This document shows, one piece after another, positions 1 to 64,000 of a stretch of 64,000 bases of DNA. The stretch covers positions 4,448,001 through 4,512,000 of the forward strand of contig OZ252098.1 in assembly GCA_965248355.1 (NCBI GenBank). Reading direction: 5' to 3'. Under the pieces are notes generated by a model. It was not told the origin of the DNA. It saw only the letters and a list, made by a program, of their open reading frames with translations, and made no database searches. Made by a program: the position numbers and the translations under genes. The DNA is from Candidatus Latescibacterota bacterium. Lineage in GTDB: Bacteria; Latescibacterota; UBA2968; UBA8231. Every line of letters starts with the position of its first letter. Positions within the stretch are counted from its first letter, which is position 1.

Positions 1-182
1 ACCGCGAAGGCGCCTACCGGCACCTGATGAACGACCAGGACCTGGAGAACCTGCCCTGGCTGCGCGCCTTCAGCCGGTACGACCTCTACTCCAAGGGCTC
101 GGAGCCGCCCGACGCGGACGGCCTGCGCGGCCACTACACCGATCTCATCGACCGCTACTTCCCCACGGCTCTCGACTGGTGA
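1..182 (+). CDS. myo-inositol oxygenase (MIOX family), 3' end only
   Basis: Frame from nt 3 reads REGAYRHLMNDQDLENLPWLRAFSRYDLYSKG...HYTDLIDRYFPTALDW*, which matches the MIOX C-terminus (GAYxHLM, YDLYSK, YFPxxLxW). Not in ORF track; 5' end is outside the window. Confidence 0.85.
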   Translation, partial: REGAYRHLMNDQDLENLPWLRAFSRYDLYSKGSEPPDADGLRGHYTDLIDRYFPTALDW

Positions 183-204
183 GCCCCATGGACTCGGCCA
201 ACGG

Positions 205-1295
205 CCCGGGAGGGTGAAGCTCCGGGGGCGGCTCAGACGGCGCCGAGGGCCCAGACCGGTGCCCCCCAGGACCCGGGAGCGCCCCTTGTCGACCCGGTAG
301 AACCGCTCGAAGACGCGCTCCACCTCGTTCGAAGGGACGCCGATCCCCGTGTCCGTCACCTCGACGACCACGGCGCCGCGGCCGGGCCCGCCGTCTCCCC
401 GGCTCTCGGGGAGCGAGGTCCAGTCGCGGCCCTCCAGTTCGGCCTCGGCCCGGGCCCGGGAAAGGGCGCGGGCCGACACCCGGACGGCGTCCTCCTCGGA
501 GGTGTACTTGAGGGCGTTGTCCACCAGATTGATGAGGGCCTGCTCGATGAGCCTGCGGTCGCAGCGCGCCTCCAGCTCGGAAGGCACGGCCACCTGGAGC
601 TGGATCCCCTTGTCGGCGGCGGCCTTCGAGACCGCGTCCCGGGCCGTGTCGATCAGGCGGGCCACCCGTACCTCGGCCGGCTCCAGCGTGGCCTGCTCCG
701 ACTCGAGGCGGGCCAGGTCCAGCAGGTCGTTCAGCAGGGTCGTCAGGCGGTCGGCGTGGTTGTTGATGACGTCGACGGAGCGCTGCGCCGCGGACGGGTC
801 CCGGAGGGCGCCGTCGGCCAGGGTCTCGGCGCACCCCTTGATCGCCGTCAGGGGCGTGCGCAGCTCGTGGGAGACGTTGGCCACGAAGTCCTGGCGCATC
901 CGCTCCAGCCGGCGCAGGCGGGTGATCTCGTAGAACACGGTCACCGTGCCGGAGACCCCCTCCGGGCCCGGGATCGGCGCCGTGTGCACGTCGAGGTAGC
1001 GCGGCGGGCCCCCGCCCTCGGTGATCTCGCAGAAGGTCGGTCCGCGGCCGGCGAGGGCATCCTCGATCGCCTCCCCCACCGTGGCGTTGCGCACGGCCTC
1101 CGCCGGCCTGCTCCCCGCCAGCTCCCGCGTCAGGCCGTAGAGATCCCGCAGGGCCCGGTTGGCCATGAGGATGCGGCCGCCGCCGTCGGTGACCAGGATG
1201 CCCTCGGTGATGCTGTCGCGGCCCAGGGACCGCGCCATGGCGGCTCCCAGGGCCAGTCCGGCGCCGCCGAGGGCCAGCTGCCAGTGCAGTCGCAT
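205..1295 (-). pseudogene. phoR: PhoR-like PAS sensor histidine kinase, degraded
   Basis: ATG at 1295 (MRLHWQLALGG..), PAS segment, H-box FVANVSHELRTPLTAIKG, N-box LINLVDNALKY, G1 DTGIG, F-box FERFYRVDK, G2 GGTGLG. Frameshift near 1010, apparent deletion between the N-terminal hydrophobic stretch and PAS, and the segment after GTGLG is mostly missing. 3' end approximate. Confidence 0.75.
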
Positions 1296-1324
1296 GTCCA
1301 CGTGTCCGCCGCCGCGGCGGACTC

Positions 1325-1977
1325 TCAGGCCGCGTCCCGGCGGAACCGGTAGCCCACGCCGCGCACCGTCTCCACCAGGACCTGGGCCTCGCCGAGCTTC
1401 TCGCGAAGCCTGCGGACGTGGGTGTCGACGGTGCGGCCGTATCCCGGGTACTGATACCCCCACACCACGTTCAGCAGCTCCTCGCGGCTCTGCACCCGGC
1501 CGCTGCGCTGAACCAGGGTCAGCAGCAGCTTGAACTCGGTCGCCGTCAGCCTCAGGGGCTGGCCGTCGACGAAGGCGTGATGCCCCTCGGAGTCGATGGT
1601 CACGGGTCCGGCGGTGATGCGCTCCGCGGAGCCCACCGCCTCCGAGGGCGGCCGCCGGAGCGCCGCAGGATCGCCTTCACCCGCAGGACCAGCTCCCGGG
1701 GCGAGAAGGGCTTCACCACGTAGTCGTCGGCCCCCAGCTCGAGACCGACGATGCGGTCCACCTCCTCCGCCTTGGAGGTGAGCATGAGGACGGGGATGTT
1801 GCGCACCGATCCTCGCTGCTTCAACAGCCGGCAGACCTCGAGGCCGTCCATGCCGGGCAGCATGAGGTCGAGGATGATCAGGTTCGGTTGGCTCCGCTCC
1901 GCCATCTCGAGGGCCGCTTCACCCTCTTCGGCTGCCTCCACCACCATGCCGGCCTGCCGCAGGTTGTAGGAGAGCTC
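1325..1977 (-). pseudogene. phoB: OmpR/PhoB-family response regulator, frameshifted and 5'-truncated
   Basis: Receiver domain ([24 protein letters not shown]) at 1600-1977 and winged-helix domain (LTATEFKLL, RTVDTHVRRLREKL, ETVRGVGY) at 1325-1636 are in different frames. The first ~15 receiver residues are missing at the 1977 junction. Confidence 0.8.
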
Positions 1978-1978
1978 G

Positions 1979-3010
1979 CATCGCTACCGGGGCGACGTGA
2001 ACGAGTTCTTCACCGACACCAACGTGGGCATCATCGACACCACCGGAGCCCTGCCGCGCTTCGGCAACTATATCGTGGACGCCACCCTGCCCTCGAACAC
2101 CTACGACGGCGACCAGCGGATCCTCGCCGGCTATGGAATGGTCGAGCTGCCGCTGAACCGCCAGCTGCGGCTCATCACCGGCGCGCGTTTCGAGACCACC
2201 CGCATCGACGTGGCCAGCGCCAACCCGGATCTGCCCGAGGGCGAGCTGGAGACGAACGACCTGCTGCCCTCGGTCAATCGCGTCTACCAGGTGGGCGAGG
2301 CGAACATGCGCCTGTCCTACGGCCGCACCCTGGCCCGCCCCACCTTCCGCGAGCTGGCGCCGTTCTCCTCCTTCGCCTTCGTGGGGGACTTCATCCTCAC
2401 CGGCAACGAGGAGCTGAAGCGGACCCTCATCGACAACTACGACCTGCGCTGGGAGTGGTTTCCCAACCCAGGCGAGATCTTACGCGGTGAGCGGGTTCTA
2501 CAAGCTCTTTCAGAACCCCATCGAGCGGGCCATCCGACCACCAACGGAGAGATCCAGTACCAGAACGTGGACGAGGCCACCGTGGCCGGGCTGGAGTTCG
2601 AGGGGCGCGAGAACCTGGGCATCCTCGGAGAGGGCTGGCGCAACTTCTTCGCCGGCGGCAACGTGTCTCTCATCTACTCAACGTCGACATCCCCGAGAGC
2701 GAGCTGGCCATCATTCGCGGCTTCGACCCCGACGCCGAGACCAGCCGCTCCCTCCAGGGCCAGTCGCCCTTCGTGGTGAACCTCGACCTCATCTACGACA
2801 ACTTCGAGACCGGCACCGGGGCGGGGCTGTACTACAACATCTTCGGGCGGCGCCTATCCGAGGTCAGTCTCGGCGGCGCGCCCAACGTCTTCGAGGAGCC
2901 CCGGTCGACCCTGGACTTCACCCTGACGAGGAGCCTCGGCGCCTGGTACAGCCTCAAGCTCACGGCCAGGAATCTGCTCGACTCGGCCTACCGTTTCGCC
3001 TTCTGGCTCG
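1979..3010 (+). pseudogene. TonB-dependent receptor, C-terminal barrel fragment
   Basis: RLSYGRTLARPTFRELAPF, GNEELK, DNYDLRWEWF, GFYKLFQNPIE, LQGQSPFVVN, ARNLLDS motifs spread over three frames (shifts near 2485, 2535, 2680). No N-terminal plug or signal peptide. Confidence 0.8.
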
Positions 3011-3080
3011 ACCTCACGCAGGGGGACGGCCTCGACCGACCCGCTATATTCTGTCGGTCCTCAACCAAGGGAGTTGAAAC

Positions 3081-3704
3081 GTGGCCGACGTCCTGAACAT
3101 CGACCCCGAGCACCTAAAGGGCCGCCACCTGCGCCGGGCCGTGGAGGTCCTGGTCGGCGGCGGCGTCCTCATCTATCCCACCGACACGATCTACGGCCTC
3201 GGCTGCGACATCACCCAGAAGACCGCGGTCGAGCGCATCCGGCGCATCAAGGGCCGCGACGCCCGCAAGCCCATGTCCTTCGTCTGCGCCGATCTCAACG
3301 ACATCGCCCGCTACGCCCGGGTGTCGAACTACGCCTACCGGATCCTGCGGCGCCTGCTGCCCGGCCCCTACACCTTCGTGCTGCCGGCCACCAAGGAGAC
3401 CCCCCGGCTGCTGCGGAGCCGGCAGAAGACGGTGGGCATCCGCATCCCCGACCACCCGGTGACGGCGGCCCTGGTGAGGGAGCTGGGCCGGCCGATCCTG
3501 AGCACCAGCGCCAACCGCTCGGAGCAGGACGCGATCACGGATCCCTGGCAGCTCGAGGAAGAGCTGGGCCACGACGTGGACCTGATCCTCGAGTGCGCCC
3601 AGCTGCCGGTGCTGCCCTCCAGTGTCGTCTCCCTCGTGGGCGACGAGGCCGTCGTTCTGCGCCGCGGATCGGGGGACCTGAGCCAGTTCCAGGAGCCGGC
3701 GTGA
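3081..3704 (+). CDS. tsaC: L-threonylcarbamoyladenylate synthase (Sua5/YrdC/YciO family)
   Basis: YPTDTIYGLGC, KGR..KP, LPGPYTF, STSAN motifs; RBS AAGGGAG upstream. Confidence 0.88.
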   Translation: MADVLNIDPEHLKGRHLRRAVEVLVGGGVLIYPTDTIYGLGCDITQKTAVERIRRIKGRDARKPMSFVCADLNDIARYARVSNYAYRILRRLLPGPYTFVLPATKETPRLLRSRQKTVGIRIPDHPVTAALVRELGRPILSTSANRSEQDAITDPWQLEEELGHDVDLILECAQLPVLPSSVVSLVGDEAVVLRRGSGDLSQFQEPA

Positions 3705-6079
3705 GGCTCAGCCGAGGCCTGACCGGGCTCCTTCTCCTGACGGCCGCCGCCCCCTGCGCCGGCCAGTTCACCTCTTGGGCCGCCCGCAGCGAGTTCGCCC
3801 CGGGGCCGCCGGGCGTGGCGCCAGCCGGGATGCTGGGTTACCTCAACCCCGCGGTGCTGGCCCGCCTCCAGGCGGCCGAGTCGACCGTGGCCTGGTCCGC
3901 CGGTGACGGGGAGGACCCGGCCAGCGAATGGGGCCTGTTCACCGCCCTGCCCCATCTCGGCTTCGGCGTGCTGCGCCGCGCCGATGGCGGGGAGGGGTTC
4001 CGGGACTACCGCCTCGGCTTCGGGGCCGGGGACCGGGGCGCCTCGGCCGGCCTCGCCTGGGGCTGGTCGAGCGAGGACGGTTCGGACCCCGTGTGGGTCG
4101 CCGGCGCCCTGTGGCAGCCGTCGACCCTGTGGTCCCTGGGTGCGGCGTGGACGGCCGTCCTCGACGGAGGCGCCCGCGAATTCGCCGGGAGCGTGGGCCT
4201 GCGCCCCCTCCGCTCCGACCGGCTGACCGTGTACGGCGAGGCCGTCCGCGCCAGCGCCGCCGCCGGCGGAGACAGCTGGAGCGCCGGGGCCCTGATGCGG
4301 CTGTGGGAAGGCCTGCAACTGGCCGGCCGGTACCGCGAGGACGGGGCGGTCACCGCCGGTCTGCGGGTCGAGTTCGGGGGGCTGGGTCTGTGGACGCAGT
4401 CCCGCCGGGACCGCGACGGGGACCGCACGCGCAACCTCCACATGGTCCGCCTCGGACCGAACCGGGGCACGGTGCTGGCGCCTTTGCACCGGCGCCGGCC
4501 GAGCATGGTGCGGCTCGACCTGCACGGCTCTCTGAAGCACCGCGTGGCCCCCTTTTTCGACGACGGGCGCTCCCATCTCGGCCTCCTGCTCGACCTGCGG
4601 CGGGTGGAGCGCGACCCCGGCCTGGCGGGCGTCTCCGTCAACCTGTCGGGCCTGCGGCTGGACCCGGCCATGGCGTGGGAGCTGCGCCGCCGCCTGGAGC
4701 GTATCCGCCAGGCGGGCAAGCGCGTCGTCGTGTACGTGGACCGCGCCGACCTGCGCGGCTATCGGCTTGCCTCGGCGGCGGACCGCATCGTCCTCGATCC
4801 GGTGGGCGGGCTCTCCCTGCGGGGGTTCGCGGCCGGCCAGCTCTACCTGCGCGACGCCCTCGACAAGCTCGGCATCGGCAGCCAGGTCTGGAACTATCAC
4901 GAGTACAAGACCGGCCCCGAGCCCTTGACCCGCAGCGACATGTCCGCGGCCGACCGGGAGCAGTTGCAGGCCCTCGTGGACGGCGCCTACGAGCGCGCCC
5001 GGGCCGACATCAGCCAGGCCCGCGGCCTGACCCCGGAGGCCTTCGATCAACTGGTGGACGAGGTCTCCCTGTTCACTCCTCGGCTCGCCCTGGAGCACGG
5101 ACTCGTCGACACGGTGGGACGGTGGGATGCCGGCGAGGGGAAGGCGCTGGAGGAGCTGCCGCCGCAACCGGCCGACGAGGAGTGGGGCGCGCCGCCCACC
5201 GTGGCCCTCGTCTACGCCCTGGGGGTCTGCGCCATGGATACCGGCATCGGCGCCCGCCGCCTGTCGCAGGAGCTGCGGGACCTGGCCGGGGAGCCGGGGG
5301 TGGACGCCGTGGTCCTGCGCGTCGACTCCCCGGGGGGAGACCCGCTGGCCTCGGACCTGGTGGCGGAGGCGATCCGCAAGGTGAGCGCCGAGAAGCCCCT
5401 GGTCGTCTCCCAGGGCCGTTGGGCCACCTCGGGCGGCTACTGGATATCGATGGACGCGGATGCCATCGCCGCCACCCCCGAGACCGTCACCGGCAACATC
5501 GGCGTCTGGGCCAGCTGGCTCTACAACCGCGGCTTCCGCGAACGGCTGGGCCTGACCATCGATCACGTGCAGGCCGGCGCCCACGCCGACCTCGGACTGG
5601 GGATGCCCCTGCCCCTGCTCGGGGCCCTGCCCGACCGCCCCCTCGACGAGAAGGAGGCGGCGCGCTTCGACCACGCCCTGGAGAGTCTCTACGACGGCTT
5701 CGTGCACCGCGTCGCCGAGGCCCGCCGCAGCACCCCGGAAGAGGTGGACGGCGTCGCCCGGGGCCGGGTGTGGTCCGGGCCCGATGCCCTGCGGGCCGGC
5801 CTGGTGGACACCCTGGGCGGCCTCGAGACGGCCCTGACCATGGCCAGCCGGCGGGCCGGCCTGTCCCCGGGCCGGCGGCTGCGCGTGGTCGAACGGCCGC
5901 CGCTGAGCCCCTTTTCCCTGCCGGCCCTGGCGGACCTGCTGAGAGGCGCCCGGGGCCCCGCCGCGGCCCCCTTCTGGGTCGAATGGCTGCGTCTGCGGCT
6001 GGACCACAACGGCCAGCCCCTGCTGATGCCGCCGGAACCCGTCCTCGACGAGCTGGGCCCGGCCCGGCCGTACCCGTAA
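3701..6079 (+). CDS. sppA: signal peptide peptidase SppA (S49) with N-terminal beta-strand-rich (barrel-like) extension
   Basis: YKTGPE (catalytic Lys region), LRVDSPGG, ATSGGYWIS (catalytic Ser), RGRVWSG..GLVD. GTG start at 3701 overlaps the tsaC stop. Confidence 0.8.
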   Translation: MRLSRGLTGLLLLTAAAPCAGQFTSWAARSEFAPGPPGVAPAGMLGYLNPAVLARLQAAESTVAWSAGDGEDPASEWGLFTALPHLGFGVLRRADGGEGFRDYRLGFGAGDRGASAGLAWGWSSEDGSDPVWVAGALWQPSTLWSLGAAWTAVLDGGAREFAGSVGLRPLRSDRLTVYGEAVRASAAAGGDSWSAGALMRLWEGLQLAGRYREDGAVTAGLRVEFGGLGLWTQSRRDRDGDRTRNLHMVRLGPNRGTVLAPLHRRRPSMVRLDLHGSLKHRVAPFFDDGRSHLGLLLDLRRVERDPGLAGVSVNLSGLRLDPAMAWELRRRLERIRQAGKRVVVYVDRADLRGYRLASAADRIVLDPVGGLSLRGFAAGQLYLRDALDKLGIGSQVWNYHEYKTGPEPLTRSDMSAADREQLQALVDGAYERARADISQARGLTPEAFDQLVDEVSLFTPRLALEHGLVDTVGRWDAGEGKALEELPPQPADEEWGAPPTVALVYALGVCAMDTGIGARRLSQELRDLAGEPGVDAVVLRVDSPGGDPLASDLVAEAIRKVSAEKPLVVSQGRWATSGGYWISMDADAIAATPETVTGNIGVWASWLYNRGFRERLGLTIDHVQAGAHADLGLGMPLPLLGALPDRPLDEKEAARFDHALESLYDGFVHRVAEARRSTPEEVDGVARGRVWSGPDALRAGLVDTLGGLETALTMASRRAGLSPGRRLRVVERPPLSPFSLPALADLLRGARGPAAAPFWVEWLRLRLDHNGQPLLMPPEPVLDELGPARPYP

Positions 6080-6090
6080 AGGAGAGATAC

Positions 6091-7215
6091 GTGGACTCGA
6101 CACAGGCCCGAGACCTGTACGCCGAACTGGGCGCCGTGCCCGTGATCAACGCCAAGGGCAACCTCACCATGCTCGGGGGCTCGTCGCCCTCGCCGGCGGT
6201 GGCGGCCGCCATGGAGCTGTCGAGCCGCTACTACGTCGACATGGACCAGCTGCTGGCCGGCAGCGGCCGGGTCGTGTCCGGCCTGCTCGGGTGCGAGGCG
6301 GCCCTGGTGACGCCCGGCTGCGCCGCCGCCCTGGTCCTGGGCACGGCCGCCTGCATCACCGGCGACGACCCGGAGCTCATGGCCCGGCTCCCGGACACCT
6401 CCGGCCTGAAGGGCGAGGTCGTCATCCAGGCGCCGCAGCGCTACAAGTACGACCGCGTCGTGCGCATGACCGGCGCCCGCCTCGTCGAGTCCGGCACGGC
6501 CGAATCCAGCACCCGCGAGGATTTCCAGTCCGCCCTGGGCGGCGACACCGCCGCCGTCCTGTACCCCTGCGTGTCCGCGCCGGCGGGATTCCTGTCCCTG
6601 GAGGAGGTCCTGGAGATCGCCGGCCAGGCCGGCGTGCCCGTCATCGCCGACGCCGCCTGGCGCGTCCAGCTGAGCGAGTTCCGCTCCTTCGCCACCTGCG
6701 GCGCCGACCTGGTCGGCTTCGGCGCCAAGTACTTCGGCGCGCCCAACTCCTCGGGACTGCTGTGCGGCCGGCGAGACCTGGTGGAGGCCGCCCGGGCCCA
6801 CGCCTTCGCCGCCTTCGAGCGCCGCGGCTTCTCCGGGTACGGCCGGCCCCTGAAGATCGACCGCCAGGAGGTGGTGGGCGTGGTCGCCGCCCTGCGGGAA
6901 TGGCTGCGGGAGGAGACCCAGGCGGCGCGGGACGAGGCGGCCAGCCGCCGGGGCCGGGCCCTGCGCGATCAGCTGGCCGGACTGCCGGGCGTGAGCCTGG
7001 TGCCGGCCGCCGGCGCCGGCGTGACCAGCCTGGGTCTCATCCTGGGCGGGGAGGCTCCCGTCGATGGCGCCGGCCTGGCGGCCCTTCTGGAGCAGAGCAA
7101 CCCCTCCATCTGGGCCCACGGCGAGGGCGCCTCGGTGGGGTTCTCCATGTACACGGTCCAGGACGGCGACGAGGCCGAGATCGCCCGCCGGGTGCGGGAG
7201 GTTCTCGCTTGCTGA
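6091..7215 (+). CDS. SelA/DgaE-like PLP-dependent enzyme
   Basis: VINAKGNLTMLGGS, ALVTPGCAAAL, VPVIADAA, GADLVGFGAKYFGAP, GRPLKIDRQE; RBS AAGGAGAG before GTG 6091. Confidence 0.8.
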   Translation: MDSTQARDLYAELGAVPVINAKGNLTMLGGSSPSPAVAAAMELSSRYYVDMDQLLAGSGRVVSGLLGCEAALVTPGCAAALVLGTAACITGDDPELMARLPDTSGLKGEVVIQAPQRYKYDRVVRMTGARLVESGTAESSTREDFQSALGGDTAAVLYPCVSAPAGFLSLEEVLEIAGQAGVPVIADAAWRVQLSEFRSFATCGADLVGFGAKYFGAPNSSGLLCGRRDLVEAARAHAFAAFERRGFSGYGRPLKIDRQEVVGVVAALREWLREETQAARDEAASRRGRALRDQLAGLPGVSLVPAAGAGVTSLGLILGGEAPVDGAGLAALLEQSNPSIWAHGEGASVGFSMYTVQDGDEAEIARRVREVLAC

Positions 7216-8447
7216 CCCGGCGGCCGAGGCCGTGCACCTCGAGGGGATCGCCAGCGGCGCTGGCCGTCCTTGCGAGCGGCTCCGTCCTGTGCTCGGCCGG
7301 CTGTGCGGCCCCCCCGGAACCTCCGCCGCCGGCCGACGGCGCGCGCTACATGGCATCCCATCGCTACCCGGAGGCGGCGGCCGTGTACCGGGAAGCCCTG
7401 GGCCGGAGGCCGCGCTCGGCGCAGCTGCACATACAGCTGGCCCGGGCCCTGGCGGCCGACGAGGACCCGAGAGGAGCCGTGGAGGCGTACGAACGGGGCA
7501 TCGCCCTGGCGCCGAGGGACGCAGGAGCCCGCGCCGAGCTGGCCGTGCTGCTCACCCGTCTCGATCGCTTCGACGACGCCCGGGCCGAGCTGGAAACGGC
7601 CGTCGCGGCCGATCCCGGGTATGCGTGGGGACACGACCTCCTCGGCCGCCTGCACCAGAGGGAGGGGCGCTACGAACTGGCCGCCGCGGCCTTTCGGAGA
7701 GCCGTGGCCGCCGATCCGGGCTACGGGGACGGTTGGTACGGCCTCGGCCGGACGCACCTGAAGCGTACCGCCCTGGACAGCGCCGAGGCCGCTTTCCGCC
7801 GGTCCGTGGCCGCCGACTCGACCGACGCCAGGTTCCGCGACGCTCTCGGCTTTGTCCACTACAAGCGCGGTGAGTACGCCCGGGCGGTCGAACCCCTGGA
7901 GGCGGCGGTGCGGCTGGAGCCCCTCTACGCACAGGCTCGCTTCCACCTGGGCAATACCTACCTGCGCCTCGGGCGCCGGGAGGAGGGCCGCGCGGAGCTG
8001 GAGAGCTTCCGCCGCCTGGAGGAACAGGAGCGGCAGATCCAGTCCCTGGAGACAACCCTGCTGCAGGCGCCCCACCGGGCGGGCATCTATCACGATCTGG
8101 CCGTTCTCCACGGCCGGCGGGGCGAGCTCGACAGGGCGCGCCGCCGCTACATCCAGGCCGTGACGCGGGACTCCAACTTCGCGCCGTCGTACCACAACCT
8201 GGGCAACATGCAGTTGCGCGCCGGAGACCTGAGGGAGGCCATGGGGCTCTACCGCCGGGCCCTGCGGGCCGACTCCACCTACGTGCTGGCCTATCGGTCT
8301 CTGGGCAACGGTTACGTGCGCCAGCGGCAACTGGCGGCGGCGCTGCGGACCTACAGCCGAGGTCTCCGCCACGACCCGAATGACGCCGAGCTGCGGAAGC
8401 GGGCGCGGATCGTGGAGGAGATGCTCCAGCAGGCCGGGGGCCGGTGA
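7209..8447 (+). CDS. TPR-repeat protein, possible lipoprotein
   Basis: Many TPR helices (A..LG..Y..G...A); LCSAGC lipobox-like stretch. Start uncertain (TTG 7209). Confidence 0.75.
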   Translation: MLTRRPRPCTSRGSPAALAVLASGSVLCSAGCAAPPEPPPPADGARYMASHRYPEAAAVYREALGRRPRSAQLHIQLARALAADEDPRGAVEAYERGIALAPRDAGARAELAVLLTRLDRFDDARAELETAVAADPGYAWGHDLLGRLHQREGRYELAAAAFRRAVAADPGYGDGWYGLGRTHLKRTALDSAEAAFRRSVAADSTDARFRDALGFVHYKRGEYARAVEPLEAAVRLEPLYAQARFHLGNTYLRLGRREEGRAELESFRRLEEQERQIQSLETTLLQAPHRAGIYHDLAVLHGRRGELDRARRRYIQAVTRDSNFAPSYHNLGNMQLRAGDLREAMGLYRRALRADSTYVLAYRSLGNGYVRQRQLAAALRTYSRGLRHDPNDAELRKRARIVEEMLQQAGGR

Positions 8448-10099
8448 GGCGCGCGGTCCGGGCAGGTCTCGGGGCGCTTCTGGCGCTGGCGGCGCCGGGC
8501 GCCTCCGAGGGGGACGCCGGCGTGCGCTTCGTGGATGTCACCCAGGCCGCGGGCATCGACTTCCGCTATGTCAACGGCGCCGGCGGCCACAAGTACATGC
8601 CCGAAGCCGTGGGCTCCGGCGCCGCCTTCTTCGACGCCGACGGCGACGGACGACTGGACCTGTACATCGTCAACGGGGCTCCGCTGCCAGGATACACGGG
8701 CGACGAGGACGCCCACAACGCCCTGTTCCGCAACGCCGGTGACGGCACCTTCCAGGAGGTCACGGCCGCCAGCGGCACCGGCGACCGGGGCTTCGGCATG
8801 GCCGCCGCCGTGGGCGACTACGACAACGACGGCGACGCCGACTTGTACGTGGGCAACTTCGGTCCCAACGTGCTGTTCCGGAACCAGGGCGCCGGACGGT
8901 TCCGGGACGTCACCGCCGCGGCGGCCGTGGGCGACTCCGGCTGGGGGGCTCACGCCGCCTTCGCCGACTACGACCGCGACGGCGATCTCGATCTCTACGT
9001 GGCCAACTACATGGACTTCGACGTGGCGGCCAACCTGGAGTGCTTCGGCGGCCAGGTCCGCGCCTACTGCGGCCCCACCACCTACCCGGGGCAGTCCGGC
9101 GTCCTCTACCGCAACGACGGCGACGCTCCCTTCACCGACGTCACCGAGGAGGCGGGCCTGCGCAACGAGACGGGCCGGCAGCTGGCCGCCGTCTTCGGCG
9201 ATGTCGACGACGACGGCGATGTCGACCTCTTCGTGGCCAACGACAAGACGCCGAACTTCCTCTTCCTCAACCAGGACGACGGCACCTTTCTCGAAGCCGC
9301 GGCCGTTGCCGGCGTCGCCTACAACGAGGAGGGTCTGGCCGAGTCGGCCATGGGCGCCGACTTGGGCGACTACGACAACGACGGCCGTCTGGACATCGCC
9401 CTGGCCACCTTCCAGTGGCTCCCGAACACCCTGTATCACAACGACGGCGGCGGCTTCTTCTCCGATGTCACCTTCGCCGCCGGCCTCGGGGCGGAGAGCG
9501 TCCCGTACCTGGGCATGACGGCCGCCTTCTTCGACTACGACAACGACGGCTGGCTCGACCTGTTCGTCAGCAACGGCCACCTGGACGAGAACGTGCGGGA
9601 GTTCGATCCTTCCACGTCCTATGCGCAAGTCAACCAGCTCTTCCGCAACGGCGGCGACGGCAGCTTCACGGAGGTCACCCGCAGCAGCGGACCCGGCCTG
9701 CTAGTGGAGCGCGTCAGCCACGGCGCCGCCTTCGGCGACTACGACGAGGACGGGGACGTGGACCTCTTCGTCTCCGACTCGGCCTCGCCCCGGTGCACCC
9801 TGCTGCGCAACGACGACGGCAACCACAACCGCTTCCTGGTGGTCCACGCCGTCGGCACCCGCAGCAACCGCGACGCCATCGGCGCCCGCCTGCGGGCCGT
9901 GGCCGGAGACCTGGTCCTGACCCGCGAGGTGCGGCGCAGCCATGGCTACATGGGCTCCAGCGACGTGCGCGTGCACTTCGGACTCGGCCGCCGCACGCGG
10001 GTCGACTCGCTGAGCGTGCGCTGGCCCACCGGGGTCGTCCAGCGCCTGCGGGACCTGGCGGCGGACCAGTTCCTCCGGGTGGAGGAGCCGGCGCCGTGA
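8444..10099 (+). CDS. CRTAC1 family protein (FG-GAP/VCBS repeats + ASPIC/UnbV domain)
   Basis: Repeated GDYDNDGxxDL motifs, F.DVT..AG, C-terminal SNRDAIGARL..VHFGLG..VRWPTG. Confidence 0.9.
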   Translation: MRRAVRAGLGALLALAAPGASEGDAGVRFVDVTQAAGIDFRYVNGAGGHKYMPEAVGSGAAFFDADGDGRLDLYIVNGAPLPGYTGDEDAHNALFRNAGDGTFQEVTAASGTGDRGFGMAAAVGDYDNDGDADLYVGNFGPNVLFRNQGAGRFRDVTAAAAVGDSGWGAHAAFADYDRDGDLDLYVANYMDFDVAANLECFGGQVRAYCGPTTYPGQSGVLYRNDGDAPFTDVTEEAGLRNETGRQLAAVFGDVDDDGDVDLFVANDKTPNFLFLNQDDGTFLEAAAVAGVAYNEEGLAESAMGADLGDYDNDGRLDIALATFQWLPNTLYHNDGGGFFSDVTFAAGLGAESVPYLGMTAAFFDYDNDGWLDLFVSNGHLDENVREFDPSTSYAQVNQLFRNGGDGSFTEVTRSSGPGLLVERVSHGAAFGDYDEDGDVDLFVSDSASPRCTLLRNDDGNHNRFLVVHAVGTRSNRDAIGARLRAVAGDLVLTREVRRSHGYMGSSDVRVHFGLGRRTRVDSLSVRWPTGVVQRLRDLAADQFLRVEEPAP

Positions 10100-12288
10100 G
10101 CCTTCGCAGTCTGGCCGCCGCCGCGGTCTCGGGAGCGCTCGCCGCGGCGGCCTGGGGAGAGCCGCCGGCGGTCGGTCCGGGCAGCGCCAAGATGGCCGGG
10201 TACCTGGCCCGGACAGCGCGCACCGCGGATCCCGTGACCAACATCTACCTGAACCGCGCCCGGGCCGAGGGCATCCGCTCCTTGCTGGGCGGACCGATGT
10301 CCGCTGCCAAGGAGTTGCAGCTGCGGGTGACCGTCGCCCGCGAGTTGCTGCGGGGCGGCCTGTTCCGCGAGGCCGGGGACGAGCTCGAGCTGATCACCAC
10401 CGAGATCGACCGCCGGCAGCTGCCGGCGGAGGAGAGCTTCCTGCGCATGCTGCGCGACCTGCGCGCCATCGCCGCGCTGCGCGTGGGCGAGCAGGCGAGC
10501 GGACGGCGCCCGGCCCACGGCTGGGTCTTCCCCATGGCCCGCAGCGGCGGCGCCCCCTTCGACGCGGGGGCCCGCGAGGCCATCACCCTCTATTCGGAGA
10601 ACCTGCGGAGACGGCCCGAGGACCTGGCCACTCGATGGCTCCTCAACATCGCCTTCATGGCGGTGGGAGAGTACCCCGAAGGCGTGCCGGCCGAGTGGCG
10701 CCTGCTCCCCGAGGCCTTCGCCCCGGAATACCCCGTGGGCCGCTTCGTTGACGTGGCCGCCGCGGCCGGGGTCGACGTCCTCGGCCACGCCGGCGGCAGC
10801 GTCATGGAGGACCTGGACGGGGACGGGCTCCTCGACCTCGTCGCCTCCTCCCGCGGCCTGCAGGACCAGCTTCGCTACTTCCGCAGCCGCGGCGACGGCA
10901 CTTTCGAGGACCGCACCCGCGAGGCCGGCCTCACCGGCCAGCTCGGGGGTCTCAACCTCTCCCACGCCGACTACGACAACGACGGAGACCGCGACCTGAC
11001 CGTGTGGCGGGGGGCCTGGATGGGCGAGGCCGGGCGCCACCCGAACTCCCTGCTGCGCAACGACGGGGGCCGCTTCGAGGACGTCACCAAAGGCGCCGGG
11101 CTGCTCTCCTTCCACCCCACCCACTCCGGGGCCTGGGGGGATCTCGACAACGACGGCTGGCTGGATCTGTACGTGGGCAACGAGAGCAGCCCCGCGCCCA
11201 GGCCGGAGCACCCCAACGAGCTGTTCCGCAACGACGGCGACGGCACTTTCACCGAGGTCGCCAGGTCCGCGGGCGTCGCCGGCGTCGGCTTCGTCAAGGG
11301 CGTGACCCTCGGCGACTACGACAACGACGGCCTCCTCGATCTCTACCTGTCCCACCTCAAGGGGGAGAACGCGCTGTTCCACAACCTCGGCAGCGCCGGC
11401 GGCGTGCCGCGTTTCGCCGACAGCACCGCCGCCGCCGGCGTCGGGGCTCCCCACGTGAGTTTCCCCACCTGGTTCTGGGACTACGACAACAACGGCTGGC
11501 AGGACCTGTTCGTGGCCGGCTTCGACATGGAGGATCTCGGCGACATGGCCGCCGTTCACGTCGGCCTGCCCTTCGGGGCCGAGCACGCCCACCTCTACCG
11601 CAACGAGGGCGACGGCACCTTCTCGGAGGTCTCGGCCGAGACCGGCCTCGATCGCGTCATCCTCGTCATGGGCGCCAACTTCGGGGACCTGGACAGCGAC
11701 GGCTGGCTCGACGCCTGCTTCGGCACCGGCATGCCCGACATGCGGACCCTGATGCCCAACCGCATGTACCGCAACGACGGCGGCCGGCGCTTCCAGGACG
11801 TGACCGCCTCGGGCGGTTTCGGCCACCTGCAGAAGGGGCACGGCGTCTCCTTCGGCGACGTCGACGGGGACGGCGACCAGGACGTGCACCAGGTTCTCGG
11901 CGCCGCCTTCGAAGGGGACGTCTACGAGAACGTCCTTCTCGAGAACCCCGGACACGGGAACCACTGGCTGACGCTGCACCTGGAGGGGGTGCGCTCGAAC
12001 CGCGACGCCCTCGGCGCCCGCATCCGGGTGCGCGTGCGGCGGCCGGACGGCGCCGAGCGGGACATCTTCGCCACCGTGGGCACGGGCGGCAGCTTCGGTT
12101 CGTCCCCCTTCCGCCAGGAGATCGGCCTTGGGGACGCGGCGGCCGTGGTCCTCGTGGAGGTGACCTGGCCGGCCACGGGACAGGTGCAGCGCTTCGAGGG
12201 CCTGTCCCGTGACCGCGCCTACCGGCTCCGCGAGTCGGAACCGGCGGCGCAGCCGGTGGCGCTGCGGCGGTTCGACCTCTCTCCTTGA
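10096..12288 (+). CDS. CRTAC1 family protein with N-terminal helical extension
   Basis: DxDxDG repeats, LQKGHGVSFGDVDGDGDQD, SNRDALGARI..QEIGLG. GTG start overlaps the previous stop. Confidence 0.88.
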   Translation: MSLRSLAAAAVSGALAAAAWGEPPAVGPGSAKMAGYLARTARTADPVTNIYLNRARAEGIRSLLGGPMSAAKELQLRVTVARELLRGGLFREAGDELELITTEIDRRQLPAEESFLRMLRDLRAIAALRVGEQASGRRPAHGWVFPMARSGGAPFDAGAREAITLYSENLRRRPEDLATRWLLNIAFMAVGEYPEGVPAEWRLLPEAFAPEYPVGRFVDVAAAAGVDVLGHAGGSVMEDLDGDGLLDLVASSRGLQDQLRYFRSRGDGTFEDRTREAGLTGQLGGLNLSHADYDNDGDRDLTVWRGAWMGEAGRHPNSLLRNDGGRFEDVTKGAGLLSFHPTHSGAWGDLDNDGWLDLYVGNESSPAPRPEHPNELFRNDGDGTFTEVARSAGVAGVGFVKGVTLGDYDNDGLLDLYLSHLKGENALFHNLGSAGGVPRFADSTAAAGVGAPHVSFPTWFWDYDNNGWQDLFVAGFDMEDLGDMAAVHVGLPFGAEHAHLYRNEGDGTFSEVSAETGLDRVILVMGANFGDLDSDGWLDACFGTGMPDMRTLMPNRMYRNDGGRRFQDVTASGGFGHLQKGHGVSFGDVDGDGDQDVHQVLGAAFEGDVYENVLLENPGHGNHWLTLHLEGVRSNRDALGARIRVRVRRPDGAERDIFATVGTGGSFGSSPFRQEIGLGDAAAVVLVEVTWPATGQVQRFEGLSRDRAYRLRESEPAAQPVALRRFDLSP

Positions 12289-12350
12289 GATCCTCGGAAG
12301 CCGGGAACTCGCGCGGCCCCTGGAAACCGGACAGTCGAAGGAAAGATGCG

Positions 12351-13748
12351 ATGACCCGCAGGAAGAGAGGGATCCTCCGGAATCTCGGGGCCTTCGTCCC
12401 CCTGACCGCCGGCCTGCTCTGGGCGGCGCCGGACGTCGTCGCCCGCATCGGCGAGCTGACCATCTTCGTCGAGGACTACGAGCGCCGCGCCCGCGAGCTG
12501 CGCAGGACCGGGTACGGTCACGTGGAGGAGTGGGACCAGGCGAGCAAGGAGGAGGTCCTCGAGGGCATCATCGCCCGGGAGCTGCTCATCCTGGAGGGCC
12601 TGCGCCGCGGGCTCCACCGGGACTCCACGATCGCCGCCGCGGTCTCGCGGGAAGAGCAGAAGGCCCTGATGAACCGGCTCTACGACGCCGAGGCCCTGCG
12701 CGGCACCTACACCTCCAACGACGAGGAACTGCGGGCCTTCTTCGCCGAGCGGCGGTACGACACCGAGGTCCACAGCCGTCACATCGTCTGCCGGACCGAG
12801 GACCAGGCGCGTCAGGTCCTGGCCGCCCTCGACGACGGGATCCCTTTCGAGGCCCTCGTGCCGCGGTACTCCCTGCGCAGCATCCAGGACCGCTTCGGGC
12901 CGGGGGGCTGGGTCGGCTGGTTCAAGGTCGGCGAGCTGCTCGACGAGCTGCGCGAGCCCCTCTCCACCATGGCCGAAGGCCGGTTCCATCCGGAGCCGGT
13001 GAAGACGTCACTGGGGTACCACGTCTTCGGCCTCCGGGAGCGCCGCGCCGTCGACTTCGAGGGGGCGCGCGAGTTCGTGGCCGAGCAGCTCACGGTCCAG
13101 AAGCGCGCCGACGACATGGAGCGCTACGTGGTCGAGTTGCGGCGGCGGTACCGGCTGGAAGCGAACCTCCAGGCCTTCCCCGCCCTGCACTCCGTGCCGG
13201 AGGGGGAGACTCTGTTCCCGGGCCCCGACCAGGTGCTGTTCCGCTGGAAGGGCGGAGAGCTGACGATCCAGGACTACATGGCCAGCCTGCGGGCCGGGAG
13301 AGCCAAGCACCCGGCCCGCCTCGACAGCGCGGGACTCTACAAGTCCGCCGACAACGCGGCGGGCCGGCGGATCATGTGGACCGAGGCGCGCCGGCTGGGA
13401 CTCGACCAGGACGAGGAGGTGCGCCGCAGGGTGGAGTCCCGGCGGGCGGAGTTGATGGCCAAGGCCCTCTTCCGGACGGTGACGGCCCGGGTCGCCCCCG
13501 CCGGGGAGGAGGAGGCGCGGGCCTTCTACGACCGGAACCTCGACCTCTTCAGGAAGAAGGACGGCCAGGTCACGGAGTTCGAGCGCCTCCGCGACAGCAT
13601 CCGCACGCTGCTGCGCAACCAGGCCGAGAACGAAGCCATGGACGCCTTCCTCGCGCAGTTGCGCAGGCGCTACGAAGACCGTATCGAGACCTACCCGGAG
13701 GCGCTGCGCCTGGCTTTCCCGGAGGAGGGGGTCGGGGATCGCCGCTGA
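12351..13748 (+). CDS. PpiC/parvulin-type peptidylprolyl isomerase (SurA/PrsA-like)
   Basis: SRHIVC, FEALVPRYS, GGWVGWF, PVKTSLGYHVF; N-terminal signal-like stretch. Confidence 0.8.
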   Translation: MTRRKRGILRNLGAFVPLTAGLLWAAPDVVARIGELTIFVEDYERRARELRRTGYGHVEEWDQASKEEVLEGIIARELLILEGLRRGLHRDSTIAAAVSREEQKALMNRLYDAEALRGTYTSNDEELRAFFAERRYDTEVHSRHIVCRTEDQARQVLAALDDGIPFEALVPRYSLRSIQDRFGPGGWVGWFKVGELLDELREPLSTMAEGRFHPEPVKTSLGYHVFGLRERRAVDFEGAREFVAEQLTVQKRADDMERYVVELRRRYRLEANLQAFPALHSVPEGETLFPGPDQVLFRWKGGELTIQDYMASLRAGRAKHPARLDSAGLYKSADNAAGRRIMWTEARRLGLDQDEEVRRRVESRRAELMAKALFRTVTARVAPAGEEEARAFYDRNLDLFRKKDGQVTEFERLRDSIRTLLRNQAENEAMDAFLAQLRRRYEDRIETYPEALRLAFPEEGVGDRR

Positions 13749-13806
13749 GCCGGGGTGGGCAGGCAGGAGGCCGGGGTCCGGACGCGGCGACCCGGACCCG
13801 GGAGCG

Positions 13807-16461
13807 CTACCGGTCCGTGCCCAGTCCCGCGAAGACGGTGATGAAGGAGAGCATCTCCGAGGAGGCCCGGGCCTCCTCGAAGTCCTGCCGGATCCAGCGC
13901 ACGCCCACGTTGGCCGTGAGGGCGTACCCCTGGAAGGCGGAGGAGGAGGCGATCTGGCCGGCCAGGATCCAGGTGCTGCCGTCCAGCAGGTAGCCCGAGG
14001 GCAGCGGGTCCGGCTTTTCGCGCAGGTTGTTGAAGCCCTCGAACTCGGCGCCGGCGATGAAGGTGAGGTTCGGATTGAGGACGCGCATCGCCTGCAGGGA
14101 GAGGATCTCCGTCAGCTCCTGAGTCTTCAGCGCCGCCGGTGAGGAGGGGGTGCGGCTGCTGTAGAGCTGCTTCCAGCGCGGCACCATGTGCCAGTTGCGG
14201 ATGTCGAAGCCGTACTCGCCCTTCGTCATGACGCCGAAGAACCGGGGGTCCCGCAGACCCTCGTCTTCCGCGCCGCGCTGTTGGTGGAACTCGTGCTTGA
14301 CCTTGGCCGTGAGGGGTAGGTAGCGGTCGTAGCGCACCTCCAGGTAGGTTGTGTTGATGAAGGCGTCCCGGGCGGCCAGCGGGTCGCGGGTGAAGATCGA
14401 CCGCCCCCTCGTGCCCGGCAGGTCCTGCCACAGCAGCACGTGGTCGGGGATGTCGTCACGCACCCTGCGGGGATTGGCGATGAAGGACAGGCTCAGGCCC
14501 CGTCCGGGCATGTCCCGGGCGGCGGTGAGCAGCAGGTAGGTCATCTGGTTGTCCCGGCTGGTCTTCAGCAGCCGCTGGTCGAGCCGTCCCGCCATGAGGG
14601 TCGTGCGCGGCATGATCTCGAGCCCCACGTAGGCGTTGTACCCGCGGTTGCCCAGCTTGTACGGGTAGTCGGCCTGCGAGTCGTCCTCGAAGCGGTCGAT
14701 GACACCGTTGCTGTTCATGTCCATGCCGAAGAGGAACTCCGGCGGCTCCACGTCGAAGCGCAGGAAGGGCTCCTCGTAGTCCGGGCGGGTGTTGAAGTTC
14801 CGGTTGAAGTCGGAGATGTCGTCGTTGTCCTCGTCGATCCCCGGGAAGACGGCGTTGTCGGTGAGCAGGTCAAGGCCCTGGCGGGTATTGACGCGGGTAC
14901 CGAAGTAGCGCCGCGTCCAGTCCGGCAGCTCGTCCTGATCGTCGTTGTCGTCGACGAACTCGTAGATGTGCCTCTGCTCGTTGTCGTAGTTCACCTCACC
15001 CTCGGCGTTGGGGATGAAGGCGCGCGTGGAGTAGTCGGCGGCGAGGCTGAAGGCCTCGGCGAAGAAGGTCCACGGATAGGTCCGCTGCTGGGCGGTGACG
15101 TAGAAGGCGTCGGCCTCCTTCGTGGCCAGGGCCTGGTGGCGGGTGATGTTCTCGTTCGGGAAGCGGCGGTACTGGAAGTTGCGGACCATCTCCCCCTTCA
15201 ACTCGAAGCCGGCCACGCCGGAGACGGCCAGATCGAAGCCCACGAGACGGTTTCCGGTGGGCAGCCCGTACCGGAACCGGTGGAAGGCCTGGTTCGAGCC
15301 GTCCTTGACGTTGCCCGGGGCCCGGAGCACGGGCAGGAAGACCGGGGCGCCCAGGTTGTTCGTCTGCTTGTTCGAGGTGATCTCCACGCGATAGTCGTTG
15401 GCCAGCACCAGGCCGATCTCGATGAGCCCGATCTCGCGGAAGTCGTCGATCTCGTCCTCCACGCTGGGCGAGAAGTCCTCGATGTTGTAGGTGAGGATGA
15501 CGGCGTCCGTGCCGCTGGCCTCGATGACGCCCCGGCGGCGCACGCCGCCCTCGACGGTGGGGATGATGTCATCGGTGTGGTCCACGCCGTCGACGAAGAT
15601 GCGCCAGCGCGACAACAAGGCGCCCCCCTCGCCATCCTCGGGCGAGTCGTCGGTGATGCGCACGATGATGGAGCGCACGAAGTCGGAGTTCAGGGGGCCG
15701 CTGAGCAGGCCGCTGAGGGAGTTGTCGCCGAAGTCGGCGTTCGAGTTGCGGTGAGCGGCGTTGACGAAGGTGACGCCGGCGCTGGCGAAGTCGCCGATCT
15801 GGGTCTGGCCCTTGGCCGCCCAGAGATTCGTGAACAGGGTGGTGCGCACCGGGAAGGGGACTTCCGTCCCCGAGTACTCGCCCGTATTGCTCACCCGGGA
15901 GGAGAGCAGGGTGACGGCGTACTTGTCGGTGAGCAGGTCCCACTGGATGCCGTCGAAACGGGGCTTGGAGAAAGTCAAAGGCGTCAGGGTGGTGCGGACC
16001 CCGTCGCCCACCATCAGGGAGGAGTGGAACTGGCCCTGGTGGCTCTGGGAGATGAGAATGTTGTTGAACCAGCCGCGGAAGCGGCGGTCCTTGGCGATGG
16101 AGGAGCCGCTGTCCGACGGGTAGTCCTCGGACCAGTCGTAAATCATCCAGCCCTGGGTGATGTAGTTGCCGTACACGTCGTAGAACGGGGAGCCCTCGAG
16201 GAAGACGCTGGTGTAGCGCTGGTAGGGCTTGCGGGCGTAGTTGGAATAGCTCTCCTGCCGCCAGTCGTAGATGGAGTAGAGCCGCTGGGGCAGGTACCAC
16301 TTGCGCATGGAAGGCACGAGGGTCGAGGGGGCGACCTCGGTGCCGGTGGTGTAGTAGGGGTTCTCGAACCCGGTTTCTCGCTGGGCGTCGGCCGGCGGGG
16401 GCAGCGCAGCCCCAAGCACGGCCAGGAAACCCGGCAGCAGAACGAAGACTCGCCGTCTCAC
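13807..16461 (-). CDS. large exported protein, putative outer-membrane beta-barrel with Asp-rich Ca-binding-like loops
   Basis: 885 codons from GTG with RBS GGGAGGG; signal peptide; alternating aromatic/hydrophobic strands; DDNDDQD, DEDNDDISD and DMNSNGVID loops. Confidence 0.6.
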   Translation of the reverse strand: MRRRVFVLLPGFLAVLGAALPPPADAQRETGFENPYYTTGTEVAPSTLVPSMRKWYLPQRLYSIYDWRQESYSNYARKPYQRYTSVFLEGSPFYDVYGNYITQGWMIYDWSEDYPSDSGSSIAKDRRFRGWFNNILISQSHQGQFHSSLMVGDGVRTTLTPLTFSKPRFDGIQWDLLTDKYAVTLLSSRVSNTGEYSGTEVPFPVRTTLFTNLWAAKGQTQIGDFASAGVTFVNAAHRNSNADFGDNSLSGLLSGPLNSDFVRSIIVRITDDSPEDGEGGALLSRWRIFVDGVDHTDDIIPTVEGGVRRRGVIEASGTDAVILTYNIEDFSPSVEDEIDDFREIGLIEIGLVLANDYRVEITSNKQTNNLGAPVFLPVLRAPGNVKDGSNQAFHRFRYGLPTGNRLVGFDLAVSGVAGFELKGEMVRNFQYRRFPNENITRHQALATKEADAFYVTAQQRTYPWTFFAEAFSLAADYSTRAFIPNAEGEVNYDNEQRHIYEFVDDNDDQDELPDWTRRYFGTRVNTRQGLDLLTDNAVFPGIDEDNDDISDFNRNFNTRPDYEEPFLRFDVEPPEFLFGMDMNSNGVIDRFEDDSQADYPYKLGNRGYNAYVGLEIMPRTTLMAGRLDQRLLKTSRDNQMTYLLLTAARDMPGRGLSLSFIANPRRVRDDIPDHVLLWQDLPGTRGRSIFTRDPLAARDAFINTTYLEVRYDRYLPLTAKVKHEFHQQRGAEDEGLRDPRFFGVMTKGEYGFDIRNWHMVPRWKQLYSSRTPSSPAALKTQELTEILSLQAMRVLNPNLTFIAGAEFEGFNNLREKPDPLPSGYLLDGSTWILAGQIASSSAFQGYALTANVGVRWIRQDFEEARASSEMLSFITVFAGLGTDR

Positions 16462-16495
16462 GTCACCCTCCCTGAGGTGAATTCCCATCCCGTGG

Positions 16496-18889
16496 TCAGT
16501 ACACCACGTGCACGAGCTTCTGCACGCGCTCCATCCGCGCATCGGTGTCGACTTCGATGTCGACCAGGTAGATCCCCGGGGGCACGGCTTCGCCGGCCTG
16601 CCGGCCGTCCCAGGAGTAGCGGCCACGGCCGGCGCCGGAGCCGTGACTGGCCAGCTCCCCCACGAGGGAGCCGGAGAGGCTGTAGACGCGGACCCGGGGC
16701 TCGGCGCCGGTCTTCACCAGGGTGAAGGCCAGCTCGTACACGTCGTTGGCGCCGTCGCCGTTGGGGGTGAAGACGCCCGTGTGCACCAGGTTGCGCACCA
16801 GGTCCGGGCCCTCCACGGCCCCGGGCACGAAGACCCTGTCGGCGCCGAACTCGGAGGGCACCACCCCCTGCACGTGGTCGGCGTTCTCCGAGTTGAGTAC
16901 GAGGGTGCCGAAGACGGTGGGGCTCTGATAGACCCGCGTTCGGAAGCGGACCTGCACCGAGTCGCGGAGCACCACGGGGGGCGGCAGGCGTACGACCAGG
17001 GAGTCCCCGGCGACGGATCCCGCGGCCTCCACCTGCCGGTCGCCCACGGTCACCCCCACGAGCCCGGCATCCCCGCTGCCCGGCGGCAGGGCGATGACGA
17101 CCCGATCGAAACCGACGTCGCTGGCGTCCGGGGCGCCGGGGGTGATCGTGTAGCTGAACTCCTGAAGCGAGTCGAGCACCGCCTCCCGGGGCCGGATGCG
17201 GCCCGTGAGCCCCGCCTTGATCACCGGCGGGTTGGCCACGAAGGTGAGGGAGCGCAGGGTCGGCATGGCCTCCGGATCCTCGCTGAGCAGGCGGACCCGA
17301 ACCCGCAGCCACTCTCTCGGCGTCGGCGACAGGAACTCCTGTCCCGAGAACCGGTGCGGCCGGCTCCAGGTGCTCCAGGTGGCGTCGCGCACCTGCTCCT
17401 GAACGATGGGGCCGCGGTTGCGCGACTTCTGCGCCTCCCAGGCGTTCCGGTCGGCCACCTCCTTGCCGTTTTTCAGGAAGAACCGCTCGATCGTCTGAAA
17501 GCCGTTCCCGGTCTCCGTCTCCACCTCGATCGCCGTGCCCGGCGGCACGTCCGCGTCCCATTGGACGCGGCGGATGCTGAGGGCCCCCCCGAGGGGGACG
17601 TCCTCCGACTCCAGCTCCACCCGCGCCGGGTAGCCCTCGGCGTGGAACACGAAGAGCTGCACCGCCCGCTGGAACTGGGCCGGCCGCGTCACCCGCCACA
17701 GCACCAGGCGCATCTCCCGCGGCGGAAAGTTGAAGTCGAAGAGGTATCGTCCGCTGTTCTCCACCGAGGAGAGGAGGTCGTAGGCGTACGGACCCTCCAC
17801 CACCGGATCGGCGTTGTTGTCCGGCGTGCCGTCGGAGACCAGGAACTCGAAGTTGCCCCACCCGCCCTGCTTGTCCCGCTGGTACCCGTAGAGGAAGGGT
17901 CCGCGGCCGCTGACGATGGGCATCCAGACCATGCGGTCAACCCGGAAGACACTGCCGAAGTCGATGACCGACCAGACGCCGGAGTCGCGCCAGTTGCCCT
18001 TGTCGGAGCCCTCGATGTTCCACCCCCGGAAGCCCAGGTCCTCGTCGAGGAGCTCATCCGAGCCGGCGCCCTTGCCGCAGCCGTCGCAGTCGCGGTCCTT
18101 GGAGGTCCAGGTGCGCCCGCCCCAGTGCTCGTCCCCCCGCTCGACCCGCAGGTCCGTGCCCACCATGCGCGACAGGTTGAAGCCGACGCCTTCGACCTCG
18201 ATCTCGGCCAGGGCGGCCTCCGGCGTCAGGCCCTCGGCCTCGAAGCGGATGAACCTGATCACGTCGAAGTTCAGGATGGCGCTGTTGGAGAAGCTCTCCC
18301 CCGCCCGGGCGGAGGCGATGTTCTTCGTCTGCAGGTCGAATTCCACCACCGTGCTGCGGTTGTTGTTCACCGGGCGGCCCAGGCGGTTGTAGACGATGCG
18401 CTCGGCGGACCCGCCGAAGACGGGGATGCCGGGACTGACGTAGACCGAGAAGAAACCGAAGGGCCTGGCGCCCTCGGTCTCCGGGAAGATCACCCGGAGC
18501 CGGCGCGCCACCACGGCGCGGCCCAGATCGACCTCCAGCCACCACTGCTGCAGGGGATCGGCCGGATCGGGCTGCCACCAGGTCTGCGGGTCCTGGTCGG
18601 TGGCCCGGTGCGCCGTGGCCTGGCTCGAGGGCGCCCGGACGGGCAGCGCCCCGTAGTCGCCGATGACGCTCGCGGAGTACTGGCCGGCGTCGGCCACGGC
18701 GTTGAAGCTCTTGCCGAAGCGCCGCACCGTGACCCCCTCGGGCCCCACGTTGACCAGGCCGCGGGGATGGGCCCAGGTCCTGAAGTCCGAAGGCTCGAAT
18801 ACGACGTCCTGCGCGCCGCCGCCGGCCGCCGCCAGGTGCAGGGCCGCCGCCGCCGCCAGGATCCGGGAATGCGTCGTCGGGTTCTTCAT
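16496..18889 (-). CDS. secreted protein with discoidin-like domain and C-terminal FlgD-Ig/CHU_C-like domain
   Basis: Signal peptide; TDQDPQTWW..WLEVDLG; FTPNGDGAND..RVYSLSG..WDGR..VPPGIYLV..VHVVY. Confidence 0.75.
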   Translation of the reverse strand: MKNPTTHSRILAAAAALHLAAAGGGAQDVVFEPSDFRTWAHPRGLVNVGPEGVTVRRFGKSFNAVADAGQYSASVIGDYGALPVRAPSSQATAHRATDQDPQTWWQPDPADPLQQWWLEVDLGRAVVARRLRVIFPETEGARPFGFFSVYVSPGIPVFGGSAERIVYNRLGRPVNNNRSTVVEFDLQTKNIASARAGESFSNSAILNFDVIRFIRFEAEGLTPEAALAEIEVEGVGFNLSRMVGTDLRVERGDEHWGGRTWTSKDRDCDGCGKGAGSDELLDEDLGFRGWNIEGSDKGNWRDSGVWSVIDFGSVFRVDRMVWMPIVSGRGPFLYGYQRDKQGGWGNFEFLVSDGTPDNNADPVVEGPYAYDLLSSVENSGRYLFDFNFPPREMRLVLWRVTRPAQFQRAVQLFVFHAEGYPARVELESEDVPLGGALSIRRVQWDADVPPGTAIEVETETGNGFQTIERFFLKNGKEVADRNAWEAQKSRNRGPIVQEQVRDATWSTWSRPHRFSGQEFLSPTPREWLRVRVRLLSEDPEAMPTLRSLTFVANPPVIKAGLTGRIRPREAVLDSLQEFSYTITPGAPDASDVGFDRVVIALPPGSGDAGLVGVTVGDRQVEAAGSVAGDSLVVRLPPPVVLRDSVQVRFRTRVYQSPTVFGTLVLNSENADHVQGVVPSEFGADRVFVPGAVEGPDLVRNLVHTGVFTPNGDGANDVYELAFTLVKTGAEPRVRVYSLSGSLVGELASHGSGAGRGRYSWDGRQAGEAVPPGIYLVDIEVDTDARMERVQKLVHVVY

Positions 18890-18897
18890 GCGATTCC

Positions 18898-20952
18898 TCA
18901 AAAGGCGACGGCCACGGGGTGTATGCGGACGGCGGTGCCCTCGTCCACGTCGACCTCCACGCGGATCAGGTACACGCCCGGTGCCGCCGTCCGGGCGCCC
19001 CAGAGCCTGCGGACCGGTCCGGCGCCCACCCGCGCGTCGGCGATGGCGGCCACATGCCGTCCGGCCAAGTCGTACACGTCGATTCTCAGGTCCGCCCCCT
19101 CCACGCCGAAGAGCTGGAAGGCGATGGCCGTCTCGTCGTTCACCCCGTCCTCGTTGGGGGTGATGACGGGGGAGGACAGGCTCACCGGGCTCAGGACCTG
19201 CAGCTTCTCCTCGGCGGCCACCACCTGGAGGCTGTTGCCGGGCACGTCGGGGCGGGCGTCGCCGCCCTCGATGGACTGGGGCAGACTGGTGGAGGCGGTG
19301 TGGAACACGCGGCCCTCCAGGAATACCGAGGCCTGGTAGATGGCCGCCCGGAAGCGGACCCGGAAGGTGGCGTCGCGGAGGACCGCCGCGGGCAAGGTGA
19401 TGCGGAACCGCCCGTCCTCCGCCGCCAGCTCGTAGTCATCCCCCGCCGCGGCGGGCGCGCCGTCGATCTCCAGGTCCTCGAACCGGGCCCCCGGAGGCAC
19501 GTCGATCTCGATGCCGTCGAAGCCGGCGCGGCCGCCGGCGACGGTGCGGATGTCGTAGGTGAAGAGCGTGTCCACGCCGATGGGGACTTCCACGGCGGGC
19601 CCCCCCGCGGCGCCGGGCACGGAGACCTCCGCCAGGACGCTGTCGGCCAGCAGCGGCGAGAACTCGAAGGCGAGGCTGTCCAGCACCCCGAAGGCCATGG
19701 GATCTCCGGTGACGATCTCGAAGTCGAACTGAAGGTACTGCCGGCCGTCGGAGGACCGGTTCTCGTCCCCCGGCCGCTGGTACGGCACCGACCACTCGTT
19801 CCAGTTCTCGGTGTCGTCCGAGCGCTTGGCCCGGAAGCCGGCGATGCCCTCGGAATGGGGCTCCACCACGCGGGGAGAGTCGAAGTAGCTCGCCCGGCTG
19901 ACCTCGAGCTCCTGTCCGCGCTCGTCGAAGAGGAAGTACGTCCTCGGCTCGTCATCGGTGCCGGCCCGGGTGCGCAGGTCGAGCCGCACGGGCGCGGCCG
20001 GGTCCTCGACGATCTCCCCCGAGGACGACTGTCGGAACCGGGTGAAGCCCCAGCTCACGCGGCCGAGGCTGACGGGCTCGCCGAAGGAGTGCACCGCCGA
20101 CAGGTAGCGCGCCTCCTGCGGATAACCCCGGCCGAAGGCCATGAGCTCGGCGATCAGGGTCGTGCGCAGCACCTCGCCGAACTTGAAGCGCAGGAACCGC
20201 GTGAACCGCAGGTCGGTGGTGAGGGAGACGATGCTCTTGTTGTTGGTGAAGGTGCTGGCTATCACCTCCTCCAGAGGGTGGTACCCTGAGGAGCCGGTGG
20301 AGGCGGACTCGTCCTCGAAGATCAGCCAGTCCACGGGGGTGTTGGTGCGCGTCACCTCGTAGCCCCGGGCGAAGAGCTCGCGCTGGCGCTCGCTGGCCGA
20401 GGTCAGGCCGCTCTGGGGCGGGAAGAACACGACGCTGTCGATCGGCACGGGCACGCCGAGATCGAGGGTGAAGTAGGTGATCCCGTTCGGCCGCTGGTCG
20501 GCGCGGGCCCTGTGCTGGAAGGCGGCCACCAGCTCGTCCCCGTCGAACAGCCCCCGCATGAACTCCTGCGCCGAGGCGTTGGCGCCGCCCGACTGCCACA
20601 GCCGCGGGTGCCAGCCCACGATCAGCGTGTCGGCCTCGATCTGGCGCGGGCCCTTGTGCAGCGACCAGCGGAAGCCGAAGAGGTTGCGCTGGCTCGTGAG
20701 GCCCCCGGTGCGCACCAGCTCGCGCGTGACCGTGTGGCCGGGGGGGATCTCCATGGGCTGCACCGCCCCCGGGCGGACCGCGTCGTCCAGGGCGATCCAG
20801 CGTTCGGCCGCCTGCGACCAGGCGTCGCCCCGCGGACCACCGACCACCCAGGCGGCCGGGGCCTGTGCCTGTGCCTGGGCGGCGGCGGCGAGGACGGCCA
20901 GCAGCAGCAGCGGCCGGAGGGGGCCTCGGAGTCGGGTATCGGCGCGGCTCAA
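18898..20952 (-). CDS. secreted protein, paralog with C-terminal FlgD-Ig/CHU_C-like domain
   Basis: Signal peptide; FTLDLG..IDSVVFFP; ITPNEDGVND..DVYDLAGRHV..APGVYLIRVEV..VAVAF. Start placed at the TTG overlapping the upstream stop (approximate). Confidence 0.72.
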   Translation of the reverse strand: MSRADTRLRGPLRPLLLLAVLAAAAQAQAQAPAAWVVGGPRGDAWSQAAERWIALDDAVRPGAVQPMEIPPGHTVTRELVRTGGLTSQRNLFGFRWSLHKGPRQIEADTLIVGWHPRLWQSGGANASAQEFMRGLFDGDELVAAFQHRARADQRPNGITYFTLDLGVPVPIDSVVFFPPQSGLTSASERQRELFARGYEVTRTNTPVDWLIFEDESASTGSSGYHPLEEVIASTFTNNKSIVSLTTDLRFTRFLRFKFGEVLRTTLIAELMAFGRGYPQEARYLSAVHSFGEPVSLGRVSWGFTRFRQSSSGEIVEDPAAPVRLDLRTRAGTDDEPRTYFLFDERGQELEVSRASYFDSPRVVEPHSEGIAGFRAKRSDDTENWNEWSVPYQRPGDENRSSDGRQYLQFDFEIVTGDPMAFGVLDSLAFEFSPLLADSVLAEVSVPGAAGGPAVEVPIGVDTLFTYDIRTVAGGRAGFDGIEIDVPPGARFEDLEIDGAPAAAGDDYELAAEDGRFRITLPAAVLRDATFRVRFRAAIYQASVFLEGRVFHTASTSLPQSIEGGDARPDVPGNSLQVVAAEEKLQVLSPVSLSSPVITPNEDGVNDETAIAFQLFGVEGADLRIDVYDLAGRHVAAIADARVGAGPVRRLWGARTAAPGVYLIRVEVDVDEGTAVRIHPVAVAF

Positions 20953-22955
20953 TACGCGACTCCGATGAGTTGCGCGCTCTCGAAGGTCCTTGCGTCCGAC
21001 TCGACGGAGACGCGGCACAAGTAGAGCCCGGGCGGAACGGGCCGGTCTTCCCGGTCGCGGCCGTGCCAGGCCTCGGCATGGATGCCGGAGGAGCGCGGCC
21101 CGTAGGCCACCTCGGAGACGCGGCGGCCGGCGAGGTCGAAGATCTCGACGCCGAGTTCGATGTCGCCGGAGAACTGGGACAGGGTGACGAGGATCCGGGC
21201 CGCGTCGTTGAGCCCGTCGCCGTTCGGGGTGATCACGGAGGGCTCGACGCGGGCCTCCACCACCGGCGTCGTCTGCCGCGAGAACACGTGGGTCACGCCG
21301 GTGCCGACCGCCTCGCTGGCGTCGCCGGGCGCCACCGGGTGGGGCGGAACGTCGGGCGCGCCCAGCAGCCAGGCATCCACCGGCGTGTTGTGCTCCAGCA
21401 GCTGCATTCGGAAGAACAGGCGGATCGGCCGGTTGCTGCCTCTGTCCACCGGGGCGAAGGTCACCTCGAAGCCCCTGGCAGTGGCCGTGTGCTCGAAGCC
21501 GGTCACCGCCGCGAGAGGATCACCCATCTCCAGCCTCTCGAACACGGGCGGCGGAAAGGCCTCGAGCCGCACGCCGCGGTAGCCGTCGAGGTCGGTCCCG
21601 TCGAACTCGGTGCGGATATCGTAGATGTAGGTGGTGTCGATCCCGCCGGCGACCTCGAGGACACCCCCTCTCGGGTGCGGATCGGCAGCCAGGGCGATCT
21701 CACCTAGCGCCTCGCTCACCAGGCCGGGAGCGTAGCCGATCCTCAGCGAGTCGATGCGGATGGCGTGGCCGGCGTCGCCGTCGAAGAGCAGCCGCAGCTG
21801 CATGAACTCCCGGGGGCTGGGCCGGTCCACCGGAACGTCCATGGGACCGGTGGCGTCGATGGTCAGGGCCGGCGACCACTGGCTCCAGCTCTCGACGTCC
21901 TCGCGCACGTCCCCCTGCACGTAGTCCCGGGCCGGCCCCTGCTCCGCCGAGGGCAGGTTCACGTACTGGACGCGATCGACCTCCTCCAACACCTCGCCGC
22001 TGTGCGCGTCCACCCGGAGCAGGGCCCGGCGGGGCAGGGCTTCGAACTCCTCCCGGCTCACCTCGATCTGGGAGCCGGTGTCGCGGTCGCGCCGGAAGTA
22101 GGTCCGGGGCGTGTCGTCGGCCCCGCTCCGGACCTGCAGCACGGCGGTGGGTCCCTCGGGGGCCTGGGACGCTTCGCCTCCACCCCGGCTCAACTGCGTG
22201 GCGTGCAACTGCAGGCGGTCGAAGTTGACCGGCCGGCCGAAGGAGTGCAGCTCGGACAGGTAGCTGGCCACCGGCACGAATCCCTCTCCGTAGACCTCGA
22301 ACTCGGCCAGGTTGAAGGCGTTCTTGGACAGGACCCTGAGTTGCAGGAAGCGGCCCTTGAGAGAGGCGAACTGCAGATCGACGCTGGACTCGGTGTTGAC
22401 CTCGACCCGCCGCAGGCGCCGGTAGTTGGGCCTCCGGATATCGCTGTAGTCGGCGCCGTCGTTGACCAGGATCTCGAAGGCCTTGATGAAGGAGTCCACG
22501 TCGTTCGGGGCGGGGTAGAAGCGGATGCGGTTGATCGGGAAGGGGGCGCCGAGGTCCCAGAAGAACTCGGACCCGGCCTGGTTCCTCGCGGTCTTGTAGA
22601 CCCCCTCGGAGGAGGTCGCGGGATCGGCGTCGACCAGGTCGAGGGGGCCGTCGAGCTGATTGAAGAAGCCGTCGTTCGACCAGGCCCTGGGCTGGCCGCC
22701 GGCGACGAAGTCCGTGGGCTGGCCGTTCAGGAAATCCTGACCCGAGGCGCGCAGCAGCGAGACCAGGTTCTGGCCCGCGGCCAGCTCGAGGGGCTGGAGG
22801 CCGGAATCGATCTCCAGGGCGCCGGTCTGCGACTCGGCCTGGGAGGTCCAGGAGAGGCCCTGGCCGCCGGTGCGCCAGTACTCGACCTGGGCCCCGGCGG
22901 GGCCCGCTGCGGTGATCCACCACGCCAGCAGCGCCGCGGAGGGGGGGATCCTCAT
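20949..22955 (-). CDS. secreted protein, paralog with discoidin-like and FlgD-Ig/CHU_C-like domains
   Basis: Signal peptide; WDLGAPFPINRIRFYP, LAEFEVYGEGF; ITPNGDGLND..IFDLAGRRV..WHGRD..VPPGLYL..IGVAY. Confidence 0.75.
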   Translation of the reverse strand: MRIPPSAALLAWWITAAGPAGAQVEYWRTGGQGLSWTSQAESQTGALEIDSGLQPLELAAGQNLVSLLRASGQDFLNGQPTDFVAGGQPRAWSNDGFFNQLDGPLDLVDADPATSSEGVYKTARNQAGSEFFWDLGAPFPINRIRFYPAPNDVDSFIKAFEILVNDGADYSDIRRPNYRRLRRVEVNTESSVDLQFASLKGRFLQLRVLSKNAFNLAEFEVYGEGFVPVASYLSELHSFGRPVNFDRLQLHATQLSRGGGEASQAPEGPTAVLQVRSGADDTPRTYFRRDRDTGSQIEVSREEFEALPRRALLRVDAHSGEVLEEVDRVQYVNLPSAEQGPARDYVQGDVREDVESWSQWSPALTIDATGPMDVPVDRPSPREFMQLRLLFDGDAGHAIRIDSLRIGYAPGLVSEALGEIALAADPHPRGGVLEVAGGIDTTYIYDIRTEFDGTDLDGYRGVRLEAFPPPVFERLEMGDPLAAVTGFEHTATARGFEVTFAPVDRGSNRPIRLFFRMQLLEHNTPVDAWLLGAPDVPPHPVAPGDASEAVGTGVTHVFSRQTTPVVEARVEPSVITPNGDGLNDAARILVTLSQFSGDIELGVEIFDLAGRRVSEVAYGPRSSGIHAEAWHGRDREDRPVPPGLYLCRVSVESDARTFESAQLIGVAY

Positions 22956-22973
22956 CGCTCTCCGCCGATCCGC

Positions 22974-23714
22974 TCAGTTGAGGTGAGCCGCATCCTCAGG
23001 CGTGAACCCCCGGTGCACTTCCCTCACGAAGGAGAAGCTCAGGTCGATGGTCTCCACCGGGATCTCCTGGTAGTTGAAGCGCACGGCGATGTTCTCGATG
23101 AAGACGCGGATGTCGGTCACGTCGTCGTGGAGCACCGGGAAGACGAGGAATCCCTCCTTCTCCAGGCCGCTGAAGAGGATGTCCCCGGGGTACAGGGTCC
23201 GCTTGAGGATGTCCGTCCGCGCCCGGAAGTCGGAGCGGCCCCGCCCCGTGCGGCCTTGCCAGTAAGTGCGGAAGTAGTCGTAGAGCTGCGCGTAGGTAAC
23301 GGGGCCGTAGGTGCGGTTGTTGCCGGTGGTGATGTAGGTCTTGAGAGGATCGAGCAGGACCTTGGGGAACTGGTAGTTGCCGATTTGCAGGCGGAAGACC
23401 GTGAACCGCGGCGGTGTCCAGTCGTCCCCGGGGGCGGTCCAGTCGCCGAAGGTGTAGGGATTGAGGGAGGCGGCTCCCCCCTGCGAGACGGGGGCGAACT
23501 GCCGGTTCAACTGGGCGTCGGTCATCGGCTTGAGGGTGATCTCCAGGCGGTCGAGATGATAGGTGACCGAGCCGTCGTCGTTGACCGACATGCCCTCTGC
23601 CTGACGGCCGGCCGGCTCCAGGGGACCGGGAAAGTAGCGGCCGCAGGCGCTCAGCAGCAGCACGGCCGGCAGCAGCCACGGCGCGGCTCTGCGGCATCTA
23701 CCGGAAGAGCTCAT
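22974..23714 (-). CDS. uncharacterised lipoprotein
   Basis: Lipobox LLSA-C followed by GRYFPG; co-oriented with the cluster; coding-like codon usage. Confidence 0.7.
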   Translation of the reverse strand: MSSSGRCRRAAPWLLPAVLLLSACGRYFPGPLEPAGRQAEGMSVNDDGSVTYHLDRLEITLKPMTDAQLNRQFAPVSQGGAASLNPYTFGDWTAPGDDWTPPRFTVFRLQIGNYQFPKVLLDPLKTYITTGNNRTYGPVTYAQLYDYFRTYWQGRTGRGRSDFRARTDILKRTLYPGDILFSGLEKEGFLVFPVLHDDVTDIRVFIENIAVRFNYQEIPVETIDLSFSFVREVHRGFTPEDAAHLN

Positions 23715-23838
23715 AGGCGGTTCCGTCGTCGTCCTGGGAACGGGATAACGAAGCCGGGCCAATGGGAGGATCTCCGATTGGCCCGACTCGCGAAGGACAG
23801 GGGGCTCATCCCCTGGTGAAAGGGTGCTGCAGAACGGC

Positions 23839-24747
23839 TTACCGGAAGGAGTTCTTGATCTGCCCCCAAGTCGACTGGTTCACGGCCGTAGCGAATTCGC
23901 CTGCCCTCAGCAGCACCGCGTGGGAGTAGTACTGCCGGCTCGAGGCCTCCGGCCCGCGCGTGGTCCAGTCGTTGAATTCAGCGCCAGGATCGCCGTCCTC
24001 GTACCACATGGCGAAGGGCAGGCCGGCGCCGTCCTCGCCGGCCACCGCGTCCAGGTCCCACGCCTCGCTGGCGGCGATGCCGGCGTCCTCGTGGAAGCCG
24101 GTGACGAAGATGCTGAACTCGTACACGGTCGTGCCGCCGTCTTCCCACAGGTCGGCGGCCCAGGCCTCGGGCGGATCGACGGTGACGGCGAAGTCGACCC
24201 ACGGCGCCTCGCCGTACGTGGTCCAGGTCTCCAGTTCGGTGTAGCGGAAGGCGACGTTGGTCGGCGGGCTGAGATCGCCCGGCGCCATGAGCCACTCCAT
24301 CGTGTACCCGGAGGCCGGGCTGCGCTCGCGGCCGTGATCCTGGGGATCGAGACCGACCTGCAGCATGTCGCCGCTCCAGCGGGCCACGTCGGCACCGTCG
24401 TGGACCAACACGTCGTCGACCGCCTCCATGAACACGTACCAGCGGTTGACGCCGGAGCCCTTCCAGCCCATGAAGGTGGTGATGTTGAGATCGTCGCGCG
24501 TCGGTGCCGGCCGGTCGCCCTCGTCACGCCACTCGTCCATGGTCAGGGTGTACTCGGGATCGAACCAGGCCCAGTCGTCGCTGTTGCCGTCCATGGTCAG
24601 GGCATCGGGGTTCGGGACCTCCAGCATGTAGAACTCGAAGCCCTGGCTGCCGTTGCGGTCCTCGAGGGCCGGCGGGTCGAACCACTGGGCGCCCGCAGCC
24701 CCGGCGAGACCCAGGCTGACAAGGCCGGTCATAAGAAGCGTGTGCAT
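23839..24747 (-). CDS. secreted acidic CBM9/DOMON-like protein with C-terminal TWGxIK motif
   Basis: RBS AGGAG; signal peptide; LTMDGNSDDW and WSGDMLQVGLDP are CBM9-like; ends TAVNQSTWGQIKNSFR. Confidence 0.65.
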   Translation of the reverse strand: MHTLLMTGLVSLGLAGAAGAQWFDPPALEDRNGSQGFEFYMLEVPNPDALTMDGNSDDWAWFDPEYTLTMDEWRDEGDRPAPTRDDLNITTFMGWKGSGVNRWYVFMEAVDDVLVHDGADVARWSGDMLQVGLDPQDHGRERSPASGYTMEWLMAPGDLSPPTNVAFRYTELETWTTYGEAPWVDFAVTVDPPEAWAADLWEDGGTTVYEFSIFVTGFHEDAGIAASEAWDLDAVAGEDGAGLPFAMWYEDGDPGAEFNDWTTRGPEASSRQYYSHAVLLRAGEFATAVNQSTWGQIKNSFR

Positions 24748-24973
24748 CTGCTCACTCCTGGCTTGTGGTGGGTGGGCGGATCCGCCGGGGGTCGCTGTGC
24801 CGCACTTGGCGAACCGCGTCTGGAAAACGGGAAAATATGGAGATTGCCGGCCCACCACAACTGATTCCTCGAGCACGACGCCCCACCCGGCGGCCTCCCT
24901 GGCGAGCCACGGCCACCATCCGTAAGCTTCTCCTCCTTCGCAGCAGGACGGACGCACCTGTCAGGAGATTCTC

Positions 24974-25963
24974 ATGGATGCGCTGCAGACGCGGCGGGGC
25001 TTCCTGTCGAGTGCGGCCTCGTTGGCCGGCACCGGCCTGCTGGCGCCGCTGGGTGCAGGGGCTGCTGCCGGCGGGCCGGGTCCCTCCCCCCGGAGCGGCC
25101 CCGTCTTCGTGTCCACCTGGCCCTTTGGCCGGGTGGCCAACGAGGCCGCCGTGAGGACGCTGGCCCAGGGCGACCTGCTGGACGCGGTGGAGCAGGGAGT
25201 CCGCGTCGTGGAGGCGGATCCCGAAGAGCACTCCGTCGGCCTCGGAGGCACGCCGAACGCCGACGGCGTGGTCCAGCTCGACGCCTGCTTCATGGACGGA
25301 GACGGGCAGCGGGCCGGCAGCGTCGCGGCCCTGGAGGGCATCGTCCATCCCATCTCGGTGGCCCGCCGCGTGATGGAAGTCACGCCCCACGTGATGCTCG
25401 CCGGTGACGGCGCCCGCCGCTTCGCCCTGGCCCAGGGGTTCGAGCCCGCGGACCTGCTCACGGAAGACCGCCGCGAGCGCTGGGAGACCTGGCGCAGGGA
25501 GCGGCGGGAGCCACCGGCCATCTCGGAGAGCCACGACACGATCGCCATCCTCGGCCGGGGCGGTGACGGCCGTCTGGCCGGCGGCTGCTCGACCAGCGGC
25601 TGGGGGTACAAGCTGCCGGGCCGCGTGGGCGACTCGCCCATCGTCGGCGGCGGACTCTACGTGGACGGGGAGGCGGGAGGCGCCGGGGCCACCGGCCTCG
25701 GCGAGAACATCATGCGGTACTGCGGCTCGTACCGCGTCGTCGACCTGATGTCGCGCGGCGCCGACCCGCAGTCGGCCTGTGCAGAGGCGGTGCGCCACAT
25801 CCTGCGCAGGGACCCGCGTCCGGCGGACCAGCTCAGCTGCTACTTCATCGCCCTGGACAGACAGGGCCGTACCGGCGGCGCCGGCACCTCCGGCGGTTTC
25901 AGCTACTGCGTGACCACCGCCGCGGGCACCCGGCTCATCGACGCCGAGGTGGTCACCTCCTAG
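24974..25963 (+). CDS. N(4)-(beta-N-acetylglucosaminyl)-L-asparaginase / isoaspartyl peptidase (Ntn hydrolase), Tat signal
   Basis: TRRGFL; SVGLGGTPN..QLDACFMD; HDTI nucleophile; STSG..KLPGRVGDSPI; ATGLGE. Confidence 0.9.
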   Translation: MDALQTRRGFLSSAASLAGTGLLAPLGAGAAAGGPGPSPRSGPVFVSTWPFGRVANEAAVRTLAQGDLLDAVEQGVRVVEADPEEHSVGLGGTPNADGVVQLDACFMDGDGQRAGSVAALEGIVHPISVARRVMEVTPHVMLAGDGARRFALAQGFEPADLLTEDRRERWETWRRERREPPAISESHDTIAILGRGGDGRLAGGCSTSGWGYKLPGRVGDSPIVGGGLYVDGEAGGAGATGLGENIMRYCGSYRVVDLMSRGADPQSACAEAVRHILRRDPRPADQLSCYFIALDRQGRTGGAGTSGGFSYCVTTAAGTRLIDAEVVTS

Positions 25964-26031
25964 GAGCACGAGCGCCGGCCGCCCGGCCTCGACCTGAACG
26001 ATCCCCAACGCTTGAGAACGTGAGGAGTCCC

Positions 26032-27315
26032 ATGAAACGACGTGGGTTCGTCAAGGCCCTGGCCGCGGCCACCCTGCCCTTGCCCGGGTCGTCAGGTCGC
26101 TTCGCCCATGGGCTGGAGGACCTGGAGAAGGATCTGACGACGGCGGGCGAGGGAGCCTCGCGGTGGAGACGACTGCGGCAGGAGTTCCACTTGAAGCCGG
26201 GTTTCGTGCACTTCAACACCGGAAGCTGCGGTGCCGCGCCGAAGGTCGTCACCGAGGCCGTGGCCAGGTACACCGAGGAAATCGAAGTCGATCCGGTGAG
26301 CAATACCTTCGGCGGTCTGGGAAGCCAGATGGAAGATGTTCGCAATCTGGCCGCTGACTTCCTCGGGGCGGATGTGACCGAGATCGCCTTGACACGGAAC
26401 ACCACGGAAGGCATGAACGGTGTCGCCACCGGGATCGACTGGGAGCCGGGGGACGAGGTGCTGACCACGAACCACGAGCATGGGGGCGGCATGGTCTGCT
26501 GGCAGCACCTGAAGAAACACCGCGGCGTCGTCGTGAGATACCTGAAGATGCCGACTCCACTGAGGCACAAGAGTGAATTCCTCGACCTTCTGGAGCGGCA
26601 CCTGACGCCCCGCACCCGGGTCTGCAGCCTCATGCACATCGACACGATCACGGGTATGCGGTATCCGCTGGCCGACGTGGCCCGGATCACGAGGCCCCGC
26701 GGCGTCCTGCTCGTGTGCGACGGCGCCCACTCCCCGGGGATGCTCGACGTGGATGTGAAGGCCCTCGGAGTCGACACCTTCGCCTCCAGCAGTCACAAGT
26801 GGATGCTGGCCCCGAAGGGCAGCGGCCTGCTATACATCCGGCGGGAGATCCAGGATCGAGTGCACCCCGTTTTCCTGTATTCCGGTTACGGCGGCTACTC
26901 GGCCTCTTGCGGCACCCGCAACGTGGCCGGCATCCTCGGCCACGGGGTTGCCATGGAGTTCCACAACATCCTTGGCCGGGACCGCGTCGAGGCCCGCTGC
27001 CGCGAGCTGAGCACTCGTCTGCGAGGACACCTCGAGCGGATCCCCCGGGTGAGAATTTTCACTCCGGCCGAACCAGAGCTCTCCGGGGGGATCCTCACTT
27101 TCGCGGTCGACGGCCTGAGCGCCAATCTGCTGGCGCGGCGGCTTCTGGAGGAGCACGACATGGCCGTCAAGGTCGCCCAGGGGACCTATGCCTTTGTCCC
27201 CGACGACGACGTGGAAGGGGAGAACTACAACGCTCTCCGGGTCTCCACGCACATCTATACCGACGAGGCGGACGTGGACCGGCTGGCGGCCCTGGTGGAG
27301 GAGATGGCCGGCTGA
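26032..27315 (+). CDS. class V PLP-dependent aminotransferase (isopenicillin N epimerase-like), Tat signal
   Basis: KRRGFV; NTGSCG, TRNTTEG, NHEH, CDGAH, SSHKWMLAPKGSG. Confidence 0.85.
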   Translation: MKRRGFVKALAAATLPLPGSSGRFAHGLEDLEKDLTTAGEGASRWRRLRQEFHLKPGFVHFNTGSCGAAPKVVTEAVARYTEEIEVDPVSNTFGGLGSQMEDVRNLAADFLGADVTEIALTRNTTEGMNGVATGIDWEPGDEVLTTNHEHGGGMVCWQHLKKHRGVVVRYLKMPTPLRHKSEFLDLLERHLTPRTRVCSLMHIDTITGMRYPLADVARITRPRGVLLVCDGAHSPGMLDVDVKALGVDTFASSSHKWMLAPKGSGLLYIRREIQDRVHPVFLYSGYGGYSASCGTRNVAGILGHGVAMEFHNILGRDRVEARCRELSTRLRGHLERIPRVRIFTPAEPELSGGILTFAVDGLSANLLARRLLEEHDMAVKVAQGTYAFVPDDDVEGENYNALRVSTHIYTDEADVDRLAALVEEMAG

Positions 27316-27324
27316 CCGGACCTC

Positions 27325-27585
27325 TCACCGACGGCGGTAGAGCTGGCTTCGATGCCCTACTCGCACCACGAGCACGACGAGCGCATCGTCCAGCACCTCG
27401 TACACGATGCGCCAGTCGCCAACCCTCACCCGGCGAAGCCCCCGGTGTTCTCCTTTCAGTGGACTACCGCTGAGCGGGTTCTCGCCCAGTGCATCGATTG
27501 CCTGCGCGATGCGAAGCCGATCCTGGCGTGGAATCCTGGCGAGCTCTCTGACCGCGCTCCGCTTAATCCGGACCGAGTAGCTCAT
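27325..27585 (-). CDS. relE: RelE/ParE-family type II toxin
   Basis: 86 aa; LGENP..LKGE..LRRVRVGDWRIVYEV..VLVVRVGHR..Y. Confidence 0.9.
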   Translation of the reverse strand: MSYSVRIKRSAVRELARIPRQDRLRIAQAIDALGENPLSGSPLKGEHRGLRRVRVGDWRIVYEVLDDALVVLVVRVGHRSQLYRRR

Positions 27586-27784
27586 GCCGAACCTGGTCCC
27601 AGTCCAGGACCGGGTCGGTGGGATCCCGAAGCCTCTCCACCGCCAGGGTGAGGTCGTCGAAGTCTTCCAAGTAGCGTTCCAGCGCCTGCCGAACGATGTC
27701 GGCGCGGCTTCGCTTGAGTTCGGCGGCAGCGGTGTCCAGCGCCTCGACGAGTTCGGCGGGCACCCGCGCGGTTATCTGGCTCAT
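27563..27784 (-). CDS. ribbon-helix-helix antitoxin (RelB/CopG-like)
   Basis: ITARVP..LDTAA..RSRADIVRQALERYLEDFDD with acidic tail; overlaps the toxin start. Confidence 0.88.
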   Translation of the reverse strand: MSQITARVPAELVEALDTAAAELKRSRADIVRQALERYLEDFDDLTLAVERLRDPTDPVLDWDQVRHELLGPD

Positions 27785-27879
27785 ACCCTTCTCCGTCCCT
27801 GGCGAAATCGCGTGTGAGTTCGGTTAATGTCAATGCATCCCATCGACCTTGCAAGGGTCCCGGCGCCATCACCCTGTGC

Positions 27880-27908
27880 TTGACATCGCCGACCTTCGGC
27901 AGTAGCCT
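27880..27908 (+). promoter_or_regulatory. sigma70-type promoter of the trp leader
   Basis: TTGACA (27880-27885), 17-nt spacer, TAGCCT (27903-27908), 30 nt upstream of the leader ATG. Confidence 0.7.
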
Positions 27909-27938
27909 TGACAAGCTCAATTCAACGGGCACGAGAAA

Positions 27939-28025
27939 ATGACCGATAATCGCACCGACAACCCGCGCCGATGGTGGTGGCGCTTCTGGTCCTACGAGAC
28001 AGGACAGGGGTGCGTCCACCCGTAA
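27939..28025 (+). CDS. trpL: trp operon leader peptide (28 aa)
   Basis: MTDNRTDNPRRWWWRFWSYETGQGCVHP*: three tandem TGG plus a fourth Trp, located between the promoter and a terminator upstream of trpE. Confidence 0.85.
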   Translation: MTDNRTDNPRRWWWRFWSYETGQGCVHP

Positions 28026-28054
28026 CGGCGGGTGACCGGCAGACGGAAAGACAC

Positions 28055-28090
28055 AGGCCGCGGGCGCATCGACAGCGCTCGCGGCCTTTT
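28055..28090 (+). terminator. attenuator terminator hairpin
   Basis: AGGCCGCGGGCGC-atcgaca-GCGCTCGCGGCCT, a 13-bp stem (one G-U) running into a short T run (TTTT, 28087-28090). Confidence 0.75.
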
Positions 28091-28161
28091 CCGTGCCCAA
28101 CGGTCCAGGCCCTTTCGCCGCTGCCGGTGACTCGCGTCCGCAACGAGCGGAGCCATTCAAG

Positions 28162-29697
28162 ATGAACATCACAACCACAGGCCTCGGCCCCACGCGGGAG
28201 CGTTTCGCGGAGCTGGCCGCGCAGGGCCTCGTGGTGCCCGTGCACCGCGAGATCCTGGCGGATACGGACACGCCCGTGTCGGCCTATCTGAAACTGCGCG
28301 AGGAGAGCGACTTCGCCTTCCTCTTCGAGAGCGTCGAGGGTGGGGAGCGGGCGGGGCGCTACTCCTTTCTGGGGATCCGGCCGAGTCTGCTGTTCCGGTC
28401 GCGGGGCCGCCAGGTGTCGATCGAGGACCGCGAGACCGGCCGGCGCCGCGACTTCGAGGCCGACCCCCGCGCCGCCCTGCGCGAGGTCATGGAGTCGCGG
28501 AGGGGCACGTCGCTCCCGGGCCTGCCGCCCTTCACCGGCGGCGCCGTGGGCTACCTGGCCTACGACGGCGTCCGCCTCGTGGAGGAGATCCCCGACAGCT
28601 GCGAGGACGACCTCGGCCTCGACGACATGGTCTTCGCCCTCTACGAGACCGTGGTCGCCTTCGACAACCTGCGGCACACGGTGATGATCATCGCCAATGT
28701 CCGCGCCGGCGGGGGAACCACCGTGGAGGAGGCCTGGGAGGAGGCCGGCCGGCGCATCGCCGAGGTCGAGGAGATCCTGTCGCGGCCGGTGCCGCACCGG
28801 GCCCTGCGCGGCATCGGGGAGCCGGGGGAGGTGCGCTCCAACATGTCGCGGGAGCGGTTCACCGAGGCCGTGGAGCGCTGCCTGGAGTACATCCGCGCCG
28901 GGGAGGTCTTCCAGGTGGTCTTCGCCCAGCGCTTCGAGCTGGATCTGACCGGGGACCCCTTCGACGTCTACCGGGTCCTGCGCACCGTGAACCCGTCGCC
29001 GTACATGTTCCACATGACCCTGCAGGGGCTGCAGGTCCTGGGCGCCTCGCCGGAGATCCTCGTGCGCGTGCAGGACGGCACCCTCGAGGTGCGGCCCCTC
29101 GCCGGCACGCGGGGACGCGGTCGCACCGAGGAGGAGGACGCGCGCCTGGCCGACGAGCTTCTGGCCGACGCCAAGGACTGCGCCGAGCACGTCATGCTCG
29201 TCGACCTGGGGCGCAACGACGTGGGGCGCGTGTCGGCGTACGACACGGTGCGGGTCACGGAGATGATGGAGGTGGAGCGCTACTCCCACGTGATGCACAT
29301 CGTGTCGAACGTGCGCGGCCGCCTGCGCCCCGACATGGACGCCCTGGAGGCCCTCTTCGCCTGCTATCCGGCCGGCACCCTGTCGGGCGCTCCCAAGGTG
29401 CGGGCCATGGAGATCATCGACGAGTTGGAGCCGACGCGGCGGGGGATCTACGGCGGCGCCATCGGCTACCTCGACTTCTCCGGCAACCTGGACACGTGCA
29501 TCGCCATCCGCACCATGGTGGTCAAGGACGGCACCGCCTACGTGCAGGCCGGGGCCGGGATCGTGGCCGACTCCGTCCCCGAGGCGGAGTTCGAGGAGAC
29601 GGTGAACAAGGCCATGGCCCTGCTGCGGGCGGTGGAGATGGCCCACCGCGGCGGTGTCGGCTCGGCCCCGGCCCTGCTCACGGAGGACGGCTCATGA
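28162..29697 (+). CDS. trpE: anthranilate synthase component I
   Basis: [67 protein letters not shown]. Confidence 0.95.
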
Positions 29698-30260
29698 TCC
29701 TCGTGGTCGACAACTACGACTCCTTCACCTACAACCTGGTCCAGTACCTGGGCGAGCTCGGCGCCGAGCTGGTCGTCTACCGCAACGACCGCGTCACCAC
29801 CGACGAGATCGCCGGCCTGGCGCCGGAGCGCATCGTCATCTCCCCGGGGCCCTGCACGCCCGACGTGGCGGGCATCTCCATCGACGTGGTGAGCCGCTTC
29901 GCCGGGGAGATCCCCATCCTCGGCGTTTGCCTCGGGCACCAGTCCATCGGCCAGGCCTTCGGCGGCGTCGTCACCCGCGCGCCGTACGTCATGCACGGCA
30001 AGACCTCCGAGATCCACCATCACGGCCGGGGCATCTACGCCGGCCTGCCCAATCCCTTCGTGGCCACCCGCTATCACTCGCTGATCGTCGACCGGGAGTC
30101 GGTGCCGGACTGTCTGGAGGTCGTCGCCGAGACCGGGGACGGACTGGTCATGGGGCTGCGCCACCGCGAGCTGGACGTCGAGGGCGTGCAGTTCCACCCG
30201 GAGTCGATCCTCACCGCCGAGGGCCAGCGCCTGCTGGGCAACTTCCTTGCGCGGGACTGA
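29694..30260 (+). CDS. trpG: anthranilate synthase component II (glutamine amidotransferase)
   Basis: [35 protein letters not shown]. Confidence 0.95.
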
Positions 30261-30296
30261 ACCCGGGATCTTGCTTTTCCAGGGAGGATACCAACC

Positions 30297-31307
30297 ATGA
30301 TCCAGGACGCGATCCAGCAACTCATCGCCGGGCAGGACCTCGACCGTGAGACGGCCACCGCCGTGATGGAGCAGATCATGAGCGGCGAGGCCACCGACGC
30401 CCAGATCGGCGGCTTCCTCGTGGCCCTGCGCTGCAAGGGCGAGACGGTGGACGAGGTGGCCGGGTGCGCCGAGGTGATGCGGGCGAAGGCCACGCGCATC
30501 TCCGGCGGCCGGGCGCCACTGATCGACACCTGCGGCACCGGCGGCGACGCCTCGGGCACGTTCAACATCTCCACCACCGTCGCCTTCGTCGCCGCCGGCG
30601 CCGGGTGCACGGTGGCCAAACACGGCAACCGCGCCATGTCGAGCCAGTGCGGCTCCGCCGACGTGCTCGCCGAGCTGGGCGTCGACATCGAGGCCGATCC
30701 CGCCCGCGTGGGCGCCTGTCTCGACGAGGCCGGCATCGGTTTCCTCTTCGCCCCCGCCCTGCACGGCGCCATGAAGCACGCCATCGGCCCCCGCCGGGAG
30801 CTGGGCACGCGCACGGTCTTCAACATCCTCGGGCCCCTCACCAATCCGGCGGGGGCGACGCGCCACCTCATGGGCGTCTTCGCGCCGGAGCTCACCGAGC
30901 TGCAGGCCCGCGTCCTCCGCGCCCTGGGCTCCGAGCGGGCCTTCATCGTCCACGGTCTCGATGGTCTCGACGAGATCACCCTCACCGGGCCGTCCCGGGT
31001 GAGCGAGCTGGCCGGCGGCGAGGTGCGCACCTACGAGATCGAGCCCGCCGACTTCGGGCTCGACCGGGCCGAGGCCGCGGACCTGAAAGGCGGGGACGCG
31101 GCCGACAACGCCGCCATCCTGCGCCAGGTCCTCGATGGCGCCGGCGGACCCCGGGCGGACGTGGTGGTCCTCAATGCCGCCGCCGCCCTCGCCGCCGCGG
31201 GGGTGGCCGGGGATCTGGCCGCCGGGATCGAGGCCGCCCGCGAGTCGATCGCCTCGGGCCGGGCCCGCCGGTCCCTGGACCGGCTCGTGGAGGTGAGCAA
31301 CGCCTGA
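30297..31307 (+). CDS. trpD: anthranilate phosphoribosyltransferase
   Basis: DTCGTGGD, FNIST, KHGNRA..GSAD, RTVFNILGPLTNP, GLDE. Confidence 0.96.
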   Translation: MIQDAIQQLIAGQDLDRETATAVMEQIMSGEATDAQIGGFLVALRCKGETVDEVAGCAEVMRAKATRISGGRAPLIDTCGTGGDASGTFNISTTVAFVAAGAGCTVAKHGNRAMSSQCGSADVLAELGVDIEADPARVGACLDEAGIGFLFAPALHGAMKHAIGPRRELGTRTVFNILGPLTNPAGATRHLMGVFAPELTELQARVLRALGSERAFIVHGLDGLDEITLTGPSRVSELAGGEVRTYEIEPADFGLDRAEAADLKGGDAADNAAILRQVLDGAGGPRADVVVLNAAAALAAAGVAGDLAAGIEAARESIASGRARRSLDRLVEVSNA

Positions 31308-31320
31308 GGCGGGGCAGGAC

Positions 31321-32109
31321 ATGGCCGGCATCCTCGAAGAGATCGTGGCGTACAAGCGCGACTTCCTCGCCCGGCGCTTGCACGATGCGCCCCTGGCCGA
31401 GGTCCGCGCCCGGGCCCTCGACGCGTCGGATCCGGCGGACTTTGCCGGGGCCCTGGCCGCCGAGGGCGTCTCCCTGATCGCCGAGCTGAAGAAGGCCTCG
31501 CCCTCGAAGGGGGTGATCCGGGAGGACTTCGATCCGGAGGCCATCGCCCGGGCCTACGCCGGCAACGGCGCCCGCGCGCTTTCCGTGCTCACCGACGAGG
31601 CGTATTTTCAGGGCTCCGACGCCCACCTCCAGTCCGCGCGGCAGGCTGCCGGGATCCCGGTGTTGCGCAAGGACTTCACCATCGATCCCTACCAGCTCTT
31701 CGAGGCCCGCGTCATCGGCGCGGACGCCGTGCTGCTCATCGTCTCGATCATGGACGGCGGCCAGCTGGAGGACCTTCAGGGCCTGGGCCGGGAGCTGGGC
31801 CTGTCGGTGCTCGTCGAGGTCCACACCCGGGAGGAGCTGGAGCGCGCCCAGGCCGCCGAGGCCTCCCTGATGGGCATCAACAACCGCGATCTGATGACCT
31901 TCGAGACGAGCCTGGACACGACCTTCGAGCTGCGGCCCTTCGTGCCGGACGGAGTGACCCTGGTCAGCGAGAGCGGCATCGAGCACCACGAGCACCTGCG
32001 CCAGCTCGGCGAGGCCGGCGTCGACGCCGTGCTGGTGGGCGAGTCCCTCATGCGGGCCGGGGACCCGGGCGCCGCCGTGCGCGACCTCCTCGGCGGCGAG
32101 GAGAGCTGA
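31321..32109 (+). CDS. trpC: indole-3-glycerol phosphate synthase
   Basis: IAELKKASPSKG, SVLTD, LRKDF, GINNRDL, SESGI, LVGESLM. Confidence 0.96.
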   Translation: MAGILEEIVAYKRDFLARRLHDAPLAEVRARALDASDPADFAGALAAEGVSLIAELKKASPSKGVIREDFDPEAIARAYAGNGARALSVLTDEAYFQGSDAHLQSARQAAGIPVLRKDFTIDPYQLFEARVIGADAVLLIVSIMDGGQLEDLQGLGRELGLSVLVEVHTREELERAQAAEASLMGINNRDLMTFETSLDTTFELRPFVPDGVTLVSESGIEHHEHLRQLGEAGVDAVLVGESLMRAGDPGAAVRDLLGGEES

Positions 32110-32110
32110 C

Positions 32111-33094
32111 GTGGCGCCGCGCGTGTTCTCCGGCATCCAGCCGTCGGGCGAGCCCCACCTGGGCAACTACATCGGCGCCATCCGCAACTGGGTGAGCGAC
32201 CAGGAGCGCTACGACAACTTCTTCTGCATCGTCGACGAGCACGCCATCACCGTGCCCTTCGACCCGGCCGAGCTGCGGGCCAAGGTGCGGGAGCTGGTGG
32301 GGGTGCTGGTGGCCTGCGGCATCGACCCGGAGCGCAGCGTCCTCTTCGTCCAGTCCCACGTGGCCGAGCACACGGAGCTGGCCTGGCTGCTGACCTGCAA
32401 CACCCCCATGGGCTGGCTCGAGCGCATGACCCAGTTCAAGGACAAGGCCGGCAGCCGGCGCGAGCGGGTCGGCGCCGGTCTGTTCACCTACCCCGTGCTC
32501 ATGGCGGCCGACATCCTCCTCTACCAGACCTCGGTGGTGCCCGTGGGCGACGACCAGAAGCAGCACGTGGAGCTGGCCCGCGACATCGCCGGCCGCTTCA
32601 ACAATCTCTACGGCGAGGTCTTCACCCTGCCGGAGCCGCTGATCCGCGAGGTCGGCGCGCGCGTCATGGGGCTCGACGACCCCACGAAGAAGATGTCCAA
32701 GTCGGTGGAGGGACAGCATCACGCCATCGGGCTGCTCCACGAGCCCGACCTGATCCGGCGCAGGATCGGCCGCGCCGTCACCGACTCGCTGCGGGAGATC
32801 CGCTTCGACGAGGACCGCCCCGGCGTAAACAACCTGCTGACCATCCATCACGCCCTCTCAGGGCAGGACAAGGCCGGGATCGAGGCCCACTTCGAGGGCA
32901 AGGGCTACGGCGACCTGAAGAAGGAGGTGGCCGACGTCGTGGTGGAGTCCCTGGCCCCGGTGCGGCGGCGCTACGCCGAGATCACCGCCGATCCGGCGAC
33001 CGTCGACGGGATCCTCGAGGCGGGGCGCGAGCGGGCGCGGCCGGTGGCCGAGGCCACCATGGAAGACGTGCGCCGGGCCATGGGACTGCGGTGA
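32111..33094 (+). CDS. trpS: tryptophanyl-tRNA synthetase
   Basis: SGIQPSG.PHLGNY, YPVLMAADIL, VPVGDDQ, KMSKS. Confidence 0.96.
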   Translation: MAPRVFSGIQPSGEPHLGNYIGAIRNWVSDQERYDNFFCIVDEHAITVPFDPAELRAKVRELVGVLVACGIDPERSVLFVQSHVAEHTELAWLLTCNTPMGWLERMTQFKDKAGSRRERVGAGLFTYPVLMAADILLYQTSVVPVGDDQKQHVELARDIAGRFNNLYGEVFTLPEPLIREVGARVMGLDDPTKKMSKSVEGQHHAIGLLHEPDLIRRRIGRAVTDSLREIRFDEDRPGVNNLLTIHHALSGQDKAGIEAHFEGKGYGDLKKEVADVVVESLAPVRRRYAEITADPATVDGILEAGRERARPVAEATMEDVRRAMGLR

Positions 33095-33098
33095 GCCC

Positions 33099-33383
33099 AT
33101 GGCCGACGGGAAGGACATCGATGACTGGCGGGCCCGCATCGACGAGGTGGACGAGAGGATCGTCGACCTGATCAACGAGAGACTGGGCTACGCCATCGAG
33201 ATCGGCCGGCTCAAGCGGGCCAGCGGCCGGCAGGTGCGCGACCGGGCCCGGGAGCGGGCCCTCATCGAGCGGCTCCAGGCCTTCAACCGGGGTCCCCTGA
33301 GCGAGGAGGCCATCGCCGACCTCTTCGCCCGAATCATGGCCGAGGCCCGCACCCTCGAAGGCGGGGGGGACGGGGCGCCGTGA
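33099..33383 (+). CDS. chorismate mutase (AroQ type)
   Basis: RARIDEVDERIVDLINER..IGRLK..VRDRARE pattern. Confidence 0.88.
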   Translation: MADGKDIDDWRARIDEVDERIVDLINERLGYAIEIGRLKRASGRQVRDRARERALIERLQAFNRGPLSEEAIADLFARIMAEARTLEGGGDGAP

Positions 33384-34501
33384 GCACCGCCAACCGGTCC
33401 TCCCGGTTCGGGCGAATCGGGATCGTCGGCGTCGGACTGATCGGCGGCTCCTTCGGCCTGGCCCTGCGGCGCACGGGATACGCCGGTTCGATCGTCGGCA
33501 TCAGCCGGCCCGAGACGGTGGAGAAGGCCGTCTCCCTCGGGGCCGTGGACGAGGGCTGGGACTACGAGGAAGTGGACCGGGGGCTGGCCGGGGCGGACCT
33601 CGTCTTCCTGTGCTCGCCCATCCGCCACATCATCGACTTCCTGCCGCGGGTCATGGCGGCGGTGCCGGCCGGGGCCCTGGTCACCGACGCGGGCAGCACC
33701 AAGCGCAGCATCGTAGACGCCGCTGCGGCCACGGGGCGGTTCGACGCCTGGTTCCTCGGCGGCCATCCCATGGCCGGCTCGGAGAAGTCGGGGGTGATGG
33801 CGGCCGATCCGTTCCTGTTCCAGAACGCGATCCACATCCTCGTGCCCGACGCCGCCGTGCCGGAAGATCTGCACCAGGGCTTGCGCGATCTGCTCCGCGG
33901 CCTCGGGGCCCGCGTCCTCGAGCTGTCGGCGGAGGACCACGACCTGGTGGTGGCCGCCATCAGCCACCTGCCCCAGCTGCTGGCCACCTCCCTCGTGGAG
34001 ATGGTGGGCCTTCTGGACGAGGAGCGGGAGGGCCTGCTCCTGACCCTGGCGGCCGGCGGGTTCCGCGACCTGACGAGAATCGCCTCCAGCCGCTTCGAGC
34101 CGGTCTGGAACGACATCTGTGCCACCAACCCGGACCGAATCCGCGAGATGGTCGACCGTTTCCAGGCGCGCCTGGCCCAGGTGCGCGACAAGGTGGGCGG
34201 CAGCGCTCTGGAGGCCGACTTCGAGTACGCCAACCGGATCCGCGACGGCATCCCGAGGGACGCCAAGGGGTTCATCCACCGGCTGGCGGAGGTGCTCGTG
34301 GTCTGCGAGGACCGGCCGGGGGTGATCGCCGAGATCGCCGCCGTCCTGGCGGCGGAGGACGTGAACATCAACGACATCGAGGTGATGAAGGTGCGCGAAG
34401 GAGAGGGGGGGACCCTGCGGCTGGGCTTCGATGGCGACGGGGTGGCCGACCACGCGGTGGAGGTGCTCGGGGCCGTGGGCTACCGGGCGCGGCGGCCCTG
34501 A
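33380..34501 (+). CDS. tyrA: prephenate/arogenate dehydrogenase with C-terminal ACT domain
   Basis: GVGLIGGS, TDAGSTK, GGHPMAGSE, HD..VAAISHLP, GFRDLTRIA, DRPGVIA. Confidence 0.93.
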   Translation: MSTANRSSRFGRIGIVGVGLIGGSFGLALRRTGYAGSIVGISRPETVEKAVSLGAVDEGWDYEEVDRGLAGADLVFLCSPIRHIIDFLPRVMAAVPAGALVTDAGSTKRSIVDAAAATGRFDAWFLGGHPMAGSEKSGVMAADPFLFQNAIHILVPDAAVPEDLHQGLRDLLRGLGARVLELSAEDHDLVVAAISHLPQLLATSLVEMVGLLDEEREGLLLTLAAGGFRDLTRIASSRFEPVWNDICATNPDRIREMVDRFQARLAQVRDKVGGSALEADFEYANRIRDGIPRDAKGFIHRLAEVLVVCEDRPGVIAEIAAVLAAEDVNINDIEVMKVREGEGGTLRLGFDGDGVADHAVEVLGAVGYRARRP

Positions 34502-34504
34502 CCG

Positions 34505-35806
34505 ATGGTGCGGACCGTTTTCAGGGCCACTCGCCTCCGGGGCGAGGTCCGGGTGCCCGGCGAACGCGACCGGGCCATCCAGGCCCTGTGGATGGCGGCC
34601 GTGTCGGAGGGCCCCAGCCGGATCGGCGGCGTGCCCCCCGGGGCGGTGGGAACCGTGACCGCCCTGCGGCGGCTCGGCGTCGGGGTGAACGACGACAACG
34701 GAGGCGGTCTCCGCGTCGACGGCCGCGGTCCGGGAGGGCTCGAGCCCCCCGGGGACATCCTCGATCTGGAGGGCTCGGAGGAGGCGGTGCTGCCGGCTCT
34801 GGCGATCCTGGCCCGGCAGCCCTTTCCCAGCCGCGTGCGGGTCCCCGGGCCGGTGCGGGACCGGGCGGCTCAGCTCCTGCGGCTGCTGGCGCGCACCGGC
34901 TCCGTGGGCACGGAAGAGGCCGAGGGCGTCCTTCGCCTGGAGGGGGCCGCGGGCCCCGGCGGGGCCGACCACGAGGAGACGGACCTGCCGGCGCCGGTGA
35001 AGCTCGGCCTGCTGACGGCTGGCCTCTTCGCCGAGGCTCCCACCGTGGTGCGCGAGCCGGCCTCCTGCCGCGACCGCGTCGAGGCGCCGTGGAGGGAGCG
35101 CGGCGTTCCGGTGGAGAGCGGCCGCCGGGGCGATCCGCCGGCGCGCACCCTGACCCTGTCGCCGGGGTCGGCGCCGAAGGCCCTGGATGTGGATGTCCCC
35201 GGAGACCTGGCGGGGGCCTTGCCGGTGGTGGTCGCGGCCCTGGCCGTGCGCCGCTCGGAGGTCGCCGTGCGCCGGGTCATGGTGCGCCCGGGGAACCGCC
35301 TCTTCGTCGACCTGGTGCGCCAGATCGGCGGCGAGCTGGAGATCGTCGAGGCCGGGGACGGCAGCGTCGATCTGCTGGTCCGAGGCTCGGCGAAGCTCCA
35401 GGCGACGCGGGTGGCCGACCGCCGGGCCCGGAGGCTGCTGGAGCACGTGGCCCTGCTGGCGGTGCTGGCCACCCAGACCGAGGGCGAGTTCATCATCCGG
35501 GACATCGAGCCGCTGCGCCAGGGCGAGTACGACTTCGTCGACCACCTCGTGGACCAGTTGCGGCGGGTCGAGGCCAAGGTCGGCGAGTATCACGAGGGCC
35601 TGGTGATCGAGGGCGGCCGGCCGCTGAAGGGGGAGCGCATCGACGGCCGGGGTCACCCGGGTCTGGTGCAGGCCTTCGCCGTGGCCGGCCTCGTCGCCCA
35701 CGGCCAGATGGAGATCGCCGGCGCGGACTGCGTCGAAGCCTCCTTCCCGGGGTTCTTCGATCTCCTCGACGCGTTGCAGGCCCCCAGGGCCAGGGAGAAT
35801 GCGTGA
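34505..35806 (+). CDS. EPSP synthase (AroA)-fold protein lacking canonical catalytic motifs
   Basis: Collinear with class II AroA (LRGEVRVPG, DVPGD, DIEPLR, SFPGFF) and in the aroA position after tyrA, but the signature motifs are replaced (see findings). Confidence 0.8.
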   Translation: MVRTVFRATRLRGEVRVPGERDRAIQALWMAAVSEGPSRIGGVPPGAVGTVTALRRLGVGVNDDNGGGLRVDGRGPGGLEPPGDILDLEGSEEAVLPALAILARQPFPSRVRVPGPVRDRAAQLLRLLARTGSVGTEEAEGVLRLEGAAGPGGADHEETDLPAPVKLGLLTAGLFAEAPTVVREPASCRDRVEAPWRERGVPVESGRRGDPPARTLTLSPGSAPKALDVDVPGDLAGALPVVVAALAVRRSEVAVRRVMVRPGNRLFVDLVRQIGGELEIVEAGDGSVDLLVRGSAKLQATRVADRRARRLLEHVALLAVLATQTEGEFIIRDIEPLRQGEYDFVDHLVDQLRRVEAKVGEYHEGLVIEGGRPLKGERIDGRGHPGLVQAFAVAGLVAHGQMEIAGADCVEASFPGFFDLLDALQAPRARENA

Positions 35807-35946
35807 TGAGAATTCTGTTGCGGCTGCTGGTGCTGGCCGCCGTGGTCTTCGGCGGCGGCGTGCTGCTGATCAAGGTGCTCTACGGGGCGAGCTGGGGCGA
35901 GTCTCTCGAGATCGCCGACCAGTTCCTGGAGGACGTCCTCGGGTGA
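35806..35946 (+). CDS. small membrane protein (46 aa)
   Basis: MRILLRLLVLAAVVFGGGVLLIKVLYGASWGESLEIADQFLEDVLG*; overlaps both neighbouring stop/start codons; GGGAG upstream. Confidence 0.65.
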   Translation: MRILLRLLVLAAVVFGGGVLLIKVLYGASWGESLEIADQFLEDVLG

Positions 35947-36776
35947 TCACCGGCCGGACCGGGGTCCTCGGCGTCATCGGCCATCCGGTGACGCACTCGG
36001 GGTCCCCGGCGATGCACAACGCGGCCCTGGCGGCCACGGGTCTGGACTACGTGTACGTCGCCTTCCCGGTGCCGCCGGAGAGCGCCGCCCACGTGGGCGG
36101 CGCCATGCGCCACTTCGGCATCCGCGGCCTCAACGTCACCGTGCCCCACAAGCAGGCGGTCCTGTCCTGCCTCGACGAGGTGGCCCCGGAGGCGCGGGCC
36201 ATCGGCGCCGTGAACACCATCGACCACCGCGGCGGCCGCCTGGTGGGGCACAACACCGACGCCCACGGCGTGCTCGCCAGCCTGCGCGAGGGAGGGTTGG
36301 AGCGGCTGCCGCCGAAGGTCGCCCTTCTGGGCGCCGGCGGCGCGGCCCAGGCCGTCCTCTACGCCCTGCTCTCCCGCGGCGAGGTGGAGGAGGTGTCGCT
36401 GCTCAACCGCACCCCCTCCCGGGCCGAGAGCCTGGCCGAGTCCCTGGACGGCGGCGGCCGGGTGCGGGTGGCGCCCCTGAAGGAGAGCGCCTGCGTGCGC
36501 GAGGCGGGGCTGGTCATCAACGCCACCTCCATCGGCATGGAGCCCGCGGCCGGCGTCTCGCCGCTGGGCGACGGCCGCGTCCTGCACGACGGCATGGTGG
36601 TGCTCGACATCGTCTACAAGCCGCTGCGCACGCGCCTTCTGGAGCAGGCCCAGGCCGCCGGCGCCCGCGCTCTGGACGGGTTGGGGATGCTGGTGCACCA
36701 GGGCGCCCGGTCCTTCGAGATCTGGACCGGGGTGCGGCCGCCGGTGGACGTCATGCGGCGGGCCCTCGAGGCGTGA
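35943..36776 (+). CDS. aroE: shikimate dehydrogenase
   Basis: HSGSPAMHN, GLNVTVPHK, GAVNT, NTD, GAGGAA, NATSIG, GLGMLVHQG. Confidence 0.93.
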   Translation: MITGRTGVLGVIGHPVTHSGSPAMHNAALAATGLDYVYVAFPVPPESAAHVGGAMRHFGIRGLNVTVPHKQAVLSCLDEVAPEARAIGAVNTIDHRGGRLVGHNTDAHGVLASLREGGLERLPPKVALLGAGGAAQAVLYALLSRGEVEEVSLLNRTPSRAESLAESLDGGGRVRVAPLKESACVREAGLVINATSIGMEPAAGVSPLGDGRVLHDGMVVLDIVYKPLRTRLLEQAQAAGARALDGLGMLVHQGARSFEIWTGVRPPVDVMRRALEA

Positions 36777-38497
36777 CGGAGGAGGCGCGGGTGAATCCAT
36801 TCGTGGAGGAGATCGTCGAGAGGACGGCCGCCGCCGGCCTGGACCCGTCCATCGTGCGCGGGCTGCTCGCCGTCCCGCCGGAGGAGAGCATGGGCGACTA
36901 CGCCCTGCCCTGCTTTACCCTGGCCAGGGAACTGCGCCGGAACCCGGCCCAGATCGCCGCCGACGTGGCCGAACGCATCCTCCCCGGGATCGGCCCCGGG
37001 GGCCGCATCGCCGCCGTCGCCGCCGCCGGGCCGTACGTCAACTTCACCCTCGACCGGCCCGCCTTCATCGGCCACACCCTCGACGAGATCGCCGCCCTCG
37101 GCCCGACCTACGGCTCCCGCGGACAGGGCGCCGGCCGGAGCCTGGCCCTCGACTTCTCCTCGCCGAACCTGGCCCGTCCGTTCTCCATCGCCCACCTGCG
37201 CTCCACCGCCATCGGCCACGCCATCTACCGCATCCACGAGTTCCTGGGCTGGCGCTGCGTCGGCATCAACTACTACGGCGACTACGGCGCCAACTTCGGC
37301 CAGCTCCTGGCGGCGTACGCCGCCTGGGGGGACGAGGAGCGCATCCGCGCCGATCCGATCCGGGAGCTGGTGGGCCTCTACGTGCGCTTCCACCGGGAGG
37401 CCGAGGCCGACCCGGGGCTGAGGGACCGGGCCCGGGACTGCCTGCGGGCCCTGGCCTCCGGCGACGAGGAGATGGTCCGGCTCTGGCGGTGGTTCTCCGA
37501 CGAGGGCCGCAAGGAGGCGGAGCGTATCTACGGCATCCTGGGCGTGCGCTTCGACGAGGTCCTGGGGGAGAGCCACTTCGCCGGCCAGCTCGACGAGGTG
37601 GCCGCCTTCTTCGAGGAACGGGGACTGGCGGAGGAGAGCGAGGGCGCCCTCATCGTGCCCCTCGAGGACCAGGCGGCGCCGCTCATGCTGCGCACCTCCA
37701 ACGGCACCAGCACCTACCACAGCCGGGACGTGGCGGCCCTGCTCTACCGGCAGCGCCAGCACGCCTTCGACAAGATGGTCTACGTCACCGACATGCGGCA
37801 GCGCCTGCACTTCGAGCAGCTCTTCGGCGCCCTGCGCCGGGCCGGCGTCGACTGGATCGACCGCTGCCAGCACGCGCCCTTCGGGCTCATGTCCTTCCGC
37901 GGCCGGGCCCTGGCCACGCGCAAGGGCGAGGTGATCATTCTCGAGGACGTCCTCGACCGGGCCATCGCCCTCACCGAGGGCATCATCGCCGAGAAGAACC
38001 CGGGTCTGGCCGGCGCCGCGGAGGTGGCGCGGCAGGTGGGGATCAGCGCCGTGGTCTTCGCCGACGTCAACAACCGCCGCACCCGGGACATCCACTTCTC
38101 CCTCGAGGAGGTCCTCAACTTCGACGGCGAGACCGGGCCGTACGTGCAGTACACCCACGCCCGCTACTGCAGCATCCTGCGGCGCCACGGCCGGCCCGTG
38201 GACCCGGCCGCCGACACCTCCCGCCTGGGGGAGGCGGGGGAGATGCGGCTGGCGCGCAAGCTCGCCGAGTTTCCCGATGTCGTCGACTCGGCGGCGGCGG
38301 AGAACGAGCCGTCGTACGCGGCCGGCTACCTGCTCGAGCTGGCCGCGGCGGCCAACAAGCTCTACAACGAGGTGCCCGTTCTGGTGGGCGGCGACGAGGG
38401 CCTGACGGCGGCGCGCGTGCGCCTCGCCGACGGGGCCCGCGGGGTGCTGCGCACGGGGCTCGACCTGCTGGGCATGAGCGCCCCCGAGGAGATGTAG
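36773..38497 (+). CDS. argS: arginyl-tRNA synthetase
   Basis: GPYVNF, DFSSPNLARPFSIAHLRSTAIG, GDYG, Q..HF.Q, GETGPYVQYTHAR, C-terminal PEEM. Confidence 0.93.
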   Translation: MTEEARVNPFVEEIVERTAAAGLDPSIVRGLLAVPPEESMGDYALPCFTLARELRRNPAQIAADVAERILPGIGPGGRIAAVAAAGPYVNFTLDRPAFIGHTLDEIAALGPTYGSRGQGAGRSLALDFSSPNLARPFSIAHLRSTAIGHAIYRIHEFLGWRCVGINYYGDYGANFGQLLAAYAAWGDEERIRADPIRELVGLYVRFHREAEADPGLRDRARDCLRALASGDEEMVRLWRWFSDEGRKEAERIYGILGVRFDEVLGESHFAGQLDEVAAFFEERGLAEESEGALIVPLEDQAAPLMLRTSNGTSTYHSRDVAALLYRQRQHAFDKMVYVTDMRQRLHFEQLFGALRRAGVDWIDRCQHAPFGLMSFRGRALATRKGEVIILEDVLDRAIALTEGIIAEKNPGLAGAAEVARQVGISAVVFADVNNRRTRDIHFSLEEVLNFDGETGPYVQYTHARYCSILRRHGRPVDPAADTSRLGEAGEMRLARKLAEFPDVVDSAAAENEPSYAAGYLLELAAAANKLYNEVPVLVGGDEGLTAARVRLADGARGVLRTGLDLLGMSAPEEM

Positions 38498-38499
38498 CC

Positions 38500-39036
38500 G
38501 TGGGCCGGCCGGCGCCGATCTTCCTCACCGGGTTCATGGCCACGGGCAAGAGCCGCATCGGCCGCCTGCTGGCGGCCCGTCTCGACCGCCCCTTCTACGA
38601 CACCGACGAGATGGTGGAGCGGCGGGCCGGGAGGACGGTCTCCGAGATCTTCTCCGCCTGCGGCGAGGAGGGCTTCCGCGAGCTGGAGTCGGCCTGCGTC
38701 CTCGAGGCCGCCCGCCAGGCCGGGGCCGTCGTCGCCCTCGGCGGGGGGGCCATCACGCGAACAGAGAACCGGGAGGCGATCCGCGCCGCCGGCGCCGTCC
38801 TGGTCTGCGTCGAGGCCGACGTGGAGGCCATTGTCCGGCGCCTCTCCCGGCGCGAGGACCGGCCCCTGCTGGCCGGCCTGACGCCCCATCAGCGGCGCCG
38901 CAAGGTGGAGGAGATGCTGGCCGAGCGGGCTCCCTATTACGCCGCCGCCCACATCACCGTTCGCACCTCGGAGGAGACCTCGGCCGAGGAGATGGCGGGC
39001 GGCCTGGCCGAGCGGCTCGGGGAGGGCCGCCCATGA
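38500..39036 (+). CDS. aroK: shikimate kinase
   Basis: GFMATGKS, DTD, GEEGFRELE, ALGGG, RPLL, ERAPYY. Confidence 0.92.
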   Translation: MGRPAPIFLTGFMATGKSRIGRLLAARLDRPFYDTDEMVERRAGRTVSEIFSACGEEGFRELESACVLEAARQAGAVVALGGGAITRTENREAIRAAGAVLVCVEADVEAIVRRLSRREDRPLLAGLTPHQRRRKVEEMLAERAPYYAAAHITVRTSEETSAEEMAGGLAERLGEGRP

Positions 39037-40136
39037 AGGAGATCACCGTCCGGCTGCCCGGGGGGAGGGACTACGACATCGTCGTCGGTCACGGCTCCCT
39101 CGAGGCCCTCGGGGAGCGCTGCCGGAGCCTGAATCTCGGCGGATCCTGCGCCCTCATCGGCGACGCGGCCCTGGCGGACACCTTTGTGGAGCAGGCCCGC
39201 CGCAGCCTGTGCGGCGCCGGCTTCGAGGTCCTGGTGCTCGGCTACGCCGCCGGCGAGGCGGGCAAGAACCTGGCCTCGGTGGAGGAGCTGGCGGGCGGCA
39301 TGTCCGGCGCCGGCCTCGACCGCGGCGCCTGGGTGGCCGCCGTGGGCGGGGGCGTCGTGGGCGACCTGGCCGGCTTCGTGGCCGCCAGCTACCTGCGCGG
39401 CGTCGACGTGGTCCAGGTGCCGACGACCATCGTCTCCCAGGTCGACGCCAGCATCGGCGGCAAGACGGCCGTCAACCTCCCCTCCGGCAAGAACCTGGTG
39501 GGCGCCTTCCACCAGCCGCGGCTGGTCCTGGCCGACACCGGGACCCTGCGCACCCTGCCCCGGGCGGAGGTCGTGGCCGGCCTGGCGGAGGTCGTCAAGC
39601 ACGGCGTCATCCGCGACGAGGAGCTCTTCGCCCTTCTCGAGCGGCGCCTGGAGGAGGTCGTGGAGATGCGCGTCGGCGCCGCGGAGCTGGACGCCCTGAT
39701 CGCCCGCAACGCGCGGATCAAGGGCGAGGTGGTCGCCGCCGACGAGCGCGAGGGCGGCCTGCGGGCCATCCTCAACTACGGACACACCCTGGGCCACGCC
39801 ATCGAGTCGGCCAGCGGCTACCGTTTCCGCCACGGCGAGGCCGTCCTGCTCGGCATGGCCGCCGCCTCCGAGATCGCGGCGCGCCTCGGGCTGTGGGAGA
39901 GCGCCGGGGCGCGCGCCCGCCACGACGCCCTCGTGGAGCGGCTGGGCGTGCCCTCCGGAGTCGGCGGGATCGACGCAGGCCGTATCTTTGAACGCACCCG
40001 GTCCGACAAGAAGCGGGCCGCCGGCCGCAATCGCTTCGTCCTGGCCCGCGGCATCGGCCGCGTGGAGGTCGTGGACGGCGTCGACGACGCCGTCGTCCGC
40101 GAAGCCGTATCCTCTCTACAGCACAGGTACCCATGA
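39033..40136 (+). CDS. aroB: 3-dehydroquinate synthase
   Basis: GGGVVGDLAGF, PTT..QVDASIGGKT, KNLVGAFHQP, LNYGHTLGHAIE, HGEAV, DKK. Confidence 0.95.
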   Translation: MKEITVRLPGGRDYDIVVGHGSLEALGERCRSLNLGGSCALIGDAALADTFVEQARRSLCGAGFEVLVLGYAAGEAGKNLASVEELAGGMSGAGLDRGAWVAAVGGGVVGDLAGFVAASYLRGVDVVQVPTTIVSQVDASIGGKTAVNLPSGKNLVGAFHQPRLVLADTGTLRTLPRAEVVAGLAEVVKHGVIRDEELFALLERRLEEVVEMRVGAAELDALIARNARIKGEVVAADEREGGLRAILNYGHTLGHAIESASGYRFRHGEAVLLGMAAASEIAARLGLWESAGARARHDALVERLGVPSGVGGIDAGRIFERTRSDKKRAAGRNRFVLARGIGRVEVVDGVDDAVVREAVSSLQHRYP

Positions 40137-41497
40137 GCGACCCCCGCGTCCACCTGATCAGCCTCGGCTGCCCCAAGAACACGGTCGACTCCGAGCGCAT
40201 GCTCGGCCTGCTGCGCGGCAACGACTACGCCCTCACCGGCGATCCGCGGGAAGCGGACGTGGTCATCGTCAATACCTGCGGTTTCATCGAGCCGGCCAAG
40301 GAGGAGTCCATCGACACGATCCTGGCCGCCGCCCGGCTCAAGGACTCCGGCCGCTGCAAGGGCGTCGTGGTCACCGGCTGCCTGTCGACCCGGTACGAGG
40401 AGGAGCTGAAGACGGAGCTGGCCGAGGCCGACGTGGTCCTCACCCTGCGCGAGGAGCGGGACATCGTGCGCCACGTGGACCGCCTCCTCGGCAAGGGCCG
40501 CGGCCACTATGTCGATCGCCTGCCGCGCACGAGCCTGACGCCGCGCCACTGGGCCTACCTGCGCATCTCCGACGGCTGCGATCACCAATGCGCGTTCTGC
40601 GCCATCCCCGCCATCCGGGGCCGCCACGTGAGCGAGCCCGTGGAGGTCCTGGTGGCCGAGGCCGAGCGTCTGGCGGCGGCGGGCGTGCGCGAGCTGGTCC
40701 TGGTGGCGCAGGACTCGGTGCGCTACGGCGCCGATCTCTACGGCCGGCCGCAACTGGTGCCGCTGCTGGAGAAGCTGGCCGAGGTGGAAGGGATCGAGTG
40801 GCTGCGGCTGATGTACACCTACCCGGCCTTCTGGACCAAGGAGATGCTCGACTTCTACGGCGGCCACCCGAAGATGTGCCGCTACGTCGACATGCCCCTG
40901 CAGCACATCGCCGACCCCGTGCTGCGGCGCATGAAGCGGGCCACGACGCGCCGCAAGACCCTCGACCTGCTGGACCGCCTGCGCCGGCGCCTGCCCGGCG
41001 TCGGCCTGCGCTCCTCCTTCATCGTCGGCTTTCCCGGCGAGACGGAGGCGCAGTTCGAGGAGCTGCTGGCCTTCATCGAGACGACCCGCTTCGACAACGC
41101 CACCGGCTTCCTCTACTCCGACGAGGAGGGCACCCCCGCCTTCGAGCTGGACGGCAAGCTTCCCGCGCACGTGGCGGCCGAGCGCTACCGCCGCCTGAGC
41201 CAGCTCCAGGAGCGCATCTCGGCGGCGATCAACCACGACATGGTCGGCTCGCGGCGGACCGTGCTGATCGACGCGGTCTCGGAGGGGCGGATCACCGGCC
41301 GTCTCGAGCGCGACGCCCCGGAGATCGACGGGCAGGTCGTCCTCGAGGCGCCCCCGGAGGCGGGGCTGACCCACATCGAGGGCGCGGCGCCGGCCGCCCC
41401 GGCCGCGGACGGATGGGCCGGCCGGTTCGCCGAGGTGGAGATCACCGGCGCCCACGCCTACGAGCTGGAGGCGCGGCTGGCGGGAGAGGTCTGGTGA
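40133..41497 (+). CDS. rimO: ribosomal protein S12 methylthiotransferase
   Basis: SLGCPKNTVDSE, NTCGFI, CDHQCAFC radical-SAM motif, DAPEIDG. Confidence 0.95.
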   Translation: MSDPRVHLISLGCPKNTVDSERMLGLLRGNDYALTGDPREADVVIVNTCGFIEPAKEESIDTILAAARLKDSGRCKGVVVTGCLSTRYEEELKTELAEADVVLTLREERDIVRHVDRLLGKGRGHYVDRLPRTSLTPRHWAYLRISDGCDHQCAFCAIPAIRGRHVSEPVEVLVAEAERLAAAGVRELVLVAQDSVRYGADLYGRPQLVPLLEKLAEVEGIEWLRLMYTYPAFWTKEMLDFYGGHPKMCRYVDMPLQHIADPVLRRMKRATTRRKTLDLLDRLRRRLPGVGLRSSFIVGFPGETEAQFEELLAFIETTRFDNATGFLYSDEEGTPAFELDGKLPAHVAAERYRRLSQLQERISAAINHDMVGSRRTVLIDAVSEGRITGRLERDAPEIDGQVVLEAPPEAGLTHIEGAAPAAPAADGWAGRFAEVEITGAHAYELEARLAGEVW

Positions 41498-41841
41498 TGC
41501 GAGCTCTCGCGGAACGGAGGAAGCGCCGTCCGGCGGGCATCGATCTCGGCGAAGAGGCCCTGACCATCCACTGGCAGGACGGCCGCGAGAGCCGTTACGA
41601 GCTGCAGGCCCTGCGCCTGCAGTGCCCCTGCGCGATCTGCCGGCAGAAGCGCGGCGAGCCCCACGGACCGCAGCTGGTCGGGGGGGTGGAACTGCCCATC
41701 GTCACCACCGAAGAGCTCACACCCACCTCCGAGGCCAGGGGCTTCGACCCCGTGGGCCGCTACGGCATCCGCATCCACTGGGCCGACGGCCACGAGGACG
41801 GCATCTACACCTTCGAGATGCTGCGCGGCCTCGACGGCTGA
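41497..41841 (+). CDS. DUF971/GBBH-like N-terminal domain protein
   Basis: LRLQCPCAIC, VGRYGIRIHWADGHEDGIYTF. Confidence 0.85.
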   Translation: MRALAERRKRRPAGIDLGEEALTIHWQDGRESRYELQALRLQCPCAICRQKRGEPHGPQLVGGVELPIVTTEELTPTSEARGFDPVGRYGIRIHWADGHEDGIYTFEMLRGLDG

Positions 41842-43919
41842 TCAGGCCCCTGCGCCGCCGGCTTCGGCAGCGGCGCCCGCCCGATCCACAACTCCAGCAG
41901 CAGCAGCACCAGCGCCAGGACCAGGCATTCCCGCCACAGCTCGCGCCCGTGGCGCAGGGCCAGGACGCGCTCCCCCACCGCGGTCTCGTCGTCGAGGAAG
42001 TGGAGGCTGGCGCCCGGCAGCCGCCGCCGGATCTCCTGCTCCGGCCAGGCCGAGAGGTCGGACTCGGCGGCGTCGACGTTGACGGCGAACTCGTCGCGCA
42101 CGCCGCCGTCGGGCCCGACCAGGCGCCAGATGCCCGCCTCCTCCAGCGGGGGCAGGGCCCAGCGCAGGTCCCCGAGAGAGGTCTCCGCCCGGATGAAGCG
42201 CCGGCGGCCGGAGGGCGCCTGCGCCTGCATGCGGTCGTCGACCCGGGAACCGGGAAGCCGCCGCCAGGCCCGGTCCCCCACCGTGTAGTCGGCGCCCCCC
42301 GCCGGCTGGGCGAGGTAGCGGCACAACCGGTGCAGGAGCGGCACGAAGGAGCCGCTCCGGGGCCAGTCGCTCCAGGCCAGGTCCAGCGGCACCGCCCACA
42401 GCAGGGCCCGCCCGTCGCCGGGACGGCCCTCGACCAGGGCGGGCTTGCCGTCGTCGAAGCGGGCGAGCACGGACAACTGGCGCCGGGTGACCAGGTCGAA
42501 GCGGGCCCGGAACCGGGGCCGGTCCCCGGACTCCGCCACCAGGCCGGCGAAGAGCCGGGCGTCGGCGCGGCTCGAGTCGAGGGCGACGTAGGCCTCCTCG
42601 CCCGGCCGCCCGGCGATCCCGGCCAGGGTGGCCGGCACGAGCCCCGGCAGCCAGTCCCGGTTGAGGCGGGCCAGGTCGGCCTGCGGGCCGGGCAGCAGCA
42701 GCAGTCCGCCGCCGGCCTCGACGAAGCGCCGCACCTGCCTGGCCAGCCTCGGGGGCGGGTCCTCCAGGTGGCACAGGACCAGCACGTCGACGCCGGCCAG
42801 GGCTTCCTCGTCGAGCTCTGGGAAGGTGACGGATTCCACCTGCAGGGCGGCGTCGCCGGTGGCCGCGGCGGCCAGCGCCCGGCGGGCGTAGTAGGTGTCG
42901 CCGCGGTCCGGCCCCGCCAGCAGCACGGAGATGCGGTCCGGCACGTGGAGGGTGAAGTGGCGGCGGTTGTCGAGGGGCAGGTCATCGGCCTCGACCTCCA
43001 CGAAGCCGGTGAGCCGGCCGCTGCGCCGCGGGGCGACCTCGAATTCCACCGCCGCCGTGCCCGACGCCGGCACCTGGACCCGCCGCCGCTGCACGCGCTC
43101 TCCATCGAGGAAGAGGTCCACGGAAAGGCGGGCCTCCCCGCCCCCGGACTGGCCCACCCGGGCGCCGATGTTCAGGCGCGTGCCGGGCGCGGCCAGCCAG
43201 CCGGCGGCGCCGACCTCGGCCACGTAGAGGTTGCGCCGTCTCCCGCCGGAGGGGGAGATGACGAACAGGGACTGCGGGTTCGTGCCGGAGAGGCCGGGGC
43301 GCATGTCCTCCCAGCCGGGCCGGGCGCGGTCCGTGAACAGGTAGATCTCGCCCCGCGCCGCCGGCGTCCGGGCCAGCTGCCGGCCCGCCGCCCGCAGGGC
43401 CCGCGACACGTCGGTGCCGGCCTCCCCCGGGGCGCGCGCGGCCAGACGCTCCCGCAGAAGGCGGACGGCCGAGGCGCGGTCGGCGGTGTCGGGGCGCGCG
43501 GCGAAGGGGATCACGCTGACCCGGTGGCGGCCGTCCTCGTACAGGGACAGGACCTCGTCGGCGCGCAGGCGCAGGCGGTCGAAGGCGCGTCCTCCGGGCG
43601 GGCTGTAGCGGGTGCTGAAGGAGTGGTCGAGGAGGAGCACGGCCGCGGCCGGCCGCGAACCTCCGAAGAGGCCGGCGCCCTCCTGCAGGGCGGGGCGGGC
43701 GCAGGCCAGGGCCAGGCAGGCGAAGGCGAGCATGCGCAGCAGCAGGACCAGCCACTGGCGCAGGCGCAGGCCGCGCATGTGGCTGAGGTGGACCTGCCGC
43801 AGGAAGCCGACGTTGCTGAAGGGGACGACCCGGGGCCGCCCGCGGTGCAGGAGGTGGACGGCGAGGGGGATGAGGGCCGCCGCCAGCCCGGCCAGGGCCA
43901 GGGGGTTGAGGAACTGCAA
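41805..43919 (-). CDS. BatA-domain/vWA membrane-anchored protein
   Basis: FLNP..LAAALIPLAVHLL..FSNVGFL..LALACARP (BatA), LLDHSFS (MIDAS-like), C-terminal transmembrane helix. Confidence 0.8.
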   Translation of the reverse strand: MQFLNPLALAGLAAALIPLAVHLLHRGRPRVVPFSNVGFLRQVHLSHMRGLRLRQWLVLLLRMLAFACLALACARPALQEGAGLFGGSRPAAAVLLLDHSFSTRYSPPGGRAFDRLRLRADEVLSLYEDGRHRVSVIPFAARPDTADRASAVRLLRERLAARAPGEAGTDVSRALRAAGRQLARTPAARGEIYLFTDRARPGWEDMRPGLSGTNPQSLFVISPSGGRRRNLYVAEVGAAGWLAAPGTRLNIGARVGQSGGGEARLSVDLFLDGERVQRRRVQVPASGTAAVEFEVAPRRSGRLTGFVEVEADDLPLDNRRHFTLHVPDRISVLLAGPDRGDTYYARRALAAAATGDAALQVESVTFPELDEEALAGVDVLVLCHLEDPPPRLARQVRRFVEAGGGLLLLPGPQADLARLNRDWLPGLVPATLAGIAGRPGEEAYVALDSSRADARLFAGLVAESGDRPRFRARFDLVTRRQLSVLARFDDGKPALVEGRPGDGRALLWAVPLDLAWSDWPRSGSFVPLLHRLCRYLAQPAGGADYTVGDRAWRRLPGSRVDDRMQAQAPSGRRRFIRAETSLGDLRWALPPLEEAGIWRLVGPDGGVRDEFAVNVDAAESDLSAWPEQEIRRRLPGASLHFLDDETAVGERVLALRHGRELWRECLVLALVLLLLELWIGRAPLPKPAAQGPDQPSRPRSISKV

Positions 43920-43934
43920 GGGGGGGCGCCGCCG

Positions 43935-44408
43935 CTACCCGGCGGGCGGGTGGCTCTTCTCTTCTTCTCCGATGACCTCGAGGATCTCCTCGGAGGTCCC
44001 GGCCTCGATCAGCTTCTTCTTGAACCTGTCGTTCTTCAACATGCGGGAGATGCGGGCCAGGGCCTTGATGTGGGGGCCCGAGATGCTGGCGGGCGAGACC
44101 AGGAGGAAGAAGACGAAGGTCGGCTCGCCGTCGAGGGCCTCGAAGTAGACGCCGCGCTTGTGGATGCCGAGGGCGGCGGCGAGCTCGATGACGGCATCGG
44201 ACTTGCCGTGGGGGATGGCGATCCCGTCGCCGATGCCGGTGCTCATGATCTTCTCGCGATCGAGCACGGCCTGGAGCACCTTGTCCCGGTCGGTGATGGA
44301 GGCGTCGACCTCGAGCGAGTCGACGAGCTCCTCGATGATGTCGTCCTTGGTCTCCCCCTTCAGGCCGACGATGGCCGCCTTGACGGAGAGGATATCCAGC
44401 AGGCTCAT
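43935..44408 (-). CDS. PTS EIIA component (fructose/Ntr family)
   Basis: REKIMSTGIGDGIAIPHGK, ALDGEP, HIKALARISR. Confidence 0.9.
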   Translation of the reverse strand: MSLLDILSVKAAIVGLKGETKDDIIEELVDSLEVDASITDRDKVLQAVLDREKIMSTGIGDGIAIPHGKSDAVIELAAALGIHKRGVYFEALDGEPTFVFFLLVSPASISGPHIKALARISRMLKNDRFKKKLIEAGTSEEILEVIGEEEKSHPPAG

Positions 44409-44632
44409 GACCCTCCACATCATCCGTTACGGGTCCGGACCCCCGCGCGGCGCCGGTCCCTTCGGGCCTCTTCGGCCGAGGGGCTCGGGCCGTGCGCACC
44501 ACGGTTTTTCAATATAGGCCATCCCCCGGAAAGCGGCTACAGGGCGCGGACCTCGCGGCGGTTTGAGCCGGCCCCGGCGGAGACCTAGTTTCCCGGCGCG
44601 CCCGCCCCCCCCTCCTTCCCGCCTTCCCGCAG

Positions 44633-45958
44633 ATGACGAGACCGCTGCAGGCCACCCCGGCCCCGCCTCCCCGGACCGTTCTGTTCGTCGCCTACCACTA
44701 CCCGCCCATGCGGTCGCCGGGGGTGGAGCGCTCGGCCCGGTTCACCCGCTACCTGCCGGAGTTCGGCTACCGGCCCCGGGTGGTGGGCACGGGCGCCTTC
44801 GGGACTTCGGCGGACGGGGTGATCCGCGCCTGGGAACCCCTGGCCCTCTACCGGCGCCTCTTCAACCCCGCCGCCCGCAAGAAAGGTCCCGCGGCGACCC
44901 GCACCCGCACCCGGGGCCCCCTGGCCGGCCTCTCGGCGCGGGCGCGGCGCTCGCTGCTGGTTCCCGACGGACAGATCACCTGGGTCCCGGGGGCCGCTCT
45001 CGCGGCGCTGCGCTGGGTGCGGCGGCACGGGGCCGACCTGATCTACACGACCAGCCCGCCGGCCTCGGCGCACCTGCTCGGCGGGCTGCTGAAGGCGCAG
45101 ACGGGGTTGCCGTGGATCGCCGACTTCCGCGACGCCTGGCTCTACGACCCCCTGGACCCGGTCCTGCTGGAGAGGCCCTTCCGGCGCGAGCTGGAGCGCC
45201 GTCTCGAGGAACGGGTGCTCACCGAGGCCGATGCCGTGATCACGGCGACGCGGACCACGGCCGAGGACTTCGTGTGCCGCTACCCGGCGGCGGCCCCCAA
45301 GGTGCGCGTCATCACCAACGGTTTCGACCCGGCCGACGAGGAGCCGCCGCCAGACGAGGCCGGCCCGCAGATCGCGCCTGTCCCCGGACGCCTGATCCTG
45401 GTGCACACGGGCAGCTTCGCCTACAGCCATCCACGCCGCTCCATCGCGCCCCTGGAGCGGGCCCTGCGCCGGCTGGTGGACACCGAGCCGGTGTGGTGCG
45501 ACCGCCTCGAGCTGATCCTGGTGGGAGAGCTGTCGCCTGCCGAGCAGGCCGCCGTGGCGGCCCTGGCCGACCTCGGCGTGGTGCGCCTCACCGGGGCCGT
45601 CGACCGCGCCGCGGCCCTGGCCTTCCAGCGGCGCGCCGACGTGCTGCTCCTCGTGGACCACCCGAGGCCCTGGCCCGCCTCCAACGCCCCGGGCAAGCTC
45701 TTCGAGTACCTCGCCGCCGGCCAGCCGATCCTCGCCCTGTGCGGCGAGGGGGAGGTGCGGCGCACGGTGGACGAGCTGGGGGCCGGCCTGTGCGCTCCCC
45801 CGGACGACACGGACGGCATCGAGCAGGCCCTGCGGCGGCTCTGGTCCGGCTGGCGGGAGGGGTCCCTGCCGAGGGCGGGCGCGGGCCTGGAGCGGTTCCA
45901 CCGGCGCGAGCTGACACGCCAGCTGGCGGCGTGCTTCGACGAGGTCCTCGGCGCTTGA
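44633..45958 (+). CDS. glycosyltransferase family 4
   Basis: AYHYPP, TTSPP, ADFRDAW, ITNGFD, PGKLFEYLA. Confidence 0.85.
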   Translation: MTRPLQATPAPPPRTVLFVAYHYPPMRSPGVERSARFTRYLPEFGYRPRVVGTGAFGTSADGVIRAWEPLALYRRLFNPAARKKGPAATRTRTRGPLAGLSARARRSLLVPDGQITWVPGAALAALRWVRRHGADLIYTTSPPASAHLLGGLLKAQTGLPWIADFRDAWLYDPLDPVLLERPFRRELERRLEERVLTEADAVITATRTTAEDFVCRYPAAAPKVRVITNGFDPADEEPPPDEAGPQIAPVPGRLILVHTGSFAYSHPRRSIAPLERALRRLVDTEPVWCDRLELILVGELSPAEQAAVAALADLGVVRLTGAVDRAAALAFQRRADVLLLVDHPRPWPASNAPGKLFEYLAAGQPILALCGEGEVRRTVDELGAGLCAPPDDTDGIEQALRRLWSGWREGSLPRAGAGLERFHRRELTRQLAACFDEVLGA

Positions 45959-45972
45959 GCCGCCGTCTCCGG

Positions 45973-47232
45973 ATGGGCTGGACCCCGTGGCTCTTCGCCG
46001 GGGCCGCGGCGCTGCGCATCCTCTACGTGACCCTCGCCCCCGAGGCGCCCCCCCAGGACACCCCCGACTACGACGAGATCGCCCGCAACCTGCTCTCCGG
46101 GGCGGGGTTCGTCTCCCAGGAGAACTGGTTCGGACACCCCGTGCGCTCCTGGCGCGCCCCGGGCTATCCGCTGCTGCTGGCCGCCGTCTACGGGGTCGCC
46201 GGCCCCGGGCACCTGGCGGTGAAGCTGGTTCAGGCGGTCCTGGGTGCGGTCACGGTGCTGTTCGTCTACCTGCTGGCGCGGCGGCTGCGCCCCGCCGCGG
46301 CGCCCCTGGCCGGCCTCGCCGCCGCCCTCTACCCCCCGCTGGTGGCCGGCGCCAACGAGGTGATGAGCGAGTGCCTGTTCACCACCCTGCTGGTGGCCGC
46401 CCTCTGGGCCGTGGTGGAGAGCCGCCACCGGCGCAGCCTCAGCGGGGCCTTCGGCGCCGGGGTGCTGATCGCCCTGGCCGGCCTCACCCGGCCGGTGGGC
46501 CTGCTCGCGGCGCCCGCCGTGCTGGCCGTGGCCGCCTGGGCGGACCGGGCCGCGCTCATGGCCTGGCTGCGCCGATGGGCCCTTCCCCTTGGCGCCGGTC
46601 TCGTGGTGGCCGTGGCGCCGTGGACGGCGCGCAACGGCCTGGTCCACGGCGCCTTCGTCCCCGTCTCCACCCACGGCGGCTTCATCGTCGCCCGCAGCAA
46701 CGCCGACCACCCGGACTGGCGGCGGCCCGACGGCTGGCGCATCGACCGCGCCCTCTTCGAGGCCGTGCCCGGGGAGGTGGAGCGGGACCGGCGCTGGTGG
46801 CGGCAGGGCCTGGGCTGGATCGCCGCCCACCCCCTCGCCTACCTGCGGCTGGCGGGCGAGCGCTTCCTGCGGTTCTGGTACTTCTTCCAGCCCGGGTACA
46901 ACGCCGCCTTCGTGCTGGCGGCCCCCTTCTGGGTCTACGGACTGCTCCGCTGGGGGCGAAGTCCGGGATTCCACCACCCGGCGGCCGTCTGCGCCGTCTC
47001 GGTGGCCGTCTTCTGCCTGGTCCTCTACGGCTCGACGCGCTTTCGCCTGCCCCTGGAGCCGTTCCTCCTGGTCTTCGCCGCCGCCGCCGCCCACGAGGGC
47101 TGGCGCCGCCGGGGCCGTCCCTTCGCCGCGGCCTGCGGCGCCTGGGCGGCGCTGCAGGGCCTGGTCTGGTGGCAGGAGGAGGCCGCCCGGTCCGCGGTGA
47201 TCGCGGTCCTCGAGGCGGGAGGCCTGCGGTGA
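45973..47232 (+). CDS. ArnT/PMT-like (GT-C) membrane glycosyltransferase
   Basis: DTPDY, RAPGYP, MSECLF, multiple TM helices, PWTARN, RFRLP. Confidence 0.75.
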   Translation: MGWTPWLFAGAAALRILYVTLAPEAPPQDTPDYDEIARNLLSGAGFVSQENWFGHPVRSWRAPGYPLLLAAVYGVAGPGHLAVKLVQAVLGAVTVLFVYLLARRLRPAAAPLAGLAAALYPPLVAGANEVMSECLFTTLLVAALWAVVESRHRRSLSGAFGAGVLIALAGLTRPVGLLAAPAVLAVAAWADRAALMAWLRRWALPLGAGLVVAVAPWTARNGLVHGAFVPVSTHGGFIVARSNADHPDWRRPDGWRIDRALFEAVPGEVERDRRWWRQGLGWIAAHPLAYLRLAGERFLRFWYFFQPGYNAAFVLAAPFWVYGLLRWGRSPGFHHPAAVCAVSVAVFCLVLYGSTRFRLPLEPFLLVFAAAAAHEGWRRRGRPFAAACGAWAALQGLVWWQEEAARSAVIAVLEAGGLR

Positions 47233-48191
47233 GCGCCCCCGAGCTGTCGATCTCGATCGTCAGCTGGAACACCCGGGAGCTGCTGCGGGACTGCCTGCGC
47301 TCGGTCTGCGGGGATCCGCGCAGCGCGGCGTGGGAGCTGTTCGTCGTCGACAACGGCTCGCGCGACGGCAGCGCCGACATGGTGGAGGAGAGCTTCCCGG
47401 GGGTGGAGGTCATCCGCAGCCGCGAGAACCTCGGGTTCAGCGGCGGCCACAACCTCGCCCTCGCCCGGGCCCGCGGACGCCACCTGCTGATCCTCAACTC
47501 CGACACCCGCGTCGACCCGGGGGCCCTCGGCGGGATGGTCGACTTCGCCGACGGGAACCCCGGCGTGGGGGCGGTCGGCCCGCGCCTGGAAGACGGCGGC
47601 GGAAGCCTTGAGCGCTCCTGGGGGCGAAGCCCGGGGGCGATCTCCCTGATCGGGCATAAGCTGTTGTTGCACAGACTGTTCCCCTTCCATAGATTGGCCC
47701 GGAGGCGGCCTCCCGAGGGCCGCGACGTGGGCTGGGTCACGGGGGCCTGCCTCCTGGTCCGGCGGCAGGCCGCGAGCGCCGCCGGGCTGCTCGACGACGG
47801 CATGTTCATGTGCCACGAAGACGTGGAGTGGTGCATGCGCCTGCGCCACGCGGGCTGGCGCGTCGTCTACCTGCCCCGGAGCCGGGTCGTTCACCTCGAA
47901 GGCCGCAGCATCCGCCAGCGCCTGGGGGAGATGCTCGTCGTGAGCCAGCAGAGCCAGTACTACCTGTTCCAGAAACACTTCGGCCGCGTCCGGCTGCACG
48001 CCCTGCGCCTGCTCACCGCCATGGAGATGATCCTGCGCACCGTCTTGTGGTCCCTGCTCTGGCTGGGACGCCCCCTCTCCCGGGGCGAGGCGCGGGACCG
48101 CCTGGGCGCCTACCGCCGCATCCTGTGGCGCACCCTCGCCGACCGCAGCTACTGGGCGCCGCGGGACCCGAGGCCCGGAGGCGCTTCTTGA
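47229..48191 (+). CDS. glycosyltransferase family 2
   Basis: IVSWNT, VDNGSRDGS, NLGF..N, LNSDT, GACLLVR, EDVEWC. Confidence 0.88.
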   Translation: MSAPELSISIVSWNTRELLRDCLRSVCGDPRSAAWELFVVDNGSRDGSADMVEESFPGVEVIRSRENLGFSGGHNLALARARGRHLLILNSDTRVDPGALGGMVDFADGNPGVGAVGPRLEDGGGSLERSWGRSPGAISLIGHKLLLHRLFPFHRLARRRPPEGRDVGWVTGACLLVRRQAASAAGLLDDGMFMCHEDVEWCMRLRHAGWRVVYLPRSRVVHLEGRSIRQRLGEMLVVSQQSQYYLFQKHFGRVRLHALRLLTAMEMILRTVLWSLLWLGRPLSRGEARDRLGAYRRILWRTLADRSYWAPRDPRPGGAS

Positions 48192-49339
48192 CCGACCGCA
48201 TCCAGCTCTTCCGTCCCGCCTTCGGCGACGCCGAGAAGGCCGCCCTGTGCGAGACCATGGACAGCCGGTGGGTGGGCCGGGGGCCGCGCAGCATCCGCTT
48301 CGAGGAGCGCTTCGCCGAGTACATCGGCGCGCGCCACGCGGTGGCCCTCAACTCGGCCACGGCGGCCCTGCACATGGGGCTCCTCTGCGCCGAGGTCGAG
48401 GGCCAGGAGGTCCTCACCAGCTCCCTGACCTGGGTCTCCTCGACCCAGGCCATCCTGCTGGCCGGCGGCCGGCCCGTGTTCTGCGACATCGAGCCCGACA
48501 CGCTGAACATCAGCGTCGACGACGTGGCCCGGAAGATCACGCCCACCACGAGGGCCATCGTCGTCACCCACTACGGCGGCCAGTCCTGCCACATGGACCC
48601 CATCCTGGAGCTGGCCGCCGCCCACGGACTGACCGTGGTCGAGGACGCCGCCCACGGGTGCGGGGGCCGCTACAAGGACCGCCGGCTCGGCTCCCTCGGC
48701 GACGTGGGCTGCTTCAGCTTCCAGGCGACCAAGAACATGACCACCGGCGACGGGGGCATGCTGGTCACCGACGACGACGCCCTCGCCGGCCGGGTGCGCA
48801 AGCTGCGCTGGTGCGGCATCACCCGGCCCACGTGGGAGCGCTTCCGGCCGGGGCAGCCCAAGCGCTCGTGGATGTACGAGGTCGAGGAGGTGGGCTGGAA
48901 GTACGAGATGAACGACCTGGCCGCCGCCCTCGGGCTGGCGCAGATGGACAACCTGGAGGCCAACAACCAGCGGCGGCGGGAGCTGATGACCCGCTACCGC
49001 GAGGCCTTCGCCGGAGTCGAGGGCGTCGACTGTCTCGCGGCCCGGGGGTACGCCCTCAGCGCCTGCTACAACGCCGTCATCCAGGTCGACGACCGCGACG
49101 GCCTCTACGCCCACCTCGACGCCTCGGGGATCGACTCCAACGTCCACTTCTACCCCAACCACCTCTACCGGCTCTTCCGCCCCTACACGACCCGCCTCCC
49201 TGTGACCGAGCGGGTGTGGCAGCGCATCCTGTCCATCCCCCTCTACCCGGGACTGTCCGACGAGCAGCAGGACCGTGTCATCGGGGCGGTGCGCGCCTTC
49301 GCCGGGGGCGAGCGCCGGCAACCGGCCGCGGCGGGCTAG
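48188..49339 (+). CDS. DegT/DnrJ/EryC1/StrS sugar aminotransferase
   Basis: NSATAALH, EDAAH, FSFQATKNMTTGDGG, GWKYEM. Confidence 0.92.
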   Translation: MTDRIQLFRPAFGDAEKAALCETMDSRWVGRGPRSIRFEERFAEYIGARHAVALNSATAALHMGLLCAEVEGQEVLTSSLTWVSSTQAILLAGGRPVFCDIEPDTLNISVDDVARKITPTTRAIVVTHYGGQSCHMDPILELAAAHGLTVVEDAAHGCGGRYKDRRLGSLGDVGCFSFQATKNMTTGDGGMLVTDDDALAGRVRKLRWCGITRPTWERFRPGQPKRSWMYEVEEVGWKYEMNDLAAALGLAQMDNLEANNQRRRELMTRYREAFAGVEGVDCLAARGYALSACYNAVIQVDDRDGLYAHLDASGIDSNVHFYPNHLYRLFRPYTTRLPVTERVWQRILSIPLYPGLSDEQQDRVIGAVRAFAGGERRQPAAAG

Positions 49340-50467
49340 TGTCGCGTCCGACAAATGAGTTGTAAAAACAGAGTCAAGGCCTTATCTTCAGGCCATGGCC
49401 CGCCCGGTGTCCCGCCTTGAGTTGACCGCGTCCGAGCGACAGGAGTTGGAGCGTCGCGTCAGGGCCCCCTCCGCGTCCCAGCGCGACAGCCTGCGCGCGG
49501 CCATCGTCCTGCGCCGGGCCGAAGGGATCAAGCAGGTGCAGGTGGCCGCCGAGTTGGGCGCCAGTGTGGCGTGTGTGAACAAGTGGTCGCAACGCTTTGA
49601 TCGCGAGGGTTTGGCGGGACTGAACGACGCCAAGGGCCGGGGCCGGCCGGCGAGCTTGCCGGCGGACAAGGTCGAGCAGGTCCTCACCGCGGTCACGCAG
49701 CCGCCGAAGCCGCGCACGCGCTGGAGCGTGCGCTCGATGGGGAAGGCCAACGACATCAAGCCCCATTTGACCAAGACCTTCAAGGTCTCCACGGACCCGC
49801 ACTTCGAGGAAAAATTCTGGGACGTGATCGGGCTCTACCTGGATCCCCCCGAGCGCGCGCTGGTGCTGTGCTGTGACGAGAAGAGCCAGTGCCAGGCGCT
49901 GGAACGGACCCAGCCGGGCTTGCCGCTGGGGATCGGCGACATCCGCACCCGGACCCACGATTACAAGCGCCACGGTACGATCACCTTGTTCGCCGCGCTC
50001 AACTACCTCGACGGCAAGCTCATCGCGCGTCTGGAGGCGCGTCATACCCACGTCGAATGGCTCCGCTTTCTCAAGCAGATCGACCGCGAGACGCCCAAGA
50101 ACCTGTCGCTGCACCTGATCGTGGACAACGCCGGCCCCCACAAGGAGGAGAGCGTGCAGCATTGGTTGTCTCGGCATCGGCGCTTCCATGTCCATTTCAT
50201 CCCCACCAGTTCCTCCTGGATGAACTTGGTCGAACGGTTCTTCGGCGAGCTGACGCAGGATGTGATTCGGGACGGCAGCTTTGCCAGCGTCGGGGAGTTG
50301 GTGCGCGACATCGAAGCCTACTTGGCGCAGCGGAACTTGGCCCCCAAACCCTACCGCTGGAAGGCCGACGGCGAGACCATCCTGCGCAAGATCCAGCGCG
50401 CTCGGGAGACGGTGGCGGCGACATCGGACAGCCCTTGTTGATTCTTCTTAATTCTCGGACGGGACAC
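49339..50467 (+). mobile_element. IS630-family insertion sequence
   Basis: Imperfect terminal inverted repeats GTGTCGCGTCCGACAAATGAG and CTTAATTCTCGGACGGGACAC; TA duplicated at 49337-38 and 50468-69 (CTAG context). Confidence 0.9.
49395..50441 (+). CDS. IS630 transposase
   Basis: HTH N-terminus, GLYLDPPE, CCDEKSQ, HGTITLFAAL, VDNAGPHK, SSWMNLVERFF (DDE triad). Confidence 0.93.
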   Translation: MARPVSRLELTASERQELERRVRAPSASQRDSLRAAIVLRRAEGIKQVQVAAELGASVACVNKWSQRFDREGLAGLNDAKGRGRPASLPADKVEQVLTAVTQPPKPRTRWSVRSMGKANDIKPHLTKTFKVSTDPHFEEKFWDVIGLYLDPPERALVLCCDEKSQCQALERTQPGLPLGIGDIRTRTHDYKRHGTITLFAALNYLDGKLIARLEARHTHVEWLRFLKQIDRETPKNLSLHLIVDNAGPHKEESVQHWLSRHRRFHVHFIPTSSSWMNLVERFFGELTQDVIRDGSFASVGELVRDIEAYLAQRNLAPKPYRWKADGETILRKIQRARETVAATSDSPC

Positions 50468-50489
50468 TAGGCACCGGTCCGCCCGGGCC

Positions 50490-51575
50490 GTGCGCGTCCT
50501 GTTCGTCACCAAGTACGGCCCGGGCGCGGCCAGCAGCCGCACCCGCGTCTTCCAGTACCTGCCCTATCTGCGGTCCCACGGCGTCGACTGCGAGGTCCTC
50601 ACCGTGCTGCCCGACGCGGCCCTGGCCGGCTCGCAGCTGGAGGCCGCCCGCCGGCCCCTGGCCAAGGCCCTCTACTACCTGCGCGCCGCCTGGCGCAACG
50701 CCGCCTGCGGCCTGCGGGCCTGGCGCCGCGCCCGGGGCGCCGACGTCCTGTTCCTGCAGAAGGTCATCTTCCCGGCGCCGGTGCGCTGGCTTCTGGGCCG
50801 GACCCGCGTGCCCGTGGCCTACGACTTCGACGACGCCATCTTCACCACCGAGGAGCGCTCCGGCGGCCTGCTGGCCCGCTGGCGGGAGCGCCGCAGCGCC
50901 GCCGGCCTGCCGGCCATGCTCCGGCTGGCCCGCCGGGCCGTGGTGGAGAATCCCTACACCGGCGATTTCGCCGGCCGCTACGGCCCGGTGCTGACCATCA
51001 CCGGGCCCATCGACACAGCCCCCTTTCTCGGGATCCGCCGCAACGGGCCGACGGCGCCGGTGGTGCTCGGCTGGATCGGCAGCGCCTCCACCGCGGCCTA
51101 CCTGGACCTCATCGGCGCTCCCCTGCGGCGGCTGGCGAGCCAGGAGCCGGTGCGGGTCTGCGTGGTGGGGGCGGAGTGGAGCCTCGACGGGGTGGAGGTC
51201 GAGTGCCGGCCGTGGCGGCTGGAGCGGGAGGCGGAGGACCTGGGCGGCTGGGAGATCGGCCTCATGCCGCTGCCCGACGACCCGTGGACCCGGGGGAAGG
51301 GGGGCTACAAGCTGCTGCAGTACATGGCCGCCGGGCTGCCGGTGGTGGCCCATCCGGTGGGGGTGAACGAGGAGATCGTGGTCGACGGCGAGACCGGGTT
51401 CCTGGCCGCCGACGCGGCGGCCTGGGAGTCCGCGCTCCTCAGGCTGATCCGCGAGCCGGCCTTGCGCCGGAGCTTCGGCGAGCGCGGCCGGCAGCGCGTG
51501 GAGGAGCGCTACGGCCTGGCCGTGCACGCGCCACGGCTGCTGGGCATGCTGCGAGAGCTCGGGGCCTCCCGGTGA
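50490..51575 (+). CDS. glycosyltransferase family 4
   Basis: ASSRTR, YDFDDAI, GWIGS, GKGGYKLLQYMAAGLPVVA. Confidence 0.88.
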   Translation: MRVLFVTKYGPGAASSRTRVFQYLPYLRSHGVDCEVLTVLPDAALAGSQLEAARRPLAKALYYLRAAWRNAACGLRAWRRARGADVLFLQKVIFPAPVRWLLGRTRVPVAYDFDDAIFTTEERSGGLLARWRERRSAAGLPAMLRLARRAVVENPYTGDFAGRYGPVLTITGPIDTAPFLGIRRNGPTAPVVLGWIGSASTAAYLDLIGAPLRRLASQEPVRVCVVGAEWSLDGVEVECRPWRLEREAEDLGGWEIGLMPLPDDPWTRGKGGYKLLQYMAAGLPVVAHPVGVNEEIVVDGETGFLAADAAAWESALLRLIREPALRRSFGERGRQRVEERYGLAVHAPRLLGMLRELGASR

Positions 51576-52432
51576 AGGGGCCGCCCCCGCCGCCGGCCCA
51601 CGCCTTCACCGTCGACTTCGAGGACTGGTTCCACGGGATCGAGATCGACGCCGGCGCCTGGGGGGGCTTCGAGAACCGGCTGGCCGTGGGCACCGGGAGG
51701 CTCCTCGACCTGCTGGCCGCCGCCGGGGTGCGGGCCACCTTCTTCGTCCTCGGGGCGGCGGCCCAATCCGCCCCCGGCCTGGTGCGCGAGATCGCCGGCC
51801 GGGGGCACGAGATCGCCACCCACGGCTACGGCCACGGCTTCGTGAGCCGCATGGAGCCGGAGGAGTTCCGCGCCGACCTGGAGCGCTCCCTGGAGGTCCT
51901 CGCGGGCCTGGTCCCGGGGCCGGTCCGGGGGTTCCGCGCTCCCTACTTCTCCATCCAGCGGGGGACGGAATGGGCCTTCGAGATCCTCCGGGACTGCGGC
52001 CTCCGCTACGATTCCAGCGTCTTCCCGGTGCGCAACTACCGCTACGGGGTCCCGGGGGCGCCGCGCTGGGCCCACGAGACGGATTCGGGGCTGATCGAGC
52101 TGCCGCCCTCCACCTGGCGCCTGGGCGGGACCAACCTGCCGGTGGCCGGAGGTGCCTACTTCCGCCTGTACCCCTATATTGTGACCCACTTCGGCCTGCG
52201 GCGGATCGCCGCCGAGGGCCACCCGGTGGTGTTCTACCTGCACCCCTGGGAACTCGATCCAGAACAGCCACGGATCCCCCTGCCGCGACGCATCGCCTGG
52301 CCTCACTACCTCAACCTGAGGAACACGGAGCAACGGTTGCGCCGGCTGCTGTCCGACTTCCCCTTCACCACGGCGGCGGAGGTGCTGGCCGCCCGGGGGT
52401 GGCCAGCGGCGGGATCTCCGGAGACAGAGTGA
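51572..52432 (+). CDS. polysaccharide deacetylase (DUF3473 type)
   Basis: TVDFEDWF, ATFFVLG, HEIATHG, GFRAPYFS, YDSS, GGAYFR, FYLHPWE. Confidence 0.9.
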   Translation: MKGPPPPPAHAFTVDFEDWFHGIEIDAGAWGGFENRLAVGTGRLLDLLAAAGVRATFFVLGAAAQSAPGLVREIAGRGHEIATHGYGHGFVSRMEPEEFRADLERSLEVLAGLVPGPVRGFRAPYFSIQRGTEWAFEILRDCGLRYDSSVFPVRNYRYGVPGAPRWAHETDSGLIELPPSTWRLGGTNLPVAGGAYFRLYPYIVTHFGLRRIAAEGHPVVFYLHPWELDPEQPRIPLPRRIAWPHYLNLRNTEQRLRRLLSDFPFTTAAEVLAARGWPAAGSPETE

Positions 52433-53082
52433 GCGCAACGGCCACGGTCGAGGCCGTCCGCCGCCACTTCGATGGCGAGGCGGCCCGCTTCGACGCCATC
52501 TACGACACCGAGAAGGGGGTCGCCCAGCGCTGCCTGGACGCCCTGTTCCGCGGCGTCGTCCGGCAGCGCTTTGCACTGACCCTCGCCCGCTGCGGAGACG
52601 TGGCGGGCCAGCGGGTCCTGGACGTGGGCTGCGGCTCCGGCCGCTACGCGGTGGAGTTCGCGCGCCGGGGGGCGCGGGTGACCGGCCTCGACATGGCGCC
52701 GGCCATGCTCGCCATGGCGCGGGCGGCGGCGGCCGAGGCCGGGGTCCGGGGGCGGTGCCGGTTCGAGGCGGGGGACTTCCTGCAGTGGCCGGCCCCCCAC
52801 GGCTTCGACATCTGCCTCGGCATCGGCCTCTTCGACTACGTCTCCGAGCCCGAGCCGTTCCTGGCCCGCATGCGGGATCTGACGGCCGGCCGGGGCGTCT
52901 TCAGCTTCCCCATCCGCTGGCGCCTGCGCACGCCCACCCGCTGGCTGCGATTGAAATCGAGGGGGTGTCCCGTGTTCTTCTACGACCGGAGCCAGGTGGA
53001 GGGCTGCCTGGCGGCGGCCGGCTGGCGCGAGGTGAGCATCACGAGGCTGAGCCGGGACTACCTGGTGGAAGGGCGTCCATGA
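52429..53082 (+). CDS. class I SAM-dependent methyltransferase
   Basis: VLDVGCGSG, GLDMA..ML, GLFDY. Confidence 0.85.
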   Translation: MSATATVEAVRRHFDGEAARFDAIYDTEKGVAQRCLDALFRGVVRQRFALTLARCGDVAGQRVLDVGCGSGRYAVEFARRGARVTGLDMAPAMLAMARAAAAEAGVRGRCRFEAGDFLQWPAPHGFDICLGIGLFDYVSEPEPFLARMRDLTAGRGVFSFPIRWRLRTPTRWLRLKSRGCPVFFYDRSQVEGCLAAAGWREVSITRLSRDYLVEGRP

Positions 53083-54044
53083 AGGTTCTGATCACGGGCG
53101 GGGCGGGCTTCATCGGCTCTCACCTGGCCGAGCGCCACCTGGCCATGGGGGACGAGGTGTCGATCATCGACAACCTCTCCACCAGCCTCATCGAGAACAT
53201 CCAGCACCTGCAGGAGCACCCGCTCTGCACCTGCCACATCGACGACATCCTCAACGCCGAGGCCATGCGCGGGCTCGTGGAGGACTGCGAGCTGATCTAC
53301 CACCTGGCGGCGGCCGTCGGGGTCGAGTACGTCCTCGAGAACCCGCTGCAGACGCTGAGCACGAACATCCGGGGCACCGAGATCCTCCTGGAGCTGGCCA
53401 ACGAGCGCAAGAAGCGGGTCGTCCTGGCCTCGACCTCCGAGATCTACGGCAAGAAGAACGGCCACGTGCCCTTCAGGGAGGACAGCGACCGCATCCTGGG
53501 GCCGACCACCGTGCTCCGCTGGAGCTATTCCACCACCAAGGCCGTGGACGAGCTGCTGGCCCTGGCCTACTGGCGCGAGAAGCGGCTGCCCACGGTGATC
53601 GTGCGGCCCTTCAACGTCATCGGTCCGCGCCAGACCGGGCGCTACGGCATGGTGGTGCCCCGCTTCATCAAGCAGGCCATGCTCGGCGATCCGATCACGG
53701 TCTACGACAACGGCGAGCAGCGCCGCTGCTTCACCTACATCGACGACGCCGTGGACGGCCTCGTGGCCATGGCCGCCAGCGACCGGGTCGTGGGCGAGGT
53801 GCTCAACCTCGGGTCCAACTTCGAGAGCAGCATCCGGGATCTGGCCCACAAGATCAAGGAGCTCACCGGCTCCAGCTCCGAGATCGCCTTCATCCCCTAC
53901 CAGCAGACGCGCCGCACCGGCCTCTACGAGGATCTCCTCTACCGGGCCCCGGATCTGCAGAAGATCCGCGAGTTCATCGGCTACGACCCCAAGGTGGACC
54001 TCGAGGAGGCGCTGCGCAGGATCATCGAGGACTTCAAGAAGTAG
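53079..54044 (+). CDS. NAD-dependent nucleotide-sugar epimerase/dehydratase
   Basis: GGAGFIG, HLAAAVG, ASTSEIYG, YSTTK, FNVIGPRQ. Confidence 0.9.
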   Translation: MKVLITGGAGFIGSHLAERHLAMGDEVSIIDNLSTSLIENIQHLQEHPLCTCHIDDILNAEAMRGLVEDCELIYHLAAAVGVEYVLENPLQTLSTNIRGTEILLELANERKKRVVLASTSEIYGKKNGHVPFREDSDRILGPTTVLRWSYSTTKAVDELLALAYWREKRLPTVIVRPFNVIGPRQTGRYGMVVPRFIKQAMLGDPITVYDNGEQRRCFTYIDDAVDGLVAMAASDRVVGEVLNLGSNFESSIRDLAHKIKELTGSSSEIAFIPYQQTRRTGLYEDLLYRAPDLQKIREFIGYDPKVDLEEALRRIIEDFKK

Positions 54045-54063
54045 TCCGGGTCGGTCGTCCGGC

Positions 54064-54558
54064 TCACCAGCCGAGGCTCCGCAGCAGCCGGGGCGTGACC
54101 AGCCACTGCAACATTCCCTCCAACCGACCCTCCCGGCCGGGCGCCTCCAGGTCGACGCGGGCCACGGCGGCCGTGGGCAGACGTACGCGGGCGCCGGTGA
54201 GCCGGGCGATCCACTCCTCCATGCCGGGGTTGTGGGCGATGACGAGGGCGGTGCCGGCGCCGCCGGCCGTGGCGGCCAGCACCTCGGAGAGAGCCTCCGG
54301 GCCGGCCATGTAGAGGCGTCCGTCGAGGACGAGCTGGGGGCCCGCCTCCAACTCCTCCACGAGACGCACGGCCGTCTCCTGGGCGCGCACCGCGGCCGAG
54401 GCCAGCACCAGGTCGGGCGGAGAGGCGCAGGCCTGCAGGAACCCGGCCACCCGCGGCACGTCCTTGCGGCCGCGCTTGTTCAGTGGGCGGTCGAAGTCCT
54501 CCTGGTCCGGCCGCGACCAGTCGGACTTGGCGTGACGCATGACGAGCAAGTTCTTCAT
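54064..54558 (-). CDS. sixA: SixA-like histidine phosphatase
   Basis: MRHAKSDW, DFDRPLNKRG, S.AVRAQET, AHNPG, PTAAV. Confidence 0.88.
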   Translation of the reverse strand: MKNLLVMRHAKSDWSRPDQEDFDRPLNKRGRKDVPRVAGFLQACASPPDLVLASAAVRAQETAVRLVEELEAGPQLVLDGRLYMAGPEALSEVLAATAGGAGTALVIAHNPGMEEWIARLTGARVRLPTAAVARVDLEAPGREGRLEGMLQWLVTPRLLRSLGW

Positions 54559-54570
54559 CTGATCCCTTCC

Positions 54571-54579
54571 TGTGGATAA
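54571..54579 (-). promoter_or_regulatory. consensus DnaA box (TTATCCACA)
   Basis: TGTGGATAA in the 30-bp divergent sixA/manB intergenic region. Confidence 0.4.
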
Positions 54580-54588
54580 CTGAATAGC

Positions 54589-55929
54589 ATGCGCGTCGAT
54601 CCCTCCATCTTCAAGGCCTACGACATCCGCGGCGTCTACCCGTCCCAGCTCGACGAGGCCGCGGCGCTGGCCGTGGGGCGGGCCTTCGCCGCCCTGCTGC
54701 AGCCGGCGCAGGTCGTGGTGGGCCGGGACATGCGCCTGTCGAGCCCGGCCGTGTGCGCCGCCCTCGTGGAGGGGCTGACCCGCCAGGGGGCGGACGTCCT
54801 CGACCTGGGCATGGTCAGCACCGACCAGTACTACTATGCCTGCGCCACCTGCCGGCGGCCGGGGATCATGGTCACCGCCTCTCACAACCCGCCCGAGTAC
54901 TGCGGCTTCAAGATGGTGCGGGAGATGCCCTTCCTGCTGTCGGGGGACGAGGGCATCCAGGATCTGCGGCGGGTGATCGAGGCCGAGGAATGGCGCCCGG
55001 CCCCCGGCTCCGGCCGCGTCGAGCCCCTCGACCTGGGGGAGGGATTCGTCGACAAGGTCCTGTCCCTGGTGCAGATCGATCGCCTGCGGCCTCTGAAGAT
55101 CGTCGCCGACACCGGCAACGGCATGGTCGGCCCCATCCTCGAGCGGGTCTTCGGCCGCCTGCCCGTGGAGCTGACGGGGATGTACCTCGACCCCGACGGC
55201 TCCCTGCCCAACCACGGCCTCGACCCCATGCAGGAGGAGAACCGGGCCGAGCTGCAGCGCCGGGTGGTGGCCGAGGGCGCCGACGCGGGCTTCGCCTTCG
55301 ACGGCGACGGCGACCGCTTCTTCGCCATCGACGACCGGGGCCGCTTCGTCCCCGGCGACTTCCTCACGGCCCTCATGGGCGCCTGGCTCCTGAAGCGCGA
55401 GGGGGGAGGCACCATCGTCCACGACGTCCGCTGCTCGTGGGCGGTGCGCGACGAGGTCCGGGCCGCCGGGGGCGTGGCGCGCCAGGAGCGCGTGGGCCAC
55501 TCCTTCCTCAAGCCGCGCCTGCTGCGCGAGGGCGGCGTCTTCGCCGGCGAGCTGTCCGGCCACTACTACTTCCGCGACTTCTTCGGCGCCGACTCCGGCA
55601 TCGTGCCGTCCCTGGTCCTGCTGCAGATGATGTCGGAGCGCGGCCGGTCCCTGTCCCAACTGGTCTCGCCCCTGGAGTCCCGCTACTTCCTCTCCGGCGA
55701 GATCAACTCCCGGGTGGCGGACCCCGCCGCCAGACTGGAGGAGCTGGCCGAACGCTACGCCGACGGCCGCGTGGAGCGCTTCGACGGCGTCTCCGTGAGC
55801 TTCGACGACTGGCACTTCAACGTGCGCGCCTCCAACACCGAGCCCCTGCTGCGCCTCAACCTCGAGGCCCTCGACCCGCGGCGCATGGAGGAGAAGCGCG
55901 ACGAGGTGCTCGCCGTGATCCGCGCCTGA
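54589..55929 (+). CDS. manB: phosphomannomutase/phosphoglucomutase
   Basis: FKAYDIRG, TASHNP, FDGDGDR, GELSGH, RASNTEP. Confidence 0.92.
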   Translation: MRVDPSIFKAYDIRGVYPSQLDEAAALAVGRAFAALLQPAQVVVGRDMRLSSPAVCAALVEGLTRQGADVLDLGMVSTDQYYYACATCRRPGIMVTASHNPPEYCGFKMVREMPFLLSGDEGIQDLRRVIEAEEWRPAPGSGRVEPLDLGEGFVDKVLSLVQIDRLRPLKIVADTGNGMVGPILERVFGRLPVELTGMYLDPDGSLPNHGLDPMQEENRAELQRRVVAEGADAGFAFDGDGDRFFAIDDRGRFVPGDFLTALMGAWLLKREGGGTIVHDVRCSWAVRDEVRAAGGVARQERVGHSFLKPRLLREGGVFAGELSGHYYFRDFFGADSGIVPSLVLLQMMSERGRSLSQLVSPLESRYFLSGEINSRVADPAARLEELAERYADGRVERFDGVSVSFDDWHFNVRASNTEPLLRLNLEALDPRRMEEKRDEVLAVIRA

Positions 55930-57906
55930 TCAGTAGAGCATGGGGATGATGTTGCCCACCGTGCCGGTGAAGCCGTCCACCACCAGCCAGAAGCCGGCGA
56001 TGACCAGCTGCCCCAGGATCAGCCCCATGAAGAAGGGCTTGGTGCGCTCGTAGGTCGCGGCCCCGCCGAAGCGCAGCACCGCCCTCTTGATCAGCCACGC
56101 GAGCCAGATCGACGACCACAGCACGCTCATGGTCCACCCCGGGGCGACGGCAAAGCCGAGGGGGTGCAGGGGCCAGCCGGCGAAGCGTTGCCGGGCGACC
56201 ATCAGGCCCGCCATCACCACTCCTCCGCCCAGCATCCACAGATAGCCGGTGATGCTCGGCCCGGCGGGGTTGTCGAGCTGGTACAGGGCCTGCGCCGCCG
56301 GGTAGCGGGGGAAGCTGCCGAAGAACTCGCCGCTCAGGTTGACGCCGCCGTGGTGGTAGGCCAGCCGCATGGTGAACCACACCGACACGGCCAGAGTGAC
56401 CACCATGGCCAGGGCGATGGCGGCCAGCAGGCGGCGCCGGTTGCCGGAGGTCTCGCTGCCGAGGCGCACGGCATTGGCCAGGGGCGCCATCATGAAGACC
56501 AGCAGCTCGCCGCTCCAGACCAGGGTCTGACCCACGGCCAGCAGCCCGGCGGGCCCCAGGGCCGGCCCGCCGACGGTGGAGACCACGAAGCCGGCCGGCA
56601 CCATGGCCGGCGAGATCGTCGGGACCCCGCCCTCGGCCACGGCCCGCGTCAGCCCGGTGAAGATGACCAGCGCCCCCAGCACGAAGATCGGCGCCACCCA
56701 TCCCGGCATCCCCGCCTGCCACAGCCACACCGTCATTCCCGCCATCCCCGCGGCGCAGCCGATCACGGCGCCGCGATAGGACAGGATCTCGCCGCCGTCA
56801 TCGATCCGCGGATCCCCGGAGGTCTTGCGCCACACGTTCCGCAGGTGGCCGCGGGCGTACCAGATCCCGGCGCCGACGAGCACGAGCAGGGCCCCCATCC
56901 CCTGGTTGCCGAGGACCGGCTCCGTCCAGTAGCCCAGGCCGGCGTGGGCGGTGTCGACGCCCATCGTGTGCAGCAGCCGCCTCTCGACCGCGACCAGCAG
57001 GTAGAAGAACCACAGGCTGAAGGCGATGCTGGTGTTGATGAAGTAGGCGAAGCCCACCATGAGGAAGTTGAGGCCCAGGCGCACGGAGACCCCCGGCACC
57101 AGGTCGATGCTGGTGGACAGGTAGGCCGCCGGCACCTCGGGCAGGTAGTGCTGCAGCCCCTGCAGACCGCCCACGAAGACGGGCACGGCGAAGCCCACCC
57201 ACAGGGCCGGCCGCCGGAACAGGTCCGGCAGGATGGCGCCCCGGTCCTGCCGGAACAGCTCCAGCGGCACCTGGGCCATGGGGAAGGGCAGGCGCTCGTA
57301 GTCCACCCACTGGCGCCGCAGGACGGCCATGACGCAGACCAGGGTCAGGTAGAAGGCGGCGTAGAACCCCAGCCACCCCAGCAGCACCGGCATCCAGGCG
57401 CCCCAGGGGACCGGCATGCCGCCCTCGTAGAGCCCCCGCACCGCCTCCGGATCGCCCATGAGCGTCCACTCCGCCACGTGCGGATGGAGCCGCTCCGCCC
57501 ACCCGTTCTCCGGCGTGGCGTAGTAGTAGATCCCCGTGACCAGGGGCAGGAGCATGCCCGTCACCCCCCGCGTCGGGATCGCCGAAGCGACCATCATCAT
57601 CACCATGGCCGTGATCAGCTCCCCCCGCGTGAACCCCCAGGTGCGCCGGCAGCACTTGAGCAGCACGTGGACGAGCAGGAGCACGAAGAGCAGGAAGAAG
57701 GCCGCCGGCGTGGAGGAGGAGAACCCCATGGGCGTGCCCCGCAGGAGCATGGTCGTGTACGGGGCCCCGACGCCGATGACCGCGCACAGGAGGCAGCCCA
57801 CGGCGATCCCCCGCAGGGTGACGGCGGACTCCGGGCCGGTGGGGGCCCGGGTGAGTTCGCGCTCCTGGAGGGCGGAGTGGTAGTCGGGGGGGATGTTGCG
57901 GTTCAT
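55930..57906 (-). CDS. polytopic membrane protein (DUF6785/DUF6784-type, putative transporter)
   Basis: RRQWVDYERLPFP, WPLHPLG, PFFMGLILG motifs; many TM segments. Confidence 0.75.
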   Translation of the reverse strand: MNRNIPPDYHSALQERELTRAPTGPESAVTLRGIAVGCLLCAVIGVGAPYTTMLLRGTPMGFSSSTPAAFFLLFVLLLVHVLLKCCRRTWGFTRGELITAMVMMMVASAIPTRGVTGMLLPLVTGIYYYATPENGWAERLHPHVAEWTLMGDPEAVRGLYEGGMPVPWGAWMPVLLGWLGFYAAFYLTLVCVMAVLRRQWVDYERLPFPMAQVPLELFRQDRGAILPDLFRRPALWVGFAVPVFVGGLQGLQHYLPEVPAAYLSTSIDLVPGVSVRLGLNFLMVGFAYFINTSIAFSLWFFYLLVAVERRLLHTMGVDTAHAGLGYWTEPVLGNQGMGALLVLVGAGIWYARGHLRNVWRKTSGDPRIDDGGEILSYRGAVIGCAAGMAGMTVWLWQAGMPGWVAPIFVLGALVIFTGLTRAVAEGGVPTISPAMVPAGFVVSTVGGPALGPAGLLAVGQTLVWSGELLVFMMAPLANAVRLGSETSGNRRRLLAAIALAMVVTLAVSVWFTMRLAYHHGGVNLSGEFFGSFPRYPAAQALYQLDNPAGPSITGYLWMLGGGVVMAGLMVARQRFAGWPLHPLGFAVAPGWTMSVLWSSIWLAWLIKRAVLRFGGAATYERTKPFFMGLILGQLVIAGFWLVVDGFTGTVGNIIPMLY

Positions 57907-58040
57907 GGGGGTTGGCGGCGGTTCGCGGCTCTACTTGTCAAGGGCGAGGCAGGTCCCGCAAATTAGCGCTTGGTTCAATCTTGATGGTACTGCCACGAAG
58001 GCAAGCGCGTTCTCCGGCGCGCCTCACGAGCCCGGATCCC

Positions 58041-59597
58041 ATGAGAGTTCACGCCAGGCGCCGGCTGCCGATCGGCATTCAGACTTTCCGCGAGATCCGC
58101 CAGGAGAACTACTACTACGTCGACAAGACCGCCTACCTGCGGCGGCTCGTCGAAGACGGCAAGCACTACTTCCTTTCCCGGCCGCGGCGCTTCGGCAAGA
58201 GCCTGTTCCTCGACACCTGCAAGGAGCTGTTCGAGGGGAACGAGCCGCTCTTCGAGGGGCTGGATATCCACCCCCGTTGGGACTGGTCGGTCCGCCATCC
58301 GGTCGTGCGCCTGAGCTTCGGCAGCGGCAACTTCAAGGAGCCGGGCTACCTGGAAAAGAACCTCATGGAGCAACTCGGGGCGGCCGAACGCCGTGCGGAG
58401 GTCGTTGCCGAGTACGCCACGGCGCCCGGGCGTCTCTCCTTCCTCCTGGAGACCCTGCACGAACGGGCCGGGCAGCCGGTCGCGGTGCTGGTCGACGAGT
58501 ACGACAAGCCGATTCTCGACGCCCTCGAGGAGCCGGAGATGGCCCGCGCCAACCGCGACTTCCTGCGCGGCCTCTACGCGGTCGTCAAGGACTGCGACGC
58601 CCACATCCGCTTCACCTTCATCACCGGGGTGAGCAAGTTCTCCAAGGTCAGCCTGTTCTCCGGCCTCAACAACCTCTCGGACATCACCCTGGACCCGCGC
58701 TATTCCGCCCTCTGCGGCTATACCGAGGCGGATCTGGATGCGGTGTTCGCCCCCGAGCTTTCCGGCCTCGACCGGCACGAGATCCGCGACTGGTACAACG
58801 GCTACAGCTGGCTCGGCGACGACAAGGTCTACAACCCCTTCGACATCCTGCTGCTGTTCGACAGGCGCCGCTTCGGCGCCTGGTGGTTCGAGACCGGCAC
58901 GCCGGCCTTCCTGGTGGATACGCTGCTGGGGCGCGGGGTGAGCTCCGTTTCCCTGGACGGCATGCTCGGCAGCGACGCGCTGCTCTCCCGGTTCGACGTC
59001 GACGACATGGCGACCGAAGCGCTGCTGTTCCAGACCGGGTACCTGACCATTCACGCGGTCGAGCCCCGGGGCGGGAGGACCTTCTACCGGCTCGGCTACC
59101 CGAACCGGGAGGTCCGGCAGAGCCTGAACGAGAGCCTCCTGAACCAACTTGCCGGGGATTCAACCCGCGGCGAGGAGCACAGCGCCCGGCTGTACGACTT
59201 GCTGCTGGTCAACGACTTCGCCGGACTGGAGGCCCTGTTCCGTGCGTTCCTCGCCGGAATCCCCTACCAGTGGCACACCAACAACGACATCGCTGACTAC
59301 GAGGGGTACTACGCCAGCGTCTTCTACTCCTGCTTCGCCGGCCTCGGCCTCGATGTCATCGTCGAGGACAGCACCAGCCACGGACGCCTCGACATGGCGG
59401 TGCTGTTCAACGGCAACGTGTACCTGTTCGAGTTCAAGGTCGTGGAGCTGACGACGAAGGGTGCCGCCATGGCGCAGTTGAAGGAGCGGGGGTATGCCGG
59501 CAAGTACCGGGGCCGCGGCGAGCCGATCCACCTGGTGGCGGTGGAGTTCAGCCGCGAGAGCAGGAACATCGTGGCCTTCGAGGTGGAACGGACGTAG
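58041..59597 (+). CDS. AAA-ATPase-like protein with C-terminal PD-(D/E)XK nuclease domain
   Basis: LPIGIQTF, YVDKT, RPRRFGKS, LVDEYDKP, YNGY, YNPF, GRLD..FEFK, AMAQL..Y..KY. Confidence 0.9.
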   Translation: MRVHARRRLPIGIQTFREIRQENYYYVDKTAYLRRLVEDGKHYFLSRPRRFGKSLFLDTCKELFEGNEPLFEGLDIHPRWDWSVRHPVVRLSFGSGNFKEPGYLEKNLMEQLGAAERRAEVVAEYATAPGRLSFLLETLHERAGQPVAVLVDEYDKPILDALEEPEMARANRDFLRGLYAVVKDCDAHIRFTFITGVSKFSKVSLFSGLNNLSDITLDPRYSALCGYTEADLDAVFAPELSGLDRHEIRDWYNGYSWLGDDKVYNPFDILLLFDRRRFGAWWFETGTPAFLVDTLLGRGVSSVSLDGMLGSDALLSRFDVDDMATEALLFQTGYLTIHAVEPRGGRTFYRLGYPNREVRQSLNESLLNQLAGDSTRGEEHSARLYDLLLVNDFAGLEALFRAFLAGIPYQWHTNNDIADYEGYYASVFYSCFAGLGLDVIVEDSTSHGRLDMAVLFNGNVYLFEFKVVELTTKGAAMAQLKERGYAGKYRGRGEPIHLVAVEFSRESRNIVAFEVERT

Positions 59598-59598
59598 G

Positions 59599-60030
59599 CC
59601 CCGGCACCATGGCCGGCGAGATCGTCGGGATGCCGCCCTCGGCCGTGCCCCGGTGAGCCGGTGAAGATTGCCAGCGCCGCCAGCACGAAGATCGGCGTCA
59701 CCCATCCTGGCATCCCCGCCTGCCACAGCCACACCGTCATTCCCGCCATCCCCGCGGCGCGGCCAATCACGGTTGCCGAGGAGGCTCCGTCCAGTAGTCC
59801 AGGCCGGCGTGGGAGGAAGAAGGCCGACGGCGTGCCCGGGGAACCCCATGGGGTGCCGCGCAGGAGCATGGTCGTGTACGGGGCCCCGACGCCGATGACC
59901 GCGCACAGGAGACTGCCCAAGGCGATCCCCCGGAGGGTGACGGCGGACCCGCTGCCGGTGGGGCGCGGGTGGGCTCGCGCTCCTGGAGGGTGGAGTGGTA
60001 GTCGGGGGGTGTTGCGGTTCGTGGGGGGGG
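59599..60030 (-). pseudogene. fragmented duplicate of the 55930-57906 membrane-protein gene
   Basis: Three colinear blocks similar to ~56595-56768, ~56905-56948 and ~57692-57910, with large deletions; the start ATG corresponds to ACG here. Confidence 0.85.
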
Positions 60031-60153
60031 ATCAGAATGCCATACCGTGCATGTGGGGTGGGTGTCCGGCATCGCCAGTTGCCGCACGAGACGCTTCGTT
60101 TCCATCTTTCCTCGAGACATAGGCGGGTAAGCTACTCAACTACCGAGGTCGAG

Positions 60154-61263
60154 ATGAATCTGGAGGAAGTACTAAGGTCCGCGATCAAGCGTATACGCAG
60201 CGGCTCACTGGAAAATGAAGCGCAGGTGAAGCAGGCAGTGATCCTGCCAATCCTGCGCGCCCTCGGTTGGGACGATGCGGACCCGGCGGAGTTCAGGCCG
60301 GAGTATGCCGTTGACAATGGTCGGGTGGATTACGCAATGCTTGGAAAGACGGGAGCGCCGCTGGTTTTCATCGAAGCCAAAGGGATCGGCCGCGTGGACA
60401 TTTCGGGCGAGGAGCAGTTGTTCGGATATGCTGTGAACAAAGGCGTTCCGTTTCTTGTCCTGACCGACGGCGATATCTGGGGCTTCTATCTCAGCATGGC
60501 GGCAGGTGCCCCTGCCGAGCGACGGTTCTATCGGGCGGAACTGACCCGTGAAGAGAGGATTCCCGAGTACGCCCGCTTCCTGAGTACACATCTGCAGAAG
60601 AGCCGCGTCCTTTCTGGAGATGCCCGGCGTGCAGCGGAGCACTTGCTCGAAAGCAATCAGGATCGAGAGAAGGCGCGCGAGGCCATCCCAGGCGTGTGGA
60701 GAAGCTTGCTCGAGAGGCCAGACGACAGGCTCCGTGATTTGCTCATGGAGCAGGTAGCAAGTGAGTGTGGAACCATGCCGGAACAGGATGATGTGGAGTC
60801 CTTCCTGAAGGCGTGCCTCTCCGGTGGAGTGCCTGAGGTGCCCGATGCCCCCGCGCCTGTCACTAAGCCGCGGCCGAGGAAGTCCCCACCCGGACCTCAG
60901 CCAGCGACGTCGAGAGGAAGTGCGAAAATCACCGGGTTCATCTTCGAGAACAGAACCGTGGAGACCGGGGCCGCCTACCGCACTCTGGCAGAGGTGTTGA
61001 AGGAGTTCCATCGCCGCGATCCCCAATTCATGGAGCGCTTCGCGGCTCAAACGGTGGGCCGGAAGCGGCGTCTGGTTGCGCGCGACCGCAAGGACCTCTA
61101 CCCAGACGCACCTGACCTAGTAGAAACAAGCTCCCTGGATCTGGAGAATGGTTGGTGGCTGGGCCACAACCTTAGCGCCGATACCATCCGACGTAGAATC
61201 AAGACCGCTTGCGAGATCGCGGGCGTGAAGTTCGGATCCGAGTTGAAGCTGATCGAGTCGTGA
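60154..61263 (+). CDS. HsdR_N-type PD-(D/E)XK nuclease fused to a C-terminal SeqA-like domain
   Basis: NEAQVKQAVILPILRALGWD, PEY..RVDYA, FIEAK, Q.FGY, LTDG; Pro-rich linker; C-terminal GRKRRLVAR..GWWLGHNLS. Lower GC than the host genes. Confidence 0.7.
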   Translation: MNLEEVLRSAIKRIRSGSLENEAQVKQAVILPILRALGWDDADPAEFRPEYAVDNGRVDYAMLGKTGAPLVFIEAKGIGRVDISGEEQLFGYAVNKGVPFLVLTDGDIWGFYLSMAAGAPAERRFYRAELTREERIPEYARFLSTHLQKSRVLSGDARRAAEHLLESNQDREKAREAIPGVWRSLLERPDDRLRDLLMEQVASECGTMPEQDDVESFLKACLSGGVPEVPDAPAPVTKPRPRKSPPGPQPATSRGSAKITGFIFENRTVETGAAYRTLAEVLKEFHRRDPQFMERFAAQTVGRKRRLVARDRKDLYPDAPDLVETSSLDLENGWWLGHNLSADTIRRRIKTACEIAGVKFGSELKLIES

Positions 61264-61269
61264 GGGGCA

Positions 61270-62107
61270 GCAACCTACTGGACTGCCAAACCAACATCCT
61301 CGCCATCCTCATAGCTCTCGCCGCTGCTTCCAGCCAACGAGCGGCGGCCAGCGACCCCTCGCCCTCCGATCCCCAACGGACCCTGACCTGGCACCTGTCC
61401 GAGCACGTGACCGACAGCTACAGCGGCCAGAACGGCCTCACCCACATCGGCGCCGTCGGGGCCACCTGGCTGCTGATCGAATCCGGCGTCGACGCCGACG
61501 TCCAGGCCTGGGCGGCGCGGCACAGCGAGACCTTCTCCATAGCCGCCAGCGCGCCCGCCCTCATCGGCGGGTTCTTCGTACCCGTAGCCGTGCCGCTCTA
61601 CATGATGCGCTCCGACGCCACGCGCACCCGCGACGGCGGGATGGCCGCGGCCCAGGCGGTCCTCGTCAGCTTCGCCGCAACCAACCTGCTCAAGGCCGTG
61701 ACCGGACGTCTTCCCCCCAACGCCGAGATGCCCCGCGACCCCAGGATGCCGCGCGACGCCGACAGGCGCAGCCGGCGCTTCCGCTTCGGGTTCCTGCGGG
61801 GCGGCATCTTCCACGGCTGGCCCTCGGGCATACGATGACCAACATGGCCCTGGCCGCCTCCTTGAGCAGATATTACAGCGATTCCAGGCGGGTCCGGTAT
61901 TGTGGCTACGGCTTCGCCGCCTATGTCATGGCGGCGGCGACCATCGGGGACCAGGGCGGCGTGCACTGGCTGTCCGACGTGGTCGCGGGCGGCCTGATGG
62001 GCTGGGCCATCGGCAAGACGGTCGGCGAAGGCTTCGCGCGGGGGCGCCTGCAGCCGGTGGCCGCCCCCGGCCGTTGGGGACTGCAACTGACTTTGAACCC
62101 CGGGTAG
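61270..62107 (+). pseudogene. PAP2-family phosphatase, frameshifted
   Basis: K..TGR.PP, WPSG(HT) broken by a 1-nt loss near 61828, HWLSDV in the next frame. Start unclear. Could be a G-run sequencing error. Confidence 0.7.
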
Positions 62108-62154
62108 CGGCTGGCCGCGCACGGGCGTCGCACATCCGAGAGGGACCTCCGCGA

Positions 62155-63093
62155 ATGATTGGCCATGAGTGCAGATACGAGTGGTCCCGCGTCACCGGGC
62201 AAGCTGCATTCGAGGCTCGCGACGGTGCGGGCGCCCTGGTCTTCAGGGACAGAATGTGGCTGCTGGGCGGCTGGAATCCGGGGGACCAGGTCCACTTTCC
62301 CCTGATCTGCAACAGCGAGGTCTGGTCATCGGCCGATGGGGCCGCATGGGAGGGGAGGCATTCGGCGGGATACGTGGTCCATGACGGCCGGATGTGGATC
62401 GTGGGCGGCGACTGCAACCAGGGCCACTATCAGAGCGATGTCTGGAGCAGCGCTGACGGCATCCACTGGGATCTGGTGAATGACCGCGTGCCGTGGGCTC
62501 CGCGGGCGCTGCACCATACCCTGGCCTTCGAGGGCCGGATCTGGGTGATGGGCGGCCAGACGATGCCTGAATTCGCCGGCGGTGACGAGGTCTTCTACAA
62601 CGATGTGTGGAGTTCCACCGACGGGGTGGGCTGGACCCGGGTCACCGGGAGCGCTCCGTGGGCGCCCCGTGGGATGATCGGAGGAGCCGCCGTGCTGGGC
62701 GGCAGGATGTGGATCCTCGGTGGCGGCACGTACGATACCCCTGCAACACCGGTCCGGAAGTTCTACAATGACGTGTGGAGCTCGGAAGATGGGATTCACT
62801 GGGACCGGCACGTGGCACATGCTCCCTGGGCGGCCAGGCAGTACCACGAGGTGGCCGTCTTCGATGACCGCATGTGGGTGCTGGAAGGGTGGGCGGCCGA
62901 GAGCGGGAACCGCCGGGACGTGTGGCATTCGGCGGATGGCGTGGAGTGGACCGAGTTGCCCGATACCCCCTGGGCGGACCGGCATGCGGCGAGCGTTTTC
63001 GTCTACGAGGGGTCCCTGTGGATGGTGGCAGGGAACAACATGGAGCCGGACGTCTGGAGGCTGACGCGCGATGTTGGACTTCAAACCACCTGA
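62155..63093 (+). CDS. Kelch-like beta-propeller repeat protein
   Basis: Repeats of RMW..GG..DVWSS.DG..W..APW..R. Confidence 0.8.
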   Translation: MIGHECRYEWSRVTGQAAFEARDGAGALVFRDRMWLLGGWNPGDQVHFPLICNSEVWSSADGAAWEGRHSAGYVVHDGRMWIVGGDCNQGHYQSDVWSSADGIHWDLVNDRVPWAPRALHHTLAFEGRIWVMGGQTMPEFAGGDEVFYNDVWSSTDGVGWTRVTGSAPWAPRGMIGGAAVLGGRMWILGGGTYDTPATPVRKFYNDVWSSEDGIHWDRHVAHAPWAARQYHEVAVFDDRMWVLEGWAAESGNRRDVWHSADGVEWTELPDTPWADRHAASVFVYEGSLWMVAGNNMEPDVWRLTRDVGLQTT

Positions 63094-64000
63094 ACCCAAC
63101 ACGGCGGTGATCCGTATCGTACGAGCGGTGATGCCGTTGGTGAACCGCCTGCATCTGAAGGGCTTGACGCTGGATGTCGATGCGGAGTCGATGGCCCGGT
63201 TGCAGGCGGTACAGGGCCATTCCACGGTCCTGGCTCCCAACCATCCGGCCCACGAGGATCCCGTGGTCATGTTCCTGCTGTCGGGGCGGATGTCACAACC
63301 GTTCTACTACATGGCGGCCCGGGAGGTCTTCGACAGGGGCCGATTCGGGACTGTCAGATGCCGCCTGATGCAGCGGGTGGGCGTCTACTCGGTGGTGCGC
63401 GGCACCGCCGACAGGGATGCCTTCCGGACGACGCGGCAACTGTTGTTCGAGGGGGACCGGCCGATCGTCATCTTTGGAGAGGGGGAGATCTCGCGCCAGA
63501 ATGACACTGTCATGCGTTTCGAGAGAGGCCTTGTGCAGATGTGCTTCTGGGCCCTGGACGATATGGAGAAAGCGGAAGCCAACAAGCCGCTCTTTGTCGT
63601 GCCCGTGGGCATCAAGTACCACTACCCGCGAGACATGTGGAGTTCCATCGATGCCGCTCTCACGAGGTTGGAGAGGAACATCCTCCCCTCGGCCGAACGG
63701 ACGCCGGTGGAGCGCTACGAACGGTTGCGCCGCATCGGTATTGCGGTGTGCAGGACACTCGCTGCGGAATATCAGTACGAGATGGACGAAACCGTGTCCC
63801 TCGATGTACACATCGAGAGGTTGAAAGGCGCGATCCTGTCCCGTGCCGAAGGGATTCTGGGCATTCAGACGGAAGCCGACATACTCACACGGACTCGTGC
63901 GCTGAAGAACCTGGTGGATGCCCAGGTCCATCAGGACATTGAGGAGATGACGGAATACGAACGGAAGATACATGGAGAGCAGCTCCAGAAGTTCGAGCAG
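63071..64000 (+). CDS. PlsC-type acyltransferase, runs off the window
   Basis: MLDFKPP..APNHPAHED (HxxxxD), YMAARE, GVYSVVRG, IFGEGEI. Open to the window end; not in ORF track. Confidence 0.85.
   Translation, partial: MLDFKPPEPNTAVIRIVRAVMPLVNRLHLKGLTLDVDAESMARLQAVQGHSTVLAPNHPAHEDPVVMFLLSGRMSQPFYYMAAREVFDRGRFGTVRCRLMQRVGVYSVVRGTADRDAFRTTRQLLFEGDRPIVIFGEGEISRQNDTVMRFERGLVQMCFWALDDMEKAEANKPLFVVPVGIKYHYPRDMWSSIDAALTRLERNILPSAERTPVERYERLRRIGIAVCRTLAAEYQYEMDETVSLDVHIERLKGAILSRAEGILGIQTEADILTRTRALKNLVDAQVHQDIEEMTEYERKIHGEQLQKFEQ

Follow-up and report, generated by a model that had tools for sequence, protein, structure and literature searches.

The slot between tyrA and aroE, occupied by aroA in related lineages, holds in this Latescibacterota genome a protein (pAroA) that has kept the two-lobe fold of a class II EPSP synthase (EPSPS) and lost its active site. 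We hold with moderate confidence that pAroA is a pseudoenzyme whose C-terminal lobe has an inherited, non-catalytic and probably protein-binding role, retained after displacement by a second aroA. The window analyzed is a 64,000-nt stretch of Candidatus Latescibacterota bacterium (contig OZ252098.1, positions 4,448,001 to 4,512,000, forward strand), and its relevant features are collected in Table 1.

Table 1. Features of the aromatic block, in window coordinates
Feature	Position	Strand	Description
Chorismate mutase (CM_2)	33099..33383	+	PF01817, 81.1 bits; heads the CM-tyrA-pAroA-small ORF-aroE block
tyrA	33380..34501	+	Prephenate dehydrogenase with C-terminal ACT domain (Pfam PDH_N, PDH_C, ACT)
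pAroA	34505..35806	+	Inactive EPSP-synthase paralog of class II AroA ancestry; 433 aa; ORF, profiles, alignment, AF2
pAroA inserted lobe, residues 20-228	34562..35188	+	More relaxed half, dN/dS 0.34 and 0.18; precisely deleted in two related families
pAroA C-terminal lobe, residues 229-433 (with N-terminal strand 1-19)	35189..35803	+	Present in all forms; most constrained
46-aa ORF	35806..35946	+	N-terminal hydrophobic helix and acidic tail SWxESLEIADQFxEDLL; membrane-type
aroE	35943..36776	+	Shikimate dehydrogenase (Pfam Shikimate_dh_N, Shikimate_DH, SDH_C)

pAroA is a real gene of class II AroA ancestry

With a GC content of 0.70-0.78 at the locus, and with pAroA overlapped in other frames by ORFs of 837 and 778 aa that arise by chance, the open frame alone is weak evidence here. 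That pAroA is a real gene follows instead from its end-to-end family match, from orthologs in 40 of the 41 sampled genomes of the class and from dN/dS values well below 1. The uninterrupted frame and the end-to-end AroA homology given in a preliminary description of this DNA both hold: PF00275 (Pfam) matches with 115.9 bits over profile positions 5-416 of 417, and the class II EPSPS 3rmt aligns to pAroA residue by residue (HMMER, E 3e-45). Structure prediction of pAroA alone, as the same description had proposed, returns the full two-lobe enolpyruvyl-transferase fold with high confidence (AF2; pLDDT 94.5, pTM 0.91), and the top Foldseek matches of the model are class II EPSPSs (E 1e-35).

Against the TIGR01356 aroA equivalog, pAroA scores 136.9 bits, below the cut-off of 287.25. 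It also misses the MurA cut-offs (NF006873, 25.4 bits against 297; TIGR01072, 22.3 against 392.7), and the genome has its own MurA at C1:616590-617804. The best NCBIfam match is to the AroA half of the bifunctional TyrA-AroA NF011381 (PRK14806; 160.4 bits, positions 306-723, cut-off 902). The order tyrA then aroA is common to that protein and to the pAroA locus, but the locus shows no fusion: in the window, as in each of the 24 loci inspected, tyrA terminates at a stop codon of its own ahead of the pAroA start. A tyrA–pAroA fusion had seemed possible from long open frames in three relatives (837 aa in G007, 832 aa in G002 and 796 aa in G010), but we reject it: tyrA has its own stop there too, in another frame, and the long frames are GC-rich artefacts. 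Metatranscriptome contigs covering 35343-35805 and 35507-36023, with one mismatch each, give a weak hint of pAroA expression, bearing in mind that RNA-library contigs may derive from carried-over DNA and that gaps in coverage carry no meaning. Annotation of the homologs differs, some being named EPSP synthase by JGI and close homologs appearing as 'hypothetical protein' at NCBI.

The substrate-binding and catalytic motifs are replaced

Alignment to 3rmt bears out every motif substitution listed in the preliminary description. From 3rmt to pAroA, VPGDKSISHR becomes VPGERDRAIQ, GNSGTT becomes EGSEEA, SAQ(M/V)K becomes PAPVK and RDHTE becomes RDRVE; further along, PGDISSA becomes PGDLAGA, NPTR becomes RPGN, IDE becomes LEH, KVKETNR becomes RQGEYDF and GDHRIGMA becomes GHPGLVQA. 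The SFPGFF motif is retained. We take the ligand-binding and catalytic residues of EPSPS to be K22, R27, R124, S169-S170-Q171, D313, K340/E341/R344, H385/R386 and K411 (E. coli numbering). The conserved S3P/PEP-binding and catalytic residues are replaced in pAroA and variable across 24 orthologs. As an enzyme homolog without catalytic residues for which an active counterpart exists, pAroA is a pseudoenzyme in the operational sense of the term.

The formerly catalytic positions do not converge on a substitute. Among the dead copies the lysine is replaced by L, R, A, F, V or I, the arginine by E or D, Ser-Ser-Gln by P, A, S and others, His-Arg by P/A-G, and the second lysine by A, G or E. The S3P/PEP positions are variable or acidic in the dead family, E or D standing at the R124 position and E at the S20 position. 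The canonical AroAs of the class (n=27) have 72 alignment columns that are at least 95% conserved; 20 of these are kept in at least 80% of the 24 dead copies, and they consist of G, P, L, A and S plus R338 and D343. R338 is the only basic or Ser/Gln ligand residue among the kept columns. E341 is present in 12 of the 24 dead copies and D343 in all of them.

Comparison of ortholog columns revealed no new conserved polar residue set in the dead family. Several charged residues are invariant in family f1 (R265, R272, R302, R332, R338 and R353, with the acids D333, D343 and E361), and a similar group, comprising R265, R272, T301-R302, T323-Q324, R332-D333, R338, D343, R353 and E361, is kept in both the full-length dead forms and the half-size forms described below. 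The residues common to both dead forms are the same or similar in active relatives, and nearly all of them are therefore inherited. H347 and R307, which are specific to f1, are not retained in the half forms. R332, R338 and R353 are lost in the f10 copies, where the sequences look more like continued decay.

An old branch under purifying selection

Median dN/dS for pAroA is 0.275 (10 pairs) and 0.150 (6 pairs). In the same two sets the values are 0.226 and 0.094 for tyrA, 0.231 and 0.099 for aroE, and 0.177 and 0.091 for canonical aroA. Such values, together with the presence of the gene in 40 of 41 class genomes and the low values for the half forms, indicate long-term purifying selection on a protein without an active site. 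The preliminary proposal of a pseudoenzyme or neofunctionalised protein that is selected rather than randomly decaying is thereby upheld: the dead state is class-wide, and dN/dS (0.15-0.28) is near that of the neighboring true enzymes. Conserved core residues of inherited type would, on the other hand, also be expected from selection for foldability alone.

pAroA does evolve faster than its neighbors. Between genera, orthologs share 39-51% identity with the window protein, compared with 59-69% for tyrA, aroE and canonical aroA, and in the tree its branches are about twice as long as those of the active relatives. Families f1-f4, and f10 as well, all have dead copies; identity among these falls as low as 29-40%, and the only frame disruption is one in-frame TGA at 1 of 30 loci.

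The C-terminal lobe is the retained unit

Constraint is concentrated in the C-terminal lobe, where dN/dS is 0.136 and 0.120 and column conservation peaks at residues 301-375 (mean 0.73). The inserted lobe, which corresponds to the S3P-binding lobe of active enzymes, is dispensable, having been cut out in two families. The resulting half-size forms (L035-L038 and L106-L115; 216-227 aa) consist of exactly the N-terminal strand and the C-terminal half. A half-size form alone is predicted with a pLDDT of 94.3, and its model can be overlaid on a single lobe of EPSPS (TMq about 0.8, rmsd 2.2-2.6 Å). The half and full forms have 33-35% identity and specific surface-strand motifs in common, and the half forms have dN/dS of 0.07-0.18. 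Because one lobe is deleted, the interdomain cleft has been abolished in these two families.

A second aroA and the displaced operon copy

pAroA orthologs occupy the tyrA–X–aroE slot in all but one of the 41 sampled class genomes, and a degenerate copy also fills the slot in the further family f10. A search of the window genome (G000) for a canonical aroA, also proposed earlier, succeeded: an AroA of another type is encoded at a separate locus, C1:1299508-1300752, and scores 338.3 bits on TIGR01356, over the cut-off. A canonical AroA over cut-off lies outside the slot in 37 of the 41 class genomes, and three of the four misses have contig-end fragments. All four f10 genomes likewise combine a degenerate slot copy with a canonical copy elsewhere. 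In f5, f7 and f9 the slot contains an intact class II AroA, and in all four of their genomes this is the only AroA that passes the cut-off. Since these sister lineages have an intact slot AroA and no second aroA, we conclude that catalysis passed to a foreign aroA and that the old copy stayed. Orthologs with canonical motifs, which together with a dN/dS near 1 had been named as grounds for assuming recent decay, do exist, but in sister lineages lacking a second aroA; the branch of dead copies is old, not recent, and evolves under constraint.

In the tree the slot copies group together whether dead or active (one clade, SH-aLRT 99). The way in which f1, f4, f10 and the active copies branch from one another appears as open forks, so that inactivation may have happened one to three times. 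In f13 and f6 the 46-aa ORF is present and the adjoining pAroA gene has been lost outright, so pAroA is dispensable in some lineages. ORFs of 299 and 105 aa that precede the small ORF in f6 and f13 were considered as extreme pAroA remnants and rejected (hhalign probability 0.2 and 0.1). The small ORF and aroE are still together in f13, with no AroA-like gene upstream.

Operon neighbors and the 46-aa ORF

The genes around pAroA are tightly packed. The tyrA stop lies 3 nt from the pAroA ATG (...CCC TGA CCG ATG), and a reading of this junction revealed no clear Shine-Dalgarno sequence ahead of the ATG. Of the 24 ortholog loci, most have tyrA ending immediately upstream of pAroA, the exceptions being L025 and L030, and L018, where it lies further upstream. 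At the other end, the ATG of the 46-aa ORF overlaps the pAroA stop (TGATG). The start of aroE is the GTG at 35943 rather than the ATG at 35799, as cross-locus conservation begins at 'ITGRTGVLGVIGHP'; this GTG overlaps the stop of the 46-aa ORF (GTGA) and has GGAGGA 9 nt upstream.

The small neighbor mentioned in the preliminary description proves to be a real, conserved ORF. It lies downstream of pAroA or a half form in all 27 loci with downstream sequence, its dN/dS is 0.06-0.17, and its profile finds matches in 145 of 168 genomes of the phylum, in single copy except in G003, where the second match is a contig-end fragment. No family for it was found in Pfam or NCBIfam. A single complex prediction for pAroA and the 46-aa protein scored 0.00, which counts neither for nor against a contact.

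Discussion

The scenario we favor starts from a class II EPSP synthase in the original tyrA-aroA-(46-aa ORF)-aroE operon of the phylum. A second aroA of different type at another locus took over catalysis, after which the operon copy lost every substrate-binding and catalytic residue, with the fold kept and purifying selection persisting as documented above. What has been preserved would be a non-catalytic property, inherited from the active ancestor, of the lobe that the N-terminal strand and residues 229-433 make up. The likeliest such property would be a protein–protein contact, with TyrA, AroE, AroB or the 46-aa protein, all encoded in the aromatic supraoperon, as candidate partners. A contact of this kind would have turned the old AroA into a structural or regulatory subunit that the cell needs despite its lack of activity. 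The preliminary description had left open a choice between a non-catalytic role and new chemistry. The first is favored and the second disfavored because the former active-site columns are variable, the conserved residues are nearly all inherited, and in two families the cleft is gone along with one lobe.

Known proteins provide partial models. The class II EPSP synthases (3rmt, 3tr1/3roi, 1rf4 and CP4 2gg4) are the best sequence and structure matches and resemble pAroA in two-lobe fold, length and a slot beside tyrA, and the intact class II AroAs of sister lineages cluster with it. pAroA differs from them in having all ligand and catalytic motifs replaced, in falling under the aroA cut-off and in not being its genome's only aroA; the single-lobe derivatives on the pAroA side set it further apart. 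HisZ, a catalytically dead paralog of histidyl-tRNA synthetase, is a regulatory subunit of ATP phosphoribosyltransferase. Like pAroA it is a dead enzyme paralog in an amino-acid biosynthesis operon that is kept by selection, and it serves as a model for how pAroA might act. It belongs to another fold family and, whereas any partner or role of pAroA is putative, its own partner and role are proven. By this analogy we suggest, tentatively, that the C-terminal lobe could be a dedicated subunit that stabilizes or regulates another aromatic-pathway enzyme, through a contact that would pre-date inactivation and would have locked the gene in place. Rcl1 is related to RNA 3'-phosphate cyclase but inactive; the fold of that family is similar to an EPSPS/MurA lobe. 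Rcl1 illustrates how such a lobe can serve a non-catalytic protein for binding, although it is eukaryotic, acts in ribosome biogenesis and showed no sequence relation to pAroA in any search made. The EPSPS domain of fungal AROM/Aro1 (6hqv, 7u5t) is among the structural matches, and the entry titles (pentafunctional AROM complex; DHQS/EPSPS dimer of Aro1) describe an EPSPS lobe assembled with other shikimate enzymes; that domain, unlike pAroA, is active and fused in one chain. Contact of pAroA with AroB, suggested by this comparison, is only a lead.

pAroA might alternatively be a translated spacer without a function of its own, the ORF persisting through translational coupling of tyrA, pAroA, the 46-aa ORF and aroE. 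Selection would merely keep an unavoidable product soluble and cheap, which would account for low dN/dS at core residues and for shrinkage to half size. Stops and starts that overlap or are separated by 3 nt at each of the three junctions, the lack of a clear Shine-Dalgarno sequence before pAroA, the inherited core without a new site, and the loss of one lobe in two families and of the whole gene in f13 and f6 are in keeping with such a spacer. We nevertheless regard it as unlikely. The gene is kept in 40 of 41 class genomes although precise deletions clearly occur, the C-terminal lobe has the dN/dS of true enzymes (0.12-0.14), and specific surface-strand motifs are common to the half and full forms. 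The 46-aa ORF and aroE each have their own upstream purine-rich site, and both persist in f13 without an AroA-like gene before them.

It also seems improbable that pAroA binds a small molecule, such as an intermediate or end product of the aromatic pathway, or carries out a new reaction at a remodeled site. The arginines and acids invariant in f1 could be read in this way, and the neighbors are feedback-regulated enzymes, TyrA carrying an ACT domain. However, no invariant charged residue defines a new site, because active relatives already have them; the S3P/PEP positions are variable or have turned acidic; and the half forms lack both the interdomain cleft and the f1-specific H347 and R307. 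A working EPSP synthase with unconventional residues is very unlikely: the complete fold, the aroA slot and the JGI names of some homologs are outweighed by the sub-threshold equivalog score, by replacement of the Lys, Arg, Ser-Ser-Gln, Lys/Arg, His-Arg and Lys positions without a consistent substitute, by the canonical AroA in the same genome, by half-size orthologs in which a two-lobe active site is impossible, and by the 'hypothetical protein' label of close homologs at NCBI. Finally, the faster evolution of pAroA relative to its neighbors might be expected of a recently inactivated gene en route to loss, a reading that is extremely improbable and already contradicted by the spread and divergence of the dead copies, their nearly undisrupted frames and their low dN/dS.

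EPSP synthase is among the best-studied enzymes, being the target of glyphosate and an antimicrobial target. Full-text literature searches found no description of a dead EPSPS or aroA paralog, and a selected non-catalytic EPSPS branch that includes a natural one-lobe form is apparently undescribed within the literature searched. pAroA-type genes probably land in the 'unclassified EPSPS' bin of glyphosate-sensitivity classifiers, judging from their marker-based rule, and misannotation as EPSP synthase can mislead metabolic reconstructions and herbicide-impact estimates. The locus offers a clean natural case of a gene kept after xenologous displacement, and because a single phylum includes intact, dead, half-size and lost states, the question of why a dead enzyme is kept is directly testable. 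If a non-catalytic role is correct, the EPSPS fold would have a second, catalysis-independent use. If pAroA is a HisZ-like subunit, it would constitute a non-catalytic EPSPS family, the first of its kind, and provide the first enolpyruvyl-transferase domain to occur as a single free-standing lobe, perhaps linked to the 46-aa membrane protein always encoded next downstream.

Fold and active site of the AroA paralog

The 433-codon ORF pAroA is uninterrupted and occupies the operon slot between tyrA and a 46-aa ORF followed by aroE. Its protein matches the Pfam EPSP_synthase profile over positions 5–416 of 417 (115.9 bits), and among solved structures the nearest are class II EPSP synthases (EPSPS; 3rmt, E 3e-45, and the Coxiella, S. 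pneumoniae and CP4 enzymes). It scores 136.9 bits against the NCBI aroA equivalog model, below the cut-off of 287.25, and in NCBIfam it matches best to the AroA half of a TyrA–AroA bifunctional model (160.4 bits; cut-off 902). Alignment to class II EPSPS bears out every motif replacement listed in the preliminary description: VPGDKSISHR has become VPGERDRAIQ, GNSGTT EGSEEA, SAQ.K PAPVK, RDHTE RDRVE, PGDISSA PGDLAGA, NPTR RPGN, IDE LEH, K.KE..R RQGEYDF and GDHR GHPG. Because GC content here is 70–78% and ORFs of 837 and 778 aa arise by chance in other frames over the gene, the open frame alone is weak evidence, and the case therefore rests on fold, orthologs and selection.

As had been proposed, pAroA was modeled alone; the AlphaFold2 prediction (76 homologs) has the EPSPS fold, with a mean pLDDT of 94.5 and a pTM of 0.91. 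The best Foldseek matches in the PDB are EPSP synthases (E about 1e-35), at TM scores spread over 0.6–0.79 because lobe orientation differs. We compared alignment columns between 24 full-length pAroA orthologs and 27 canonical AroAs, i.e. copies with the usual EPSPS motifs, all from the window's class. The canonical set has 72 columns with at least 95% conservation; just 20 of these persist in at least 80% of the orthologs, namely R338, D343 and a remainder of Gly, Pro, Leu, Ala and Ser. The enzyme Lys, Arg, Ser-Ser-Gln, Lys/Arg, His-Arg and Lys positions are not merely substituted but variable (the Lys position, for example, holds L/R/A/F/V/I, one Arg position E/D and the last Lys position A/G/E/P/R/L); we take these columns, assigned via E. 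coli EPSPS, to be S3P and PEP binding positions. Among the best 80 related loci in the genome collection, Lys-Ser, GN.GT, KE.DR or DHR motifs occur in none of 52 family members, and all of them occur in most of the 28 remoter loci from other phyla. pAroA is a folded EPSPS paralog stripped of its catalytic site and orthologous to active class II AroA.

Distribution and selection

All 41 class genomes searched (families f1–f4, the window belonging to f1) gave a match and 40 have the stripped, or dead, type, the difference arising because the only match in G026 is its canonical AroA. The dead type is present in the window's genome and all 24 others of f1 (one copy is cut by a contig end), in 12 of 12 f2 genomes, 2 of 3 in f3 and the single f4 genome, at identities to the window protein from 85% down to about 29%. 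NCBI annotates close public homologs as 'hypothetical protein' and JGI as 'EPSP synthase'; their source MAGs are labeled Gemmatimonadetes/-ota, Gemmatimonadaceae or Candidatus Latescibacterota. Public records with the family (L135, L136 and many of L116–L166) carry inconsistent labels (Gemmatimonadota, Candidatus Latescibacterota, Planctomycetota, Handelsmanbacteria); the genome collection puts their kin in one phylum.

Median pairwise Nei–Gojobori dN/dS in two groups of congeners, A and B, is 0.275 (10 pairs) and 0.150 (6 pairs) for pAroA, 0.226 (10) and 0.094 (3) for tyrA, 0.231 (10) and 0.099 (3) for aroE, and 0.177 (10) and 0.091 (6) for canonical aroA. pAroA evolves faster than its neighbors, yet far from neutrally; in other genera its identity to the window copy is 39–51%, versus 59–69% for tyrA, aroE and canonical aroA. 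The suggestion that pAroA is a pseudoenzyme or neofunctionalized protein kept by selection, rather than a product of random decay, is supported by these ratios and by the near-universal occurrence of the dead type in the class. pAroA has been under purifying selection throughout the existence of the class, with the constraint centered on one lobe.

Catalytic AroA and the origin of the dead copy

The canonical aroA for which a search had been advised is present in the window's own 5.5-Mb genome, G000, as a 338-bit match. It encodes 436 aa with the Lys/Arg, GNAG, SSQ, LKECDR, DHR and C-terminal Lys motifs; the third family member there is MurA. Of the 41 class genomes, 37 have a canonical AroA over cut-off outside the slot, and three of the other four carry contig-end fragments of one. 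There are two canonical types in the class (loci L039–L065 and the G000 copy): a 'PPSSKNYTxRY' type (331–373 bits) in most of f1, and a 'PGSKSxTNR' type (420–469 bits) in f2–f4 and two f1 genera (G010, G022). With two types present, the class seems to have exchanged its catalytic aroA, too, more than once.

In families f5, f7 and f9, outside the class, the slot upstream of the small ORF and aroE holds a class II AroA that is canonical throughout (VPGDKSISHR, GNAGT/ENSGT, SAQVKS, RDHTE, NPTR, IDE, KKETDR, DHR), and no second AroA over cut-off was found in the four genomes searched. The preliminary description held that canonical orthologs together with dN/dS near 1 would speak for recent decay; such orthologs exist, but the ratios are nowhere near 1. 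Family f10 has a degenerate slot copy, with a canonical AroA elsewhere in all four genomes searched (401–433 bits). These f10 copies (L101–L103, L105) are full-length open frames of 446–465 aa, far more diverged and about 700 nt from tyrA, and may be an independent, more advanced decay series. In f13 and f6 the small ORF has no AroA-like gene beside it, and a canonical AroA is on a different contig.

In a maximum-likelihood tree of 43 rows (12 of them canonical AroAs; partial L032 and L033, half-size forms and L065 left out), dead and active slot copies form one clade (SH-aLRT 99) separate from the two canonical types, and dead f1 copies make up a monophyletic group (100). Because the tree does not settle how f1, f4, f10 and the active copies branch, inactivation may have occurred one to three times. 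The picture that these sequences suggest is xenologous displacement of catalysis, with the displaced slot gene retained. In L188, a contig-end fragment from a record labeled Fibrobacterota that spans part of an AroA C-terminal half, IDE is kept but LRSIDADC replaces LR.KE.DR and GDSR replaces GDHR; this may be an AroA outside the phylum that has partly degenerated on its own.

Operon context and the 46-aa ORF

Features of the pAroA locus and other family members in G000
Feature	Location	Strand	Basis or remark
Large aromatic supraoperon	window 29496–40136	+	
chorismate mutase, tyrA, pAroA, aroE, aroK, aroB	window 29496–40136	+	Pfam
trpG, trpD, trpC, trpS, argS	window 29496–40136	+	translations read by eye
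pAroA	window 34505–35806	+	433 codons
46-aa ORF	window 35806–35946	+	conserved ORF; profile A2
GGAGGA within 'LED' codons	window 35928–35945		Shine–Dalgarno-like, aroE
Metatranscriptome contig	35343–35805		one mismatch
Metatranscriptome contig	35507–36023		one mismatch
Canonical AroA	C1:1299508–1300752 (L001 1471–2781)	– (L001)	
MurA	C1:616590–617804		

The tyrA stop and the pAroA ATG are 3 nt apart, the pAroA stop overlaps the ATG of the 46-aa ORF (TGATG), and the stop of the latter overlaps the aroE GTG (GTGA), with GGAGGA 9 nt upstream. Metatranscriptome contigs that match parts of the locus come from two studies, and the one at 35507–36023 runs from the end of pAroA across the small ORF into the start of aroE; they may be transcripts or, possibly, DNA carried into RNA libraries.

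The 46-aa ORF encodes a hydrophobic helix and a conserved acidic tail (SWxESLEIADQFxEDLL), is found in all 27 loci with downstream DNA, has a dN/dS of 0.06–0.17 and matches no Pfam or NCBIfam family. Its profile finds a copy in 145 of 168 phylum genomes, single except in G003 (where the second match is a contig-end fragment); its usual place is after aroA or the dead copy and before aroE, with stop and start codons that overlap. Some copies have no AroA-like gene beside them (in f6 the ORF adjoins fmt, with no aro genes nearby), so the ORF is independent of pAroA. Because the GGAGGA sits inside conserved tail codons, nucleotide-level constraint may explain part of the tail conservation. This ORF merits its own study.

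The constrained lobe and possible roles

In f2 and f3 the slot protein is only 216–227 aa, an N-terminal strand fused straight to the C-terminal half (Pfam positions about 219–415), and lies after tyrA or another gene and before the small ORF and aroE. These half forms have a dN/dS of 0.07–0.18 (three pairs) and a confident prediction (pLDDT 94.3, pTM 0.91; the input alignment included full-length relatives) that superposes on a single EPSPS lobe (TMq about 0.8, rmsd 2.2–2.6 Å). In full-length pAroA the lobe shared with the half forms has a dN/dS of 0.136/0.120, versus 0.339/0.183 for residues 20–228. Conservation shared by the full-length and half-size dead forms covers R265, R272, T301-R302, T323-Q324, G327-E328, I331-R332-D333, L337-R338, D343, R353 and G360-E361. 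R307 and H347 are specific to f1 and absent from half forms, and f10 copies lack R332, R338 and R353. Because the common residues are identical or similar in three active relatives, selection appears to keep an inherited property of this lobe and no new catalytic or ligand site.

The constrained lobe would thus have a non-catalytic task that the active ancestor already performed, most plausibly contact with another aromatic-pathway protein. Such contact would make pAroA a structural or regulatory subunit, for which HisZ offers a model. A rival explanation is that pAroA is a functionless ORF, unavoidably translated in a coupled operon; the overlapping stops and starts are of this kind, and the lobe-centered constraint stands on the other side. 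Alternatively, it could be a small-molecule sensor or new enzyme, but the residues common to the dead forms are inherited from active relatives and outline no newly built site. Residual EPSPS activity fits poorly with the variable binding positions, as does recent decay with the class-wide distribution.

No description of inactive EPSPS or aroA paralogs turned up in full-text literature searches. A published scheme uses active-site markers to class EPSPS-annotated sequences drawn from Pfam PF00275, UniProt and COG, and those matching no class are termed 'unclassified EPSPS' (10.1101/2020.05.27.118265). Proteins like pAroA would probably land in this category. The pair of dead aroA and small ORF could, in addition, serve as a taxonomic marker.
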